From Pseudomonadota bacterium (GTDB taxonomy: Bacteria > Pseudomonadota > Gammaproteobacteria > Xanthomonadales > Rhodanobacteraceae): a stretch of DNA of 64,000 nt. Below the pieces are notes generated by a model, which was given only the letters and a program-made list of their open reading frames with translations, had not been told where the DNA came from and searched no databases. Made by a program: the position numbers and the translations under genes. Within the stretch, counting starts at the first letter, position 1, and every line of letters starts with the position of its first letter. Below, one piece after another: positions 1 to 64,000 of the stretch. Location: assembly GCA_021793575.1 (NCBI GenBank), contig JAJYSM010000001.1, positions 3,371 through 67,370 on the forward strand, read 5' to 3'.

Positions 1-510
1 GCCAAGCTGCTTCTGCTCGTCCTTGAACTCGGCGAGCGCTTTCTCACCCGGCGTTTGCACGGCCATCAACTGGATGTTCACACCGGTGCTGGCATTGCCC
101 TTGGTCAACACCGGCGCCTGGATCGGCATCACGTAGTGGCGCTCGCCGTCGGTCAGGGTGGCCTGCACCACGTAGAGATCATCCGGCTTCACTTCGGCCG
201 GGTTGAAGCTCAGCTGGAACGGCTGCGGGAACGCACCGGCCGGGGAAGTCTTGCTGGCCAGCGGCGCGGCACCCGCCGCAGTGGAGGACACATCGACCAG
301 GTTGATCACCAGCGACGCATTTGGCGAGAGTTGGGTGGAGCCGCGCAGCGCGATCGTGCCGCTGACCTGGCTGACGATTCTTGCCGCCGCGGCGGCGGTG
401 GCGGCGGCTGTCGGCGCACCGACGTCAGCTGGCTGCGAGGAAGAAGGAGCATTGCAGCCGGACAGCGCCAGCGCTGCCACGGACGTCAGCGACAAAACCA
501 TCTTGCGCAT
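1..510 (-). CDS. YbaY-family lipoprotein (3' end outside window)
   Basis: Manual translation from ATG at 510: MRKMVLSLTSVAALALSGC lipobox, then VSGTIALR...LVINLVDVS...PQPFQLSFNPAEV...YVVQATL, typical of YbaY; the frame stays open to the window edge. Confidence 0.75.
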   Translation of the reverse strand, partial: MRKMVLSLTSVAALALSGCNAPSSSQPADVGAPTAAATAAAAARIVSQVSGTIALRGSTQLSPNASLVINLVDVSSTAAGAAPLASKTSPAGAFPQPFQLSFNPAEVKPDDLYVVQATLTDGERHYVMPIQAPVLTKGNASTGVNIQLMAVQTPGEKALAEFKDEQKQLG

Positions 511-737
511 GGGGAAACCTCATCAACGTGAAAACAAGCACGAAGCCAGTCAGGCGCCAAAACGCCACGGCTTTTCGCGGGGGAAGCTCCAAGCATAGCC
601 GAAAAATTCCGATGTGGAAAAGTCAAGCCAACCAATGGCCTATCCATGCGCAGGCGTACGCAGCTTCCAACCATCGCCCGGGAGCAGGCATCCCTCGCGC
701 GAAGTCCCACGGTGCCGCAGCGGCCGCGAAGAAAGCA

Positions 738-2021
738 TCAAGGCCGATGCAGGGCGCGGTAGGCGATATCGCGGCGGCAGAATGCGCCCGCGTAGCGGAT
801 CCTGTCCACGGCTGCATACGCGTGTTCGCGGGCGGCCGCGATGTCGCAGCCCAGCGCGCACACCGTCAGCACGCGTCCACCGGCGGTCACCGCGTGGCCC
901 TCAGCATCCAGCCGGGTGCCAGCATGAAACACCTTCACGTCGGCCTCGAACGGCACATCCAGACCGGCGATCCGGTCGCCGCTGTGCACCTTGCCGGGGT
1001 AGCCGCCGGCCGCCATCACCACGCCGATCGCCGGGCGCGTATCCCAGCGCGCGCGCGTGTCCTGCAGGCGGCCGTCCAGCGCGGCGTCGATCAGATCGAC
1101 CAGGTCGGACTTCAGCCGCAGCAGGATCGGCTGGGTCTCGGGGTCGCCGAAGCGCACGTTGAACTCGATCACCTTCGGCGCGCCGTGCTGGTCGATCATC
1201 AGGCCGGCATAGAGGAAGCCGATGAATGGCGCGCCCTCGATCGCCATGCCGCGCAGGGTCGGCTCGATCACTTCCTTCAGGATGCGCTGCTCGACCACCG
1301 GCGTCACCACCGGCGCCGGCGAGTAGGCGCCCATGCCGCCGGTGTTCGGCCCCAGATCGTTCTCGTCACGGCGTTTGTGGTCTTGGCTGCTGGCCATCGG
1401 CAGGGCGTGGCTGCCATCGCTCATCACGATGTAGCTGGCCTCTTCGCCGTCCAGAAACTCCTCGATCACCACCCGCGCCGAGGCGTCGCCAAAGCTGTGT
1501 GCGCCGAGCATGTCGTGCAGCGCCAGTTCGGCATCGGCCAGCGTCAGCGCCACCACCACGCCCTTGCCGGCGGCGAGGCCGTCGGCCTTGATCACGATCG
1601 GCGCACCCTGCTGCCGCACGTAGGCCAGCGCCGGAGTCAACTCGCTGAAGACCGCATAGTGCGCGGTGGGAATGTTGTGGCGTAGCAGGAAATCCTTGGC
1701 GAACGCCTTGGAGCCCTCCAGCTGCGCGGCGAGTGCGCGCGGGCCGAAAATGCGCAGGCCGGCCGCGCGAAAGCGATCGACCACGCCGGCGACCAGCGGC
1801 ACTTCCGGGCCGACCACGGTCAGCCCGATCTTTTCGCGTTTGGCCAGCGCCAGCAGGCCGTCAAGATCATCCATCGCCACGTCGGCGTTGCGCACGCCGC
1901 GCTCCTGCGCGGTGCCGGCATTGCCCGGCGCCACGATCACCTCGGTGACGCGCGGCGACTGCCCGAGCTTCCAGGCCAGCGCGTGTTCGCGACCGCCGCT
2001 GCCGATGACCAGAACCTTCAT
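738..2021 (-). CDS. purD: Phosphoribosylamine--glycine ligase
   Basis: MKVLVIGSGGREHALAWKL, KADGLAAGKGV, NTGGMGAYSP, EFNVRFGDPETQ motifs. Confidence 0.98.
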   Translation of the reverse strand: MKVLVIGSGGREHALAWKLGQSPRVTEVIVAPGNAGTAQERGVRNADVAMDDLDGLLALAKREKIGLTVVGPEVPLVAGVVDRFRAAGLRIFGPRALAAQLEGSKAFAKDFLLRHNIPTAHYAVFSELTPALAYVRQQGAPIVIKADGLAAGKGVVVALTLADAELALHDMLGAHSFGDASARVVIEEFLDGEEASYIVMSDGSHALPMASSQDHKRRDENDLGPNTGGMGAYSPAPVVTPVVEQRILKEVIEPTLRGMAIEGAPFIGFLYAGLMIDQHGAPKVIEFNVRFGDPETQPILLRLKSDLVDLIDAALDGRLQDTRARWDTRPAIGVVMAAGGYPGKVHSGDRIAGLDVPFEADVKVFHAGTRLDAEGHAVTAGGRVLTVCALGCDIAAAREHAYAAVDRIRYAGAFCRRDIAYRALHRP

Positions 2022-2108
2022 GCCTGCTTTCCCATGCCAGTGTGGGCGCGCGACGGCGCCGCACGCATTGTAGGGCAGCGCGCATGCAGGCGGTGCCGGC
2101 AGCGGTAT

Positions 2109-3482
2109 TCAGTCGTGATGGCGCAGCAGGTCGAGCAGCGCCGCGCGCGGCAGCTTGCCGGTCTCGTTGCGTGGCAGCGCGTCGACCAGCCGCAGCGGCC
2201 GCGGCAGGAACAGCGGATCGATCGCAAGGCGCAGGGCGTCGAGAATCGCGTGCTCGTCCAGCCCCGGCGCCACCGCCAGTGCGGCGATCCGGTGCACGCC
2301 CAGCGCATCGCCGTCATCGAGCTGCAGCACCACGCCGTCCTGCACGCCGGGTATCGCCAGCAGGCGACGGGTGAGGTCGCCGATCGAGGCGCGCTTGCCG
2401 GCGATCTCCAGCATGTCGGCGTGACGGCCGCGCAGGCGGAACCGGCGGCCGCCGTCGGACAGGCTGACGATGTCGGCCAGCGTGACCGCGGCGGCCAGCT
2501 GCGGCGCCTCGACTGCGGTGCCGTCCGGCTGCGGATGCAGGGTGACGCCTTCGTACAAAGTCCAGTCCTGCTCGCTCGCGGCGCGGCGGCTGGCGAACAC
2601 GCAGGTCTCGGTGGAGCCGAACACTTCCAGCAGCGGCGCCGCGAAGCGTCGCTCGGCCGCGCGCGCCAGTTCCGGCGGCAGCGGCGCGGTGGCCGACAGC
2701 ATGGCGGCGATCGGCGGCAGCACGATGCCGGACTCGACCAGTGCGCGCAGGTGCACCGGCGTGGTCACCAGCACGCGCGGTGCCGGCACCTCGGCCAGTG
2801 CCGCGGCTACATCGGCCGGCAGGAACGGGCGCCCGGCATGTACGCCGACCTCGCCGAGCAGCGGCAGCAGCACCGACATCTCCATGCCGTACATGTGCTG
2901 CGGCGGCACCGTGGTGACCACCGCGAAGCGCGCGCCGACCGCCGCGCGCAGCAGCGCCAGGTTGCCTGCGTTGCTGGCGTGGAAGCTGTCCCAGGTCTTC
3001 AGATTGGCGCTGGGCACGCCGGTGGAACCGGAGGTGTAGCCGATCGCCACCACCTGCTCGGCGGGGATCAGCGGCCACACCGGCTGCGCTGTCAGCGGCC
3101 GCGCAGCGTCCAGCGCCGGCAGCTGCAGATAGCCGCGCGGCGCCGGATCGAGCGGCAGCTCGCCCAGCGCATAGCAGCCTGGATGCGCCTGCATCACCTC
3201 GTCCACCGCCTGCGGCGCGCGCGAGGACGGCAGCAGGCTGGCCTGGCCGCGCAGCGCGATGGCGCAGAACGCGACCATGAAGGCGTAGCGGTTCTCGCAC
3301 AGATTCACCGCGCTCGGCGCAGCCGGCAGGGTCTCGGCCACGGCATGCACGTCGGCCAGAAACCGGGCGGCGCTGATCGCCACGCCCGCATGCCATGCCA
3401 CCACCCGCTGCGGATCGTTCGCGCTCAGCAGTGGCAGTCGCTGCGGCGCCTCGCGCTGGTAGGTGTCGTAAACGATGGCCAC
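2109..3482 (-). CDS. AMP-binding acyl/aryl-CoA ligase (aryl-polyene/xanthomonadin ligase-like)
   Basis: YTSGSTGVP A3 loop, PPQHMYG, EVFGSTET, GRHADMLEIAGKR. Start chosen at GTG 3482 with GGGAGA upstream; alternative ATG at 3527. Confidence 0.8.
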   Translation of the reverse strand: MAIVYDTYQREAPQRLPLLSANDPQRVVAWHAGVAISAARFLADVHAVAETLPAAPSAVNLCENRYAFMVAFCAIALRGQASLLPSSRAPQAVDEVMQAHPGCYALGELPLDPAPRGYLQLPALDAARPLTAQPVWPLIPAEQVVAIGYTSGSTGVPSANLKTWDSFHASNAGNLALLRAAVGARFAVVTTVPPQHMYGMEMSVLLPLLGEVGVHAGRPFLPADVAAALAEVPAPRVLVTTPVHLRALVESGIVLPPIAAMLSATAPLPPELARAAERRFAAPLLEVFGSTETCVFASRRAASEQDWTLYEGVTLHPQPDGTAVEAPQLAAAVTLADIVSLSDGGRRFRLRGRHADMLEIAGKRASIGDLTRRLLAIPGVQDGVVLQLDDGDALGVHRIAALAVAPGLDEHAILDALRLAIDPLFLPRPLRLVDALPRNETGKLPRAALLDLLRHHD

Positions 3483-3627
3483 GCCGTCTCCCGGATGTCG
3501 TTGATCAGTCGCGTTGCCAGGCAGCATCGCAGGCGCTGATGAACGCCAGCGTGAAGGCTGTGACAAGGTCATTCGGCTGCGCTGCGCGTGCCTGGCGTGA
3601 CCGCGGGCGCGCTGCGTTCCCCCCGCT

Positions 3628-4200
3628 TCAACCGCGGATGATAGCGCCCGAGAGCGCATCGCGGATCGGCGTGGGCATGGCCTGGCCGCCCAACGGAGCG
3701 TCCAGCAGGCCGTCCAGTGCGTCGCCGAAGCTGCTCGCCACCGCCTGCGCCGTGCGCGCCGCCGGCTGCCCGTGCGGGTTGGCGCTGGTCGACACCAGCG
3801 CACCGCCGAACGCACGGCACAGCGCGGCGGCTGGCGCATGCGCGGTGACGCGCAATGCGATGCCAGCGTGCGCGCCGGCGACCCACGCCGGCACGTCAGT
3901 CGCGCGCGGAAACACCCAGGTATGCGGCCCCGGCCAGCTCGCCTGCACCTGCTGCAGCACCTGCGGCGGCACCGCAGCGAGGTCGATGTAGGGCGCCAGC
4001 TGCGCGAAGTCCGCGCCGATCAGCAGCACGCCCTGCGTCGGCGGCCGCTGCTTGAGGGCAAACAGCCGCCGGAATGCCGCCTCGTCCTGCGGGTCGCAGC
4101 CGAGGCCGAAGACGGCCTCGGTCGGGTAGGCCAGCACGCCGCCGCGGCGCAGCAGGGCGGCGGCGGCATCGAGCCCGGCGAGGGTGAAATGCTGCAGCAC
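3628..4200 (-). CDS. tsaC: L-threonylcarbamoyladenylate synthase (Sua5/YrdC)
   Basis: AYPTEAVFGLGCDP, LKQRP, WPGPHT, LVSTSAN motifs. Confidence 0.93.
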   Translation of the reverse strand: MLQHFTLAGLDAAAALLRRGGVLAYPTEAVFGLGCDPQDEAAFRRLFALKQRPPTQGVLLIGADFAQLAPYIDLAAVPPQVLQQVQASWPGPHTWVFPRATDVPAWVAGAHAGIALRVTAHAPAAALCRAFGGALVSTSANPHGQPAARTAQAVASSFGDALDGLLDAPLGGQAMPTPIRDALSGAIIRG

Positions 4201-6729
4201 TCAGGCCTCGGCTTTCGCCGCCGCGGTCTTGCCGGTGGCCGCTTTCCGGGTGGCCGTTTTCTTCGTGGCGGTCTTGCGCGCGGCGGTATTCTTGCTGGCC
4301 GCGGTTTTCTTCGGCGCCGCCCGTTTCGCGATGGCCTTGCTGGCCGCGGTCTTGCTGGCGGGCGCCTTCGGCACGGCGGCTTTCTTGACGGTCGCTTTCT
4401 TGCTGGCGGTCTTCTTGCCGAAGCGGCCCTTGCGCACCGGCGCGGCGGCGAGCAGCTCCAGGCACTGCGCCTCGGTCAGCTCCTTCGGCTCCTGCTCTTT
4501 CGGAATGCGCGCGTTCTTCTCGCCGTCGGTGATGTAGGCGCCGTAGCGGCCGTTCAGCACCTGCACGCCGTTGCCGAAGTCGAGGATCAGCCGGTTCGCC
4601 AGCATCTCCAGCTTCTCGGCCACGATCTGCAGCGCGCGCGGCAGATCGATGGTGTACGGGTCGTCCTCGGGCTTGAGCGAGGCATAGGTGCTGCCCTGCT
4701 TCACGAACGGCCCGAAACGGCCGACGCCCACGCTCACCGCGTCGCCGTTTTCCGCCTCCCCCAGCTGGCGCGGCAGCTTGAACAGCTCCAGCGCGTCGGC
4801 CAGGCTGATGGTGTGCATGCTCTGGCCGGTGCGCAGGCTGGCGAACGCGGGCTTGTCCTCGTCCTCCTTGGTGCCGATCTGCGCGAACGGCCCGTAGCGG
4901 CCCAGCCGCACCGATACCGGCTTGCCGGTTTTCGGATCGACGCCCAAATCGCGCGCGCCGGTGGCCTCGTTGCGGTCGACCGACTCGGTCTTCTCGTCCA
5001 CCTGCTGCTTGAACGGCAGCCAGAAGCGCTCCATCAGCGGCACCCACGCCTCCTCGCCGCGGCTGACCGCGTCCAGCTCGTCCTCCATCTTGGCGGTGAA
5101 GTCGTAGTCGACGTAGCGGGTGAAGTGCTGGGTCAAGAACTTGCTGACCGCGCGGCCGACGTCGCTGGGCTTGAAGCGGCGGCTGTCGAGGATCACGTAC
5201 TCGCGGTTCTGCAGCACCTGGATGATGCTGGCGTAGGTGGACGGCCGGCCGATGCCGTGCTCCTCCAGCGCCTTGACCAGGCTCGCCTCGGAATAGCGCG
5301 GCGGCGGCTCGGTGAAATGCTGGTCGGCGGCGATCTCGTGCAGCGGCACCTGCTCGCCTGCCAGCATGCGCGGCAGGCGGCGGCCCTCGTCGTCGTCCTC
5401 GGCCGTTTTCTGATCGCGGCCCTCCTCGTACACGGCGAGGAAGCCCGGATCGACCACGGTGGTGCCGCTGGCGCGGAACGAGGCATCGCCACCGGCCACG
5501 TGCGGCACCGCAAACTCCACCGAGACGGTGTTGAGCGTGGCGTGGATCATCTGGCAGGCTACGGTGCGCTTCCAGATCAGCTCGTACAGCTTGCGCTGGT
5601 CGTCATTGAGAAACGCCGCCACCGCCTTCGGCGTATGCATGGCGGAGGTCGGACGGATCGCCTCATGCGCCTCCTGGGCGTTCTTCGACTTGGTCTTGTA
5701 GACCTGCGCCGCATCTGGAAGCGCCTTGGCGCCGAAGTCGCGCGCGATCAGCTGACGCAGCTCGGCCACCGCATCGTCGCCGAGCATGGTGGAGTCGGTA
5801 CGCATGTAGGTGATCAGGCCGACGTTGCCCTCGTCGCCCAGCGCCACGCCCTCGTACAGGCCCTGCGCCACCTTCATCGTGCGGCTGGTGGTGAAGCCGA
5901 GCTTGCGCGCGGCCTCCTGCTGCAGCGTGGAGGTGGTGAACGGCGCGGCCGGGCGCCGCTTGCGCTCCTTCGAGCTGACGTCACTGACGGTGAGGCGGCC
6001 GCGCGCGGCCTGCTTCAGCGCGTCGCGGGCGGCCATGGCGTCAGCTTCGGCGGTGAGGTCGAACTGTTCGAACTTCTTGCCGTTGAGCTTGGAGAGGCGC
6101 GCCGTGAAATCGCCCTCCGCATGCTGCAGCTGCGCCTCGATGGTCCAGTATTCGCGCGCCTTGAACGCCTCGATCTCCTCCTCACGCTCGACGATCATGC
6201 GCAGCGCCGGCGACTGCACGCGGCCGGCCGACAGCCCGCGCTGCACCTTGCGCCAGAGCACCGGCGAAAGGTTGAAGCCGACCAGGTAATCCAGCGCGCG
6301 GCGCGCCTGCTGCGCGTCGACCAGGTCGTGCGAGAGCTGGCGCGGGTTGGCCACGGCGGCCTTGATCGCCTTCGGGGTGATCTCGGAGAACACCACCCGA
6401 TGCAGCCGCTTGCCTTCGGTAAGACCGCGCTCCTTGAGGATCTCGCTGATATGCCAGCTGATCGCCTCGCCTTCGCGATCCAAGTCGGTTGCCAGATAGA
6501 TGTCGTCGGCCAGCCTGGCCGCCTTGGCGATCGCGTCGACGTGCTTCTCGTTGCGCTCGATCACCTCGTAGGCCATGGTGAAACCGTGCTCGGTATCGAC
6601 CGCGCCCTCTTTCGGCTTCAGGTCACGCACGTGGCCGTAGGAAGCCAGGACATGAAAATCCTTGCCGAGGTATTTGTTGATCGTCTTGGCCTTGGCCGGC
6701 GATTCGACGATGAGCAGGTTTTTTGCCAT
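4201..6729 (-). CDS. topA: DNA topoisomerase I with Lys/Ala-rich C-terminal tail
   Basis: LLIVESPAKAKTI, ATDLDREGEAI, SAGRVQS, ITYMRTDS (catalytic Tyr), QEAHEAIRPT. Confidence 0.98.
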   Translation of the reverse strand: MAKNLLIVESPAKAKTINKYLGKDFHVLASYGHVRDLKPKEGAVDTEHGFTMAYEVIERNEKHVDAIAKAARLADDIYLATDLDREGEAISWHISEILKERGLTEGKRLHRVVFSEITPKAIKAAVANPRQLSHDLVDAQQARRALDYLVGFNLSPVLWRKVQRGLSAGRVQSPALRMIVEREEEIEAFKAREYWTIEAQLQHAEGDFTARLSKLNGKKFEQFDLTAEADAMAARDALKQAARGRLTVSDVSSKERKRRPAAPFTTSTLQQEAARKLGFTTSRTMKVAQGLYEGVALGDEGNVGLITYMRTDSTMLGDDAVAELRQLIARDFGAKALPDAAQVYKTKSKNAQEAHEAIRPTSAMHTPKAVAAFLNDDQRKLYELIWKRTVACQMIHATLNTVSVEFAVPHVAGGDASFRASGTTVVDPGFLAVYEEGRDQKTAEDDDEGRRLPRMLAGEQVPLHEIAADQHFTEPPPRYSEASLVKALEEHGIGRPSTYASIIQVLQNREYVILDSRRFKPSDVGRAVSKFLTQHFTRYVDYDFTAKMEDELDAVSRGEEAWVPLMERFWLPFKQQVDEKTESVDRNEATGARDLGVDPKTGKPVSVRLGRYGPFAQIGTKEDEDKPAFASLRTGQSMHTISLADALELFKLPRQLGEAENGDAVSVGVGRFGPFVKQGSTYASLKPEDDPYTIDLPRALQIVAEKLEMLANRLILDFGNGVQVLNGRYGAYITDGEKNARIPKEQEPKELTEAQCLELLAAAPVRKGRFGKKTASKKATVKKAAVPKAPASKTAASKAIAKRAAPKKTAASKNTAARKTATKKTATRKAATGKTAAAKAEA

Positions 6730-6844
6730 GAATACAGAATTTCCAGTAGCGAACCACCGGCGCTTGCGCCACCGGACATATATATAGTTGAAACCACGTC
6801 GCGCCGGCGGCTGTCAAGCGCGGCAGACCCCGGGCCTGCCGCTT

Positions 6845-8005
6845 TCAGTCCGGCAGGCGCTGGTAGCGATTGCCCGCCAGTCCCTCGACCCGCCCCTCCA
6901 GTTCGAGCATCAGCAGCATCGAGGAGAGCGCCGCGGTCGATTGCCCGCTGCGGCGAACAAGTTCGTCCAACGTCACCGATTCATGGCCTAGATGCGCCAA
7001 TAGCTGCTGATATTCGGGATCACGCTGCCAGCCATGAAGGCTGCCGGAACGCTCCAACTGGGCCGGCTCAGGCGTGGGCATGCTCGCCTTGTCCGCGCCC
7101 TGCGCCTGCAGCCGGGTGGCCAGTTCGCCGCCCAGCATGCGCGCTGCCGGCACCAATGTCTCGATAATCTCGGCCGCGCTTTCCACCAGCCGGGCACCAT
7201 CGCGAATCAGCCGATGGCAGCCGCGGGCCAGCGGATTATGGATGGAACCGGGCAGCGCGAACACCTCACGGCCCTGTTCGGCGGCCAGTCGCGCCGTGAT
7301 CAGCGAGCCGGATTGCAGCCCGGCCTCGATTACCAGGGTGCCCAACGCCAGCCCGGCGATGATCCGGTTGCGGCGGGGAAAATGATCGGCGCGGGCCGCC
7401 GTGCCGGGCGGAAATTCGCTGACCAGCGCGCCGTGCATGGCGATTCGCTCGGCCAGCGCGTGATGCTTGCGCGGGTAGACCCGATCGGCCCCGGTGCCGA
7501 CCACCGCCACCGTCGCCGCACCCGCCTCCAGCGCCGCCACGTGGGCGGCACCGTCGATGCCGTCGGCCATGCCGCTGGTGATGACGAAACCGGCCTGCGC
7601 CAGCGCCCCGGCAAACGCGCCGGCGTGCGCCAGCCCGGCCCCGCTGGCGCTGCGCGCGCCCACGATGGCCACCTGCGGAAGCAGCAGCAGGCTGGCGTCG
7701 CCCAGCACGAACAGGGCCGCCGGCGGCTGCGGGATGTTTTCCAGCTGCGGCGGAAAATCCGCCTCGTTGCATCGCAGCAGCCGATGCTGCGGCTGCGCCA
7801 GCCAGGCCAGGTCGGCGGCCAGCCGGGCGGCATCGGGTTGCTGCAGCCAGCTGCGCGCCGCTTCACCGAGTGCACCAGGCTGACGGCGCAGCTGCGCCAG
7901 CACCGCCTCGATGTCGCCACCGGCCGCATCGAGCCGCTCGCGCAAGCCGCCCGGGCCGAGGCCGGGGGTGCGCAGCGCGATCAGCCACGCGCGCAGTTCA
8001 TCCAT
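6845..8005 (-). CDS. dprA: DNA-processing protein DprA
   Basis: VAIVGARSAS, ITSGMADGID, FPRRNRIIAGL, SGSLITA, FALPGSI; start 8005 or 8014. Confidence 0.95.
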   Translation of the reverse strand: MDELRAWLIALRTPGLGPGGLRERLDAAGGDIEAVLAQLRRQPGALGEAARSWLQQPDAARLAADLAWLAQPQHRLLRCNEADFPPQLENIPQPPAALFVLGDASLLLLPQVAIVGARSASGAGLAHAGAFAGALAQAGFVITSGMADGIDGAAHVAALEAGAATVAVVGTGADRVYPRKHHALAERIAMHGALVSEFPPGTAARADHFPRRNRIIAGLALGTLVIEAGLQSGSLITARLAAEQGREVFALPGSIHNPLARGCHRLIRDGARLVESAAEIIETLVPAARMLGGELATRLQAQGADKASMPTPEPAQLERSGSLHGWQRDPEYQQLLAHLGHESVTLDELVRRSGQSTAALSSMLLMLELEGRVEGLAGNRYQRLPD

Positions 8006-8096
8006 GTTGTTCATGCGCTCAAGTGTACGCAGTATGCCCAAACAGAAACGGCGCGGTGGTGGCCGCGCCGCGCTGTAGGAATCGACCGCCGGAGGA

Positions 8097-9218
8097 TTAC
8101 TCCGGCATGCGCAGCCGGTTGCCGATGTGCACTGGCCGCAGGCTGTCCATCACCAGTCCGTAGCTGACCCGGTCGAAGGTGCGGAAGACCATCACGTGGC
8201 CAACGTATTCGTCCGGCAGCTTGACCCTCTCGCCCACGCTGCGATCCCAGCTGTTGCTGGCCACGTCGTCATGAATGGTTTCGCCGTGCTGGAAGATTGC
8301 GTAGGTCTGACCGTTGTCGACACCATCCCTGGAACCGATCGACAGCGCCACCACCTGGCGCGAGCCGACCGCATCCATCGCATCGACAAAGCCGATCACG
8401 CGGGCATCGTGCGGCACTGACTTGGGCGGATGCGGGTAGTAGTAGGCGTCGTACGGGGTATTGTCGACCGGCATGATGCGGTCGCCGCTGCGGATTTCCT
8501 TGGTGGCATCCAACAGCAGCAAGGTGGCCGGATCGCCCATCCGCAACGTTTCGGCGGTACCGATCACGCTGACCTCCACGCCGAGATCGTCGCCGCGGCC
8601 ATAATGGCCGTCGTTGCGGGAGTTCTCCCGCCACGGCGCGTGCACCATCGCGGCATTGCTGTCCAGGTTGTGGCTGACCAGGTCGGCCTGCTCCGGATCG
8701 TTCTGGTCGAAGCCGCGGAAGATGTGGCTGGGCCGCACAATCGCCCAGCGCTGGCCGGGCTCGCCCTGGAGACCGCGCACATAGATGTTCTGACCGACCG
8801 TGCCGCGCAGGCGGTTCTCTTCCAGGCCCACCACGTACGGCGCCGTGCGCACGGCGTTGGCATCCACCACGCGCAGGTCCTTGAGGAACATCTTCAGTTC
8901 GGACAGCGGAATGGCCGGCACCGCTTCGCCTTCGGCATGCACTCGCGGCTGCAGGGTCAGTTGCGGACCGTGGATGAAGGACAGGTTCAGTACATCGCCG
9001 GGGTAGATCAGATGCGGATTGCGCACCTGCGGATTCGCCTGCCAGATCTCCGGCCATAGCCACGGCTTGGAGAGGAACCTGGCCGAGATGTCCCACAGGG
9101 TGTCACCGCGGCGCACGGTGTAGCTGTCGGGATGATTCGCGCGCAGCTGCGCGCCGGCCGCATAGACAGCAACCGTGACCAGCATGCCGGTCAGCAGAAC
9201 GAGAATTTTTCTGATCAT
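8097..9218 (-). CDS. LysM peptidoglycan-binding domain protein
   Basis: Signal peptide MIRKILVLL..., YTVRRGDTLWDIS...WPEIWQAN...NPHLIYPG; conserved position between dprA and def. Confidence 0.92.
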   Translation of the reverse strand: MIRKILVLLTGMLVTVAVYAAGAQLRANHPDSYTVRRGDTLWDISARFLSKPWLWPEIWQANPQVRNPHLIYPGDVLNLSFIHGPQLTLQPRVHAEGEAVPAIPLSELKMFLKDLRVVDANAVRTAPYVVGLEENRLRGTVGQNIYVRGLQGEPGQRWAIVRPSHIFRGFDQNDPEQADLVSHNLDSNAAMVHAPWRENSRNDGHYGRGDDLGVEVSVIGTAETLRMGDPATLLLLDATKEIRSGDRIMPVDNTPYDAYYYPHPPKSVPHDARVIGFVDAMDAVGSRQVVALSIGSRDGVDNGQTYAIFQHGETIHDDVASNSWDRSVGERVKLPDEYVGHVMVFRTFDRVSYGLVMDSLRPVHIGNRLRMPE

Positions 9219-9406
9219 TGGCGGGAATCCCCCTTCCCCAGATGCTCGATCGAGTGTAACCGAACCGTTAAAGCGCGCAACAGGTGCCAGTTGGCAAAAA
9301 TCGTCTGCGCGCACGTGGTTGCCGACGTACAATGAGGCACATTCTAGATCCCGTCGGGGGTGGTTTTTTACCAAGCCGCCCGCAGTTCCGACGCCGAGGT
9401 GAACCC

Positions 9407-9916
9407 ATGTCCCTGCTCCCCATCCTTGAATTTCCCGACCCGCGCCTGCGCACCCGCGCCGCGCCGGTGCACGCGTTCGACGCCTCGCTGCAGCAGCTGG
9501 TCGCCGACATGTTCCAGACCATGTACGACGCCAACGGCGTCGGCCTGGCCGCCACCCAGGTCAACGTGCATCAGCGCGTGCTGGTGGCTGACATGAGTGA
9601 CGAGCGCAACCGGCCGCTGGCGCTGGTCAATCCGCAGATCCTGGAAAAGGACGGCTCGCAGGTCTATCAGGAAGGCTGCCTGTCGTTTCCCGGCCTGTAT
9701 GCCGATGTGACCCGCGCACTGCGGGTCAGGGTGCGCGCCCAGGATGTGCATGGCAGCGAGATCACGGTGGAGGCCGACGGCCCGCTGGCGGTGTGCATCC
9801 AGCACGAGATGGATCACCTGGAAGGCAAGGTCTTTGTCGACTACCTGTCCTCACTGAAGCGGGCGCTGCTGCTGAAGCGGCTGGACAAGCAGCGCAAGCA
9901 GGCGGCCACGGCTTGA
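9407..9916 (+). CDS. def: Peptide deformylase
   Basis: [19 protein letters not shown] motifs; ATG at 9407. Confidence 0.97.
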
Positions 9917-10869
9917 GCGTGGCCGCTGCCGGCAACCGGCACCTGCGGGTGGCGTTTGCCGGCACCCCCGAATTCGCCGTGCCGTGCCTGACCGCCTGCC
10001 TCGCCAGCGGCGTCGAGGTGGTGGCCGTGTATACCCAGCCCGACCGGCCGGCTGGCCGCGGCCGCAAGCTCTGCCCCAGCCCGGTCAAGCAGGCCGCGCT
10101 CGACGCCGGGCTGCCGGTCGAGCAGCCGGAATCGCTGAAATCGGCGGCGGCGCAGCGCACGCTGGCCGGCTACGCGGCCGATCTGCTGGTGGTGGTCGCT
10201 TACGGCCTGATCCTGCCGCGCCGGGTGCTGGCGATTCCGCGGTACGGTGGCTGGAACGTGCACGCCAGCCTGCTGCCGCGCTGGCGCGGCGCGGCGCCGA
10301 TCCAGCGCGCGATTCTCGCCGGCGACAGCGAAAGCGGCGTCGGCCTGATGCAGATGGAAGCGGGTCTGGACACCGGTCCGGTGCAGCTGGAACGACGCAC
10401 GCCGATCCTGCGCGAGGACACCGGCGGCTCGCTGCATGACCGGCTGGCGGCGCTCGGCGCCGAGGTGCTGGGCGAAGGTCTGCTGCGCCTGCAGTCCGGC
10501 GCGCCGCTGCCGGCGCACGCCCAGGCCGAGGCCGGCATCACCTATGCCCGCAAGCTGGACAAGGCCGAGGCCCGGCTCGACTTCACGCGGCCGGCGCTCG
10601 AACTGGAGCGCCAGGTGCGCGCGTTCGACCCGTGGCCGGTGGCCGAGGGCACGATCGCCGGCGAGCCGCTGCGCGTATGGGCAGCGCAGGCGATCGCGAC
10701 CTCGCATGCCGCTACGCCGGGCAGCGTGCTCGCTGCCGGGCGCGACGGCATCGACGTCGCCTGCGGCGCGGGCGCGCTGCGCATCACCGTCGTGCAGCGC
10801 GCCGGCGGCAAGCGCATCGGCGCGCTCGACTACCTGAATGCACGACCCGAACTGCGGCGCGCGCTATGA
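9913..10869 (+). CDS. fmt: Methionyl-tRNA formyltransferase
   Basis: [37 protein letters not shown]; start TTG 9913 overlapping the def stop, or GTG 9919. Confidence 0.96.
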
Positions 10870-10879
10870 AGTCCCACCG

Positions 10880-12181
10880 ATGAAACCCGAAACCCGCGCG
10901 CTGGCCGCCAAAGGGCTGGCCGAGATCGCGCTGCGCGGCGCCTCGCTGCGCGACGTGATGGCGCGTCAGGCGCCGCAGCTGCACGACCCGCGCGATCGCG
11001 CGCTGCTGATGGCGCTGCTCAGCGAGGGCGCGCGCTGGTGGCTGCGCTTCGACGCGGCGATCGACGGCCTGCTGGAAAAACCGCTGCGGCACAAGGACCC
11101 GGCGATCCACGCGCTGCTGGTGCTGGGGCTGGTGCAGCTGGAGATCCTGCAGCTGCAGGATTATGCGGCGGTGGCCGCCACCGTCGAGGCCGTCCGCGCG
11201 CTCAAGCGTCCGGCGCTGGCCGGTCTGGTCAACGCGGTGCTGCGCCGCTGGCAGCGCGAGCGCGAGACGCGGCTGGCCGCTCTCGACGCGCGCCCCGCCA
11301 CGCGCCACGCGCATCCGGTCTGGCTGGCCGACGCGCTGCGGCGCGACTGGCCGGCGCAGGCCGACGCGGTGATGACCGCCGACAACGGCGAGCCGCCGCT
11401 GATGCTGCGGGTCAACCGCACGCGCAGCGATCGCGACGCGCTGCTGGTGCTGCTGCAGGCGGCCGGCCACGCGGCGACGCTGCATCCGTGGCTGGCTGAC
11501 GCGCTGGTGCTGCCGCACAGCACCGACGTCACCCGCCTGCCCGGCTTCGAGGACGGCGCCTTCGCGGTGCAGGACGGCGCCGCCCAGGTGGCCGCCGACC
11601 TGGCCGATCTCGGCGATGGCCTGCGCGTGCTCGATGCCTGCGCGGCGCCCGGCGGCAAGGCCTGCCATCTGCTCGAACGCGCGCGGATCGAGCTCACCGC
11701 GCTGGAGTCCGACGCCGGGCGCGCCGAACGCATTCGCCAGAACCTGATGCGCTTGCGGCTCGACGCCAAGATCGTGATCGGCGATGCCGGCGCGCCGGCG
11801 GACTGGTGGAAGCGCCAGCCGTTCGACCGCATCCTGATCGACGCGCCGTGCTCGGCCACCGGCGTGCTGCGGCGGCGGCCGGACGTGCGGCTGCACCGGC
11901 GCGAAAGCGACATCGCCGCGATGGGCGCGCAGCAGCGGCGCATTCTTGGCGCGCTGTGGCCGCTGCTGGCGCCCGGCGGACGGCTGGTCTACATCACCTG
12001 CTCGGTGCTGCGCGCGGAGAACGAGGCGGTGGTAGGCGAACTGCTGGCTGCCCAGCCGGATGCGCAGACGCTGGCGTTCACCCTGCCGGTGGGGCAGCCG
12101 GCCGCCGTGGGCTGGCAGATCCTGCCCGGCGACGGCGATCTCGACGGCATGTACTACGCGGTGCTGCAGAAGGGGCGCTGA
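10880..12181 (+). CDS. rsmB: 16S rRNA m5C967 methyltransferase
   Basis: NusB-like N-terminus, VQDGAAQ, LDACAAPGGK, DAPCSATG, YITCS. Confidence 0.95.
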   Translation: MKPETRALAAKGLAEIALRGASLRDVMARQAPQLHDPRDRALLMALLSEGARWWLRFDAAIDGLLEKPLRHKDPAIHALLVLGLVQLEILQLQDYAAVAATVEAVRALKRPALAGLVNAVLRRWQRERETRLAALDARPATRHAHPVWLADALRRDWPAQADAVMTADNGEPPLMLRVNRTRSDRDALLVLLQAAGHAATLHPWLADALVLPHSTDVTRLPGFEDGAFAVQDGAAQVAADLADLGDGLRVLDACAAPGGKACHLLERARIELTALESDAGRAERIRQNLMRLRLDAKIVIGDAGAPADWWKRQPFDRILIDAPCSATGVLRRRPDVRLHRRESDIAAMGAQQRRILGALWPLLAPGGRLVYITCSVLRAENEAVVGELLAAQPDAQTLAFTLPVGQPAAVGWQILPGDGDLDGMYYAVLQKGR

Positions 12182-12237
12182 GCCGGGCGCCGTCGGGCTT
12201 TCGAACGCGACGGTCCGTCCCGCTATGCTGACGGCTG

Positions 12238-13263
12238 TTGCAGCCTGCCGATGGAAGCCGCCGCGTGGCGAAACCCTGTGCACCACTCACCCGAACGGCG
12301 CCGCGCATCCAGCTGCTGGGCCGCGACAACGGCGCGGGCCTCAGCCGCGATCTCAAGCTGCTGGCCGCCGCGCTGCGCCAGGCCGGCGGTGCGCCCAGCA
12401 TCAACGCGCTGCCGCGACGCGGACGCGGCGCCGAATGGCTGACCCGGCTGCGCCTGCTGGGCGCGGCGCCGGCGTTCGAGCTCAACCTGATGCTGGAGCG
12501 GATCCGGCCGGAGTTCGTCCGCGCCGCCAGCCGCAACGTGCTGATCCCGAATCCGGAATATTTCCGGCCGCGCGATCGCGCCGCGCTGCAGGCGATGGAT
12601 GCGGTGTGGGCCAAGACGCGCCACGCCGAGCGGCTGTTCACCGCGCTGGGGGTGCCCACGCAGTTTATCGGCTTCGCCAGCGCGGACCGGTACGATGCGG
12701 GCATCGAGCGCCAGCGCGCCTTCTTCCACGGTCCCGGCCGCAGCGGCAACAAGGGCACCGCGGCGCTGCTGCGGCTGTGGTCTGCGCACCCCGCCTGGCC
12801 GATGCTCACCGTGGCGTGGCGGCGGCGGCAGGTCGAGCCCGGCAGCCTGCCGGCCAACGTGCGCGTGCTGCGCGAGCATCTGGACGACGCGGCCTACCGG
12901 CGACTGCAAAATGCCCACCGCTTCCACCTGTGCCCCTCGCAGACGGAAGGCTACGGCCACTATCTGGTCGAGGCGATGAGCTGCGCGGCGGTGGTGATCA
13001 CGCTGGACGCCGAGCCGATGAACGAGCTGGTCGGCGCCGACCGCGGCCTGCTGGTGCCGGCGCGCGCCATCGGCCAGCAGGATCTGGCGACGCTGTACGA
13101 TTTCGAACCCGCCGCGATGGAACGCGCGGTGGAAAGCTGCCTGCAGATGAGCGACGCCGAAGCCGACCACCTCGGCCGCGCCGCGCGCGCCTGGTACGAC
13201 GCCGAAAGCGCCGCGCTGCCGCAGCGTCTGCGCGCAGCGCTGGATGATCTTCCACAACGATAG
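12238..13263 (+). CDS. Glycosyltransferase (GT-B fold, GT4-like)
   Basis: HLCPSQTEGYGHYLVEAMSC (E-x7-E motif), PMNELV; start uncertain (12238 or GTG 12265). Confidence 0.75.
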   Translation: MQPADGSRRVAKPCAPLTRTAPRIQLLGRDNGAGLSRDLKLLAAALRQAGGAPSINALPRRGRGAEWLTRLRLLGAAPAFELNLMLERIRPEFVRAASRNVLIPNPEYFRPRDRAALQAMDAVWAKTRHAERLFTALGVPTQFIGFASADRYDAGIERQRAFFHGPGRSGNKGTAALLRLWSAHPAWPMLTVAWRRRQVEPGSLPANVRVLREHLDDAAYRRLQNAHRFHLCPSQTEGYGHYLVEAMSCAAVVITLDAEPMNELVGADRGLLVPARAIGQQDLATLYDFEPAAMERAVESCLQMSDAEADHLGRAARAWYDAESAALPQRLRAALDDLPQR

Positions 13264-13299
13264 GCGTCCGGACGTCCAGACGTCCGAAACACCACGGCG

Positions 13300-14127
13300 T
13301 CACTCCTCCAGCAGATCCCGGTGACTATCGACACCCTGCATACAACGCGTCACCCCCTGCGTGCGGGTCGCGTGGAACAGCCGGTTGTTGGGCAGGCTGA
13401 GGTCGTCCACATCCGGCTGCGCGCGCGAGCGGTGCCACAGGTGCACCGCCAGCGCCGCCCACTTCAGCTGACGCCGGCGCACGCCCGCGTTGGCCAGCCG
13501 CGCGGCCAGCTCGCGGTCTTCCGCGCCGTAGCCCTCCATGCGCTCGTCGAAGCCGTTCACGCGCAGCAGGTCGGCGCGCCAGAAGCTCATGTTGCAGCTC
13601 ATCACGCGGCCGCCCGAGCGCGCGCGCGCCTTCCAGCGCGCCAGCGCGGGCTGGCGAAACGCGTACAGCCGGCGGGTGCCGTCGAACTCGTGGAAGTGGC
13701 CGGCCATCCACGGCGCGAACAGCGGCCGGCCGCCGGCGAGCAGGCGCGCGGTTTCCGCCGCGGTGGCCTTGAGCCGACCGCCCTGCAGAAAGCAGCCCGG
13801 TTCGGCCAGCGCCAGATGGTCGGCGATGAACGCCGGGTGCAGCAGCATGTCGCCGTCGATCAGCACCACGTAGTCGCCGCGGCTGGCGGCGATGCCGCGG
13901 TTGCGGCAGCGCGCGGCGCGAAAGCCGCGATCCTGGTGCCACAGGTGGCGCAGCGGCAGCGCCAGCTCGGCGCCGAGGCGCGCGATCAGCTGCGCCGTCT
14001 CCGCGGTCGAGCCGTCGTCGGCGACCAGAACCTCGTCCGGCCGCCGCGTCTGCGCTGCCACGCTGCGCAGCACCTGCTCCAGCGCTGCCGGCCAGTTGTA
14101 GGTGAGCACCACCAGCGACACGCGCAT
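13300..14127 (-). CDS. Glycosyltransferase family 2
   Basis: MRVSLVVLTYNW, VADDGS, CRNRGI, IDGD, NGFDERMEGYGAED. Confidence 0.9.
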   Translation of the reverse strand: MRVSLVVLTYNWPAALEQVLRSVAAQTRRPDEVLVADDGSTAETAQLIARLGAELALPLRHLWHQDRGFRAARCRNRGIAASRGDYVVLIDGDMLLHPAFIADHLALAEPGCFLQGGRLKATAAETARLLAGGRPLFAPWMAGHFHEFDGTRRLYAFRQPALARWKARARSGGRVMSCNMSFWRADLLRVNGFDERMEGYGAEDRELAARLANAGVRRRQLKWAALAVHLWHRSRAQPDVDDLSLPNNRLFHATRTQGVTRCMQGVDSHRDLLEE

Positions 14128-15050
14128 CAGCGGCGCCCGTTGCCACGCAGGCCGCGGCGAAGCATCGCCACGGCGCGCTCCACGCGCTTCCACCACGGCG
14201 CCGGTGCGCGCATCGCGATGCCGGCATACATCCACGCGGTCGCCCAATCCGGCGCCGGCCGGCTGAGGAATTCGGGCTTGGCCAGCTCCAGCGCGTGCGC
14301 ATCGAGGTGGCTGCGCTGCGCGTAGTGATTGATCAGGCTGCGCGAGCGCAGCAGCGCCGGGAACTGCCCGGCCCGGGCCTGATCGTGCCACCAGCCGTTG
14401 CGGCCGTGGATACGGTAGTCGACCGCGCCGGTCGGCAGGAAATACTTGCGCCCGCCGAGCACGCTGGCGCCGAACACGAGGCAGTTGTCGGCGCTGATGC
14501 GCCAGCTGGCCAGCATCTCGGGCGGCAGGTCCAGCACCCGCAGCGCCAGCGCCCGGCGCAGCGACAGCGCCGAGGTCGGTGCGCCGTACCAGCGCGCGCG
14601 CACCCAGGTGGCCAGCACCGTATAGCCCAGATCCTGCGCCTGTTCGGCATAGCCCTGGCGGCCGGATTCGTTGCCGATCAGGCGCACGTCGGAGAACACG
14701 AAATCGACATCGCCGCGCGCGTCGTACAGCGCGCCGATGCGCTCCAGGTAATCCGGCGCCCAGCGGTCGTCCGCATCCAGAAAGCACACCACCTCGCCGC
14801 GGCTCGCCGCCAGCCCGCGCTGGAACGCCGACAGCTGGCCGCCGTTGCCGACGCACAGCAGCGTCACCGACGGCTGCGCCGCGTAGCGCGCCTGCAGCAG
14901 CTCGACCGAACCGTCGCTGGAGCCGTCGTCCACCACCACGATCTCGCACGGCGGACGCGACTGCGCCAGCGCGCTGTCCACCGCCTCGATCACGAACTCG
15001 CGGTAGTTGTAGCTGGTGACCACCACGGAAAATTGGACCGGCGCGGCCAT
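14127..15050 (-). CDS. Glycosyltransferase family 2
   Basis: FSVVVTSYNY, VVDDGSSD, CFLDADD; ATG at 15050. Confidence 0.88.
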   Translation of the reverse strand: MAAPVQFSVVVTSYNYREFVIEAVDSALAQSRPPCEIVVVDDGSSDGSVELLQARYAAQPSVTLLCVGNGGQLSAFQRGLAASRGEVVCFLDADDRWAPDYLERIGALYDARGDVDFVFSDVRLIGNESGRQGYAEQAQDLGYTVLATWVRARWYGAPTSALSLRRALALRVLDLPPEMLASWRISADNCLVFGASVLGGRKYFLPTGAVDYRIHGRNGWWHDQARAGQFPALLRSRSLINHYAQRSHLDAHALELAKPEFLSRPAPDWATAWMYAGIAMRAPAPWWKRVERAVAMLRRGLRGNGRR

Positions 15051-15052
15051 GC

Positions 15053-15991
<939 letters not shown>

Positions 15992-16023
15992 CTGAACCCC
16001 ATCCGGAGAAAATGCACCGGCGG

Positions 16024-17283
16024 TCAGTGTAGCGGCAGCGGCTGTGCCGGATCCCGGCAGTCGCGCGCGCCCAGGCCCAGCGCCAGCGCAAACGGCAGCC
16101 AGATCAGCAGCCAGCCGGGGCGCGGGCTGTCGAGCAATTGCGGCATGTCGAACTGCAGCACCACGCTGGCGAACACCCACAGCGACAGCAGCAGGCGTCC
16201 CTGCGCATGGCCGCGCCAGCGCCAGCCCTGCCAGCCGATCAGCAGCCACAGGATCAGCGTCAGCAGCAGCCCCGGCAGGCCCAGCTCGATCGCCGCCTGG
16301 GTGAACAGGTTGTGGCTGTGGGTGAACTGCTCGCCGGCCACCGCGAAGCGGAACGGCGCGCCCTGGCCCAGCCCGAGCCACGGATGCGCCCGGATCATGC
16401 CGAGCGCGTGCTCGAAGATCTGCGGCCGCAGCGACAGGCCGCGCGCGCCCAGCGGGTCGCTCGACAGCAGCAGCAGCGCCAGCGCGCCGAGCACGGTCAG
16501 CAGCGCCAGCACCCGTGCGGCGCGCCGGCGGTTCCACAGCGGCGCCAGCACCATGCAGGTGCCCAGGCCCAGCCACACGCTGCGGGTATCGGACATCGCC
16601 ACGAAGCCCAGCAGCGGCAGCAGCGCCAGCCAGCGGGCGATGTTCCAGCCGCGCGACGGCGGCGGCAGCTGCAGCATCCACACGCTGGCCACGCCCATCG
16701 CCGCGGCGGCGTAGTTGGCATTCGCCACCACGCCCTCGCCGTCGATGCGGTCACCCGCGTGATAGTGCAGCAGGAACGGCCCGACGAAGGCCAGCGCGCA
16801 AAGCGCCATGCCGATACCGACGCAGCGCAACAGCAGCAGTCCGCGGCGGCCGTCGGGCGCCGCCCAGACGAACCAGCCGAGCGCGAACAGCGCCGCGCTC
16901 AGCACCCGCCCCACCTCCTCGGACGGCCGCTTGAGGCCGGCCCAGCCGAGCGACACCAGTGCCCAGCCCAGCAGCAGCAGGAACACGCGGAACGACCGCT
17001 GCGGCCACAGCTGCTGGCGGATCAGCCGGCCGTGCGTGGCGATCGCCCACAGCGCGGGCAGGTACAGCAGCAGCACCAGGCTCAGCTGGAACGCGCGGCT
17101 GGGGTTGAGCGAGACACCCGCCGGCATCACCAGCATGCCCAGCATCACCCAGACGAGGCCCGCGCCAAGCAGCCGGTGCGCGGGCGTTTGTCCGGCCCAA
17201 AGCTGGCGCATGCCGGTGCTCGCGGTGGTGGTTGGCGTATCCATCTGTCCCGTTATACCTGTGTGCTCGTCAACCGCGCTCAT
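16024..17283 (-). CDS. O-antigen ligase (WaaL/Wzy_C) family membrane protein
   Basis: About 10-12 hydrophobic segments; SDTRS, R-PQIF...PWLGLG, HSHNLF. Start 17283 or 17244. Confidence 0.85.
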
Positions 17284-17409
17284 CCCGCGGGCTTCCATGC
17301 GTGGGTGCGGGGCGGGATTGTGCCATCGGCGCGATGACGTTTCGGTAAATCCGGACACCGGGGTGGCGCGCGCCCTGAGCGGCGCCAGGGATCGGCTAGA
17401 ATCGCCGCC

Positions 17410-18225
17410 ATGTCCACGCTGCCGCTGACCCTCGCCGTCATCACCCACAACGAGGCCGACACCATCGGGCGCTGCCTCGACAGCGTGCCGTTTGCGGCCG
17501 ACAAGCTGGTGGTGGACAGCGGCAGCGACGATGCCACGGTGGCCATCGCGCAGGCGCACGGCGCGCGCGTGGTGTCGCAGGACTGGCTCGGCTTCGGCGC
17601 GCAGCGCAACTTCGCCACCACCCAGTGCCTGCACCCGTGGATCCTGGTGCTGGATGCGGATGAATACCTCACGCCGGAGCTTGCCGCCGAGCTCCAGCAG
17701 CGCCTGCCGGCGCTGATGGCCGGGGATGCTCCGGCGGCGTACCTGCGCCGCCGCACGATCTACATGGGCCGGCCGATGCGCTGGTATCGCCCGGCGATGG
17801 GCGAGAAGCTGGCGCGCCTGTACCACCGCGACCGCGCGCGCTGGAGCGACGCGCGCGTGCACGAATCGCTGCGCTTCGACGGCAGCGCGCCGACGCTGCA
17901 TGCGCCGTTCAACCACCTCAACAACCCGACCCTGGTGCACAAGCAGCTGAAGGTGCTGCGCTACGCCGAGCTGAAGTGCCGCGACTGGCTGGAGAAGGGC
18001 AAGCCGGTGCGCATGTGGCAGGCGCCGTTCGTGTTCGCCACCGCCTTCCTCAAGGACTACGTGTTGCGGCTGGCGTGCCTGGACGGCTGGCGCGGCTTCG
18101 TGATCGCGCACACTGCCGCCAGCTACGCGCTGTACAAGCGCATGCGCCATTTCGAGATGGTCAGCAACCCGGAGTCGGTGGCGCGCGCCGCCGCCGCACT
18201 TCAGCAACATGGCATCGATCGCTGA
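17410..18225 (+). CDS. GT2 glycosyltransferase (WaaE/KdtX-like)
   Basis: ITHNEAD, VDSGSDD, GFGAQRNFA, LDADE, VHESL. Confidence 0.88.
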   Translation: MSTLPLTLAVITHNEADTIGRCLDSVPFAADKLVVDSGSDDATVAIAQAHGARVVSQDWLGFGAQRNFATTQCLHPWILVLDADEYLTPELAAELQQRLPALMAGDAPAAYLRRRTIYMGRPMRWYRPAMGEKLARLYHRDRARWSDARVHESLRFDGSAPTLHAPFNHLNNPTLVHKQLKVLRYAELKCRDWLEKGKPVRMWQAPFVFATAFLKDYVLRLACLDGWRGFVIAHTAASYALYKRMRHFEMVSNPESVARAAAALQQHGIDR

Positions 18226-18305
18226 CCGATGAACGATGCGGATGGCTGGTACGCCATGATCGGTATTCTGCGCCGCCCTCTGTGACAGCACGCCCGAGCC
18301 ACATC

Positions 18306-19331
18306 ATGCCCAAGCACTACCTTCTGTACGGCTCCGAGCGCTACGCGCTGGCCATCCTGCGGCCGCTGCAGGAGGCGATCCGCGCGCGCGGCGACGAGGC
18401 GGCGTGGTTCTTCGACGGGCCGGGCGCGGAGGATCTGCGCGAGGACGAGCGGCTGCTCACGGTGGCGCAGGTGCGCGCGTGGCAGCCGCTCGCCGTGCTG
18501 ACGCCGGGCAATCACCTGCCGCATTTCTTCCCCGGGGTGAAGGTCGAGGTGTTCCACGGCTTCGATGCCGGCAAGCCGCGGCACATCCATATCCGCGGAT
18601 TTTTCGACCTGTACTGCACCACCGGGCCGCGCGACACGCAGGCGTTCGCCGAGGTGGCGGCGCGGCTCGGGCATTTTTCGGTGGCCGAGACCGGCTGGCC
18701 CAAGCTCGACCCGTTCCTGCGCGCCAGCGCCGGGCCGCTGCCACCGCTGCACCAGCCGCCGGTAATCCTGTACCACTCGACCTTCTCGCCGTCGTGGAGC
18801 GCGGCCGACACGCTGTACGAGGAGGTGCGGCGGCTGTCGCGCGACGGCCGCTGGCGCTGGATCGTCACCTTTCATCCGAAGATGAATCCGGCCACCACCG
18901 CGCGCTACAAGGCGCTGCAGAACGACTACCTCAGGTTCGCCGAAAACGACAACATCCTGGAGCTGTTTGCGCAGGTCGACCTGATGTGCTCGGACACCTC
19001 CTCGGCGCTGAGCGAGTTCCTGCTGACCGGCAAGCCGGTGGTGACGTTCCGGAACCGGCGCCCCGGCCCGCAGCTGATCGACATCGACGATCCGGCGCAG
19101 TTCGAGCCGGCGATCGAACGCGCGCTGGCGCGGCCGCCGGCGCTGCTGCAGGCGATCGCCAGCCACGCGGCGGCGATCCACCCGTACCGCGATGGCCGCT
19201 CCAGCGAGCGGGTACTCGATGCGATCGACGCCTTCATCGCCGCCGGCGGGCGCAACCGCCGGCGCAAGCCGCTCAACCTGTGGCGCAAGCTGCGGCTGCG
19301 CCGGCGCATCGGCTACTGGGGTCCGGCCTGA
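18306..19331 (+). CDS. CDP-glycerol glycerophosphotransferase (TagF-like) family protein
   Basis: VFHG, TGWPKLD, YHSTFS, FHPKM, SDTSS motifs. Confidence 0.82.
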   Translation: MPKHYLLYGSERYALAILRPLQEAIRARGDEAAWFFDGPGAEDLREDERLLTVAQVRAWQPLAVLTPGNHLPHFFPGVKVEVFHGFDAGKPRHIHIRGFFDLYCTTGPRDTQAFAEVAARLGHFSVAETGWPKLDPFLRASAGPLPPLHQPPVILYHSTFSPSWSAADTLYEEVRRLSRDGRWRWIVTFHPKMNPATTARYKALQNDYLRFAENDNILELFAQVDLMCSDTSSALSEFLLTGKPVVTFRNRRPGPQLIDIDDPAQFEPAIERALARPPALLQAIASHAAAIHPYRDGRSSERVLDAIDAFIAAGGRNRRRKPLNLWRKLRLRRRIGYWGPA

Positions 19332-19408
19332 GGCAGCCTGACCGGCACGCCACAGTGACGCCCGGTGGTGCAGGCTAGAATCAACGTACTTCCGCCACGA
19401 GTCCGCCT

Positions 19409-21136
19409 GTGTCCGTCAGCGCCTATCGCCGTTCCGAATCCCTGCGCGCCGCGTGGCCGTGGCTGCCGCTGTGGGCGGTGGTGGCGCTGCTGGCGATCTT
19501 CTCGCACGGGCCGATGCCGCTGTATTCCACCCGCACGCTGGCGGTGGCGTGGGAGATGTGGAACCACGGCCAGTGGCTGGTGCCGCACATCAACGGCGAG
19601 CCGTACAGCGAGAAGGCGCCGCTGCTGTTCTGGCTGATCCAGGCCGGCTGGTGGGTGTTCGGCGTCAGCGACGTGTGGCCGCGCGTGCTGGAGGTGCTGA
19701 TCGGCGGCACGCAGCTGCTGCTGCTGTCGCTGCTGGCGCGGCGGCTGTTTCCGGCACGGCCGTGGCTGGCACGGGCCGCACCGTGGATGCTGCTGGCGCT
19801 TGCCTACGCGTTCCTGTTCGGCCTGCAGATCATGTACGACGTGCTGCTGGCGGTGTTCGCGCTGGCGGCGCTGCTGTGCCTGACGCCGAAGCTGCATCGG
19901 GCCGAGCCGCGCTGGCTGCTGTTCGGGCTGTGCATCGGCGCCGGGATGCTGACCAAGGGCCCGGTGATGCTGCTGCACGTGCTGTTTCCGTGGCTGCTCG
20001 GCCCGCTGTGGAACGACTGGGCGCGCCAGCATCGCGCGCGCTGGTACGGCCGCGGCGCGCTGGCCGTGCTGCTGGGTGCCGCGATCCTGCTGGCGTGGGC
20101 GCTGCCGGCCGGCTTTGCCGGCGGCGAGGCGTACCGCCAGCGACTGTTCTTCACCCAGACCGCCGGTCGCGTGGTGGACGGGCTGGCCAAGGGTCAACAT
20201 CTGCAGAGCCACGCGGAACCGCTGTGGTTCTATCTGGCGTGGCTGCCGGTGCTGCTGTTTCCATTCAGCGGCTGGCCGCGCATGTGGGTGGCGCTGGCGC
20301 GCCTGCGCCGTCCGCTCGAACCGGGGCTGCGCTTTGCGCTGTGCTGGCTGCTGCCGGTGTTCGCGGTGTTCTCGCTGATCAGCGGCAAGCAGCTGTATTA
20401 CCCGTTGCCGGAGTTCGGCGGCGTGGCGCTGCTGCTGGCCGCCGCGATCGCCGTGCTGCGCGAGCGCCATCCGCGGCTGGCCGAGCAGCGCTGGCTCGGC
20501 ACCTGGCCGCTGGGCGTGCTCGGCATCGGCGTGGCGCTGGGCCTGTTCGTGCTGCCGCTGCTGGCGCACGGCAGCCACCAGCACAGCGAATGGCAGGACA
20601 CCGTCGCGCCGTACAGCCGTTACTTCAGCGTGGTGTTTCTGCTGCTCGGCGGTCTGCTGCTGCTGCACGGGCGCGGCGAGCTGCGCCGGCTGGCGGTGGC
20701 CGGGCTGGTTGGCACGCTCACCCTCAATACGCTGTTCACGCTGACCCTGTGGCCGCGCTTCGATCTGCGCCCCGCTGCTCGTCTGTTGAGCGCGGCGCAG
20801 CAAGCCCACCGTGCGATCGGCACCCTCGGCACCTACGAGGGCCAGTACCATTTCGAGGGCCGGCTGAACGCACCGATCACCGAGCTGTTCGGCGAGCAGG
20901 CGCTGCAGGACTTCGCCCGCGCACACCCGGACGGGCTGGTGGTGGCGCGGCCGGACAAACTCGACGCCAACGACCTGCGCTATGCGCTGCTGGTGCAGCC
21001 GTTCCGCTCGACCTGGATCGTGATCTGGCCGGCCGCCTCGCTGGCCGCGCTGGACAACGGGCACACGCCACCGGAGCCGGCGCAGCCGACCCAGGTGTAT
21101 CCCGCTCACGGCTGGCGCGATCACGGGCAGCCGTGA
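19409..21136 (+). CDS. ArnT/GT39-family lipid A-modifying membrane glycosyltransferase
   Basis: EMWNHGQWLVPHINGEPYSEKAPL, LTKGPV, KQLYYPLP; multiple transmembrane segments. Confidence 0.88.
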   Translation: MSVSAYRRSESLRAAWPWLPLWAVVALLAIFSHGPMPLYSTRTLAVAWEMWNHGQWLVPHINGEPYSEKAPLLFWLIQAGWWVFGVSDVWPRVLEVLIGGTQLLLLSLLARRLFPARPWLARAAPWMLLALAYAFLFGLQIMYDVLLAVFALAALLCLTPKLHRAEPRWLLFGLCIGAGMLTKGPVMLLHVLFPWLLGPLWNDWARQHRARWYGRGALAVLLGAAILLAWALPAGFAGGEAYRQRLFFTQTAGRVVDGLAKGQHLQSHAEPLWFYLAWLPVLLFPFSGWPRMWVALARLRRPLEPGLRFALCWLLPVFAVFSLISGKQLYYPLPEFGGVALLLAAAIAVLRERHPRLAEQRWLGTWPLGVLGIGVALGLFVLPLLAHGSHQHSEWQDTVAPYSRYFSVVFLLLGGLLLLHGRGELRRLAVAGLVGTLTLNTLFTLTLWPRFDLRPAARLLSAAQQAHRAIGTLGTYEGQYHFEGRLNAPITELFGEQALQDFARAHPDGLVVARPDKLDANDLRYALLVQPFRSTWIVIWPAASLAALDNGHTPPEPAQPTQVYPAHGWRDHGQP

Positions 21137-21459
21137 ACGACGCCCTGATCGCCCGTTTGCGCAGCCAGTGCGGCGGCCCGCGCGATGGCGCGCTGCTGCG
21201 CTTTTCGCTGGGCAACGCGCAGCTGGGCGAAGGCGATGCCGCCGCGGCAATCGACGAACTGCGCCGCGCGCTGGCCTTCGACCCCGGCTATTCGGCCGCA
21301 TGGAAGCTGCTCGGCAAGGCCTGCCTGCAGGCCGGCCAGGCGCAGGCCGCGGCTGACGCCTGGCGCAGCGGCATCGCCGCCGCCGCGCAGCGCGGCGACA
21401 AGCAGGCGGAAAAGGAAATGACGGTGTTTCTGCGCCGGCTGGAAAAACCGCCAGCCTGA
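21133..21459 (+). CDS. Small tetratricopeptide-repeat protein
   Basis: GTG overlaps the upstream TGA; LLRFSLGNA...YSAAWKLLGKA TPR pattern. Confidence 0.8.
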   Translation: MNDALIARLRSQCGGPRDGALLRFSLGNAQLGEGDAAAAIDELRRALAFDPGYSAAWKLLGKACLQAGQAQAAADAWRSGIAAAAQRGDKQAEKEMTVFLRRLEKPPA

Positions 21460-21470
21460 GCAACCGGCGG

Positions 21471-22004
21471 CTACGCGATGCGGCGCAGCTGCCCCGGCGC
21501 CAGGCCGTCCAGCGCGTGCTCGCCGATCCGCACGCGGATCAGCCGCAGGGTCGGAAAGCCCACCGCGGCGGTCATCCGGCGCACCTGCCGGTTGCGCCCC
21601 TCGCCCAGCGTGAGGCTGAGCCAGCTGGTGGGAATCGCCTGGCGAAAGCGCACCGGCGGATCGCGCGGCCACAGCCACCCTGGCTCGTCCGCACGCTCGG
21701 CCAGCGCGGGCAGGGTCGGGCCGTCCTTCAGCCGCACGCCGTCGCGCAGGGCCTGCAGCGCGGCCGCGTCGATCGCACCCTCGACCTGCACCAGGTAGGT
21801 CTTGGGCTGCTTGTGGCGGGGGTCGGTGAGGCGGTGCGCCAGCCGACCGTCATCGGTCAGCAGCAGCAGGCCTTCGCTGTCCTGGTCCAGCCGTCCAGCC
21901 GCATAGACGTCCGTTTGCTGCACGTAGTCGGCCAGCGTGCGGCGGCCGGCCGCGTCGGTGAACTGGCACAGCACGCCGTAGGGCTTGTTGAAGGCGATCA
22001 ACAT
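21471..22004 (-). CDS. rluE: rRNA pseudouridine synthase (RluE-like)
   Basis: [36 protein letters not shown]. Confidence 0.88.
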
Positions 22005-22027
22005 GGCAATGGTCGCGACATGTCGCC

Positions 22028-22957
22028 TCAGCGGGGCGGACTGGCCGGCCCGGCGGCCGGCGGTGCCAGCGGCTTGACGAAGCGCAGCGTCATGCGGTCG
22101 GACTCGCCGATCGCCAGATACTTCGCGCGATCCTGTTGACCGAGCGCCAGCGTGGGCGGCAGCGTCCAGACGCCTTTCGGATAATCCTTCGTATCCCTGG
22201 GGTTGGCATTGATCTCGCTGGCCTGCTCCAGCACGAAGCCGGCGTCGGTGGCCAGCTTCACCACGTAGCGGGTGGGCAGGTAGCCGCTGGATTTCACCGT
22301 CGCCAGCGCCGCATCGGCGTCGGCGCGGTGATCGACCACGCCAAGCACGCCGCCCGGCCGCAGCACCGCATGGAACGCCTTGAACATCGCCGGCGCGGTG
22401 CCGGCCATCACCCAGTTGTGCACGTTGCGGAAGGTCAGCACGCGATCGGCTGAGCCCGGCGGCCCGAACACCGGCGCGCGCGGATCGAACTCGACGACTT
22501 GCGCATGGCCGTAGCGCACCGCATCGGCGGCGAACTTGCGTCGCAGCGCGTCGCCGTCGCGGCGCGCCTCGGCATCAGCGCCGGGCGCCGGCACCGCGGC
22601 GATGTAGTGGCCGTTGTCGTGCAGCAGCGGCGCCAGGATCTCGCTGTACCAGCCTCCGCCGGGAGTGATCTCGATCACCGTCTGATCCGGCCGGACGCCG
22701 AAGAACTGCAGCGTGGCCTTGGGGTGGCGGTACACATCGCGGGCGCGGTTGGCGGCCGAGCGCCAGCTGCCGGCGAGCACCTGGTCCAGCTGCATCGCGG
22801 TGAAATCGCGGGCGCTGGTCGGTGGCACCAGCGCGTCGGTCGGCTGGTCCTCGGCCGAGTCGGCCGGGGCCATCTGCGCGGCGACCGGTGCGGTCGCTCC
22901 GAGGCAGGCCGCCAGCAGCAGCATCGCGCAGGCCGCTCTCAGGCGATCGACTTGCAT
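22028..22957 (-). CDS. Predicted exported class I SAM-dependent methyltransferase (COG4798-like)
   Basis: Signal peptide, [40 protein letters not shown]. Confidence 0.8.
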
Positions 22958-23180
22958 CACGTGGGTTCCCCTTGAGCGATTCATGGACGATGACGCCTTG
23001 CGGCAATCTGGCAAACGCAGCGTGCAGATACGGTGGACGGCCCGGCCTGGATGCGCACAGCCAGCACGTCGGCAGGCCCGCGCCAGCGGTGCTGCGCGAC
23101 AGGAACACGGCGGGAACGCGCGGCGACCGAGCCGATGCGCGCGATCATGTTACATCGGATCCGCACGCGCTTCGGGCTGC

Positions 23181-23594
23181 TCAGAGGCCGCCCAGCGCCG
23201 CCGCCAGAGCGTCCAGCCCGATGCGGTAGCTGGAGCGCATGGCCGCCTCGGCCATGCGCTCGGCGTCTCCCAGCACATCGAAATCGGACGACCAGGCCAC
23301 CAGGCATTGCGCGCCGTCGGGGTGCACCTCCAGCCGCGAGCGGCAGGCCTGCAGCGGCAGCGAGCCGCCGACCAGCGCGTACGCGTAGCGATACGCCGCA
23401 TCGTTGCGCGCCTCCAGCCGCTCCACCGTGCGGCTGCCATCGGCGTAGTGCAGGGTGCGGATGCGTCCCTCCCACGACAGGTCGAGCCGGCGTACCTGCG
23501 GGTGCCAGCGATGCAGCCCGCCGAAATCGCCGATCAGCGCCCACGCCGCCTCGGCGGGACAGTACAGACGCTCGGTTACATGGATGCTCGTCAT
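23181..23594 (-). CDS. SRPBCC / polyketide-cyclase-2 domain protein
   Basis: AWALIGDFGGLHRWHP, ERLEARN...YAYAL, VAWSSDF pattern. Confidence 0.8.
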   Translation of the reverse strand: MTSIHVTERLYCPAEAAWALIGDFGGLHRWHPQVRRLDLSWEGRIRTLHYADGSRTVERLEARNDAAYRYAYALVGGSLPLQACRSRLEVHPDGAQCLVAWSSDFDVLGDAERMAEAAMRSSYRIGLDALAAALGGL

Positions 23595-23897
23595 GGCCAC
23601 CTGCCGGGTCGACCGCGCACAGCCTTGCAGGCAAGCAGGCAAGAGGCGGGCCAAGACGCACCGCGTAGCCGGACGCCATGCGCGGCCGGGCGCGCCGCAC
23701 GTTGTTGCTTTAATGGCGCAGCGCTGCCGTGACAGAGCGTGCCAAAGGCCGCACGCGGCGTGCGTTTCATGCTGCGCTGCAGTTTGCGGCAGGCGCGCCA
23801 CGGCGCGATGCTTGAGACCGTTCTGCCAGCGTCAGGCCGCGACCTTCGCGGCACAATCGCAATCCATCGCGAGCGGATGCGCTGGCAGCAAGGGAGC

Positions 23898-25853
23898 ATG
23901 CTCATGAGCCACGTCCTGTCGGCCCGACCGCCGTCGTCGCAGATCACCCGTCTGCTGCAGGCGCGCACCGGGATGACCCAGGTGGCTGCCCACGTCGCCA
24001 AGTCCTGGGATCGCTGCCTCAACCGCTACAGCATGGAGCCCGACGCCGAGCGCAACACCATCGTGCTCGATGCCGACTCGGTACGCGCGCGGCAGCAGAC
24101 CTTCGGCGAGCTGCTCGGGGTGGCCCGCGCAGAGATGGAAAACCTGTACGAGCAGATCGCCGGCTCCGGCTACGCGGTGATCCTCAGCGACGCCGATGCG
24201 GTGGTGCTCAGCGCGATCACCGACCCGGGTCTGAAGCGCGAATTTCGCGGCGCCGGGCTGTGGATCGGCGCGGTGTGGAGCGAGCAGAACGAAGGCACCA
24301 ATGGCCTCGGCACCGCAATCGCCGAGCGCATGCCGGTGACCGTGCACTGCGGCGAGCATTTCCGCCGCTACAACGTGGGGCTGTCGTGCTGCGGCGCGCC
24401 GATCCTGGATGTCGACGGCAGCGTGCTGGCGGTGCTGGACGCCTCGGCCGCCAGCTCGGCCGACACCCGGCCGGTGCAGAGCCACACCATGGCGCTGGTC
24501 AGCATGTCGGCCAACCTGATCGCGCGCTGCCATTTTCTCAGCCGCTTCAAGGATGCCTGGGTGCTGCGCTTCCACAGCCGCGCCGAATTCGTCGGCCTGC
24601 TGCACGAGGCGCTGATGGCGATCGACGGCAACGGCCGCATCCTCGCGGTCAACGAGAGCGCGGTGGTGCAGCTTGGCATGAGCACGCGAGCGCAGCTGGT
24701 CGGCCGGCTGCTGGACGATATCCTGCCGTTCGACTTCGCCACGCTGGAGCAGCGCGCGTCGAGCGAGCCGGCCTCGCTGTGGCCGATGCGCGACATCGCC
24801 TACGGCCGCCGCTTCTTTGCCAACGCGCGCGCACCGCTGGGCCACCATCACCGGGCGCTGCCCGCGCCTGCGGTCGCGCCCACGGTGGCCGCGGTGGTGC
24901 CGGCGCGCCAGCACGTCGGCAGCGATCCGCGCATGCAGCACAACCTCAACTGCGGCCGGCAGCTGTTCGGCCGGCGCGTGCCGATCCTGCTGCAGGGCGC
25001 CACCGGCACCGGCAAGGAAGTGTTCGCCAAGGCGCTGCACCGAGCCAGCAGCTGGGCCGAGCGTCCGTTCGTGGCGGTCAACTGCGCGGCGATTCCGGAG
25101 GCGCTGATCGAGAGCGAGCTGTTCGGCTACACCCGCGGCGCGTTCACCGATGCGGCGCGCGAGGGGCACGTGGGCAAGATCCGCCAGTCCAGCGGCGGCA
25201 CGCTGTTCCTGGACGAGATTGGCGACATGCCGCTGGCGCTGCAGACGCGCCTGCTGCGCGTGCTGGAGGAGCACGAGATCGTCCCGCTCGGCGGCGACAG
25301 CGCGATTCCGGTCGACCTGCACCCGATCAGCGCCACCCACCACGACCTGCTGCAGATGGTGCAGCTGGGCACCTTCCGCGAGGATCTGTATTACCGCCTC
25401 AACGGCATCACGCTGGATCTGCCCACGCTGCGCGAGCGCACCGACAAGCGCGAGCTGATCCAGACCCTGCTGGCCGAGGAAGCTTCGCAAGGGCGGCCGC
25501 CCGGGATCGATGAAGCGGCGCTGCAGCGCCTGCTGGACTATCCCTGGCCGGGCAACATCCGCCAGCTGCGCAACGTGCTGCGCACCGCCGCCGCGCTGGG
25601 CGGCGACCGCGGCTGCATCGGCCTCGCCCACCTGCCGCGCGAGATCACCGGCGAGCACCGGCATGCGGTCGTCGCCGCACCCGCGCCGGGCAGCGACGAG
25701 CCCGGGCCGCTGCGCACCGCCGAGCGCGACGCGCTGCGGCGCGAGCTGGAGCGCATGCACTGGAACATCAGCCGCACCGCCGAGCTGCTAGGCGTGAGTC
25801 GCAACACGCTGTACCGCAAGATCCGCAAGCACGAAATCGTGCTGCCCGACTGA
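23898..25853 (+). CDS. GAF-domain sigma-54-dependent activator (AcoR-like)
   Basis: GTNGLGT GAF motif, GATGTGKE Walker A, ESELFG-GAFTDA, FLDEIGD, WPGNIRQL, Fis-type HTH (NISRTAELLGVSRNTLYRK). Confidence 0.92.
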   Translation: MLMSHVLSARPPSSQITRLLQARTGMTQVAAHVAKSWDRCLNRYSMEPDAERNTIVLDADSVRARQQTFGELLGVARAEMENLYEQIAGSGYAVILSDADAVVLSAITDPGLKREFRGAGLWIGAVWSEQNEGTNGLGTAIAERMPVTVHCGEHFRRYNVGLSCCGAPILDVDGSVLAVLDASAASSADTRPVQSHTMALVSMSANLIARCHFLSRFKDAWVLRFHSRAEFVGLLHEALMAIDGNGRILAVNESAVVQLGMSTRAQLVGRLLDDILPFDFATLEQRASSEPASLWPMRDIAYGRRFFANARAPLGHHHRALPAPAVAPTVAAVVPARQHVGSDPRMQHNLNCGRQLFGRRVPILLQGATGTGKEVFAKALHRASSWAERPFVAVNCAAIPEALIESELFGYTRGAFTDAAREGHVGKIRQSSGGTLFLDEIGDMPLALQTRLLRVLEEHEIVPLGGDSAIPVDLHPISATHHDLLQMVQLGTFREDLYYRLNGITLDLPTLRERTDKRELIQTLLAEEASQGRPPGIDEAALQRLLDYPWPGNIRQLRNVLRTAAALGGDRGCIGLAHLPREITGEHRHAVVAAPAPGSDEPGPLRTAERDALRRELERMHWNISRTAELLGVSRNTLYRKIRKHEIVLPD

Positions 25854-25865
25854 ATCCGGCCCGCG

Positions 25866-28283
25866 CTAATCGGCGGTGGCGGTGGCGGCGGCGCCGAAGT
25901 CGTAGCGCAGCCCCACCAGCCAGGCGCGCGGCGCGCCTGGCGCCACAAAAAGGGTCGAGCTGCCGGGACCGCTGAGGTCGATCAGCCGGTTTGGCGTATC
26001 GAACACATTGGTGCCCAGCTGGCCGCTGATGGCGTAGCGGCGGTCGAGCGCGTTGTCGACGCGGGTGAACAGCGCCAGCCGTCGCGTGGCCTGATAGTGC
26101 ACGTCCAGCGCCAGCACCGCGTAGCCGGCGAGCGCGCCGTGGCGGTCGCGGTTGTTCTCGTCGCCCACGGCGAACTGGCGCGAACTGGCGCGCAGGTTGC
26201 CGCCGACCGACCACTGCGGGTCGAGCTGGTATTCAGCGGAAAAATTGAACAACCGGCGCGGCACGCCGGGCAGCCGGTCGCCGCGGCGCACGTGGATCAC
26301 GCCGCTGCCATCGGCGCTGGAGTTGGCGCTGCTCTGCGCGTCGAACGGGCTGCCATAGGTGGCGCTGACCAGGCTGAAGTTGGCCTGCCATTCAAGCCGG
26401 CCGAGCTTGCCGCCGAGCCCCATGTCCACGCCCTGGCGCAGCGTGCGCGGCACGTTGGCGAAATAGCCCTGGCCGCTGCCGCCGGTGTAGATGGTGAGGA
26501 TGTCGTGGCTGACCTGGCTGTAGTACGGCGCGATGTTCCAGTGCAGGTCGCCGCCGGCGAAGTTGCCGCGCAGGCCGCCGCTGAGGGTTTTGACCACCAC
26601 CGGGCGCAGCGGCGGATCGCCGGTGAAGTCGTTCGGCAGCGCGCACGGCGCGGCCGGATCGGCGCACTCGAACTCGATCGGCGTCGGCGTGCGCATGCCC
26701 TCGCCGTAGTTCAGATAGCTGCCGAACTGCGGCGTGATCGCCCACGTCACGCCCACGCTGGGATTGAAGCGGTGGAAGCTCTGCCGGCCGTTGATCTGCG
26801 GCTTCACGCCGGAGCGGTCGCGCACGGCCAGCTGGCTGTGGTTGTAGCGACCGCCGAAACTCAGATGCACGCCGTGCGGCAGCGCCAGCACATCCAGCAG
26901 GTACACGCCGTAGCTGCGATTGGAGGTGCCCGCGTAAGTGATCGGCGGCACGCCGAACGGCAGCAGACCCACGGCATCGCCGCGCTGCGCGACGCTGTAG
27001 GGAAAGTAGGCCGGCTGGCCGTACTGGCTGAACGCGCTGGCGCCGGCATCCAGGCTTACGCCGCTGGTGAACTGGTTGTCGCGCCCCCACAGGCGGCCGT
27101 CATCCACCGCCTGCAGCGAGCCGCCGTAGCCGCGGGTATGCAGATTGCCGAGCACGTTCCAGGCGGGCAGGTTGTTGAGGGTCGCCGCGGGCTGCCGCGG
27201 ATCGTAGGCCGGGCTTACTCCGGCAAAGTAGAACTGGCCGAGCGAGCCAGGATCGAACGGGCCGTTGACGGCATAGCCCAGCGGGCCGTCGGTGGCCGCG
27301 TTGTAGCTGCTGAAGCTGGCGGTGTTGCTGTTGAAGCCGCGGCTCTGCGAGATGCGCAGGTAGGCGTCTGCCTGCAGCGCCCAGCCCGCTTCGAGCTGAC
27401 GCGAGCCTTGCAGGTTGAACTGACTGAGATGGTTGATCGCGTAGTCCGGCCAGGTGTAGGCGACGGCCGGGGTGCGCATCCATGCCACCGGAATCGTCTG
27501 GGTGCCGAACAGCCGGCTGTGCGCGCCGGTGTAGCTCAGCATCACGCGGGTGTTTTCGTCCGGCCGCCAGTCGCCGCGCACGAAGCCCTGCTGCACCCGG
27601 CTCGACGCATGGTCGCGCCAGCCGCTCTCGTAGTCGCTGCTGGCGCCGGCGTAAATCCCGAAGTGCTGGCTGTGGGCGCCGAAATCCACGTCGGTCTGCA
27701 GCCGCCCCCACGAGCCGCCGGACACATCCAGTGATCCACCCGGGTCGCTGAAGCCGCTCTTGCTGGTCAGCAGCAGCGCAGCGGCCAGCGTGTTGAGGCC
27801 GTACAGCGGATCGGAGCCGGGCACCAGCTCGACGTCGCTCAGGGCGAAGTCGGGAATGAAATCCCAGTTCATCGTTTCGGCAAACGGCTCGTTCTGGCGC
27901 ACGCCGTCCATGTAGACGGAAATCCCGGACGGTGAGCCCAGCAGCGGCGACAGCGTGAAGCCGTGAAAATACAGGTTGCCCTGCCACGGATTGCCCTGCG
28001 ACTGGGTCAGGCTGATGCCCTGGAAATTCTGCTGCAGCAATTCGGTCAGCGACTGTCCGTGCAGCTGGCGGATATCGTCGGCCTGGGCGCTCTGCACGTT
28101 CAGCGGAATCTGCTGCACGGGCACGTCAAACCCCGGTAGCGGCGCCACCCCGACCACCTTCACCTCGTGCAGCTGCTGCACCGGCGGATCGGCCCGCGCC
28201 GGCCGCTGCATCGCCACGCCGAGCAGAAGCAGCAGCGCCGTGCAGGCGCGTGCGCGGCGGCGTGGGCGGAGCATCAAAGGCAT
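25866..28283 (-). CDS. TonB-dependent outer-membrane receptor
   Basis: Signal peptide, plug region SPLLGSPSGISVYMDGVRQNEPF, C-terminal NALDRRY...PGAPRAWLVGLRYDF. Confidence 0.92.
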   Translation of the reverse strand: MPLMLRPRRRARACTALLLLLGVAMQRPARADPPVQQLHEVKVVGVAPLPGFDVPVQQIPLNVQSAQADDIRQLHGQSLTELLQQNFQGISLTQSQGNPWQGNLYFHGFTLSPLLGSPSGISVYMDGVRQNEPFAETMNWDFIPDFALSDVELVPGSDPLYGLNTLAAALLLTSKSGFSDPGGSLDVSGGSWGRLQTDVDFGAHSQHFGIYAGASSDYESGWRDHASSRVQQGFVRGDWRPDENTRVMLSYTGAHSRLFGTQTIPVAWMRTPAVAYTWPDYAINHLSQFNLQGSRQLEAGWALQADAYLRISQSRGFNSNTASFSSYNAATDGPLGYAVNGPFDPGSLGQFYFAGVSPAYDPRQPAATLNNLPAWNVLGNLHTRGYGGSLQAVDDGRLWGRDNQFTSGVSLDAGASAFSQYGQPAYFPYSVAQRGDAVGLLPFGVPPITYAGTSNRSYGVYLLDVLALPHGVHLSFGGRYNHSQLAVRDRSGVKPQINGRQSFHRFNPSVGVTWAITPQFGSYLNYGEGMRTPTPIEFECADPAAPCALPNDFTGDPPLRPVVVKTLSGGLRGNFAGGDLHWNIAPYYSQVSHDILTIYTGGSGQGYFANVPRTLRQGVDMGLGGKLGRLEWQANFSLVSATYGSPFDAQSSANSSADGSGVIHVRRGDRLPGVPRRLFNFSAEYQLDPQWSVGGNLRASSRQFAVGDENNRDRHGALAGYAVLALDVHYQATRRLALFTRVDNALDRRYAISGQLGTNVFDTPNRLIDLSGPGSSTLFVAPGAPRAWLVGLRYDFGAAATATAD

Positions 28284-28374
28284 CGGGAGACGGCTTCCTG
28301 GGCGGGTGCGAGGGTCGCACCATTGTTCGGCGGGCGGCCGCACAAAGTCACGACACACGCAGACGGCATCGCGG

Positions 28375-28417
28375 CGGCGCTGCCGCCGCTTCACGCCGGA
28401 GCGGGGCGGCAGCGCCG
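28375..28417 (-). terminator. 13-bp-stem hairpin between gfa and the TonB receptor (terminator or stabiliser)
   Basis: CGGCGCTGCCGCC / GGCGGCAGCGCCG inverted repeat; no clear U-tract. Confidence 0.4.
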
Positions 28418-28428
28418 GCGATCTGCGC

Positions 28429-29004
28429 TCAGGCGTGCAGCGTGCCCTTGGCCTTGGCCACGTGGGTGGCGATGGCGTCCATCAGCGGCGGCGACAGGCA
28501 GTCGTACGGCGGCAGCCCGAGCTCGTTGAGGCGGGCGCGCACCGCGTCCATCCGCTGCGGGTCGTAGCCCGCCTCGATGATCGAGGAGACGAACGCGGCG
28601 AACACCGGCGCCGACCAGCCCTCTTCGGACGACAGCTCGGTGTGCACGAAGTCGAGCCCGTGGAACGGATGATTGGTGTCCTCGATGCGACCGATCATGT
28701 GCGTGCCACACACGGTGCAGGCGTGGCGCTGGATCGCCGCCTTCGGGTCGACCACCGCCAGCTTGTCGCCGTTCTCCAGCACGCTGACCTTGTCGCGCGC
28801 GACCACCGCGACCTGCGAAAAGGTGGCGCCGGCGGGCTTCCAGCACTTGCTGCAGCCGCAGACGTGATTGTGCGCGGTCTGCGCGCCCACCTTCACCTTG
28901 ACCGGCTTGTCCCTGCACTTGCAACTCAGCGTGCCGCCGCCGAAGTGGTCCTTGCCCGGCTTGACGCCGTGATCGACCGCGGGATGAATCGAAACGGTAG
29001 CCAT
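28429..29004 (-). CDS. gfa: S-(hydroxymethyl)glutathione synthase (formaldehyde-activating enzyme)
   Basis: [27 protein letters not shown]-xx-[17 protein letters not shown]; GGAGG RBS. Confidence 0.96.
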
Positions 29005-29099
29005 GGTTTACCTCCAACTGGTGAGTGACGGCGGCGGGGTCGGCAGCTGCGGCTGCCGGGGTTCTTGCGGGTGCGTGCGGCCCGATGGCGGGGAAGTCC

Positions 29100-29318
29100 T
29101 CATGGCGTCATCGCCACGCCCAGGGTGCGCTCGAGCATCTGCCTGGCACCCGCCAGCCAGGTTTCGTCAGTGTCGCCGCGCAGGTCGCCCGGCGTGAACT
29201 GGATCAACTCGACATCGGCAACCAGCGACGACGGCCGCGCGACCTTCGTCTGCCGCACGGATGACGCCGATGGCGCCGCCAGCAGACAGACAAGCAAGGC
29301 GGTGGCCGCGCGCGTCAT
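29100..29318 (-). CDS. Small hypothetical protein with signal-peptide-like N-terminus
   Basis: ATG 3 nt after the frmA stop; MTRAATALLVCLLAAPSASS; no family recognised. Confidence 0.35.
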   Translation of the reverse strand: MTRAATALLVCLLAAPSASSVRQTKVARPSSLVADVELIQFTPGDLRGDTDETWLAGARQMLERTLGVAMTP

Positions 29319-29321
29319 GGC

Positions 29322-31305
<1,984 letters not shown>

Positions 31306-31346
31306 TCGTGTGTGCTCTGTAGGGGGTGTTCGTCTGAGGGATGACG

Positions 31347-32195
31347 CTACAAATCGTTCATCGTGCTACCGGCGCCCTCGCCGGTCATCTCAACGCCATG
31401 CTTCTTCAGGATCGCCTGCAGCTGCGGACGGTTGGTTTTGATCAGCGCGTCCAGGCGCGTCTTCAACGTCTTGTCGTCCTTGCGTACCGCCATCGACATT
31501 GGGAACGAGTACATCTCCGGCGAACCGGTGGCGCGAGAGTTCGGCAGCGTCACCGTGGTCAGATCGGGGAAGGCCTTCAGGTAGGCGCCAATCGATGGCT
31601 GCCAGGTAATCATCACGTCGACGGTCCCGTTCTCGACAGCCTCCAGCACGCTGCGTGGCGAGGTACCGCTCTTGCCGCCGACGTTGTACGGCTTGGCTGT
31701 GGTGACCATGCCGCGCAGCTGCAGCCCGGTCTCGACCGGCGTCTCCGACTCGAAGCCGACCTTCAGCTTGCGCAGCTCTGGCGAATTCAGGCTCTTGAGG
31801 TCGTAACCCTTGTCCTTCTTGAACACGAACACGTACGAGGACACGTAGTACGGGTCCGTCGTCAGCTCCTCCTGGTTGCCGTAAGGCATGTTCATCACCA
31901 CGTCGCAGTGGCCGCTGTCGAGGTTGCGCGACAGGTATTCGGAAAAGCCGCCGTGGCCGCGCGAATCGGCCCAGGTGTAGTCGAGCGTGGCGCCGAGCTT
32001 GCTCGCCACGTAGCGGGCCACGGCGTTCTCGAAGCCCTTGCCGTCGCGATCGGAGTACGGCAGGTAGTTGGGATCCGCGCACACCTTGAGCGTGCCGTGC
32101 GTCGCTGCGGCCGCCGCACGCGCCGGCGGCAGCGACGCGAAGGCGCACACCAGTGCGCCGGCTGCAAACATCATCGTGGGGTTGATGGATTTCAT
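31347..32195 (-). CDS. xoxJ: XoxJ/MxaJ-family periplasmic binding protein
   Basis: LKVCADPNYLPYS...GFEN, TDPYYVSSYVFV, FPMSMAVRKDD; directly downstream of the dehydrogenase. Confidence 0.88.
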   Translation of the reverse strand: MKSINPTMMFAAGALVCAFASLPPARAAAAATHGTLKVCADPNYLPYSDRDGKGFENAVARYVASKLGATLDYTWADSRGHGGFSEYLSRNLDSGHCDVVMNMPYGNQEELTTDPYYVSSYVFVFKKDKGYDLKSLNSPELRKLKVGFESETPVETGLQLRGMVTTAKPYNVGGKSGTSPRSVLEAVENGTVDVMITWQPSIGAYLKAFPDLTTVTLPNSRATGSPEMYSFPMSMAVRKDDKTLKTRLDALIKTNRPQLQAILKKHGVEMTGEGAGSTMNDL

Positions 32196-32234
32196 GGAGC
32201 TCTCCGGGCGGGTCCCGTGGTCGTGGACAATGCA

Positions 32235-32263
32235 ACGCGATGCCCCGCTGCAGGGCATCGCGT
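32235..32263 (-). terminator. Perfect 11-bp hairpin immediately after xoxF
   Basis: ACGCGATGCCC-cgctgca-GGGCATCGCGT; no U-tract, so more likely an mRNA stabiliser or attenuator. Confidence 0.5.
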
Positions 32264-32276
32264 CGCCTGCTGCAGC

Positions 32277-34076
32277 TCAGTTGAGGGCAAATACCATCAA
32301 CGTGCCACCGAGGTTGGTGTATTCGCCGAGAGTAGCGGCGGCACCGACCCCACCGAGGCCTTCGGTGGCCTTGGTCAGCCCGTTGGACAGGCCGATCCCG
32401 GCCCAGCCACCAATGCCACTGAGTACCGCCACATACTGCTTGCCAGCATACGTGTAAGTCATCGGGTTGCCGATGATTCCCGACGGGCACTTGAACTGCC
32501 ACAGCACCTTGCCGGTCTTCAGATCGACCGCACGGAACCAGCCGGTCAGTGTGCCATCGAAGGCCACGCCACCCTTGGTGGTCAGCGCGCCGCCCCAAGT
32601 CTGGAAACGATCATTGATGGCCCACTTGGTCTTGCCGGTCATCGGGTCGAAGGCGATGAAGCGCCCGCCGACGTCACCGTGGTTGTATGGGTACATGTTC
32701 ACCAGCGCACCGACGTACGGGAAGCCCGCCTTGTACTTCACGTTGAAGGCCTGGTAGTCCATGCATAAATGGTTGGTCGGCACAATGAACAGGCCGCTGG
32801 CCGGGTCATAGGCTGCCGGCCCCTCGTTCTTCGAGCCCTGCGAGGACGGACAGATATCCTTCACGTTGAAGCCTTCCTTGGTCATCTTGTCGGCATTGAC
32901 CACCGGACGGCCGGTCTTCATGTCAATAGAGCTGGCCCAGTTGACGGTGGAGTCGAACTTGTGCGCCGCCAGCAGCTTGCCATCGGCGCGGTTCCACACG
33001 TAGGCAAAGCCGTTGCGGTCGAAGTGGGTGATCGTCGGAATCGACTTGCCGTCGACCATGGTGTCGGTGAGGATGCTCTCGTTGATGCCGTCATAGTCCC
33101 ACTCGTCGTGCGGCGTCATCTGGAACACCCACTTGGCCTCGCCGGTGTCCGGATTGCGGGCGATGATCGACATCGAGTACTTGTTGTCGCCCGGGCGCTG
33201 GGTCGGGTTCCAGGTACCGGGATTGCCGGTGCCGTAATACAGCAGGTTGAGCTTGGGATCGTAGGTGTACCAGCCCCAGGTGGTACCACCGCCGAGTTTC
33301 CACTGGTCGCCCTGCCAGGATTTCAGGCTCGAGTTCTTGCCGACCGGCTTGCCGGTGGCGCCGTCGATCGTCGTCGCCGGGTTGAACATGATTTGCGCAT
33401 CCGGGCCGGTGCTGTAGGCGCGCCACAGCTGCTTGCCGGTGTTGATGTCGTCGGCGGTGATATACCCCCGCACACCGAATTCGCCGCCGGAGACCCCGGT
33501 GATCACCTTGTCCTTGACGACGAGGGGCGCCATGGTCTGAGTTGCACCCATTTCCGGATCGGCGTTCTTCGCCTTCCATTTGACCTTGCCGGTCGCAGCA
33601 TCCAGCGCGTACAGATAACCGTCCAGTGCGTTGGCGAAGATCATGCCGTTGCCATAGGCGACGCCACGGTTGACGACGTCACAGCAAGCTACGGTAGGCG
33701 CGAATTTGTCTTGGTCAGGCGTGAAGTTCCAGATCATGCGGCCGGGATCTTTCAAAGAGACCGCGTAGACATGGTTCGGAAACGAACTCTCGAAATACAT
33801 CATGTCGCCGATGATCAGAGGCTGGCCCTCGTGACCACGCAATGAGCCGGTCGACATGGTCCATGCCACGTGCAGGTTCTTCACGTTGGCGGTCGTGATC
33901 TGATCCAGCGCGCTGTAGCGCTGCGCAGTGTAGTTGCCACTGGGCATGACCCATTGGTTGGGATCCTTGGCCATCTGCAGCAACGAATCATTCGCCAGTA
34001 CGGCGACTGCAGGCAGACTGAGGCCGAGACCCAGGATGATTGACCATCTGCGGGAACGTGCGGGTTTGTTTTGCAT
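32277..34076 (-). CDS. xoxF: Lanthanide-type PQQ methanol dehydrogenase XoxF
   Basis: 599 aa with signal peptide; RGHEG, vicinal ACCDVVNRG, GGEFGVRG (Glu ligand), GTGNPG (Asn ligand), TPHDEWDYDGINE (extra Asp of Ln-binding enzymes); no mxaI follows. Confidence 0.9.
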   Translation of the reverse strand: MQNKPARSRRWSIILGLGLSLPAVAVLANDSLLQMAKDPNQWVMPSGNYTAQRYSALDQITTANVKNLHVAWTMSTGSLRGHEGQPLIIGDMMYFESSFPNHVYAVSLKDPGRMIWNFTPDQDKFAPTVACCDVVNRGVAYGNGMIFANALDGYLYALDAATGKVKWKAKNADPEMGATQTMAPLVVKDKVITGVSGGEFGVRGYITADDINTGKQLWRAYSTGPDAQIMFNPATTIDGATGKPVGKNSSLKSWQGDQWKLGGGTTWGWYTYDPKLNLLYYGTGNPGTWNPTQRPGDNKYSMSIIARNPDTGEAKWVFQMTPHDEWDYDGINESILTDTMVDGKSIPTITHFDRNGFAYVWNRADGKLLAAHKFDSTVNWASSIDMKTGRPVVNADKMTKEGFNVKDICPSSQGSKNEGPAAYDPASGLFIVPTNHLCMDYQAFNVKYKAGFPYVGALVNMYPYNHGDVGGRFIAFDPMTGKTKWAINDRFQTWGGALTTKGGVAFDGTLTGWFRAVDLKTGKVLWQFKCPSGIIGNPMTYTYAGKQYVAVLSGIGGWAGIGLSNGLTKATEGLGGVGAAATLGEYTNLGGTLMVFALN

Positions 34077-34157
34077 GTTGTACCCCCCTTTGCCGTGGAA
34101 CATGCCGAATGAGCGGCCGCGGGAGATGCCCGGGACCGTAATAGGTGACAGTTCCGA

Positions 34158-34173
34158 AGCAGTCTGCGTGCCA
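34158..34173 (-). promoter_or_regulatory. Sigma-54 (-24/-12) promoter of the xoxF operon
   Basis: Minus strand TGGCAC-GCAGA-CTGCT, exact GG-N10-GC, about 80 bp upstream of the xoxF ATG. Confidence 0.75.
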
Positions 34174-34428
34174 TCCGGGAAAACTTGAACAAAACCATGA
34201 AAATCAGATGGCTGTGAAACTTGAACCCGCGCGTTCTCCGGCAGATGGCGCAACCGGTGTGCTTATAACGAAACAGTCATTGCTGCACATTTGACTCACC
34301 CCGGTCGCCATATGGCGCCAGGTCAAACGTCTTGATCGCGCATCCAGGCAGACTCATCTGTCATGCAGACCACACGCAATCCATCGGAGGGCTCCTCCCG
34401 GCTCTCTCCATGCTCCAGAGGATGTCCC

Positions 34429-35379
34429 ATGAAAAATCGCCGCCTCGGCCAATCACCGCTCGAAGTCGCCCCGCTCGTCTTAGGCGGCAACGTATTCGGC
34501 TGGAGCGCCGACGAGCCGCGCTCGTTCGAACTGCTCGACGCCTTCGTCGACGCCGGCTGCAACCTGATCGACACCGCCGACGTCTACTCGGCGTGGGCGC
34601 CGGGCAACCGCGGCGGCGAGTCGGAGGCGATCATCGGCCGCTGGCTCCGCCACAGCGGCAAGCGCGAGCAGGTGCTGCTGGCCACCAAGGTCGGCAAATG
34701 GAGCGAGCATCCCGGGCTGTCGCCGGTGAATATCCGGCAGGCGGTGGAGGCCTCGCTGCAGCGCCTGCAGACCGATCATATCGACCTGTACCAGGCGCAC
34801 GAGGACGACGCCAGCGTGCCGCTGGCCGAGACGCTGGGCGCATTCGGACGGCTGATCGAGGAAGGCAAGGTGCGCGCGATCGGCGCCTCCAACTACGGCG
34901 CCGACCGCCTGGCCGAGGCGCTGGCCGTGTCGAAGCAGCACGGCCTGCCGCGCTACGAAAGCCTGCAGCCGGAATACAACCTGGTCAGCCGCGCCGGCTA
35001 CGAAGCGGAGCTGGAGCCGCTGATCCGCCGCGAGCAGATCGGCGTGCTCAGCTACTACGGGTTGGCCAGCGGCTTTCTCAGCGGCAAGTACCGCAGCGCG
35101 GCCGACCTGGCGCAAAGCAGCGCCCGCAGCGGGGCGGTGAAGAAGTACCTGAATCCGCGCGGCCTGCAGGTGCTGGCTGCGCTGGACGCGGTCGCCGCCA
35201 GCCAGCGCGCCACCCCGGCGCAGGTGGCGCTGGCGTGGCTGATGGCGCGGCCCGGGCTCACCGCGCCGATCGCCAGCGCCACCAGCGTGGCGCAGCTGCG
35301 CGAGCTGATGGGGGCGACTGCGCTGACGCTGGATGCCGACGCCATCGCCACGCTGGATCGGGCCAGCGCCGAGGCCTGA
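34429..35379 (+). CDS. Aldo/keto reductase
   Basis: LGGNVFGW, IDTADVYS, ATKVG, DLYQAH, IGASN, LQPEYNL, PIASATS. Confidence 0.93.
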   Translation: MKNRRLGQSPLEVAPLVLGGNVFGWSADEPRSFELLDAFVDAGCNLIDTADVYSAWAPGNRGGESEAIIGRWLRHSGKREQVLLATKVGKWSEHPGLSPVNIRQAVEASLQRLQTDHIDLYQAHEDDASVPLAETLGAFGRLIEEGKVRAIGASNYGADRLAEALAVSKQHGLPRYESLQPEYNLVSRAGYEAELEPLIRREQIGVLSYYGLASGFLSGKYRSAADLAQSSARSGAVKKYLNPRGLQVLAALDAVAASQRATPAQVALAWLMARPGLTAPIASATSVAQLRELMGATALTLDADAIATLDRASAEA

Positions 35380-36468
35380 TCAACGCGGCGTCGAGGCGGC
35401 CGCCGCAGGCGCGCTGCTGGCTGCCGGCGCCGGGTCGGCATCCTGCTCCTGCGGCGATTCCACCGCGTAGCCCTGCGCCTTGAGCTGCGCCAGCCAGCCG
35501 TCCGGCGACAGCAGCTGGTCGATCGGCAGCAGCGCGAAGGTCTGCGCGTTGTGCGCCAACGCCGTGCGCGCGGCGGTCAGCCAGACCTCGCGCAGCCGCG
35601 CCGGCAGGTCGTCCAGCCCCAGCTTGTGCGCGAAACCGGCGCTGGTCAGCGCGGCCACGCAGGTATCGCGGCGATCGCTGTCGGGCAGCTGCTGCAGGGT
35701 CTGCAGATCGCCGCTGGCCCACGCGTTGGCGCGCGCCGCCATCGCCGGCAGGTCGTGCTCGATGCTGTCCAGCGTGTGGCTGAAGCAGGCGGTGTCGTCC
35801 AGGCCCGAAGTGGTGAACGCCTTGATCGCCGCGCGCGGCTGCTCGATCACGGTCCGGTAGACCACCGGCGTGGGCGTGATGCCGTGCTGCTTCGCCAGCG
35901 CGTCCACCGTCGAGGCGATGCCGCCCGAGTTGTTCAGGCCGTTGGCCTTGAGCGCCTTGTTGTAGAGCGCCTGCGCGGCGAAGATCGGCCGCCAGCGCTC
36001 GATCCCCCGATCATTGCCGATGTACTGCTGCTTGAGCACCAGCCAGCGCACGTACTGCGCCGGTGGCAGCAGCTGCTGCAGCGTCTTGCCGTCCGCGTTC
36101 TTGCGCGCGCTGTACGCCGCCGGCAGCAGGAACAGCTTGCCGAAGAAACCCACGTCCAGCTTCATCTTGAGCGACGGCGCCAGCAGCACCTGCTGCGAGC
36201 CGGCGATCACGTCCGCCACCTGCTGCGATTGCCAGGTCATGCTGCGCGGCAGCGGGGAAAGCGTGCCGAGTATCCACAGCACGTGATCGCCGCGGGACAC
36301 CTTCCACAGGCCCGGCCCCGGCTGCACGCCGCTGACCACCACCGGCTTGAGGTTGGCCACGTTCGACGGCGTCAGCGGCGGCGGCGCGCTGGCCGCGGTG
36401 GACTGGGCGAACGCGGGCATCAGGCCGCCCAGGGCAAACAGCAAGACGGCGGTGCGGCACAGTCGCAT
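35380..36468 (-). CDS. TraB/GumN family protein
   Basis: Signal peptide, PGLWKVSRGDHVLWILGT, C-terminal LLSPDGWLAQLKAQGYAVE. Confidence 0.85.
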   Translation of the reverse strand: MRLCRTAVLLFALGGLMPAFAQSTAASAPPPLTPSNVANLKPVVVSGVQPGPGLWKVSRGDHVLWILGTLSPLPRSMTWQSQQVADVIAGSQQVLLAPSLKMKLDVGFFGKLFLLPAAYSARKNADGKTLQQLLPPAQYVRWLVLKQQYIGNDRGIERWRPIFAAQALYNKALKANGLNNSGGIASTVDALAKQHGITPTPVVYRTVIEQPRAAIKAFTTSGLDDTACFSHTLDSIEHDLPAMAARANAWASGDLQTLQQLPDSDRRDTCVAALTSAGFAHKLGLDDLPARLREVWLTAARTALAHNAQTFALLPIDQLLSPDGWLAQLKAQGYAVESPQEQDADPAPAASSAPAAAASTPR

Positions 36469-36538
36469 CGGCGAACACTCCTTCGGCATGGGCCGTCATT
36501 GTGTCAGGCGGAAACTGACTGGCACGCTGCCGGCCGTT

Positions 36539-38275
36539 TCATGGCGGCAGCCGCGCGCTCTCGGGATAGGCTGGCACGTCGACGTGCTCGCCCGCGCGCA
36601 GTCGCGCCTGCAGCGCGCACCACCAGGCCGGGTCGAAGATTTCCGGGTGCGCGCTGACCAGCGCCGCGCGCAGCGGCGCCGGCACGCCGAGGAAGTTCAC
36701 GAACAGTTCGGGAAACACATCCTGCGGCGCGGCGTACAGCCAGTCGTCCAGCGGCCGCGTGGCGTCCTCGTCGCGCACCGGCGGCACCGCGCGGAAGCGG
36801 CACTCGCCGAGCAGGCACAGCTCGTCGTAGTCGTAGAACACCGCGCGGCCGTTGCCGGAGATGCCGAAGTTCTTCAGCAGCAGATCGCCCGGAAAGATGT
36901 TGCTGGCGGCCAGGTCCTTGATCGCCTGGCCGTAGTCGCGCATGGCGCGGCACGCCTCGGTCGGGTTCACCTCGCGCACGTACAGATCCAGCGGGCGCAG
37001 CCGGCGCTCCACGTAGCAGTGCCCGATCACCAGCTCGTCGCCGTCCACGCTCGCCGTGTCGGCGCATTCGGCCAGCAGCTCCGCCAGCAGGTCCGCGTCG
37101 ACCTGATGCAGCGGAAAGCGCAGCTGGCGAAACTCCTGCGTGTCGACCAGCCGGCCGGCGCGATCGTGGCGGAACACCAGCCGGTATTTGGCCTCCACCT
37201 GACTTCGCGTGGTGTCCTTCGGCCACGCAAAGCGGTCGCGGATCAGTTTGAACACCACCGGCAGGTCGCGCAGGGTGAACACCGCCATCACCATGCCGCG
37301 CTGGCCGTCGGCGCGCAGCAGGCGCTCGTGCGGGTGGATGGCCAGATGGCCGAACACGCGCCGGTAACGCTCGGTTTTGCCCTGCTTGGCGCGGCCGAGC
37401 ACGCTGTACAGCTCCTCCAGCGGCTTGTGCGGCAGCAACGCGCGCACGAACGCCACCACCGCGCCGACGTTGGCGATGTCCGCATGGAAATAGCTGCGCG
37501 CGTAGCCGAACAGGATCGACACCTGCTCGCGCGCGGTAAGCAGCGCATCCACCCGCACGCCGTCGTCGGCGTGCAGCAGCGCGATCACCAGCGGATGGCG
37601 GCGCTGGCCGCCGCGCACGCGCCCGACCAGGTAGGCGCGCTGCTCGCGGTAGAACACCGTCTGCAGCACGTCGAGGCTCTCGATCGCGGCCAGCCCCAGC
37701 GCGGCCAGCCGCGCGTGCAGCGCAGCGGCCAGCCGGGCCGCGTCGCCGGCGACATCGGCATAACCGAAATCCGCGTCGGCCAACAGCTGCGCGCAGGCGT
37801 CCGCCAGCGCGTCGCCCACCCGGTAGCGCCGATGCGGCGCGGCGTCGCTGGGCTCGGTATACGGCTCGCGGTCGAGCGCCACGAATTCGATCTCGGGCGC
37901 CACCCCGCGGGTGTGGAAGTGGCGCCGCGAGAGGGAGCTGAACCAGGTCTTGTACAGCTCGCGATCGGCCAGCTCGGCCACCCGCCGCTCGTACTCCCGG
38001 CGCATCGCCGCCCATAGCGCGCGCGAGCGCAGGCGGTCGTCGAGCAGTGCGTCCAGCCGGCCCTGCGTCTCGCGGATGCAGATGTCGTAGAGGTCGATGC
38101 GCGCATGCGCATCCACGGCGGCGGCGCGCCAGTCGCGCCGCTCGAAGCGGCGCCGCGCGCGCCGGGTGATGTCGGCAAAGCGTGCGTTGTAGTCGGCAAA
38201 GGCATCCACCAACAGTGCCGCCGCGGCACATGCCTGCGGATCGGCGGCTGACGCGGTGCTGACGACGGACTTCAT
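36539..38275 (-). CDS. aceK: Isocitrate dehydrogenase kinase/phosphatase
   Basis: FYREQRAYLVGR, GKTERYR, GMVMAVF, FKLIRDRF, NIFPGDLLLKNFG, VFYDYDEL. Confidence 0.95.
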   Translation of the reverse strand: MKSVVSTASAADPQACAAAALLVDAFADYNARFADITRRARRRFERRDWRAAAVDAHARIDLYDICIRETQGRLDALLDDRLRSRALWAAMRREYERRVAELADRELYKTWFSSLSRRHFHTRGVAPEIEFVALDREPYTEPSDAAPHRRYRVGDALADACAQLLADADFGYADVAGDAARLAAALHARLAALGLAAIESLDVLQTVFYREQRAYLVGRVRGGQRRHPLVIALLHADDGVRVDALLTAREQVSILFGYARSYFHADIANVGAVVAFVRALLPHKPLEELYSVLGRAKQGKTERYRRVFGHLAIHPHERLLRADGQRGMVMAVFTLRDLPVVFKLIRDRFAWPKDTTRSQVEAKYRLVFRHDRAGRLVDTQEFRQLRFPLHQVDADLLAELLAECADTASVDGDELVIGHCYVERRLRPLDLYVREVNPTEACRAMRDYGQAIKDLAASNIFPGDLLLKNFGISGNGRAVFYDYDELCLLGECRFRAVPPVRDEDATRPLDDWLYAAPQDVFPELFVNFLGVPAPLRAALVSAHPEIFDPAWWCALQARLRAGEHVDVPAYPESARLPP

Positions 38276-38412
38276 GGCCGCAGTCTAGCCGCAGCACCGG
38301 CCCGATCGGGCCGGGCGCCGGCAGAGCCGCCCGCCCACGCTGGCTTGCCGTCCAAGCCCGACGGGCTGCCGGTCCCGGTGGATGCCGGGGTGCTTCTGGC
38401 TGCGCGTCGCAG

Positions 38413-39972
38413 TCAGTGCGCAGTGCCCTTGCCGGCAGGCGGCTGCAGGCTGGGGCTGTCCAGATCCAGTGCGGTCGACTGCAGCAGCTCGGCCTGCGGA
38501 TACGCCTGGCGGATCGCCGCGGCGAACCGGGCGGCGTCGCCGACCACCACCACCTTGCTGCCCGTCGCGTCCAGATATTTGTGCGCGTAGGTTTCCACCT
38601 GCTGCGGCGTGACCGCCTGCACGCGCGCGATGTACTGGCCGATGCCGTCCAGCGGCAGGCCATACACCGCCAGTTTGCCGACCTGCTCGGCCAGCCCGGC
38701 GGTGGTTTCCAGGCTGCGGCCATAGGCGCCGATCAGGGCGGCCTTGCGCGCGGCCAGCTCCTGCGGGTCGACCAGCTGGCTGCCGAGGCGCTTGAACTCG
38801 CCCAGCATCAGTGCCACCACCTGCGGCGCCGACGGGTTCTTGGTCTGCGCCGCAGCCAGCCACAGCCCGGCATCGCCGAGCGGTTCCAGCCGGCTGCTGG
38901 CGCCGTAGGAAAGCCCGCGCTTGATGCGGATCTCCTCGTTCAGGCGCGCCGAGTACGAACCGCCGAGCACCGCATTGGCGACCAGCCCGGCGTAGTAATC
39001 GGCGTGCCGGCGCGACGGCGCGGCGTGTGCTGCGATCACCCCGGCCTGACCGGCGCCGCGCTGATCGATCAGCAGCACCGCCGGCAGCCGGCTGGCCGTG
39101 CTGCCGACCGGCCGCAGCGGCAGCGGCAGCGCCGGCTTCTGCCAGTGGCCGAAGCTGGCCTGCGCCAGCTGCAGCGCCTGCGCCGGGGTGACGTCGCCGG
39201 TGAGGATCAGGATCGCGTTGTCGGGCCGGTACAGCCGCGCGTGCAGCTGCTGCACCTCGGCGCGGGTGATGCGGGCGATCGACGCCGGCGTGCCGCTGCG
39301 CGAGTGGCCGTAGGCACCGCTGCCGAACACGCCGCGGCTTGCCGCCAGCGAAGCCAGCGCGGTGGGTCGGCTGAGCATCAGCCGCAGGTCATCGGCGGCC
39401 TGGGCCTTGGCCCGCTTCAGCTCGGCCGCGCTGAAATCCGGCCGGCACACCACCTCGGCCAGCAGATGCAGCGCCGGCGGCAGTTTGGGCGTGGTCACGG
39501 TGATGCCCACCGCGCTCTCGTCCCAGCCGGCAGCGGCGCTGAGCGAGCCGCCCAGCGCCTCGGCGGCGGCGGCGATCTGCGGCGCGCTCTGGCCGCCCGC
39601 GCCCTTGCTCAGCAGGTTGGCGGTGAGATCGGCCAGCCCCGCCAGCCGCGGCGGATCCATCTCGCCGCCGCTGCGCAGCACCAGCTGCGCGGTCACCAGC
39701 GGCAGCCCGGCGCGGCGCACGCTGATCACCTGCAGGCCGTTGGCCAGCGTCTGCGCAGACGGTGTCGGCACGCTCAGCTGTGGCGCCGGCCCGGGCGCGG
39801 GTGCGCTGGACGGAAAGCCGTCGAGCGCGGCGGTCGATGCGGCGCTGGCCGGTGCGGCCGCAGCGGTTGGCCGGGTCGGCGCGCCGCCCGGCGCGCAGCC
39901 GCTGACGATCACAAAAGCGGCAATAAGGATGGCCGTAAAGACGGCCAGACGCAGGCGAATGACGCGCTTCAT
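38413..39972 (-). CDS. M16 (pitrilysin) peptidase, non-catalytic-type subunit
   Basis: TLANGLQV, no HxxEH motif, LGGSYSARLNEEIRIKRGLSYG; lipoprotein-like signal; overlaps the upstream gene by 4 nt. Confidence 0.88.
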   Translation of the reverse strand: MKRVIRLRLAVFTAILIAAFVIVSGCAPGGAPTRPTAAAAPASAASTAALDGFPSSAPAPGPAPQLSVPTPSAQTLANGLQVISVRRAGLPLVTAQLVLRSGGEMDPPRLAGLADLTANLLSKGAGGQSAPQIAAAAEALGGSLSAAAGWDESAVGITVTTPKLPPALHLLAEVVCRPDFSAAELKRAKAQAADDLRLMLSRPTALASLAASRGVFGSGAYGHSRSGTPASIARITRAEVQQLHARLYRPDNAILILTGDVTPAQALQLAQASFGHWQKPALPLPLRPVGSTASRLPAVLLIDQRGAGQAGVIAAHAAPSRRHADYYAGLVANAVLGGSYSARLNEEIRIKRGLSYGASSRLEPLGDAGLWLAAAQTKNPSAPQVVALMLGEFKRLGSQLVDPQELAARKAALIGAYGRSLETTAGLAEQVGKLAVYGLPLDGIGQYIARVQAVTPQQVETYAHKYLDATGSKVVVVGDAARFAAAIRQAYPQAELLQSTALDLDSPSLQPPAGKGTAH

Positions 39973-41357
39973 TTCGCTGCTCCCTTGCCGGCGCCAGGCT
40001 TGCCGGCATCCGCCTGCGGCAGGTAGTCGATGGTGACGCTGTGCGCGCCGGTGACGTATTTCTGCAGCACGCGGTGCACGTCCTTCGCGGTGACCTTCTG
40101 CAGCGCCACCAGATCGGTATTGACGCGCTCGGGGTTGCCGTCGATCAGGATTGCCTGCCCCAGCGCAAACGCGATGCCCTGCGCGGTCTGGCGCTGCTTG
40201 AGCTGGCTGGTGAGCAGCAGCGTCTTGACCTTGTCCAGCTCGGCGGCGGGGATCGGCTGGGTGGCCAGCCAGATGATCTCCTCGTTCAGCAGCTTCTCCG
40301 CCGCGGCCGGCTGGTGGCCGCTGGCCAGGATCGCGTAGACCGTGAACAGGCCCGGGCCGACCCGGCCATCGGCATCGGCGCCCACCTGCTGGGCCACCTG
40401 ATGGCGGTACACCAGCGACTGGTACAGCCGCGACGAATCGCCTAGCGACAGCAGCGCCGCGGCCACCTGCAGCGGAATCGCGTCGGCGCTGTCCGCGGCC
40501 GGCGGGATCAGCCAGGTGATCGCCACCGCCGGCAGCGGCGCGATCGCGCTGGTGATGGTGTAACGCAGATTCTTCTTGCGCGCCGGCTCCTGCGCGGTCA
40601 CCTGCGGCACCGGCGTCGCCGGCTTGGCGATGCCGCCGAAGTAGCGGTCGACCCACGCATCGAGCTGCTGCGGGTTGAAGTCACCGGCGACGATCAGGGT
40701 GGCGTTGTCGGGCCGGTAGTAGGTGTTGTGGAACTTGATCACGTCGGCCAGCGAGGCCGCTTCCAGATCGGCGATGCTGCCGATGGTGGGCCGCCGGTAC
40801 GGATGCACCGTGTACGACATCGGATCGATCGCGTTGAACAGCTGGCCGTACGGGTTGGCCAGCACGCTCTGGCGGTACTCCTCCTCCACCACGGCGCGCT
40901 CGGAGACGAAATTCTTCTCGTCCACCTTGAGGTTGGACAGCCGCTCGGCCTCGGCCCACAGCAGCGTCTGCAGATAATTGCTCGGCACCACCTCGAAGTA
41001 GTTGGTGACGTCGTCGCCGGTGGAGGCGTTGTTGGCGCCGCCGACGTCCTCGGTGAGCCGGTCCATCTGCTCGGCGTGCATATGTTTGGTGCTCTTGAAC
41101 ATCAGGTGCTCGAACAGATGCGCAAAGCCCGAGCGCCCCTGCGGATCGTCGCGCGAACCCACGTGGTACCACATCTGCACCGCCACGGTGGGGCTGGCGT
41201 GATCCTCCACGCTGAGCACCTGCAGCCCGTTGGCCAGCGTGCGCTCGTGGTACTGGATGGGCGGTATCGCCAGTTCGGCCGCCGCCAGCGGCGATGCTGC
41301 CGCAGCGGCACAGAGCAGGGCAAACGAGGCGAACAGCGTGATCGGGCGCATCGGCAT
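39969..41357 (-). CDS. M16 (pitrilysin) zinc peptidase, catalytic subunit
   Basis: SGFAHLFEHLMF (HxxEH), NASTGDDVTNY, ERAVVEEE, YYRPDNA. Confidence 0.92.
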   Translation of the reverse strand: MPMRPITLFASFALLCAAAAASPLAAAELAIPPIQYHERTLANGLQVLSVEDHASPTVAVQMWYHVGSRDDPQGRSGFAHLFEHLMFKSTKHMHAEQMDRLTEDVGGANNASTGDDVTNYFEVVPSNYLQTLLWAEAERLSNLKVDEKNFVSERAVVEEEYRQSVLANPYGQLFNAIDPMSYTVHPYRRPTIGSIADLEAASLADVIKFHNTYYRPDNATLIVAGDFNPQQLDAWVDRYFGGIAKPATPVPQVTAQEPARKKNLRYTITSAIAPLPAVAITWLIPPAADSADAIPLQVAAALLSLGDSSRLYQSLVYRHQVAQQVGADADGRVGPGLFTVYAILASGHQPAAAEKLLNEEIIWLATQPIPAAELDKVKTLLLTSQLKQRQTAQGIAFALGQAILIDGNPERVNTDLVALQKVTAKDVHRVLQKYVTGAHSVTIDYLPQADAGKPGAGKGAAK

Positions 41358-41594
41358 CGGCGATCCATTGGTCGGAAAGTGCCCAACCTTAGCAACTCCG
41401 CGCCAGCGGCACGACCCGACCCATGGCAGGCGGCATAAGTTCGAGTAGGCCGGATGGCGGTTTATCCGGCGGTGCTGCACTACCCGCCAACGGAGCAGCA
41501 GCGCCACGCAGCAACCTGCGGATACCCGGCACATTGCCTGCAGGCACCCTGCTGACAGCCTCCGCCAGGCTAAAGGCGCACCACGATGCGTCTC

Positions 41595-41623
41595 TTGCCC
41601 GCATGTACTTAAATAGGTACTAT
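41595..41623 (+). promoter_or_regulatory. Sigma-70 promoter with overlapping GTAC-N8-GTAC operator for the RelE/HTH TA pair
   Basis: TTGCCC-17 nt-TACTAT ending 6 nt before GTG 41630; GTACTTAAATAGGTAC imperfect palindrome at 41605-41620. Confidence 0.55.
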
Positions 41624-41629
41624 CGCGGC

Positions 41630-41977
41630 GTGCCAACTTCTCCTCTTCTCGAAGTTCGCTTCTACGCCACGGATGCAGGCCGCGAGCCGGTTCGCGACTG
41701 GCTGAAGTCCCTGATGCCTGACGCGCGCAAGGCGATCGGCGAAGACATCAAGACCATACAGTTCGGCTGGCCCTTGGGTATGCCATTGGTGCGCAAGATG
41801 GAACCGGGATTGTGGGAGGTGCGCAGCACGCTCGACACGGGGATTGCCCGTGTGCTGTTCACAACGGCCGGCCCGGTCATGGTGCTCCTGCACGGCTTCA
41901 TCAAGAAGTCCGACAAGACACCCAAGGATGACCTGAAGCTGGCTCTGCGTCGCGCGAAGGAGGTTCATCATGGCTAA
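41630..41977 (+). CDS. RelE/ParE-superfamily toxin (Gp49/DUF891, HigB-like)
   Basis: FYATDAGREPVRDWL, QFGWPLGMPLVRKM, LWEVRS, VLLHGFIKKSDKTP. Confidence 0.88.
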   Translation: MPTSPLLEVRFYATDAGREPVRDWLKSLMPDARKAIGEDIKTIQFGWPLGMPLVRKMEPGLWEVRSTLDTGIARVLFTTAGPVMVLLHGFIKKSDKTPKDDLKLALRRAKEVHHG

Positions 41978-42263
41978 GCACAATGCTCACATCGGCAGCA
42001 CGCTGGACGATGTTCTCGCCGAGGACGGCGTACTCGAAGAAGTATCGACGCGTGCGATCAAACGCGTGATTGCCTGGCAGTTGCAGGAAGCCATGAGGGC
42101 TCAGGGCCTCACCAAGACGGCGATGGCCCGGCGCATGCACACCAGCCGCTCGATGCTCGACCGGCTACTCAGCGAGACCGACACCGGCCTGACCCTCGAC
42201 ACACTCAGCCGTGCAGCCCAGGCGCTGGGCTACCGGGTGAAAGTGGAACTGGCGGCAGCGTAG
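41970..42263 (+). CDS. XRE-HTH antitoxin (HigA-like)
   Basis: HIGSTLDDVL...KRVIAWQL...GLTKTAMARRMHTSRSMLDRLL...TLDTL; overlaps the toxin by 8 nt. Confidence 0.88.
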   Translation: MAKHNAHIGSTLDDVLAEDGVLEEVSTRAIKRVIAWQLQEAMRAQGLTKTAMARRMHTSRSMLDRLLSETDTGLTLDTLSRAAQALGYRVKVELAAA

Positions 42264-42383
42264 GGGCGACGGACGCTCTTGGTCTTCTTTTCGTGAGCGC
42301 GAGCCGCTCAAACACAGTCGACCCCGTCTCACCGCCGCACAGGGGCCCCGGGTAGAGCGGCGCGCATCCTGCGTGCACTTCGG

Positions 42384-42420
42384 TCACCAACCATGCGGTG
42401 AGAGCGTGCAATCCCAATAT
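42384..42420. repeat. 37-bp direct repeat, copy 1
   Basis: TCACCAACCATGCGGTGAGAGCGTGCAATCCCAATAT; 35/37 identical to 43957-43993. Confidence 0.9.
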
Positions 42421-42613
42421 TGCAAACCGCCAGCTGGCTACCCACTCCGGACATCAAACCGGACGAGCTTCGCCAGCAAAACTGACCACGCGCGCCAGGA
42501 CGCTGACCAGCGTAGTCGACTGCCTCGATTGGGGAGGGTCAGTTTGACCCGGGAGCTGTCACTCACAGCATGGCGGGCAGGTTGCATCGGGATCGTTCAG
42601 ACATCAGACTGAG

Positions 42614-42631
42614 CTACAGACAAAACTGTAG
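42614..42631. promoter_or_regulatory. Perfect 6-6-6 inverted repeat upstream of the Xre antitoxin (putative operator)
   Basis: CTACAG-ACAAAA-CTGTAG, 12 bp before ATG 42644. Confidence 0.55.
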
Positions 42632-42643
42632 GTGGGCTGTGTG

Positions 42644-43150
42644 ATGAGCAATCTGAAACAGACGAAAACAATGCGTAAGGCGGGCCAGAAGGCCTCGTTT
42701 GCAAAGGCCGATCACTCGGTGGCGAACATGGCGCTCGCACAGTCACGCAAGGGCGTCGAGCGGGTGAAGATCGCCCACCATAGCGGCGTCAACGCCCTGT
42801 TGGCGAAATACGCCGACAAGAGGACGGGGAACGTCGTCGTGGACCGGCTGATTGACGGTACCGGATTCACCAAGAAGAACCTGGCGGGCACGCTTGGCAT
42901 CAGTATGGATGCGATGTACCGCCCGGATCGGGTCAACTCGCCCACCACGCAGGTGCGAATGCGCGAGATGCTTGAAATTCTCGGGCGCATCACCGACTGG
43001 GCGGGGGGCGAAGTGCAGGCGATGGCGTGGTACCGAGGCCAACCGATCCCGGCCTTCGGAGGTCGTACCGCCGAGTCCCTGGTCAAGTCCAATCAAGCGG
43101 GGCCATTGCGCGACTATCTGGACCACATGGCCATGGGTGGCTTTGCTTGA
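42644..43150 (+). CDS. Xre/MbcA/ParS-type antitoxin (DUF2384-like)
   Basis: HTH-like core then WAGGEVQAMAWYRGQPIPAFGGRTAESLV...YLDHMAMGGFA. Confidence 0.85.
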   Translation: MSNLKQTKTMRKAGQKASFAKADHSVANMALAQSRKGVERVKIAHHSGVNALLAKYADKRTGNVVVDRLIDGTGFTKKNLAGTLGISMDAMYRPDRVNSPTTQVRMREMLEILGRITDWAGGEVQAMAWYRGQPIPAFGGRTAESLVKSNQAGPLRDYLDHMAMGGFA

Positions 43151-43677
43151 GGTTTGCGGGAAGGGCCTACCGGGGCCATGACCCGCAGTGGGCGTTCGCA
43201 CCGCTGTCGGGTGATGGGGCAGCGGTCTACGGCGGGCGCTTCAATCCAAAAGGTGTTGCCGCGCTGTACCTCGCGCTGTCCCCGACGGGGGCGATCAACG
43301 AGGTGTGCCAGGGTCTTGCTTCCCGCATTGCCCCGATGACCTTGGTCGAATACGAAGTGGATTGCACTGACATCCACGACTTGACGGACGCCGCGGCTCG
43401 CGCTGCGCTGGGGATTGCGAAATCGGACATGGCCTGCAATTGGGGTGATGAGGCCTTGATCGCTGGCAAGACGCCGGCATCGTGGGCGATCGCAACGAGG
43501 CTCATCGCGGGCGGCGCGGCGGGCATCATCGTGCCGAGCTATGCCCAGGAGGCAGCTGCCGATCACCGGAATCTCGTGCTGTGGAAGCGGGGGAACCGGC
43601 GCCCGCATCGTGTCCGGGCCTACGATCCCACCGGCAAGCTTCCCGCGAACCAACTGTCCTGGCCGAAATCTCGGTAG
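43147..43677 (+). CDS. RES-domain toxin (NAD+ phosphorylase family)
   Basis: TTG overlapping the antitoxin TGA; AYRGH (R), GGRFNPKG, AINE (E), IIVPS (S), NLVLW. Confidence 0.87.
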   Translation: MRFAGRAYRGHDPQWAFAPLSGDGAAVYGGRFNPKGVAALYLALSPTGAINEVCQGLASRIAPMTLVEYEVDCTDIHDLTDAAARAALGIAKSDMACNWGDEALIAGKTPASWAIATRLIAGGAAGIIVPSYAQEAAADHRNLVLWKRGNRRPHRVRAYDPTGKLPANQLSWPKSR

Positions 43678-43760
43678 AGCGCGTGTGGATCATGAGCGTT
43701 CCACCGCGTCTCGAGGCGGCAGCAGTTTCGCGACGCGGTGGGTCAGGGGGCGACTCGGCT

Positions 43761-43940
43761 CTGATGGTGCTGACCAACGACAGTCGCACCGGGCTGGCGC
43801 TGGCCACGCTGGCGCTGGTGCACTCGACCCTCGGCGGCGCCGTGCTGCTGGCCGGCACCGGCATGTTCGGCGGCATCGCGCAGATCGCCATCGTCAGCTG
43901 GATCCAGCGCCGGGTGGCGCCGGCGATGATGGGCCGCAGC
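43761..43940 (+). pseudogene. Internal fragment of an MFS transporter gene
   Basis: GLALATLALVHSTLGGAVLLAGTGMFGGIAQIAIVSWIQRRVAPAMMGRS: two TM helices plus a Q-x(n)-GR loop, truncated at both ends. Confidence 0.55.
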
Positions 43941-43956
43941 AACGCACCCTTCACAA

Positions 43957-43993
43957 TCACCAACAATGCGGTGATAGCGTGCAATCCCAATAT
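43957..43993. repeat. 37-bp direct repeat, copy 2 (coincides with the 3' end of the hypothetical gene)
   Basis: TCACCAACAATGCGGTGATAGCGTGCAATCCCAATAT. Confidence 0.9.
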
Positions 43994-44331
43994 CGGACGG
44001 AACAGAATTTACCGACGAAATCATAGAGCTTGCCGCGGCATGTTAGTGACGCAACCTCGTCTGGCGTGGCAGGCCGCAAACCGAGAAATTCGTGGAAGGC
44101 GATGTCATCGATGGTCGGACCATCACTAAGTTCGTACAGCTCGTTGTAGAGCGTCGGCACGCCGATTTGTTCGGCCACGAAATACTCGTAGCTATCGCAG
44201 GCTCCGCGGATCAACAACTCCAGCTTTTCACTGCACTCGCCGCGCAACAACAGCCGACCGGGCGTGCTGACGTTGTCGGCATCGCCGTATCGATAGACGA
44301 AAACGCTGTGCCGCTTTTCAGCCTTCGCCAT
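43957..44331 (-). CDS. Hypothetical protein (resembles uncharacterised mobile-element proteins)
   Basis: MAKAEKRHSVFVYRYGDADN...YFVAEQIGVPTLY...DDIAFHEF; start overlaps the end of the upstream gene. Confidence 0.65.
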   Translation of the reverse strand: MAKAEKRHSVFVYRYGDADNVSTPGRLLLRGECSEKLELLIRGACDSYEYFVAEQIGVPTLYNELYELSDGPTIDDIAFHEFLGLRPATPDEVASLTCRGKLYDFVGKFCSVRYWDCTLSPHCW

Positions 44332-44611
44332 CGTCATCTTCCTCATGATCGAAGTCGTCGAGGAAGTAGATGGCGTCGCGAAGCTCGTCCGTCCAAGGCT
44401 TTTTAGTCATCACGTAGCCCATGCGGTTGACGATGTGGAAACCGGGCGGCGCGTACCAGTTGCCGTCCTCGTCGGAGCCGGATTCGATAATGGTCCAGAC
44501 GTGGTTGAGCGGTTGATCCTTGACGTCCTCGAACTCAAACATAACGCCGCTGGCCTTCTGGATCACGCCCCAGTCATCCTAAAACTCGTCTTCGCTGATG
44601 GTGTCATCCAT
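44318..44611 (-). pseudogene. Acidic hypothetical protein with in-frame TAG at codon 11
   Basis: GGAAAAGAG-ATG 44611: MDDTISEDEF*DDWGVIQKASGVMFEFEDVKDQPLNHVWT...; TAG at 44581-44579. Confidence 0.65.
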
Positions 44612-44620
44612 CTCTTTTCC

Positions 44621-46666
44621 TCAGCGTGTGGCGGATGTGTCCAGCGTGGCCGAGCGATGCCGGCCGATAAAGGCAAGATCGGGAACGAACCGTTCGGGCA
44701 ATTCGATCTGCTTGTCTTCGATCGACCAAAACACCTCATGCAGGAACGCATCCTTGCTGGCCTTGAGCCGCGCGGACAGCACGATGCGCCAGTCGTCGCT
44801 GAGGGTGAAAAGGTGGCTGTCGAACGCCTTGTCATGGATGGCGGAGAGGCATAGCCCATTGCTTGGGTTGAGTCGGTTCGCCTTATCGGCACTCCACGGC
44901 ACGATATGGCTGGCGACGAGCAGGCGCGTGTCGGAGACGCCGGAGATGCAGCAGCGATCGCGATAGCTACTCAGCACCGCGCGACGAAAGAAGTTTTGCT
45001 TGATGCGCTGCTGCACGAGCGCTTGGCGCGTTTCGCCGGTGAAGTCGGTTAGCGCGATGCCATCGGTCTTCTCGACGGGCATGTCGTCGTTCAGACCATG
45101 CTCGCGCAGCAAGTATTGGCGGAGTTGCTCGCACTCGACGGCGAGTCGTTCCCAGTCGGCATGGAATTCGTTCCAAATCTCCTCGTCGAGGTGGGAGTGA
45201 TTCGTCAAGCCCACCCTTCCGCTCGCAATGATCGCCGGATCCAGACCTGCGAGGTTTCCGCATTTCCTTGCCACCGCACTGGGCGTTCGACCGATGAGTC
45301 TGGCGAGCTCGATGAGCTTTTTGTTCCGTGAGTGAAGTTGCCCAAATGGCGTCTGGCAATAAAAATGAAACGCGAGCTTGGTCTGCTCCGGTGTCCACAG
45401 TCCGCTGCTCGAAAAAGCGTTGGATGAGACGGTGAGCGTGTCGGTCACGGCAGCTTCCTTGGCAATGAGCTTGGAAGCCACACACTTTGCTACCGCATCG
45501 ATCATCGGCACAACCGCCGCTTCGGCGATGAGCTGGTAAGCCTGCGTATCGCTCACCGGTATCTTGAAGCTGTCCGGCAAGCCCATCAGCCGCGCGCACT
45601 CCCGCGGCGTCAGTCTTCGGGGTCGCTTTCGCGCACCCTGCGATACCAGCACTTCCGAGCCGTCCTTGTAGTAGCGGGCGGACAGCGTGCGGGTGACGCT
45701 GTCGCCGTCGACCAGCCCGAAGCCGAAGCCGTTGCCGGCGGCCTTGTGCTTGGCGGCGTAGGTCTGCAGGTAGGTCCACAGGTTGGCGGTGAGCGTGTAG
45801 CGGGCGTCGATCTTCGCCTTCGGGCCGATGGTGTAGTGCGACTCGGGCAGTTCGCTGCCGTCCTGCGGGTGCAGGATGGATTTCAGGCGCGGGCCGTCCT
45901 TGGGCAGCTGCAGGTCGTCCCACGCGAAATCGGTCGGCTCGCGGAAGCCGACGATGAGGATGCGCTCGCGGTGCTGCGGCACGAAGTGCTGGCCGTCGAT
46001 GACCTTGCAGTGGATGTGATAACCGAGGTCTTTTTCCAGCACCTTCCTGATCACGCGAAAGGTGTTGCCCTTGTCGTGGCTGACCAGGTTCTTCACGTTC
46101 TCCAGCAGGAACGCCGCAGGCCGTTTCGCCTTGATGATGCGCGCCACGTCGAAGAACAGCGTGTCCTGCGTCTCGTCGGCGAAGCCGTGCGCGCGGCCGA
46201 GCGAGTTCTTTTTCGACACGCCGGCAATGCTGAAGGGCTGGCAGGGAAAGCCGGCCAGCAGCACGTCGTGGTCGGGGACGTCACGCTCGTCCACCGTGGT
46301 GATGTCGCCGGCGAACGCGTGGGCGGCGTCGGGGAAGTTGGCCAGATAGGTTTTCTGCGCGTACGGGTTCCATTCGCTGGTGAACACGCAGCGCCCGCCG
46401 TGCGCCTCGAAGCCGATGCGGATGCCGCCGATGCCGGCGAACAGATCGATGAAGGTGAAGGCGGCGGCGCCTTTTCCGGACTGCGGCTCCAGTGGCAGCA
46501 GACGCTGGCGGATGGCGTCGACGTGATAGGCCGGCGGCTCGGTTTCACCCAGCTGCCAGCGCCGCACGGTGCGTGCGTTGACGCCGAGCAGATCGGCGAG
46601 CTCCTTCTGCGTGTAACGACCGTGCAGGCTGGCCAGCAGGTGCCGGATGTCTTCCATGAAGTACAT
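44621..46666 (-). CDS. dcm: Fusion: XRE-HTH + Dcm-like C5-cytosine methyltransferase + HNH endonuclease
   Basis: One open frame: TQKELADLLGVNARTVRRW (HTH); DLFAGIGG, GFPCQPFS, ENV, QHRER, RRLTPRECARLMG (C5 MTase); RCCISG...ASHIVPW...NGLCLSAIHDKAFD (HNH_2). Start 46666 or 46657. Confidence 0.88.
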   Translation of the reverse strand: MYFMEDIRHLLASLHGRYTQKELADLLGVNARTVRRWQLGETEPPAYHVDAIRQRLLPLEPQSGKGAAAFTFIDLFAGIGGIRIGFEAHGGRCVFTSEWNPYAQKTYLANFPDAAHAFAGDITTVDERDVPDHDVLLAGFPCQPFSIAGVSKKNSLGRAHGFADETQDTLFFDVARIIKAKRPAAFLLENVKNLVSHDKGNTFRVIRKVLEKDLGYHIHCKVIDGQHFVPQHRERILIVGFREPTDFAWDDLQLPKDGPRLKSILHPQDGSELPESHYTIGPKAKIDARYTLTANLWTYLQTYAAKHKAAGNGFGFGLVDGDSVTRTLSARYYKDGSEVLVSQGARKRPRRLTPRECARLMGLPDSFKIPVSDTQAYQLIAEAAVVPMIDAVAKCVASKLIAKEAAVTDTLTVSSNAFSSSGLWTPEQTKLAFHFYCQTPFGQLHSRNKKLIELARLIGRTPSAVARKCGNLAGLDPAIIASGRVGLTNHSHLDEEIWNEFHADWERLAVECEQLRQYLLREHGLNDDMPVEKTDGIALTDFTGETRQALVQQRIKQNFFRRAVLSSYRDRCCISGVSDTRLLVASHIVPWSADKANRLNPSNGLCLSAIHDKAFDSHLFTLSDDWRIVLSARLKASKDAFLHEVFWSIEDKQIELPERFVPDLAFIGRHRSATLDTSATR

Positions 46667-46685
46667 TCTCGCTATGGGATAATAT

Positions 46686-46702
46686 GCGGCCAGTCTGTCC
46701 GC
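46686..46702. promoter_or_regulatory. 17-bp near-palindrome upstream of the HTH-MTase (putative autoregulatory site)
   Basis: Minus strand GCGGACAGACTGGCCGC directly before TATTAT (46684-46679), about 20 bp from the ATG. Confidence 0.5.
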
Positions 46703-46790
46703 TTTATTTCCCTTTTTCAAGTGCTCCGACAGATGGCCCGGGGCGGAATCAGCCGACCTGATTGGTGTCGAACCTCAGCACACCACCGAT

Positions 46791-46922
46791 CCGGTTCCCG
46801 CCGAGCCCTTCGACGGGCTCAGGACAGGCGTAGCTTGCGCAAGCAAGCGAAGTCCGGTCGAAGCGCTGAATGGTCGATGCCCTTCGACTTCGGCGCTACG
46901 CGCCTGCGCTCAGGGCGAACGG
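46791..46922. repeat. Degenerate REP-like palindromic element (CCCTTCGAC...GCTCAGG type)
   Basis: Two CCCTTCGAC...GCTCAGG units (46806, 46880), with a left arm partly complementary to ...GCTCAGGGCGAACGG. Confidence 0.55.
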
Positions 46923-47044
46923 TGGGAGGCCCAGCTGAGGTTGGGCGCGAATAAGGTCAGCCGATGACGCTGCCCCGGATTTTTGCCAGAGAGTTCACCA
47001 TCAAGGCTGAAACCCTCACTTGCAGTGAGGATTATTCCTCTCTT

Positions 47045-48223
47045 TCAAGACCTGGTCTGCAGCTCGGCATCCATCGGCGGCCATGTACCCGCGGTACTGC
47101 GCTGTTGGTACCAACGATGCATCGCGGCGTCATCCACCGCGTATTCGCCGCGGGCGGATTTCCAGACCAGCGAGGGCATGTGCTGGCGCAGGCTTTCGAG
47201 CGCGCTTTGCGCCTGCTGCGCCGTCACCCGTTTGCCGGTTTTGTGGTGGTAGAAGCGTAACGCCTCGGCATCGTAGGGGCGAAAGCGCTGCGACTGTTCC
47301 AGCAACCGCCACAGCACGGCGCGTTCAAGTGGCTTGAGGCCGATGAAGTCGGATTCCATCTGCGCTTCGTCATCGCGCTGCCGCTGGTTGGCGGCCCCGA
47401 GTACCGCCGGTTCAAAGCGTCCGGCCGTGCCGGAGAGTGGACTCAAGGCTTGCCCCAGCGCCTCCATGAAAAACTGTGGCCGCTGGCCGAATTGACGAAA
47501 GGCCTCGGCAAGCATCGGTGCATCGACAGGACGCAGATCCGGCCGCTGTGCTTCGACCAGCCTGGCGATATGGTCGATGAAGTCCTCACCAAGCTCCGGC
47601 ATGCGCTGGATCTGCGAGCCGTAGAACGGCGCACCGTTGGTATGCACCAGGCGCAGCAACTTGTCCCGATCGGAGCCGGACATCACCAGCATCAGGTTGA
47701 CCTTGCCCGGCGCATTGAGCTGGTCGCGCGCGGATTTGAGGGCCGCCATGACCGCTTCACCCGCCTCACTGACCAGCGCGTGCTGCGCTTCGTCAATCAG
47801 CAAGGCCACCGGCACCTTCGCCGCGTCATGCAGGGCGCGCAATGCATCCGGCAGGGTGGTGCCGTCCGCGCGGCCAATCCTGCTGACGTCAATCTTCAGC
47901 GCGCCGGCAACATTGACGCTCTCCAGCCCGGACGCCTTGGCGGCTCTGGCCACCAACCCAAGATGCGGCTGGAGTGCACGGCCCACGGCATCCGCGATGA
48001 GGCTGCCCGGATCACGACGCTGATCGGACCAGAGATCCACATACACCACGATCATCCCCTGACGCTCCAGCTCAGGCTTCAGATCGGATTGCAAAAACGT
48101 GGACTTGCCGGTGCGGCGCGGGGCAGCAAGAAACAAGCCGTTGTGCGCGTCGCCGAAAATATCCTTGCCCTGCAAGGCCCGCGCAAGCTGGCGCGCCAGC
48201 TCAGTCCGAGGGAAATGGAGCAT
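47045..48223 (-). CDS. P-loop ATPase with C-terminal winged-helix-like region
   Basis: LAAPRRTGKST Walker A, LLIDEAQ Walker B, VMSGS, C-terminal AQSALESLR...LVWKSARGEY. Confidence 0.82.
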   Translation of the reverse strand: MLHFPRTELARQLARALQGKDIFGDAHNGLFLAAPRRTGKSTFLQSDLKPELERQGMIVVYVDLWSDQRRDPGSLIADAVGRALQPHLGLVARAAKASGLESVNVAGALKIDVSRIGRADGTTLPDALRALHDAAKVPVALLIDEAQHALVSEAGEAVMAALKSARDQLNAPGKVNLMLVMSGSDRDKLLRLVHTNGAPFYGSQIQRMPELGEDFIDHIARLVEAQRPDLRPVDAPMLAEAFRQFGQRPQFFMEALGQALSPLSGTAGRFEPAVLGAANQRQRDDEAQMESDFIGLKPLERAVLWRLLEQSQRFRPYDAEALRFYHHKTGKRVTAQQAQSALESLRQHMPSLVWKSARGEYAVDDAAMHRWYQQRSTAGTWPPMDAELQTRS

Positions 48224-48251
48224 GCTTTTATGCGCCTTTAGTAGGTTTTCA

Positions 48252-48277
48252 TAAATTATCTTTTCTAGGATAATTTA
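48252..48277. promoter_or_regulatory. AT-rich 9-8-9 inverted repeat upstream of the ATPase gene
   Basis: TAAATTATC-TTTTCTAG-GATAATTTA. Confidence 0.55.
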
Positions 48278-48429
48278 GCATAATTTAATGATGCCCAGAC
48301 ATGTTGCCCCAGTCGACCCGGGCAATGCCGTCGTCAAATTCATGCTCGCGACATGGCAAGTCGTGCAAGAGCAATTCTGCCGCTCTGCCCGATGCCCAGC
48401 CGATCACACGCCTGCACGTGAATGCCGGA

Positions 48430-51400
48430 TCAGATCGCCGGCTGCGGCTTGCCCAGCGCTTTGAGCCGCTTTTTCTCCGCCTTGGCGGCCTTGCGTGCGG
48501 CGCGGCGTTCGATGCGGCCGGCCTTGCGGATCTTGCGGTCGTGGTTCCACAGGTAGATCGCCGGGGTGCTCAGCAGGGTCAGCAGCTGCGACACCAGCAG
48601 GCCGCCGACGATGGCGATGCCGAGCGGTTGGCGCATTTCCGAGCCGATGCCGAAGCCGATCGCCAGCGGCAGCGCCGCGCCCATCGCCACCAGTGTGGTC
48701 ATGGTGATCGGGCGGAAGCGCACCAGCGCCGCCTCGCGGATCGCGTCGGGCGCGGACAGGCCGCGCTCGCGCTCGCCGACCAGCGCGAAGTCGACCATCA
48801 AAATCGCGTTCTTCTTGACGATGCCGATCAGCATCAGGATCGCGATGATCGCCATCAGCGAGATCTGCGTCTGCGTCACCAGCATGGCGAGGAACGCGCC
48901 GGCGCCGGCGGCCGGCAGCGTGGACAGGATGGTCAGCGGGTGGCCGAGGCTTTCGTAGAGGATGCCCAGCACGATGTACATCGCGATGATCGAGCCGAGC
49001 AGCAGGATCATGCCGTTGGACTGCGCCTGCTGCAGGCGCTGGTTGTCGCCGGTGAACTCGACCTTGACGCCGGCTGGCAGCCCCACCGCGTAGGCGGCCT
49101 GCTTGACCAGCGCGATGCCGCGATTCTGCGCCACGCCCTTGGCCAGGTTGTAGGTGAGTGTGGCCGCTTCCATCTGGTTGTGATGGCGAATGCGGATCGG
49201 GCTCATGCCCGGTTTGATCTGCGCCAGCGCGGACAGCGGAATCATCTTGCCCAGATCGCTGCGCACGCGCACATTCAGCAGCGCCTGCGGGCTCACGCTC
49301 TGCGCCGGGTTGGCGGTCAGCACCACCCAGTACTGATTGATGTCGGAGTAGATCTGCGACACCTGGCGCTGGCCGAACGAGCTGAACAGCGCGGTGTCGA
49401 TGGCGCCCATGCTGACGTGCAGGCGGGCGGCGGCGGCGCGATCGACCTGCACCTGCTGCTGCTTGCCGACCAGGTCGAAGTCGCTGCCGACGTCGCGGAA
49501 CTCCTTGATCGTGCGCATCTGCCGCACCATCTTCAGCGCCCACGGCTGCAGGTTGCCGCCGGTGCTGCTGATCAGCTGGAATTCGTACTGGCCGCCGGCG
49601 TCGCCGCTGCCGCCGCCGCCGAGAAACTGCACCGGACTGATCGACACCTGCACGTCGGGCAGCGCGTCGTAGATTTTCGCCAGCCGGCGAATGATCTGCT
49701 TGATGTCCTGCGGCCGCTCGCCCGGGCCGCTGCCGCGCGGCTTGAGGTCGACGAACATGCGCGCGCTGTTGCCCACCGCGCCGCCGCCACCGCCCATGCC
49801 GCCGAGCATGGTGAGCATGTCGAGCACCGCCGGGTCGGCGTGCATGATCCTGATCACCTGCTGCGTGCGCGTGGCCAGCAGGGTCGGCGAGATGTTGGCA
49901 TCGGCGCGGATGCTGAGCTCGAGCTGACCGGTGTCCTCTTCCGGCATGAAGCTGCCGCCGGCGGTCTTGGCCACCGCGAAGGCCAGCACGCCGGTGAGGA
50001 TCAGCAGGGTCAGCGGCTGCCAGCGCATGATCCGCCGATGACGCATGGCCCAGTCCAGCGCGCGCTCGTAGCGGCGCTGCAGGCCGCGGTCGAAGCGTTC
50101 CACCGCCAGCTCAAGGCGGCCGGGCGGCGTGACGCGCGCGGCCTCGTGCTTGAGAAAATGCGCGCACAGCGCCGGCGTGAGCGTGAGCGAGACGATCGCC
50201 GAGATCACCACCGCGGCGGTCAGCGTCACCGAAAACTCGCGCAGCAGCATCACCAGCATGTTGTTGCCGAACAGCAGCGGCGCGAATACCGCCACCAGCG
50301 ACAGCGTGATCGAGACCACCGTGAAGCCGATCTCGCCGACGCCGCTCATCGCCGCCTGCATCGGCGTCTCGCCGCGCTCCATGTGGCGCACGATGTTCTC
50401 GATCACCACGATGGCGTCGTCCACCACGAAGCCGATGCACAGCACCAGCGCCACCAGCGACAGCGTGTTGAGCGTATAGCCGAGCGTCCACATCACCACG
50501 AACGCGCCGGCCAGCGACAGCGGCACGCTGAGCATGGCGATCAGCGTGGGCCGCAGCCGGCGCAGGAACACCAGCATCACCAGCACCACCATCGCAATCG
50601 AGATCAACAGCGCCACCTTGACCTCGTGCAGCGCCGACTTGGTGGTCTGGGTGAGATCGAACACCGGCGTGATACTGACGTTCGACGGCAACGATGCGCG
50701 CAGCTGCGGCAGACGGGCGCGAATCGCCTCCACCGTGGCCACCGCGTTGGCCTCCGGCCGCTTGGTGATCTGCAGCCCGACCGTGCGCGCGGTGCCGCTG
50801 CCGATGCTGGAAAACCACGCCGCCTGATATTTGTCCTGCTGGCCGCTGTAGACGCGGGCCACGTCGGACAGCCGCACCGGCGTGCCGTTTTTCACCGCGA
50901 TCAGCAGCCGGGCGAACTCCTCCGGACGCTGCAGGCCGTCGTTGGCGGTCACCGTCATCTGCGTGTGGCCGTCGCTCAGCGTACCCAGCGGCGAGGTGAC
51001 GTTGGCCGCACGCAGCGCGTTGGCCACGTCGTTGGCGGTGAGCCCCTTGGCCGCCAGCGCGTTGTTGTCCAGGTCGATCCGCACCGCGTGCGGCGTGCCG
51101 CCGAACACCTCCACCTGCGCCACGCCGCTGATCTGCGCCACCGCCGGTTTCAGCAGGGTGTCGGCCAGGTCGAACAGCTTGTCCTGCGGCAGCCCGGTCG
51201 AGGTCAGCGTGATGAACAGGATCGGGATCTGCGAGGTGTCGAACTTGAAGAACGCCGGCGGCGCCGGCAGGCCCGGCGGCAGATCCACCGCGGCCGCGTT
51301 GATCGCCGCCTGCACGTCGCGCGCAGCGCCGTCGGAGGTGCGCCCGAAATGGAAGCGCACCATCACCGAGGCCGAACCTTCGGTGGCATTGCCGTACATC

Positions 51401-51636
51401 TCGTCGACGCCGGGAATCTGCCCCAGATGCCGCTCCAGCGGCGCCAGCACGGTGTTGGCCATGGTCTGCGCGCTGGCGCCGGGCTGCTCCGCCACCACGT
51501 ACACGCCGGGAAAATCCAGCGACGGCAGCGCCGCCACGCCGAGCAGCAGGTAGGCGCAGATGCCCGCCAGGGTCAGGCCCAGCGCCAGCAGCGAGGCGCC
51601 GGCCGGGCGGCGGATCAGGGGGGCGAAAATGTTCAT
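48430..51636 (-). CDS. RND permease, second MdtC-like paralogue
   Basis: MNIFAPLIRRP, VVDDAIVVIENI, IGIVKKNAILMVDFA, RFRPITMTT. Confidence 0.92.
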   Translation of the reverse strand: MNIFAPLIRRPAGASLLALGLTLAGICAYLLLGVAALPSLDFPGVYVVAEQPGASAQTMANTVLAPLERHLGQIPGVDEMYGNATEGSASVMVRFHFGRTSDGAARDVQAAINAAAVDLPPGLPAPPAFFKFDTSQIPILFITLTSTGLPQDKLFDLADTLLKPAVAQISGVAQVEVFGGTPHAVRIDLDNNALAAKGLTANDVANALRAANVTSPLGTLSDGHTQMTVTANDGLQRPEEFARLLIAVKNGTPVRLSDVARVYSGQQDKYQAAWFSSIGSGTARTVGLQITKRPEANAVATVEAIRARLPQLRASLPSNVSITPVFDLTQTTKSALHEVKVALLISIAMVVLVMLVFLRRLRPTLIAMLSVPLSLAGAFVVMWTLGYTLNTLSLVALVLCIGFVVDDAIVVIENIVRHMERGETPMQAAMSGVGEIGFTVVSITLSLVAVFAPLLFGNNMLVMLLREFSVTLTAAVVISAIVSLTLTPALCAHFLKHEAARVTPPGRLELAVERFDRGLQRRYERALDWAMRHRRIMRWQPLTLLILTGVLAFAVAKTAGGSFMPEEDTGQLELSIRADANISPTLLATRTQQVIRIMHADPAVLDMLTMLGGMGGGGGAVGNSARMFVDLKPRGSGPGERPQDIKQIIRRLAKIYDALPDVQVSISPVQFLGGGGSGDAGGQYEFQLISSTGGNLQPWALKMVRQMRTIKEFRDVGSDFDLVGKQQQVQVDRAAAARLHVSMGAIDTALFSSFGQRQVSQIYSDINQYWVVLTANPAQSVSPQALLNVRVRSDLGKMIPLSALAQIKPGMSPIRIRHHNQMEAATLTYNLAKGVAQNRGIALVKQAAYAVGLPAGVKVEFTGDNQRLQQAQSNGMILLLGSIIAMYIVLGILYESLGHPLTILSTLPAAGAGAFLAMLVTQTQISLMAIIAILMLIGIVKKNAILMVDFALVGERERGLSAPDAIREAALVRFRPITMTTLVAMGAALPLAIGFGIGSEMRQPLGIAIVGGLLVSQLLTLLSTPAIYLWNHDRKIRKAGRIERRAARKAAKAEKKRLKALGKPQPAI

Positions 51637-51852
51637 GGGGCTTCCGTGGCGGCCAAGCATAGCGGCGCACCGCCATGCGCGGACAGGCGTCCACTCGCCG
51701 GCGGGCTGGCAATAGCAGCGATGCAGGTTTCGATCATGCCGGCTTTATGCCCGTTGTCGCGCCCCGGCGTATGTGCCTTAAGTCCCCACCGTGTCGGAAG
51801 GCATGGGGCGCCGCTGCCGCAAATGGTCGCGGTCCACACCATCATCACCGCA

Positions 51853-53232
<1,380 letters not shown>

Positions 53233-53261
53233 GAGGCTGTCCCGGTTGCTTCGCGCTTACT

Positions 53262-53340
53262 GTGGGAGCGACTTCAGTCGCGATGCGGTTGCACTCGGAT
53301 CGGATCAAAACAGGAGCATCGCGACTGAAGTCGCTCCCAC
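53262..53340. repeat. REP inverted pair (Xanthomonadales type)
   Basis: GTGGGAGCGACTTCAGTCGCGATGC ... GCATCGCGACTGAAGTCGCTCCCAC, 25-bp perfect arms. Confidence 0.9.
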
Positions 53341-53366
53341 CCTCTTCCATGCGATCGATATTTGGT

Positions 53367-54374
53367 TCAGTCATGTCCGCGCTCCAGCGGCAGGTACAGC
53401 GTGAACACCGTCTCGCCGGGCCGGCTGGCGCAGCGCAATTCGCCGCCGTGCTCGCGCGCGATTTCGCGCGACAGCGCCAGCCCCAGCCCGCTGCCGTCGG
53501 CACGGCCCGATACCAGCGGCTGAAACAACGTGTCGCGCAGTGCGGCCGGCACCCCATGGCCGTCGTCGATCACGTCCACCCGCAAGGCCATGCGCAGGCT
53601 GCGCTCGCCCAGCCGCAGGCCATGCTCGACGCGCGTGCGCAGGGTGAGCGTGGCGGCGCCGGCCTCGCGCGCGTTGCGGGCCAGATTCAGCAGCACCTGC
53701 TGCAGCCGATCGGCATCACCGAGCAGATCCGGCACGCTCGGGTCGTAGTCGTGACGCAGCTGCAGCGGCGCCGGCTCGGCCTGCAACAGCTCGCCAAGCC
53801 GCTGCAGCAGGTGGTGGATATTCACCGGTACCAGCCGCGGCGCGCCGTCGTGATGCAGCAACCGGTTGGCCAGCGCATCGAGCCGGTCGGCCTCGCCAAT
53901 GATCAGGCCCGCCAGCGCCTGCAACTCGTCGCTGCCGACCCGCCGCTGCAGCAGTTGCGCGGCGCCACGCAGCCCGGCCAGCGGGTTCTTCACCTCATGC
54001 GCAAAGCCGCGCAAGGTGGCCGACAATGGCGAGCTTGCCGAAGGCGGCTCGGCCAGTGCATGCACCTCCAGCAGCAGGCCGTCCTCGAACGGCTGCAGCG
54101 CAATGTCCACCGTGGTTTCGTGACCGGCGGCGGTGTGCAAGGTGCCGCCGCGCCACTGCAGCGAGCGTTTCTGCGCGAGCGCCCGCGCCGCCAGTGCCTG
54201 CCCTTCCGGCTCCTGCAGCAGCAGCGCCAGCGGCTGCCCCACCGCACTGCGCGGACCCAGCTCCAGCCATTCCGCCAGCGCCGGATTGATCCAGCGCAGG
54301 CGCAGCTGCGGATCGACCAGCGCCACCCCGGTCGCCATCTGCCCCGCCCACTCGCGCCAGCTCGTCTCAGTCAT
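53367..54374 (-). CDS. ntrB: PAS sensor histidine kinase NtrB
   Basis: AHEVKNPLAGLRGAAQL H-box, LLNLARNA, DDGHG, FQPLVSGRADGSGLGL. Confidence 0.9.
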   Translation of the reverse strand: MTETSWREWAGQMATGVALVDPQLRLRWINPALAEWLELGPRSAVGQPLALLLQEPEGQALAARALAQKRSLQWRGGTLHTAAGHETTVDIALQPFEDGLLLEVHALAEPPSASSPLSATLRGFAHEVKNPLAGLRGAAQLLQRRVGSDELQALAGLIIGEADRLDALANRLLHHDGAPRLVPVNIHHLLQRLGELLQAEPAPLQLRHDYDPSVPDLLGDADRLQQVLLNLARNAREAGAATLTLRTRVEHGLRLGERSLRMALRVDVIDDGHGVPAALRDTLFQPLVSGRADGSGLGLALSREIAREHGGELRCASRPGETVFTLYLPLERGHD

Positions 54375-54408
54375 TGCACCATGATGGACAATGCGTGGAT
54401 TTGGTGCA
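54375..54408. promoter_or_regulatory. NtrC-box-like half-sites directly upstream of ntrB
   Basis: TGCACCA (54375-81) and TGGTGCA (54402-08), inverted with a 20-bp spacer. Confidence 0.45.
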
Positions 54409-54700
54409 ATTGCCTCTGATTCCGTGCCGGCGGCACCAGGCTGTCGTTGATCAAAACACCAACGAGTGCGTCTGCCAGACGTCTCCGGCCTGACGCACAT
54501 GAGCTATCGACGCCGTGCCCTGATGGTGAATAGCTACACCATAGCTACCGCAGTGACTGGCAGCAAACCAGCGACGTGTCTCTAACATTGGCGACTGGTT
54601 ACCGGTGCTTCGCCGAGGCAACCGGCCAGCGAGGCGCTGCCGGCACCGCGCATCTCCATCGTTTAGCCGCCCAGATGAAAATCGAGCACGGACGCCGACG

Positions 54701-57700
54701 CTAGCCCGCGCTGGCCGGTCGGGCCGGTCGGGCCGGTCGGAGCGCGCGGCCGGCGCGCCGCTCGCGCCGCCGCGCACTCCACGCCTTGCGCCGCGCGGCG
54801 AGGCAGGAGAACACCACGTACAGCGCCGGGGTGCTGAGCAGGGTCAAGGTCTGCGAGATCAGCAGGCCGCCGATCAGCGCGATGCCGAGCGGCCGGCGCA
54901 GCTCGGAGCCTTCGCCCAGGCCGATCGCCAGCGGCAGCGCGGCGAGGATCGCCACCATGGTGGTCATCATGATCGGCCGGAAGCGCACGATGCACGCCTC
55001 ACGCGCGGCGTGCAGCGGCGTCCTGCCGTGCTCGCGCTCGGCCACCAGCGCGAAGTCGATCATCATGATCGCGTTTTTCTTGACGATGCCGATCAGCAGC
55101 ACCAGCGCGATCTGCGCCACCACCGACAGCTCGGTGCCGGTCAGCCACAGCGCCAGCAGCGCGCCGACGCCGGCCGCCGGCAGGGTGGACAGGATGGTGA
55201 CCGGATGGATCAGGTTCTCGTACAGCATGCCGAGCACGATGTAGACGGTAAGCACCGCCGCCAGCACCAGCCACAGCATGCCGCTCTGCGACTGCTGGAA
55301 GCGGCGGAAATCGGCGCCCACGTTGAGCTTGATGTCGCCGGGCATGCGCATGTTGTCGACCGTGCTCTGGATGATCGCCAGCGCCTGGCCCATGCTCACG
55401 CCGGGCGCCAGGTTGAAGCTCAGATCCATCGTGGTGTACTGGTTCCAGTGGCGGATCTGCGAGGGCGCCAGCCCCGGCACCTGGTGCGCGAAGGCGGTGA
55501 TCGGGATCATCCTGCCGCTGCTGGATGACACGTAGAGCTGGCTGATCGCGTCGGTGGTGGCGGTCTGGCTGGGCAGCGCGTTGATCACCACCTTGTACTG
55601 GTTGATGTCGGAGTAGATGGTCGACACCTGGCGCTGGCCGAAGGCGTCGTACAGCGCGCCGTCCACCGCGCCGACCGACACGCCCAGCCGCGCGGCCTTA
55701 TCACGGTCGATCACGATGTTCTGGCGCAGGCCGGCCTCGTCGACATCGGTGCCGACGTCGCGCAGCATCGGGTTCTTCGCCAGCTGCGCCTGCAGCCGGG
55801 GCAGCCACTTTTGCAACGCGGCCGAGTCGTTGCCCTGCAGCGACACCTGGTACTGCGCGCCCTGGCTGGTGCCGCCCCCGCCGCCGCTGGGCAGATCCTG
55901 CAGCGGGCGCAGGCGCAGGTTGAGGTCGGGGTACTGGTCGGCCTTGGCGCTCAGCCGCGCCAGCACCGCGAAGGTGTCGTCGGTGCGGCCCTGCGCGCGG
56001 GTCTTCAGGTCGATGTTGAACGAGCCGCTGGTGCCCTGGCGGCTGCTGCCCAGGCGCGAGCCGACGGTGGCCACGTCCGGATCGGCCATCAGCATCGCGG
56101 TGAGTCGCTGCATGCGGTGCTCGCTCTCGGCGAACGAGACGGTGGCGCTGGAGCTGGCGCGGCCCCAGATCAGGCCGGTGTCCTGCGGCGGAAACAGCCC
56201 AGTCTTGACCACGCCGAGCAGAAAGAAAGTGGCCACGATCAGCAGCAGCGGCGTCAGCGACAGCAGCAGCACGTGGCGCAGCGAGAAATCCAGCGCCCGC
56301 GTGTAGACGCGCAGCATGCGTGCGTGGAAGCCGTCCAGCGCCCGGCTGAGCCGCGACGGCGGTCGCGACGGCGGCGCCGCATGCCCGCTCAGGAAGCGGC
56401 CGCACAGCGCTGGCGTCAGCGTCAGCGAGACCGCCGCCGACACCACGATCGCCGCCACCAGGGTGATCGCAAACTCGTGCATGAACATGCCGGTGATGCC
56501 GCCGGCGAACAGCAGCGGGATGAACACCGCCACCAGCGAGGCGGTGATCGAGACGATGGTGAAGCCGATCTCCTGCGCGCCGGCCAGCGTGGCCTGCATG
56601 CGCGTCATGCCCTGATCGATGTGGCGGATGATGTTCTCGATCACCACGATGGCGTCGTCCACCACGAAGCCGATCGCGATCACCAGCGCCAGCAGGGTGA
56701 GGTTGTTGAGCGTGTAGCCGAGCACGTACATCACCACGAACGCGCCGGCCAGCGCCAGCGGCACCGTCACCGCGGCGATCAGGGTCGGCGCCAGCCGGCG
56801 CAGGAACAGCGCCATCGTCAGGATCACCATCGCCAGCGAGATCAGCAGCGACACCTGCACCTCGTGCAGCGAGGCGCGGATGGTCGGCGTGCCGTCGAAG
56901 AACGGCGTCACCTCGGTACCCGGCTGCAGGAAGGTGCGCAGCACCGGCAGCTGCGCGCGCACCCGGTCGACCGTGGCGATCACGTTGGCGTCGGCCTTCC
57001 TGTAGACGTACATCAGCACCGCCGGCTTGCCGCGGAACCAGGCCGCCTGGTACGCGTCCTGCTGGCCGGCGTAGACGTGCGCCACCTCGTCCAGCCGTAC
57101 CGGCGTGCCGTTGTGGCTGGCGATCACCAGCCGGGCGAACTGCGCGGCGGTGTTCAGCTGGGTGGTGGCGCTGATCGTCATGGTGGTCTTGCCGTCCGAC
57201 AGCGAGCCCTCCGGCGAGGTGACGTTGGCCGCGGTCAGCGCGTTGCGCAGCTGATCGGGCGACAGCCCCAGCGCGTTCAGCGCGCGCAGGTTCACGTCGA
57301 CGCGGATCGCCGGCGTGGCAGCGCCGGCGATCTCCACCGACGACACCCCCGGCAGCTGCCGCAACCGCTGCGCCAGCAGGCTGTCGGCCACGTTGTAGAG
57401 GTCGGCCGCCGACTGCGTGTCCGAGGTCAGCGCGAACGCGATCACCGGGTCGTCGTTGGGGTTGGCCTTCTGGTAGCTGGGCGTGCCGTTGAGGCCGGCG
57501 GGCAGGTCCGGCGCCGCCGCGTTGATCGCCGCCTGCACCGCGCGCGCGGCGGCGTCGAGGTTGGTGCCGTTCTGGAACAGCATGAACACGAACGTGCTGC
57601 CCTCGGAGCTGGACGAGCGCATCGTGTCGATGCCCGGCACCTGGCCCAGGTGCCGCTCCAGCGGGGCGGCCACCGTGGCGGCCATGGTGCTGGCATCGGC

Positions 57701-57859
57701 GCCGGCCTCGCTGGCCTGCACGAAGATCGCCGGGAACTGCAGGTTCGGCAGCGCCGCCACGCCGAGCAGGAAATAGCTGATGGTGCCAGCCACCAGCAGC
57801 CCGATCGCCAGCAGCGAGGTGCCGATCGGACGGCGGATGAAAAGGCCGGAGAGGTTCAT
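54701..57859 (-). CDS. mdtC: RND permease MdtC
   Basis: MNLSGLFIRRPIGTSLL, KANPNDDP, VVDDAIVVIENI, KKNAIMMIDFA; follows mdtB. Confidence 0.9.
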   Translation of the reverse strand: MNLSGLFIRRPIGTSLLAIGLLVAGTISYFLLGVAALPNLQFPAIFVQASEAGADASTMAATVAAPLERHLGQVPGIDTMRSSSSEGSTFVFMLFQNGTNLDAAARAVQAAINAAAPDLPAGLNGTPSYQKANPNDDPVIAFALTSDTQSAADLYNVADSLLAQRLRQLPGVSSVEIAGAATPAIRVDVNLRALNALGLSPDQLRNALTAANVTSPEGSLSDGKTTMTISATTQLNTAAQFARLVIASHNGTPVRLDEVAHVYAGQQDAYQAAWFRGKPAVLMYVYRKADANVIATVDRVRAQLPVLRTFLQPGTEVTPFFDGTPTIRASLHEVQVSLLISLAMVILTMALFLRRLAPTLIAAVTVPLALAGAFVVMYVLGYTLNNLTLLALVIAIGFVVDDAIVVIENIIRHIDQGMTRMQATLAGAQEIGFTIVSITASLVAVFIPLLFAGGITGMFMHEFAITLVAAIVVSAAVSLTLTPALCGRFLSGHAAPPSRPPSRLSRALDGFHARMLRVYTRALDFSLRHVLLLSLTPLLLIVATFFLLGVVKTGLFPPQDTGLIWGRASSSATVSFAESEHRMQRLTAMLMADPDVATVGSRLGSSRQGTSGSFNIDLKTRAQGRTDDTFAVLARLSAKADQYPDLNLRLRPLQDLPSGGGGGTSQGAQYQVSLQGNDSAALQKWLPRLQAQLAKNPMLRDVGTDVDEAGLRQNIVIDRDKAARLGVSVGAVDGALYDAFGQRQVSTIYSDINQYKVVINALPSQTATTDAISQLYVSSSSGRMIPITAFAHQVPGLAPSQIRHWNQYTTMDLSFNLAPGVSMGQALAIIQSTVDNMRMPGDIKLNVGADFRRFQQSQSGMLWLVLAAVLTVYIVLGMLYENLIHPVTILSTLPAAGVGALLALWLTGTELSVVAQIALVLLIGIVKKNAIMMIDFALVAEREHGRTPLHAAREACIVRFRPIMMTTMVAILAALPLAIGLGEGSELRRPLGIALIGGLLISQTLTLLSTPALYVVFSCLAARRKAWSARRRERRAGRALRPARPARPASAG

Positions 57860-57982
57860 GGGCGGGGCGTGACCGGATGGCTGTCGGCGACATGCCGGGC
57901 AGGGCGTGCATGCATCATCCCACCCTCAACGCGTGACCCGCAAAATGGTTGATCCGCATACCACCTTGTGGGAGCAGCTTCA

Positions 57983-58067
57983 GCAGTGGGAGCGACTTCA
58001 GTCGCGATGCCTTTGCTTCGATGCAGCATCAGAGCAAAAGCATCGCGACTGAAGTCGCTCCCACTGC
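57983..58067. repeat. REP inverted pair (same family as 53262)
   Basis: GCAGTGGGAGCGACTTCAGTCGCGATGC ... GCATCGCGACTGAAGTCGCTCCCACTGC, plus a degenerate TGTGGGAGC half at 57967. Confidence 0.9.
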
Positions 58068-58075
58068 CAGGGACA

Positions 58076-61000
58076 TCATCCAGCGCTGTGATGGGCCACT
58101 CTCAGCGCGCGCTGCTCGCGGCGCAGCCGCAGCCAGTCGGAGAACCGCTCCATGTACAGGTAGATCACCGGCGTGGTGTACAGCGTCACCAGCTGCGACA
58201 GCAGCAGGCCGCCGACGATCGCCACGCCCAACGGGCGGCGCAGCTCCGAGCCGATGCCGTTGCCCAGCGCCAGCGGCAGCGCACCCAGCATCGCCGCGGC
58301 GGTGGTCATCATGATCGGGCGAAAGCGCAGCAGGCAGGCGCGGCGGATCGCGTCGCGCGCATTCATGCCGTTGCGCCGCGCCTCGATCGCGAAGTCGATC
58401 ATCATGATCGCGTTCTTCTTGACGATGCCGATCAGCAGCACGATGCCGACGATGCCGTCCACCGACAGGCTCATGCCGCAGATGATCAGCGCCAGCAGCG
58501 CGCCGACGCCGGCCGGCGGCAGCGTGGAGATGATCGTCAGCGGGTGGATGTAGCTCTCGTACAGCACGCCCAGCACGATGTAGATCACCACGATCGCGGC
58601 CAGCAGCAACAGCACTTCGTCGCCAAGCGAGGAGGTGAACTCGGCCGCCTTGCCGACGAACTCGCCGCGCACCTGCGGCGGAAACTTCAGCTGCGCCTCG
58701 ATCTGGTGGATCGCCGATACCGCGTCGGACAGCGAGTAGCCCGGCGCCACGTTGAACGACAGCGTCACCGCCGGCAGCTGCTGCTGGTGGCTGATCACCA
58801 GCGGCGCGCTGGTGATCTGGGCGCTGGCCAGCGAGGACAGCGGAATGGTGCCGCCGGCGCCGATCTGGAAGCCCACGTTGCCGGTGTTGCCGATGCCCGA
58901 GGGGGTGGCCGAGTTGCTCGACTTGACCTGGCCGAAGCTGGTCGCGTTGCTGCCGGTGAGCGCGCCGTTGCCATTGCCGCGCACGGTCAGCTTGGTCAGC
59001 AAATCGTTGCTGTTGCGAAACTCCGGCGCCACCTCCAGCACCACCCGGTACTGGTTGAGCTGGGTGAAGATGGTGGAGATCTGGCGCTGGCCGAAGGCGT
59101 CGTACAGCGTGTCGTCGATGGTCTGCACCGGCACGCCGAGGCGACTGGCCTTTTCGCGGTCGATGGTGAGCTTGAGCGCATTGCCGTTGTCGGCGAGGTT
59201 GTTGTCGACGTCAGCCAGCTCCGGCCGCTGGCGCATCGCCTGGGTCATCTGCGCGGCGTAGCCGGCCAGCTCGGTGGCATTCACCTCGGACAGCGAGTAC
59301 TGGTATTCGGTGGCCGAGACCGTGCTGTCCAGCGTCACGTCCTGCACTGGCTTCAGGTACAGCGCCACGCCGGGGATGTCGGCCACCTCGCGCTGCAGCC
59401 GCGGCAGCAGCTTGTCCAGGCCGTCGCGCTGGCTGCGCTCCTTCAGCACGATGCTGAGCTGGCCCTGGTTGAGCGTGGGGTTGATCGTGCCCGCGCCGAT
59501 GAACGCGGCCACGCCGGCCACCGCCGGGTCCTTGCGCAGCGCGTCGGCCACCGCCTGGGTGCGCCGCTCCATCTGCGGAAACGCGATGTTGTCGTCTGCC
59601 TGCACCACGCCGGTGATCAGCCCGGTGTCCTGCTCGGGCAGCAGGCTCTTGGGAATGGCGATGTACAGGAACACCGTCACCGCCACGCTGATCGCCGCCA
59701 CCAGCATGGTCAGCCGCCGATGATCGAGCACCCAGTCGAGCGAACGCTCGTAGGCGCCGACGATACGCGACCACACGGTGCGCCGGCCAGCAGCGGCGTG
59801 GCGCTCGTGCGCATCGTCGCCCTCGGGTAGTTGGTCGGGCTTGAGCAGGTAGGCGCACATCATCGGGGTGAGCGTCAGCGACACCAGCATCGAGATGCTC
59901 ACCGCGATCGTCAGCACCCAGGCGAATTCGTGGAACAGCCGGCCGGTGACCCCGGGCATCAGCAGCAGCGGCAGGAACACCGCCACCAGCGACACCGTCA
60001 GCGACAGCACGGTGAAGCCGATTTCCTTGGCGCCGATCTCGGCCGCCTCAGGGCCGCTCTTGCCCTGCTCGATGTAGCGCACGATGTTCTCGATCATCAC
60101 GATCGCATCGTCGACCACGAAGCCGGTGGCCACGGTCAGCGCCATCAGCGACAGGTTGTCCAGCGACATGCCGGTGAACGACATGACCCCGAACGTGCCC
60201 AGCAGCGACAGCGGCACCGCCACCGACGGAATCACCGTGGCCCACAACCGGCGCAGGAACACGAAGATCACGCCGACCACCAGGAACACGGTGAGGATCA
60301 GGGTGAACTCCACGTCATGCACCGAGGCGCGGATGGTCACCGTGCGATCGGCGAACACGTCCAGATGCACGTCGGCCGGCAGCGCGCTGCGCAGTTCCGG
60401 CAGGATCGCGCGGATCTGCTGCACCGTCTGCACGATGTTGGCGCCGGGCTGGCGGCGGATGTCCAGCAGCACCGCCGGTTTGCCGTTGGCCCATGCGGCG
60501 AGCTGGTCGTTCTCCACGCCGTCGACCACGCTGGCGACGTCCTTGAGCCGCACCGGCGCGTTGTTCTTGTAGCTGATGATGGTGTTCTTGTATTCGGCCG
60601 CGTCGGTGAGCTGGTCGTTGGTGCCGATCGAGTAGCTCTGCGTCTTGCCGTTCAGGGTGCCCTTGGGCGCGTTGACGTTGGCCTGGGTCAGCGCGCTGCG
60701 CACGTCCTCCATGGTCAGGCCGAGGTTGGCCAGCTGCGCCGGGTTCACCTGCACGCGCACAGCCGGGCGCACGTTGCCGGCGATCGACACCAGCCCCACG
60801 CCCTGCACCTGCGACAGCTTCTGCGCCAGGATCGAGTCGGCCAGGTCGTTGACGTCGCGCAGCGGGCGGCTGTTCGACTGCAGCGACAGCGTGAGGATCG
60901 GCGCATCGGCCGGATTGACGCGGTTGTACACCGGCGGATACGGCAGGTTACCGGGCAGCGTGCCCTTGGCCTGGTTGATCGCGGCCTGCACGTCCTGCGC

Positions 61001-61312
61001 GGCGATGTCGATGTCGCGGTCCATCCCGAACTGCAGCACGATGGTGGACAGCCCGGCGGAGGAATCCGAGCTCATCATGGTCAGGCCGGAGATCTGCCCC
61101 AGGTTGCGCTCCAGCGGCGTGGTGATCAGCGACGCCATGGTGGTGGCGCTGGCGCCCGGATACTGCGTGGTCACCACCAGGCTGGGCGCCTCGATCTCCG
61201 GCAGCGCCGACACCGGCAGCTGGCGGAAGCCGAGGATGCCAAGCAGCAGCACCGCCACCATCAGCAGCGAGGTGGCGATCGGCCGGCGAATGAAGAGCGT
61301 CGAGAATCCCAT
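58076..61312 (-). CDS. mdtB: RND permease MdtB
   Basis: FIRRPIATSLLM, PYPPVYNRVNPADAP, YESYIHPLTIISTLP. Confidence 0.9.
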   Translation of the reverse strand: MGFSTLFIRRPIATSLLMVAVLLLGILGFRQLPVSALPEIEAPSLVVTTQYPGASATTMASLITTPLERNLGQISGLTMMSSDSSAGLSTIVLQFGMDRDIDIAAQDVQAAINQAKGTLPGNLPYPPVYNRVNPADAPILTLSLQSNSRPLRDVNDLADSILAQKLSQVQGVGLVSIAGNVRPAVRVQVNPAQLANLGLTMEDVRSALTQANVNAPKGTLNGKTQSYSIGTNDQLTDAAEYKNTIISYKNNAPVRLKDVASVVDGVENDQLAAWANGKPAVLLDIRRQPGANIVQTVQQIRAILPELRSALPADVHLDVFADRTVTIRASVHDVEFTLILTVFLVVGVIFVFLRRLWATVIPSVAVPLSLLGTFGVMSFTGMSLDNLSLMALTVATGFVVDDAIVMIENIVRYIEQGKSGPEAAEIGAKEIGFTVLSLTVSLVAVFLPLLLMPGVTGRLFHEFAWVLTIAVSISMLVSLTLTPMMCAYLLKPDQLPEGDDAHERHAAAGRRTVWSRIVGAYERSLDWVLDHRRLTMLVAAISVAVTVFLYIAIPKSLLPEQDTGLITGVVQADDNIAFPQMERRTQAVADALRKDPAVAGVAAFIGAGTINPTLNQGQLSIVLKERSQRDGLDKLLPRLQREVADIPGVALYLKPVQDVTLDSTVSATEYQYSLSEVNATELAGYAAQMTQAMRQRPELADVDNNLADNGNALKLTIDREKASRLGVPVQTIDDTLYDAFGQRQISTIFTQLNQYRVVLEVAPEFRNSNDLLTKLTVRGNGNGALTGSNATSFGQVKSSNSATPSGIGNTGNVGFQIGAGGTIPLSSLASAQITSAPLVISHQQQLPAVTLSFNVAPGYSLSDAVSAIHQIEAQLKFPPQVRGEFVGKAAEFTSSLGDEVLLLLAAIVVIYIVLGVLYESYIHPLTIISTLPPAGVGALLALIICGMSLSVDGIVGIVLLIGIVKKNAIMMIDFAIEARRNGMNARDAIRRACLLRFRPIMMTTAAAMLGALPLALGNGIGSELRRPLGVAIVGGLLLSQLVTLYTTPVIYLYMERFSDWLRLRREQRALRVAHHSAG

Positions 61313-61399
61313 GGCTATCCGTAACGTGTTGGTGCGGCCGCCGCCGCGATCATGGCCGGACGGTGGCGGACGGGGTCATGCGCGCAGCGCGCTGTGCCA

Positions 61400-62620
61400 T
61401 CAGTGGTGGCGCATGTTGCCGCCCTTGCTGTCCTTCTTCGCCTTGTCCAGCTGCGCCGCGGTGGGTGCGGCCGGCACCTGGCCCGGCTTGAGCGCGTTGA
61501 CCTTGCTGCCCGGCTTGAGCCGGAACTGGCCCTCGGTCACCACCTGCTCGCCGACCTTGAGGCCGCTGCTGATCATCACGTGGCTGTCGCCCACCTCGCC
61601 GGCCACCAGCACCGGCTGCATCTTGACCGTGCTGTCGGCCTGCACCTGGTACACGTAGTCGCCGTCCGGGCCGCGCTGCACCGCCTGCGCCGGAATCACC
61701 AGACCGCCGTCGACGGTGTTGACCAGCAGCCGCACGTTGACGAACTGCCCCGGCCACAGCTCGTTCTTGCTGTTCGGAAACTGCGACTTCAGCCGGAACG
61801 TGCCGGTGGTGGCGTCGATCTGGTTGTCGATCACCTTCAGCACGCCGTCGCTGGCGATGGCATGCGCGTCGACCCGGTCGAGCGCGGTGACCTGCAGCGG
61901 CGTGGCGCCGAGCGCCGCCTTGCGCACCAGGTCGAGGTTCTGCTCGGGCAGGCTGAACATCACGTAGATCGGATGCAGCTGGGTCAGCGTGACGATGGCG
62001 GTGCCGGTGCTCACCACGTTGCCCGGATCGACGCCGCGGATACCGGCCAGGCCGTCGATCGGCGAGTGGATCTGGGTGTAGTCGAGCTGCACCTTGGCGT
62101 CGCGGATGGCCGCGTCGTCGGCCGCCACCGCCGCCTGGTACTGGGTGACGGTGTTCTTCTGCGTGACCTGGTCGATCTTCGCCACGTACTGGCTGTACTT
62201 GGGGTCCTGCGAGCGGTCGTAGTTGCTGCGCGCCGTGGCCAGCAGCGCCTCGTCCTGGCTGCGCTTGCCCAGCGCCTGGTCGTAGCTGGCCTGGAACGTG
62301 CGCGGATCGATCTGCGCCAGCACCTCGCCCTTCTTCACCGGCTGGCCCTCGGTGAAATTCAGGCTCAGCAGCAGGCCGGCCACCTGCGGGTTGACGGTGA
62401 TCGTGTTGAGCGCCTGCACCGTGCCCAGCGCGGTGAGGTAGACCGGCACGTTCTGCCGCACCACCGGCACCACGGTAACCGGCACCGGGGTGGCATCACC
62501 GCCTTCCTTACCCGCGGCCGACGCGGCCGAGCCGCCCGGCTTGTGCAGCAGCCGAAAGCCGACCGCGGCCACCACGATCACGGCAAGCACGATCAACGCG
62601 ATCTTCCAAAAACGCGACAT
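61400..62620 (-). CDS. mdtA: RND membrane-fusion protein MdtA
   Basis: N-terminal TM, ALGTVQA, SPIDGLAGIR, DNQIDATTGT, LWPGQFVN. Confidence 0.9.
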   Translation of the reverse strand: MSRFWKIALIVLAVIVVAAVGFRLLHKPGGSAASAAGKEGGDATPVPVTVVPVVRQNVPVYLTALGTVQALNTITVNPQVAGLLLSLNFTEGQPVKKGEVLAQIDPRTFQASYDQALGKRSQDEALLATARSNYDRSQDPKYSQYVAKIDQVTQKNTVTQYQAAVAADDAAIRDAKVQLDYTQIHSPIDGLAGIRGVDPGNVVSTGTAIVTLTQLHPIYVMFSLPEQNLDLVRKAALGATPLQVTALDRVDAHAIASDGVLKVIDNQIDATTGTFRLKSQFPNSKNELWPGQFVNVRLLVNTVDGGLVIPAQAVQRGPDGDYVYQVQADSTVKMQPVLVAGEVGDSHVMISSGLKVGEQVVTEGQFRLKPGSKVNALKPGQVPAAPTAAQLDKAKKDSKGGNMRHH

Positions 62621-62991
62621 GGTGAAACTCCTGAACTGTGCGGCGCTGCGGGCCTGCATTCGATCCCGCAGCATGCGTAACGGATGTGTCGGGAGATGGT
62701 CGGGTCATGCCCGATCCCGAACCGCCTGGACACCCAGCGGCCCGAAAGGGCTCCTGCTGGGTCAAAGCATAGGGGCAGACGAACGAACTTGAACAATGCC
62801 AGTTGACAGGGGTGGGGCATGACCGATGGCAGGGTTGGTGAGCCATGGCAGTGTCCGCTGCGCGGACCACGCCAGCCGTCGCGCCAGGCACGAAGCCTGA
62901 AACTTGTCGTGTGCTTCGCTTATAATCCGCGTCTGGTCGCCTGCCTGCTCCCGTCCGAAAGCTGCAGCGCCACATGACACAACGGCCGCGA

Positions 62992-63033
62992 TCCGGCAGG
63001 TGCGGCCACCCAGGCCGACCTGGGAGTGCCGGA
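62992..63033 (+). ncRNA. Putative structured RNA in the long leader of the cytochrome c5 gene
   Basis: TCCGGCA/TGCCGGA, CAGGT/ACCTG and CGGCC/GGCCG nested stems, downstream of TATAAT at 62921. Confidence 0.35.
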
Positions 63034-63117
63034 GCGGTGCCACAGAACACAGGCCAACCAGGCAGATCGGCGCAGCCCTCACGGCTGCCCGGCCCGCCCC
63101 CTGACAGGAGTACGTGC

Positions 63118-63651
63118 GTGAGCGGTTCCATAAGCAAATCCGACCAGAGCGTCATCCGCCAGTTTTCCGTGATGATCGGCGGCTTGATCGCGCTGACCCT
63201 GCTGCTGATCTTTCTGGCGCTGCTGATCTACCGGCACGAGCCGAAGGAAACCAATCCGAACCAGGCAGCGCAGGTGGCCGAGCGGATCGCGCCGACCGGC
63301 GCCGTCTACGCCGGCAACACCGGCATGGCGGCGATGCAGGCGGCCGCGGCCGCCGCAGCCAAGGCCGCTGCTTCGCAGGTCGCCTATGGCGGCACCACCG
63401 ACGGCAAGACCATCTACGACCAGCTGTGCACCAGCTGCCACACCGCCGGCATCGCCGGCGCGCCGAAGCTGGGCAACCAGGCCATGTGGGCACCGCGTAT
63501 CGCGCAGGGCATCGACACCCTGATCAAGCATGCCACCGAGGGCTACCACGGCCCGGACGGCAACTTCATGCCGCCCAAGGGCGGCAACCCCGCGCTCACC
63601 GATGCGCAGGTCAAGGCCGCGGTGACCTGGATCGTCAGCCAGGCCAAGTAA
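63118..63651 (+). CDS. Cytochrome c5 family (membrane-anchored, single heme)
   Basis: N-terminal TM, ERIAPTGAV, CTSCH, GAPKLG, MPPKGGNPAL; GTG start after ACAGGAG. Confidence 0.9.
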   Translation: MSGSISKSDQSVIRQFSVMIGGLIALTLLLIFLALLIYRHEPKETNPNQAAQVAERIAPTGAVYAGNTGMAAMQAAAAAAAKAAASQVAYGGTTDGKTIYDQLCTSCHTAGIAGAPKLGNQAMWAPRIAQGIDTLIKHATEGYHGPDGNFMPPKGGNPALTDAQVKAAVTWIVSQAK

Positions 63652-63676
63652 GCCAAGCTCCCATCGATTCACACCC

Positions 63677-63699
63677 ACGCCGCCTCCGGGCGGCGTTTT
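63677..63699 (+). terminator. Rho-independent terminator
   Basis: ACGCCGCC-TCCG-GGCGGCGT followed by TTT. Confidence 0.7.
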
Positions 63700-63708
63700 C
63701 GTTTGCCG

Positions 63709-64000
63709 TCATTCCTCGCGGGCAGAGGAGGCGCACGCCGCGATCCACTCGCGCGCAAAAACCTGCAGCTGCGGAAAGAAAGCCTCGAAATGCCCCTGCA
63801 GCTCCGCCTCGTGCGCCAGCAGCACCGGCAGCGCCGAGGCCAGCGGATTGACACGGCGCAGGCGCTGGCCGATGCCGGCGAGCGCCTGCGCCAGCACCGC
63901 GCGATCGGCATAGCCGGCCGGCAGCTGGTGCGCATCCATGTAGTCGCGAAAGCGCCGCAGCGCGGGCGGCAGCAGCGCATCGTGGTGCTGCAGCAGGGCG
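63709..64000 (-). CDS. acpH: ACP phosphodiesterase (AcpH/DUF479), C-terminal part
   Basis: ALAGIGQRLRRVNPLASA...LQGHFEAFFPQL C-terminal pattern; the 5' end lies outside the window. Confidence 0.7.
   Translation of the reverse strand, partial: ALLQHHDALLPPALRRFRDYMDAHQLPAGYADRAVLAQALAGIGQRLRRVNPLASALPVLLAHEAELQGHFEAFFPQLQVFAREWIAACASSAREE

Follow-up and report, generated by a model that had tools for sequence, protein, structure and literature searches.

Dcm of E. coli/Shigella and the M.EcoRII-type methyltransferases (PDB 3lx6/3me5; PRK10458, TIGR00675) are normally encoded in dcm-vsr or dcm-vsr-ecoRII loci. In the modification-dependent restriction enzymes VcaM4I (EVE-HNH), TagI (SRA-HNH) and ScoMcrA (SBD-HNH), a C-terminal HNH_2-type nuclease follows a base-flipping DNA-recognition domain. 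The Type IIC/IIG single-chain restriction-modification (R-M) enzymes carry methyltransferase and nuclease on a single polypeptide and lack a separate restriction gene; examples such as MmeI and BpuSI are N6-adenine gamma-class methyltransferases with a PD-(D/E)XK nuclease at the N-terminus. A C5 methyltransferase and a nuclease in one chain are, to our knowledge, not among the characterised R-M architectures.

In the window (the whole stretch of 64,000 nucleotides of DNA that was analysed), one uninterrupted frame carries a methyltransferase domain and a nuclease domain, as it does in more than 113 full-length HTH-Dcm-HNH homologues with 62-90% identity to the window gene. In total, full-length fused homologues in this identity range number more than 120. 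Full-text literature searches found no description of this widespread family, which is apparently undescribed and the halves of which keep recombining with free-standing relatives. Databases name its members plain 'DNA (cytosine-5-)-methyltransferase', and such annotation as plain Dcm should not be used. The step in codon usage and the unusual motif X of the window gene are best explained, with a probability of roughly 0.7, as the seam of a modular dcm-HNH-cassette gene whose flanks have been recombining since the join.

The fused gene and its cassette

The likely true start of the open reading frame (Table 1) is M22 at position 46657, where homologues begin MED..., for a protein of 678 amino acids. 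Pfam DNA_methylase (PF00145) matches aa 88-412 (1.5e-80; 271.5 bits versus a cut-off of 22), and the TIGR00675 profile scores 305.8 versus a cut-off of 100.65; the PRK10458 (Dcm) score, at 424, does not reach the cut-off of 710. Pfam HNH_2 (PF13391) matches aa 590-640 (7.8e-13; 48.5 bits versus a cut-off of 21), and NF045808 matches weakly (52 bits), covering the HNH portion alone. No SRA, EVE/PUA or sulfur-binding reader domain was found in the fusion protein with Pfam and NCBIfam profiles. The His/Asn/His residues of the HNH (ASHIVPW...N...IHDKAFD) are kept in 111 of 113 fused homologues. The solved structure nearest to the HNH domain is VcaM4I 6yex (9.5e-9); this relative is from a modification-dependent enzyme, which counts against reading the fusion as a single-chain R-M enzyme. 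An AlphaFold2 model of the HNH module (mean pLDDT 69.9, the HNH part being poorly modelled) had no PDB match at E <= 0.001 by Foldseek.

Table 1. Positions in the window of the fused gene, its domains and the accompanying cassette genes
Feature	Position	Strand	Remarks
orfB, 129 aa cassette gene	43957..44346	minus	...FVAEQIGVPTLY...LSPHCW; no family match
orfA, ~97 aa cassette gene	44315..44611	minus	acidic tail; in-frame TAG at codon 11 (44579-44581) in window copy
HTH-Dcm-linker-HNH fusion ORF	44621..46720	minus	699 codons
HNH_2 nuclease domain and C-terminal tail, aa 561-699	44624..45040	minus	CCISG...ASHIVPW...NGLCLSAIHDKAFD intact
HNH-module N-terminal helical domain, aa 428-560	45041..45439	minus	contains mosaic patch aa 439-521
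Fusion-specific motif X' and linker, aa 396-427	45440..45535	minus	QLIAEAAVVPMIDAVAKCVASKLIAKEAAVTD; A399-E400-A401 in place of G-N-S
YYKDG-to-motif X segment, aa 355-395	45536..45658	minus	SEVLVSQGARKRPRRLTPRECARLMG...VSDTQAY; GC3 0.76; sequence still dcm-like
MTase core, motif I to YYKDG, aa 88-354	45659..46459	minus	FAGIGG, PCQ, ENV, QHRER; GC3 0.93
Codon GAC = D186, TQGTLFF > TQDTLFF (HhaI G98 position)	46163..46165	minus	private to window copy
N-terminal helix-turn-helix, aa 30-60	46541..46633	minus	weak Pfam HTH matches; free-standing relatives have HTH too

The gene is a Dcm/EcoRII-type C5 methyltransferase gene (CCWGG clade, with an N-terminal HTH) joined in frame to a mobile cassette, which consists of a diverged Dcm C-terminal helix of about 30 aa (motif X' without Gly-Asn, and linker), an HNH_2 module of about 275 aa and, usually, orfA and orfB. 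These two genes travel with free-standing HNH genes, orfA homologues coming after such genes at L085, L101 and L106, and the match between the window and L081, the closest full-length homologue, extends over both. Neither gene has a match in Pfam, PADLOC or PHROGs, and an AlphaFold2 model of orfAB (mean pLDDT 79.2) had no PDB match at E <= 0.001 by Foldseek. Traces of the dcm tail or of motif X'/linker persist in free-standing HNH open reading frames. The fused gene was not found in a plasmid collection, despite thousands of dcm matches there.

Codon usage and ancestry of the seam

The GC3 of the fused gene in 30-codon windows is 0.87-1.00 over aa 81-350 and 0.57-0.87 thereafter. The best change-point of the window gene in a two-segment likelihood model with 500 permutations falls between S355 and E356, just past YYKDGS (window position ~45655), with a GC3 of 0.93 to the left and 0.74 to the right (LLR 20.5; 0/500 permutations as high). 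The original prediction of a codon-usage switch at YYKDG is borne out by this result, as is its list of the codons that follow (GTA, three CGA and AGA); its figure of about 52% GC for a line of the HNH sequence had the right direction but was too low, 300-nt windows across the HNH region having a GC of 0.56-0.62. Relative to approximately 1950 gene-like open reading frames of the same genome (median GC3 0.853, an overlap-resolved estimate), the core ranks in the 97th percentile, compared with the 17th for the 3' part.

Taken literally, the prediction amounts to one recent crossover at YYKDG in the host genome, between a resident host-adapted dcm and an incoming MTase-tail-HNH gene. The placement of the change-point exactly after YYKDGS, the very high GC3 of the core, as in the adjoining RND gene (0.94), and the islet of lower GC, 6.7 kb in length, that surrounds the gene are in favour of such a crossover. 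However, L081, which comes from another sample, has both halves (90% amino acid identity, core dS 0.18) and the same GC3 step, and the variant motif X is family-wide; the event is not a private, recent one. The genome contains no second dcm, and the free-standing dcm of the same genus is only 81.7% identical in nucleotide sequence to positions 45532-46703, with a GC3 of 0.72-0.77, and continues to resemble the window gene beyond YYKDG, stopping exactly at motif X. The 5' part is not simply host-adapted either: the core has a higher GC3 than 97% of host genes and than the free-standing dcm genes of the family (0.72-0.84). A single recent crossover is therefore largely refuted and has become improbable. 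The notion of a recombinant gene holds, in that the dcm-type 5' part and the tail-HNH part have evolved separately: one half of the window gene is matched by the same-genus free-standing dcm, the other by a same-genus free-standing HNH-orfA (72.8% identity to positions 44406-45397). In sequence, the seam falls at motif X, just past ...QAY, and YYKDG marks a change of composition in the window gene and three other copies, 41 codons upstream of the seam and resting on few codons (GC3 0.76 over 41). Gene conversion from a second dcm of the same genome was considered and is ruled out, as there is only one genomic match.

Of 12 fused genes examined, 11 have a significant drop in GC3, for the most part in the interval from YYKDG to motif X. 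The change-point is at YYKDG in the window gene, L081, L001 and L009; for L082, L006 and L008 it is at motif X. The difference in GC3 between core and tail is 0.124 in fused genes versus 0.001 in 66 free-standing dcm genes, which lack the drop and retain QFGNSV (p 1e-5), and the drop for the segment before motif X alone is 0.077 versus 0.011 (p 0.006). Trees were built with a 'quick' search, and sampling is uneven because the free-standing sets were picked as best matches to fused queries. In the tree of the methyltransferase core, fused genes are polyphyletic, starred branches forcing at least seven changes, and the AU test rejects a single clade (dlnL 600, p 6e-44). Fused genes are also polyphyletic in the HNH tree, with at least eight forced changes (AU p 7e-5). 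For the block comprising motif X and 32 aa, they are monophyletic, grouping on the same side of a branch at 100*, and the linker consensus L-F-[AS]-x-[AS]-A-V-V-P-M-I-E-A-V-A-K is kept across them.

Polyphyly of both flanking modules could also result from many independent fusions of dcm with HNH genes, the linkers being convergent; this is very improbable given the single clade formed by the linker block, its conserved consensus and the location of the seam, which recurs in several lineages and is at the identical residue in every case. Conversely, the monophyly of the linker and the family-wide GC3 step are as expected of a single ancient fusion without later recombination, in which the step would reflect codon selection by domain or amino acid composition, but this model is contradicted and hardly credible: AU tests reject monophyly of the fused genes for both core and HNH module, fused and free-standing genes of the same genus lie between syntenic flanks and are 85-87% identical in nucleotide sequence as far as motif X, and free-standing dcm genes that encode the same tail residues lack the step.

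In the modular-gene reading, the join of dcm to cassette arose once, as the monophyly of the linker shows, and both flanks have since exchanged sequence many times with dcm genes and HNH cassettes that stand free. This repeated recombination is evident from the trees, AU tests and allelic pairs; it follows that the core tracks resident or other dcm lineages and that the 3' part keeps the lower GC3 of the mobile cassette. In the lineage of the window, composition and pairwise divergence suggest that a tract of the core with very high GC3 (aa ~81-354) borders at the conserved YYKDG codons on older sequence from the cassette side, and that a second patch, in the N-terminal domain of the HNH module, was swapped more recently. 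The patch at aa 439-521 is 92% identical to L082 and 87% to the free-standing P0121 but only 66% to L081. No partner gene that pins the crossover was found for the window lineage, and synteny beyond the gene itself is absent between the window and L082, L089, L090 and L091. The codon block TTC AGG ATT CCG GTG TCG GAT ACG before the seam was considered as a recombination or homing site and rejected, because over all 78 genes the normalised entropy of pre-seam codons is ordinary (0.74-0.98 versus a median of 0.87); the block looks conserved in a hand-picked subset only. For a homing-endonuclease-type element, whose nuclease would cut the cassette-free allele where the cassette inserts, the recurrence of one seam in several lineages is indirect evidence.

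Motif X and the predicted activity

A degenerate motif X and TQDTLFF in place of TQGTLFF had also been predicted, and both are present: motif X reads QAYQLIAEAAVVP (aa 391-406, ...DTQAYQLIAEAAVVPM), and TQDTLFF occupies aa 184-190. In an alignment to M.HhaI, A399-E400-A401 correspond to G303-N304-S305 and D186 to G98, so that the Gly-Asn of motif X is absent, with Ala-Glu-Ala instead. The Asn is missing in 111 of 113 surveyed fused homologues (two keep it) and in 24 of 24 aligned; a motif X without the Gly-Asn pair occurs in all 113 fused homologues examined, whereas the free-standing relatives read through motif X all keep QFGN[SA]V. Asp at position 186 occurs in 1 of 114 fused proteins, the window copy; the other 113 have Gly, as do free-standing proteins wherever the motif was read. 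This substitution may weaken the activity of the window copy.

Motifs I (FAGIGG), IV (GFPCQPFS), VI (ENVKN) and VIII (QHRER) are present in the window gene and, with the motif II Glu and motif III Asp, invariant in 24 fused proteins, and between fused genes the core has a dN/dS of 0.06-0.16 and the HNH one of 0.03-0.05. The invariance of motifs I, IV, VI and VIII and the dN/dS of the core argue for a working methyltransferase domain. Judged from sequence, the fused protein could be a single-chain modification-plus-nuclease enzyme, in which the Dcm domain binds AdoMet and methylates CCWGG and the tethered HNH cuts nearby, a proposal given slightly less than even odds. Methylation of CCWGG without the motif-X Asn would probably be slower. 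The presence of free-standing HNH cassettes in genomes without a dcm match implies that the HNH is something other than an ordinary cognate Type II nuclease and makes the proposal weaker. The O/E of CCWGG in the host genome is 0.76, and CTWGG and CCWAG are without excess.

Alternatively, the methyltransferase domain may be dead or repurposed as a base-flipping reader of CCWGG or 5-methyl-CCWGG that aims the HNH, making the fusion a Type IV-like nuclease, either modification-dependent or sequence-targeted. This would accord with the family-wide loss of the motif-X Asn, which in HhaI lines the path of methyl transfer (PMC3526304), and with G186D at an otherwise invariant loop glycine; with the loss of vsr at all fused loci and the absence of any other C5 methyltransferase from the host genome, which has a single match; and with the identity of the nearest solved HNH_2 relatives, the reader-HNH enzymes VcaM4I and, weakly, TagI. 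The invariance of catalytic motifs from motif I to QxRxR and the constraint on the core oppose it, as does the finding that N304A variants of HhaI retain methylation activity, methyl transfer being slowed (PMC3526304), and a reader without methyltransferase activity is considered unlikely.

Cassette entry into dcm loci and comparison with known systems

Free-standing relatives (58-85% identity) adjoin vsr and EcoRII or MvaI/BcnI nucleases, vsr being directly downstream in 49 loci and an EcoRII-like gene present in 27. None of 14 fused loci has a Vsr match, and EcoRII-C fragments are retained at L001, L007, L010 and L082. In allelic pairs from the same genus with syntenic flanks, the fused and free-standing genes are 86.7% identical in nucleotide sequence as far as motif X, with homology returning at metK (L001/L011), or 85% identical as far as motif X, with homology returning inside ecoRII (L007/L041). 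Where the cassette came into dcm-vsr-restriction-enzyme loci, it took the place of the dcm tail, of vsr and of the restriction gene in whole or in part; this is shown for two lineages, Thermomonas and Thiobacillaceae, in which EcoRII fragments are left.

A further and tentative proposal, regarded as rather unlikely, is that the mobile linker-HNH(-orfA-orfB) unit captures EcoRII/MvaI-type modification genes at the end of dcm, creating single-chain C5-methyltransferase-nucleases, perhaps of changed chemistry. Capture would delete vsr and the restriction gene and convert a three-gene locus to a single-chain enzyme, and a pocket without Asn beside the transferred methyl may mean that methylation is slower, that 5-methylcytosine is tolerated in the pocket or that a different group is transferred. 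If true, this would be a new class of C5-methyltransferase-based restriction/defence enzyme, and the parasitism of R-M loci by a nuclease cassette would take a new form. The family is also a natural test of tolerance in motif X, since the Asn that engineers mutated in HhaI for a larger cofactor pocket is naturally missing, and an instance of modular gene evolution in which a joint of 30 residues stays fixed, both sides are exchanged, and a vsr repair gene and restriction gene are repeatedly overwritten. The methylation and cleavage specificities of fused genes are directly testable in E. coli.

Compared to the E. coli/Shigella Dcm and M.EcoRII type, with which its HTH, motifs I-IX and target-recognition region align (E 7e-102), the fusion has other residues in place of the Gly-Asn-Ser of motif X, its C-terminal helix runs on into the HNH without a stop, and its loci either lack vsr and the restriction gene or keep fragments. 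It shares with VcaM4I, TagI and ScoMcrA the position of the HNH_2-type nuclease. Where those enzymes have an SRA, EVE or sulfur-binding reader, it has a complete C5 methyltransferase, separated from the nuclease by an additional helical domain (about 130 aa) that had no structural match. It resembles Type IIC/IIG enzymes in its single polypeptide and differs from them in the predicted activities and their order, a C5 methyltransferase preceding a C-terminal HNH. As in R-M gene shuffling and mobile R-M units, recombination occurs at conserved methyltransferase sequence, neighbouring R-M genes are replaced and distribution is patchy; unlike known shuffling, a linker of about 30 aa is fixed while its flanks exchange with free-standing genes, and the cassette deletes vsr and the restriction gene.

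The window gene and its fused relatives

The fusion gene of the window encodes an HTH, a Dcm-type C5 methyltransferase (MTase) core, a linker and an HNH nuclease in one open reading frame (table). Its 5' part is grouped with Dcm by NCBIfam (TIGR00675, 305.8 bits; PRK10458, 424 bits, under the cut-off of 710), and the solved structures nearest to the MTase part are enterobacterial Dcm (3lx6/3me5, 7e-102) and also M.HhaI. Residues 424-693 cover almost entirely the 286-position PADLOC 'HNH' model (2e-104); the HNH motif is intact, and the nearest solved structure is the EVE-HNH restriction enzyme VcaM4I (6yex, 9.5e-9).

Features of the window and of the compared loci L041, L011 and L010
Feature	Position	Strand	Detail
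HTH-MTase-HNH fusion ORF	44621-46720	minus	699 codons; start by homologues M22 (46657)
HTH	aa 30-60		Pfam, weak matches
C5 DNA methylase domain	aa 88-412		Pfam, 1.5e-80
HNH_2 nuclease domain	aa 590-640		Pfam, 7.8e-13
Met of VVPM	45503-45505		M406
Linker, internal GTG	45446-45460		K421-E422 ... V425; Shine-Dalgarno-like AAGGAA six bases ahead of in-frame GTG
orfA	44315-44611	minus	in-frame TAG at codon 11, 44579-44581 (MDDTISEDEF*DDWGV...)
37-nt direct repeat	42384-42420 and 43957-43993		35/37 identical; one copy is the orfB 3' end
Xre/RES toxin-antitoxin pair	42632-43677		
AAA_22-type ATPase	47045-48223	minus	392 aa
L041, ORF between dcm and vsr	7217-7498		~90 aa
L011, ORF between dcm and vsr	7309-7581		~90 aa
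L010 (Aromatoleum toluvorans), fused gene	6000-8331		tblastn match, aa 50-699

The three peculiarities in the original prediction, a codon-usage switch at YYKDG, a degenerate motif X and TQDTLFF for TQGTLFF, are all present in the sequence. A two-segment likelihood scan placed the change-point at S355/E356, directly after YYKDGS, with GC3 of 0.93 versus 0.74 on either side (matched by 0 of 500 permutations); motif X reads QAYQLIAEAAVVP and the catalytic-loop motif TQDTLFF. In 30-codon windows, GC3 is 0.87-1.00 for residues 81-350 and 0.57-0.87 downstream, and when ~1950 gene-like ORFs from this 3.2-Mb genome (median 0.853) are ranked by GC3, the core falls at the 97th percentile and the remainder of the gene at the 17th. 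Alignment to M.HhaI places D186 at G98 and A399-E400-A401 at G303-N304-S305.

The fusion and two of these three oddities, motif X and the GC3 step, are family traits. Among 5.8 billion proteins searched, more than 120 share the HTH-MTase-HNH layout at full length (62-90% identity); they occur in Rhodanobacteraceae and other Xanthomonadales, Thermomonas, Thiobacillus, Gallionella, Propionivibrio and others. The consensus past ...DTQAY in 24 aligned members is QLFAxAAVVPM, and the position of HhaI Asn304 is held by Q, D, E, K, H and others, with Asn in just 2 of 113. Since the TQGTLFF glycine is present in 113 of 113 fused homologues, G186D is private to the window gene. Among 80 loci from reference genomes, every fused gene read through motif X has the variant, versus the classical QFGN[SA]V in every free-standing Dcm (one without HNH; 58-72% identical over residues ~28-420) read there. 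Of 12 fused genes, 11 have a significant GC3 change-point, which lies at YYKDG in four, motif X in three and elsewhere in four; the mean core-minus-tail difference is 0.124 in fused genes versus 0.001 in 66 free-standing genes (Mann-Whitney p 1e-5), and the 41 codons from YYKDG to motif X, which encode nearly identical residues in both, have a GC3 deficit of 0.077 versus 0.011 (p 0.006). In the window gene these codons have GC3 of 0.76, which is ordinary, and the core (0.92-0.95) exceeds the family's free-standing dcm genes (0.72-0.84); the unusual element is the GC3-rich core, not the codons past YYKDG.

Histories of the core, the joint and the nuclease module

When the core (motif I to YYKDG) of 31 fused and 66 free-standing sequences was placed in a maximum-likelihood tree, fused and free-standing genes were interleaved: Thermomonas fused genes group with free-standing Thermomonas dcm (100, well supported), Thiobacillus-type fused genes group with free-standing Thiobacillaceae dcm (98, well supported), well-supported branches force at least seven changes of state, and a single fused clade is rejected (AU test; log-likelihood 600 worse, p 6e-44). 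The HNH module tree, with 110 free-standing HNH proteins (about 275 aa) for comparison, requires at least eight changes for the fused ones and likewise rejects a single clade (p 7e-5). Over the 32 residues from motif X on, a well-supported branch (100) separates the fused genes from the free-standing ones. Therefore a single history holds only for the joint of about 30 residues.

Allelic pairs place the seam at the same codon. Fused L001 and free-standing L011 of Thermomonas share 86.7% identity between the HTH and the TAC encoding Y of QAY, then diverge completely until homology returns at metK; L011 has dcm, a 90-aa ORF, vsr and an MvaI/BcnI-family nuclease, and L001 has the fusion and an EcoRII-C fragment. 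In Thiobacillaceae, fused L007 is 84-85% identical to L041 and L068 up to that codon, and homology returns 1.2 kb on, inside ecoRII at about residue 265. Because a truncated ecoRII cannot be ancestral, the cassette (linker-HNH, usually with the small genes orfA and orfB) is the incoming element at L007, where it took the place of the dcm tail, the small ORF and vsr, together with the 5' part of the restriction gene. At free-standing loci vsr overlaps or abuts the dcm stop in 49 and an EcoRII-like gene is present in 27; vsr was found at 0 of 14 fused loci, and EcoRII-C fragments are kept at L001, L007, L010 and L082. The fused gene of L010 is probably frameshifted (MTase frame open for just 296 aa); downstream of it come orfB and an EcoRII remnant (aa 168-401), the longest seen. 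The conserved ORF between dcm and vsr (…WFAEM…LLFHPEDDPA…) occurs at free-standing loci of two lineages, with 47% identity between the L041 and L011 copies; the L041 copy has no match in Pfam or PADLOC.

The window gene divides likewise into a dcm part and an HNH-cassette part. Among 151 genomes of its family, the fusion occurs in 4, free-standing dcm in about 10 and free-standing HNH in about 5; a same-genus dcm is 81.7% identical in nucleotides to window positions 45532-46703, the match stopping one codon past QAY, and another same-genus genome has an HNH-orfA-orfB unit 72.8% identical to positions 44406-45397. The proposed joining of a dcm-type 5' part with a different MTase-tail-HNH part stands, but it characterizes the whole family and did not happen recently in this genome alone; in the window lineage composition changes at YYKDG, but the sequence seam is motif X. 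L081, the closest full-length homologue (90% aa identity), matches the window gene in both halves and also has its GC3 step and its cassette genes; synonymous divergence between the two is 0.18 for the core and 0.25 for the HNH domain. The simplest account of the high-GC3 core would be gene conversion by a very GC-rich dcm over a tract of ~0.8 kb that runs from motif I to the conserved RYYKDG codons and is presumably older than the split from L081. A truly recent exchange appears visible at residues 439-521, where identity falls to 66% with L081 but reaches 92% with L082 and 87% with a free-standing HNH; over the final 178 residues L081 matches at 97%.

Free-standing cassettes and neighbouring genes

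Free-standing HNH genes gave 4323 matches, the best 120 at 64-76% identity, and lie away from any methyltransferase in the contexts inspected. OrfA (about 97 aa, acidic tail) and/or orfB (about 123 aa), or a fused orfAB, follow in three of four top-match loci fetched and in all five Rhodanobacteraceae cassettes examined except L104. About 20 of the best 120 ORFs have in-frame upstream remnants of the fusion-specific motif X and linker or of the dcm tail (such as MGF..FVIPVSDTRAYQLFAQSPVVPM...), and descend from fusions by decay or deletion. In one of the listed proteins (P0194, 343 aa) the Dcm N-terminal HTH (MEDTRTLL...RQRLLPL) sits directly on the HNH module, the whole MTase core being deleted.

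The internal GTG of the window linker is the position where free-standing HNH genes begin; a purine-rich stretch precedes an in-frame GTG/ATG in most fused genes examined at the DNA level, several 'free-standing' HNH ORFs begin at the Met of VVPM, and 101 of the 113 fused proteins keep PM. Initiation at such an internal start might yield a free HNH protein. OrfA may be broken in the window genome, as codon 11 is Trp in L081 and free-standing cassettes; a GTG restart would yield 82 aa. The repeats flanking the Xre/RES pair suggest its insertion at the cassette end. The ATPase gene immediately upstream of the fusion gave no match in PADLOC, and L082 lacks it at the homologous position.

Predicted activity and relation to known systems

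Purifying selection acts on both domains: between fused genes, dN/dS is 0.06-0.16 in the core, 0.03-0.05 in the HNH and 0.35-0.43 in the linker. No variation occurs in the family at motif I, the motif II Glu, the motif III Asp, PCQ, ENV and QxRxR. In M.HhaI, Asn304 adjoins the transferable group, and N304A variants still methylate; with Y254S/N304A, methyl transfer is 27-fold slower and binding is 4-fold weaker for AdoMet and 60-fold for AdoHcy (PMC3526304). Given the selection, the invariant motifs and the activity of HhaI N304A, the MTase domain would still methylate, probably at a lower rate.

The fused protein is tentatively read as a single-chain modification-plus-nuclease enzyme (probability about 45%). 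The main rival, considered unlikely, is an MTase-derived reader that aims a McrA/TagI-like HNH; it is favoured by the universal loss of vsr at fused loci, the kinship of the HNH domain to modification-dependent enzymes and the occurrence of the same cassette without any methyltransferase. The window copy itself may be decaying, as suggested by the premature TAG in orfA and by G186D, at the glycine that, as in HhaI, would be the hinge of the mobile catalytic loop. The source genome of the window is moderately poor in CCWGG (observed/expected 0.757, rank 76 of 1024 pentamers) and far poorer in GGWCC (0.47), and no excess of CTWGG or CCWAG was found.

Full-text literature searches found no description of the Dcm-HNH fusion family; a His-Me finger survey lists HNH_2 restriction enzymes without mention of this architecture in the passages retrieved, and fused proteins are named in sources simply as cytosine methyltransferases. 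The family is moderately interesting by itself and would be more so if the altered cofactor pocket or the locus capture proves real. It resembles both the known mosaicism of restriction-modification genes and the known single-chain restriction-modification enzymes.
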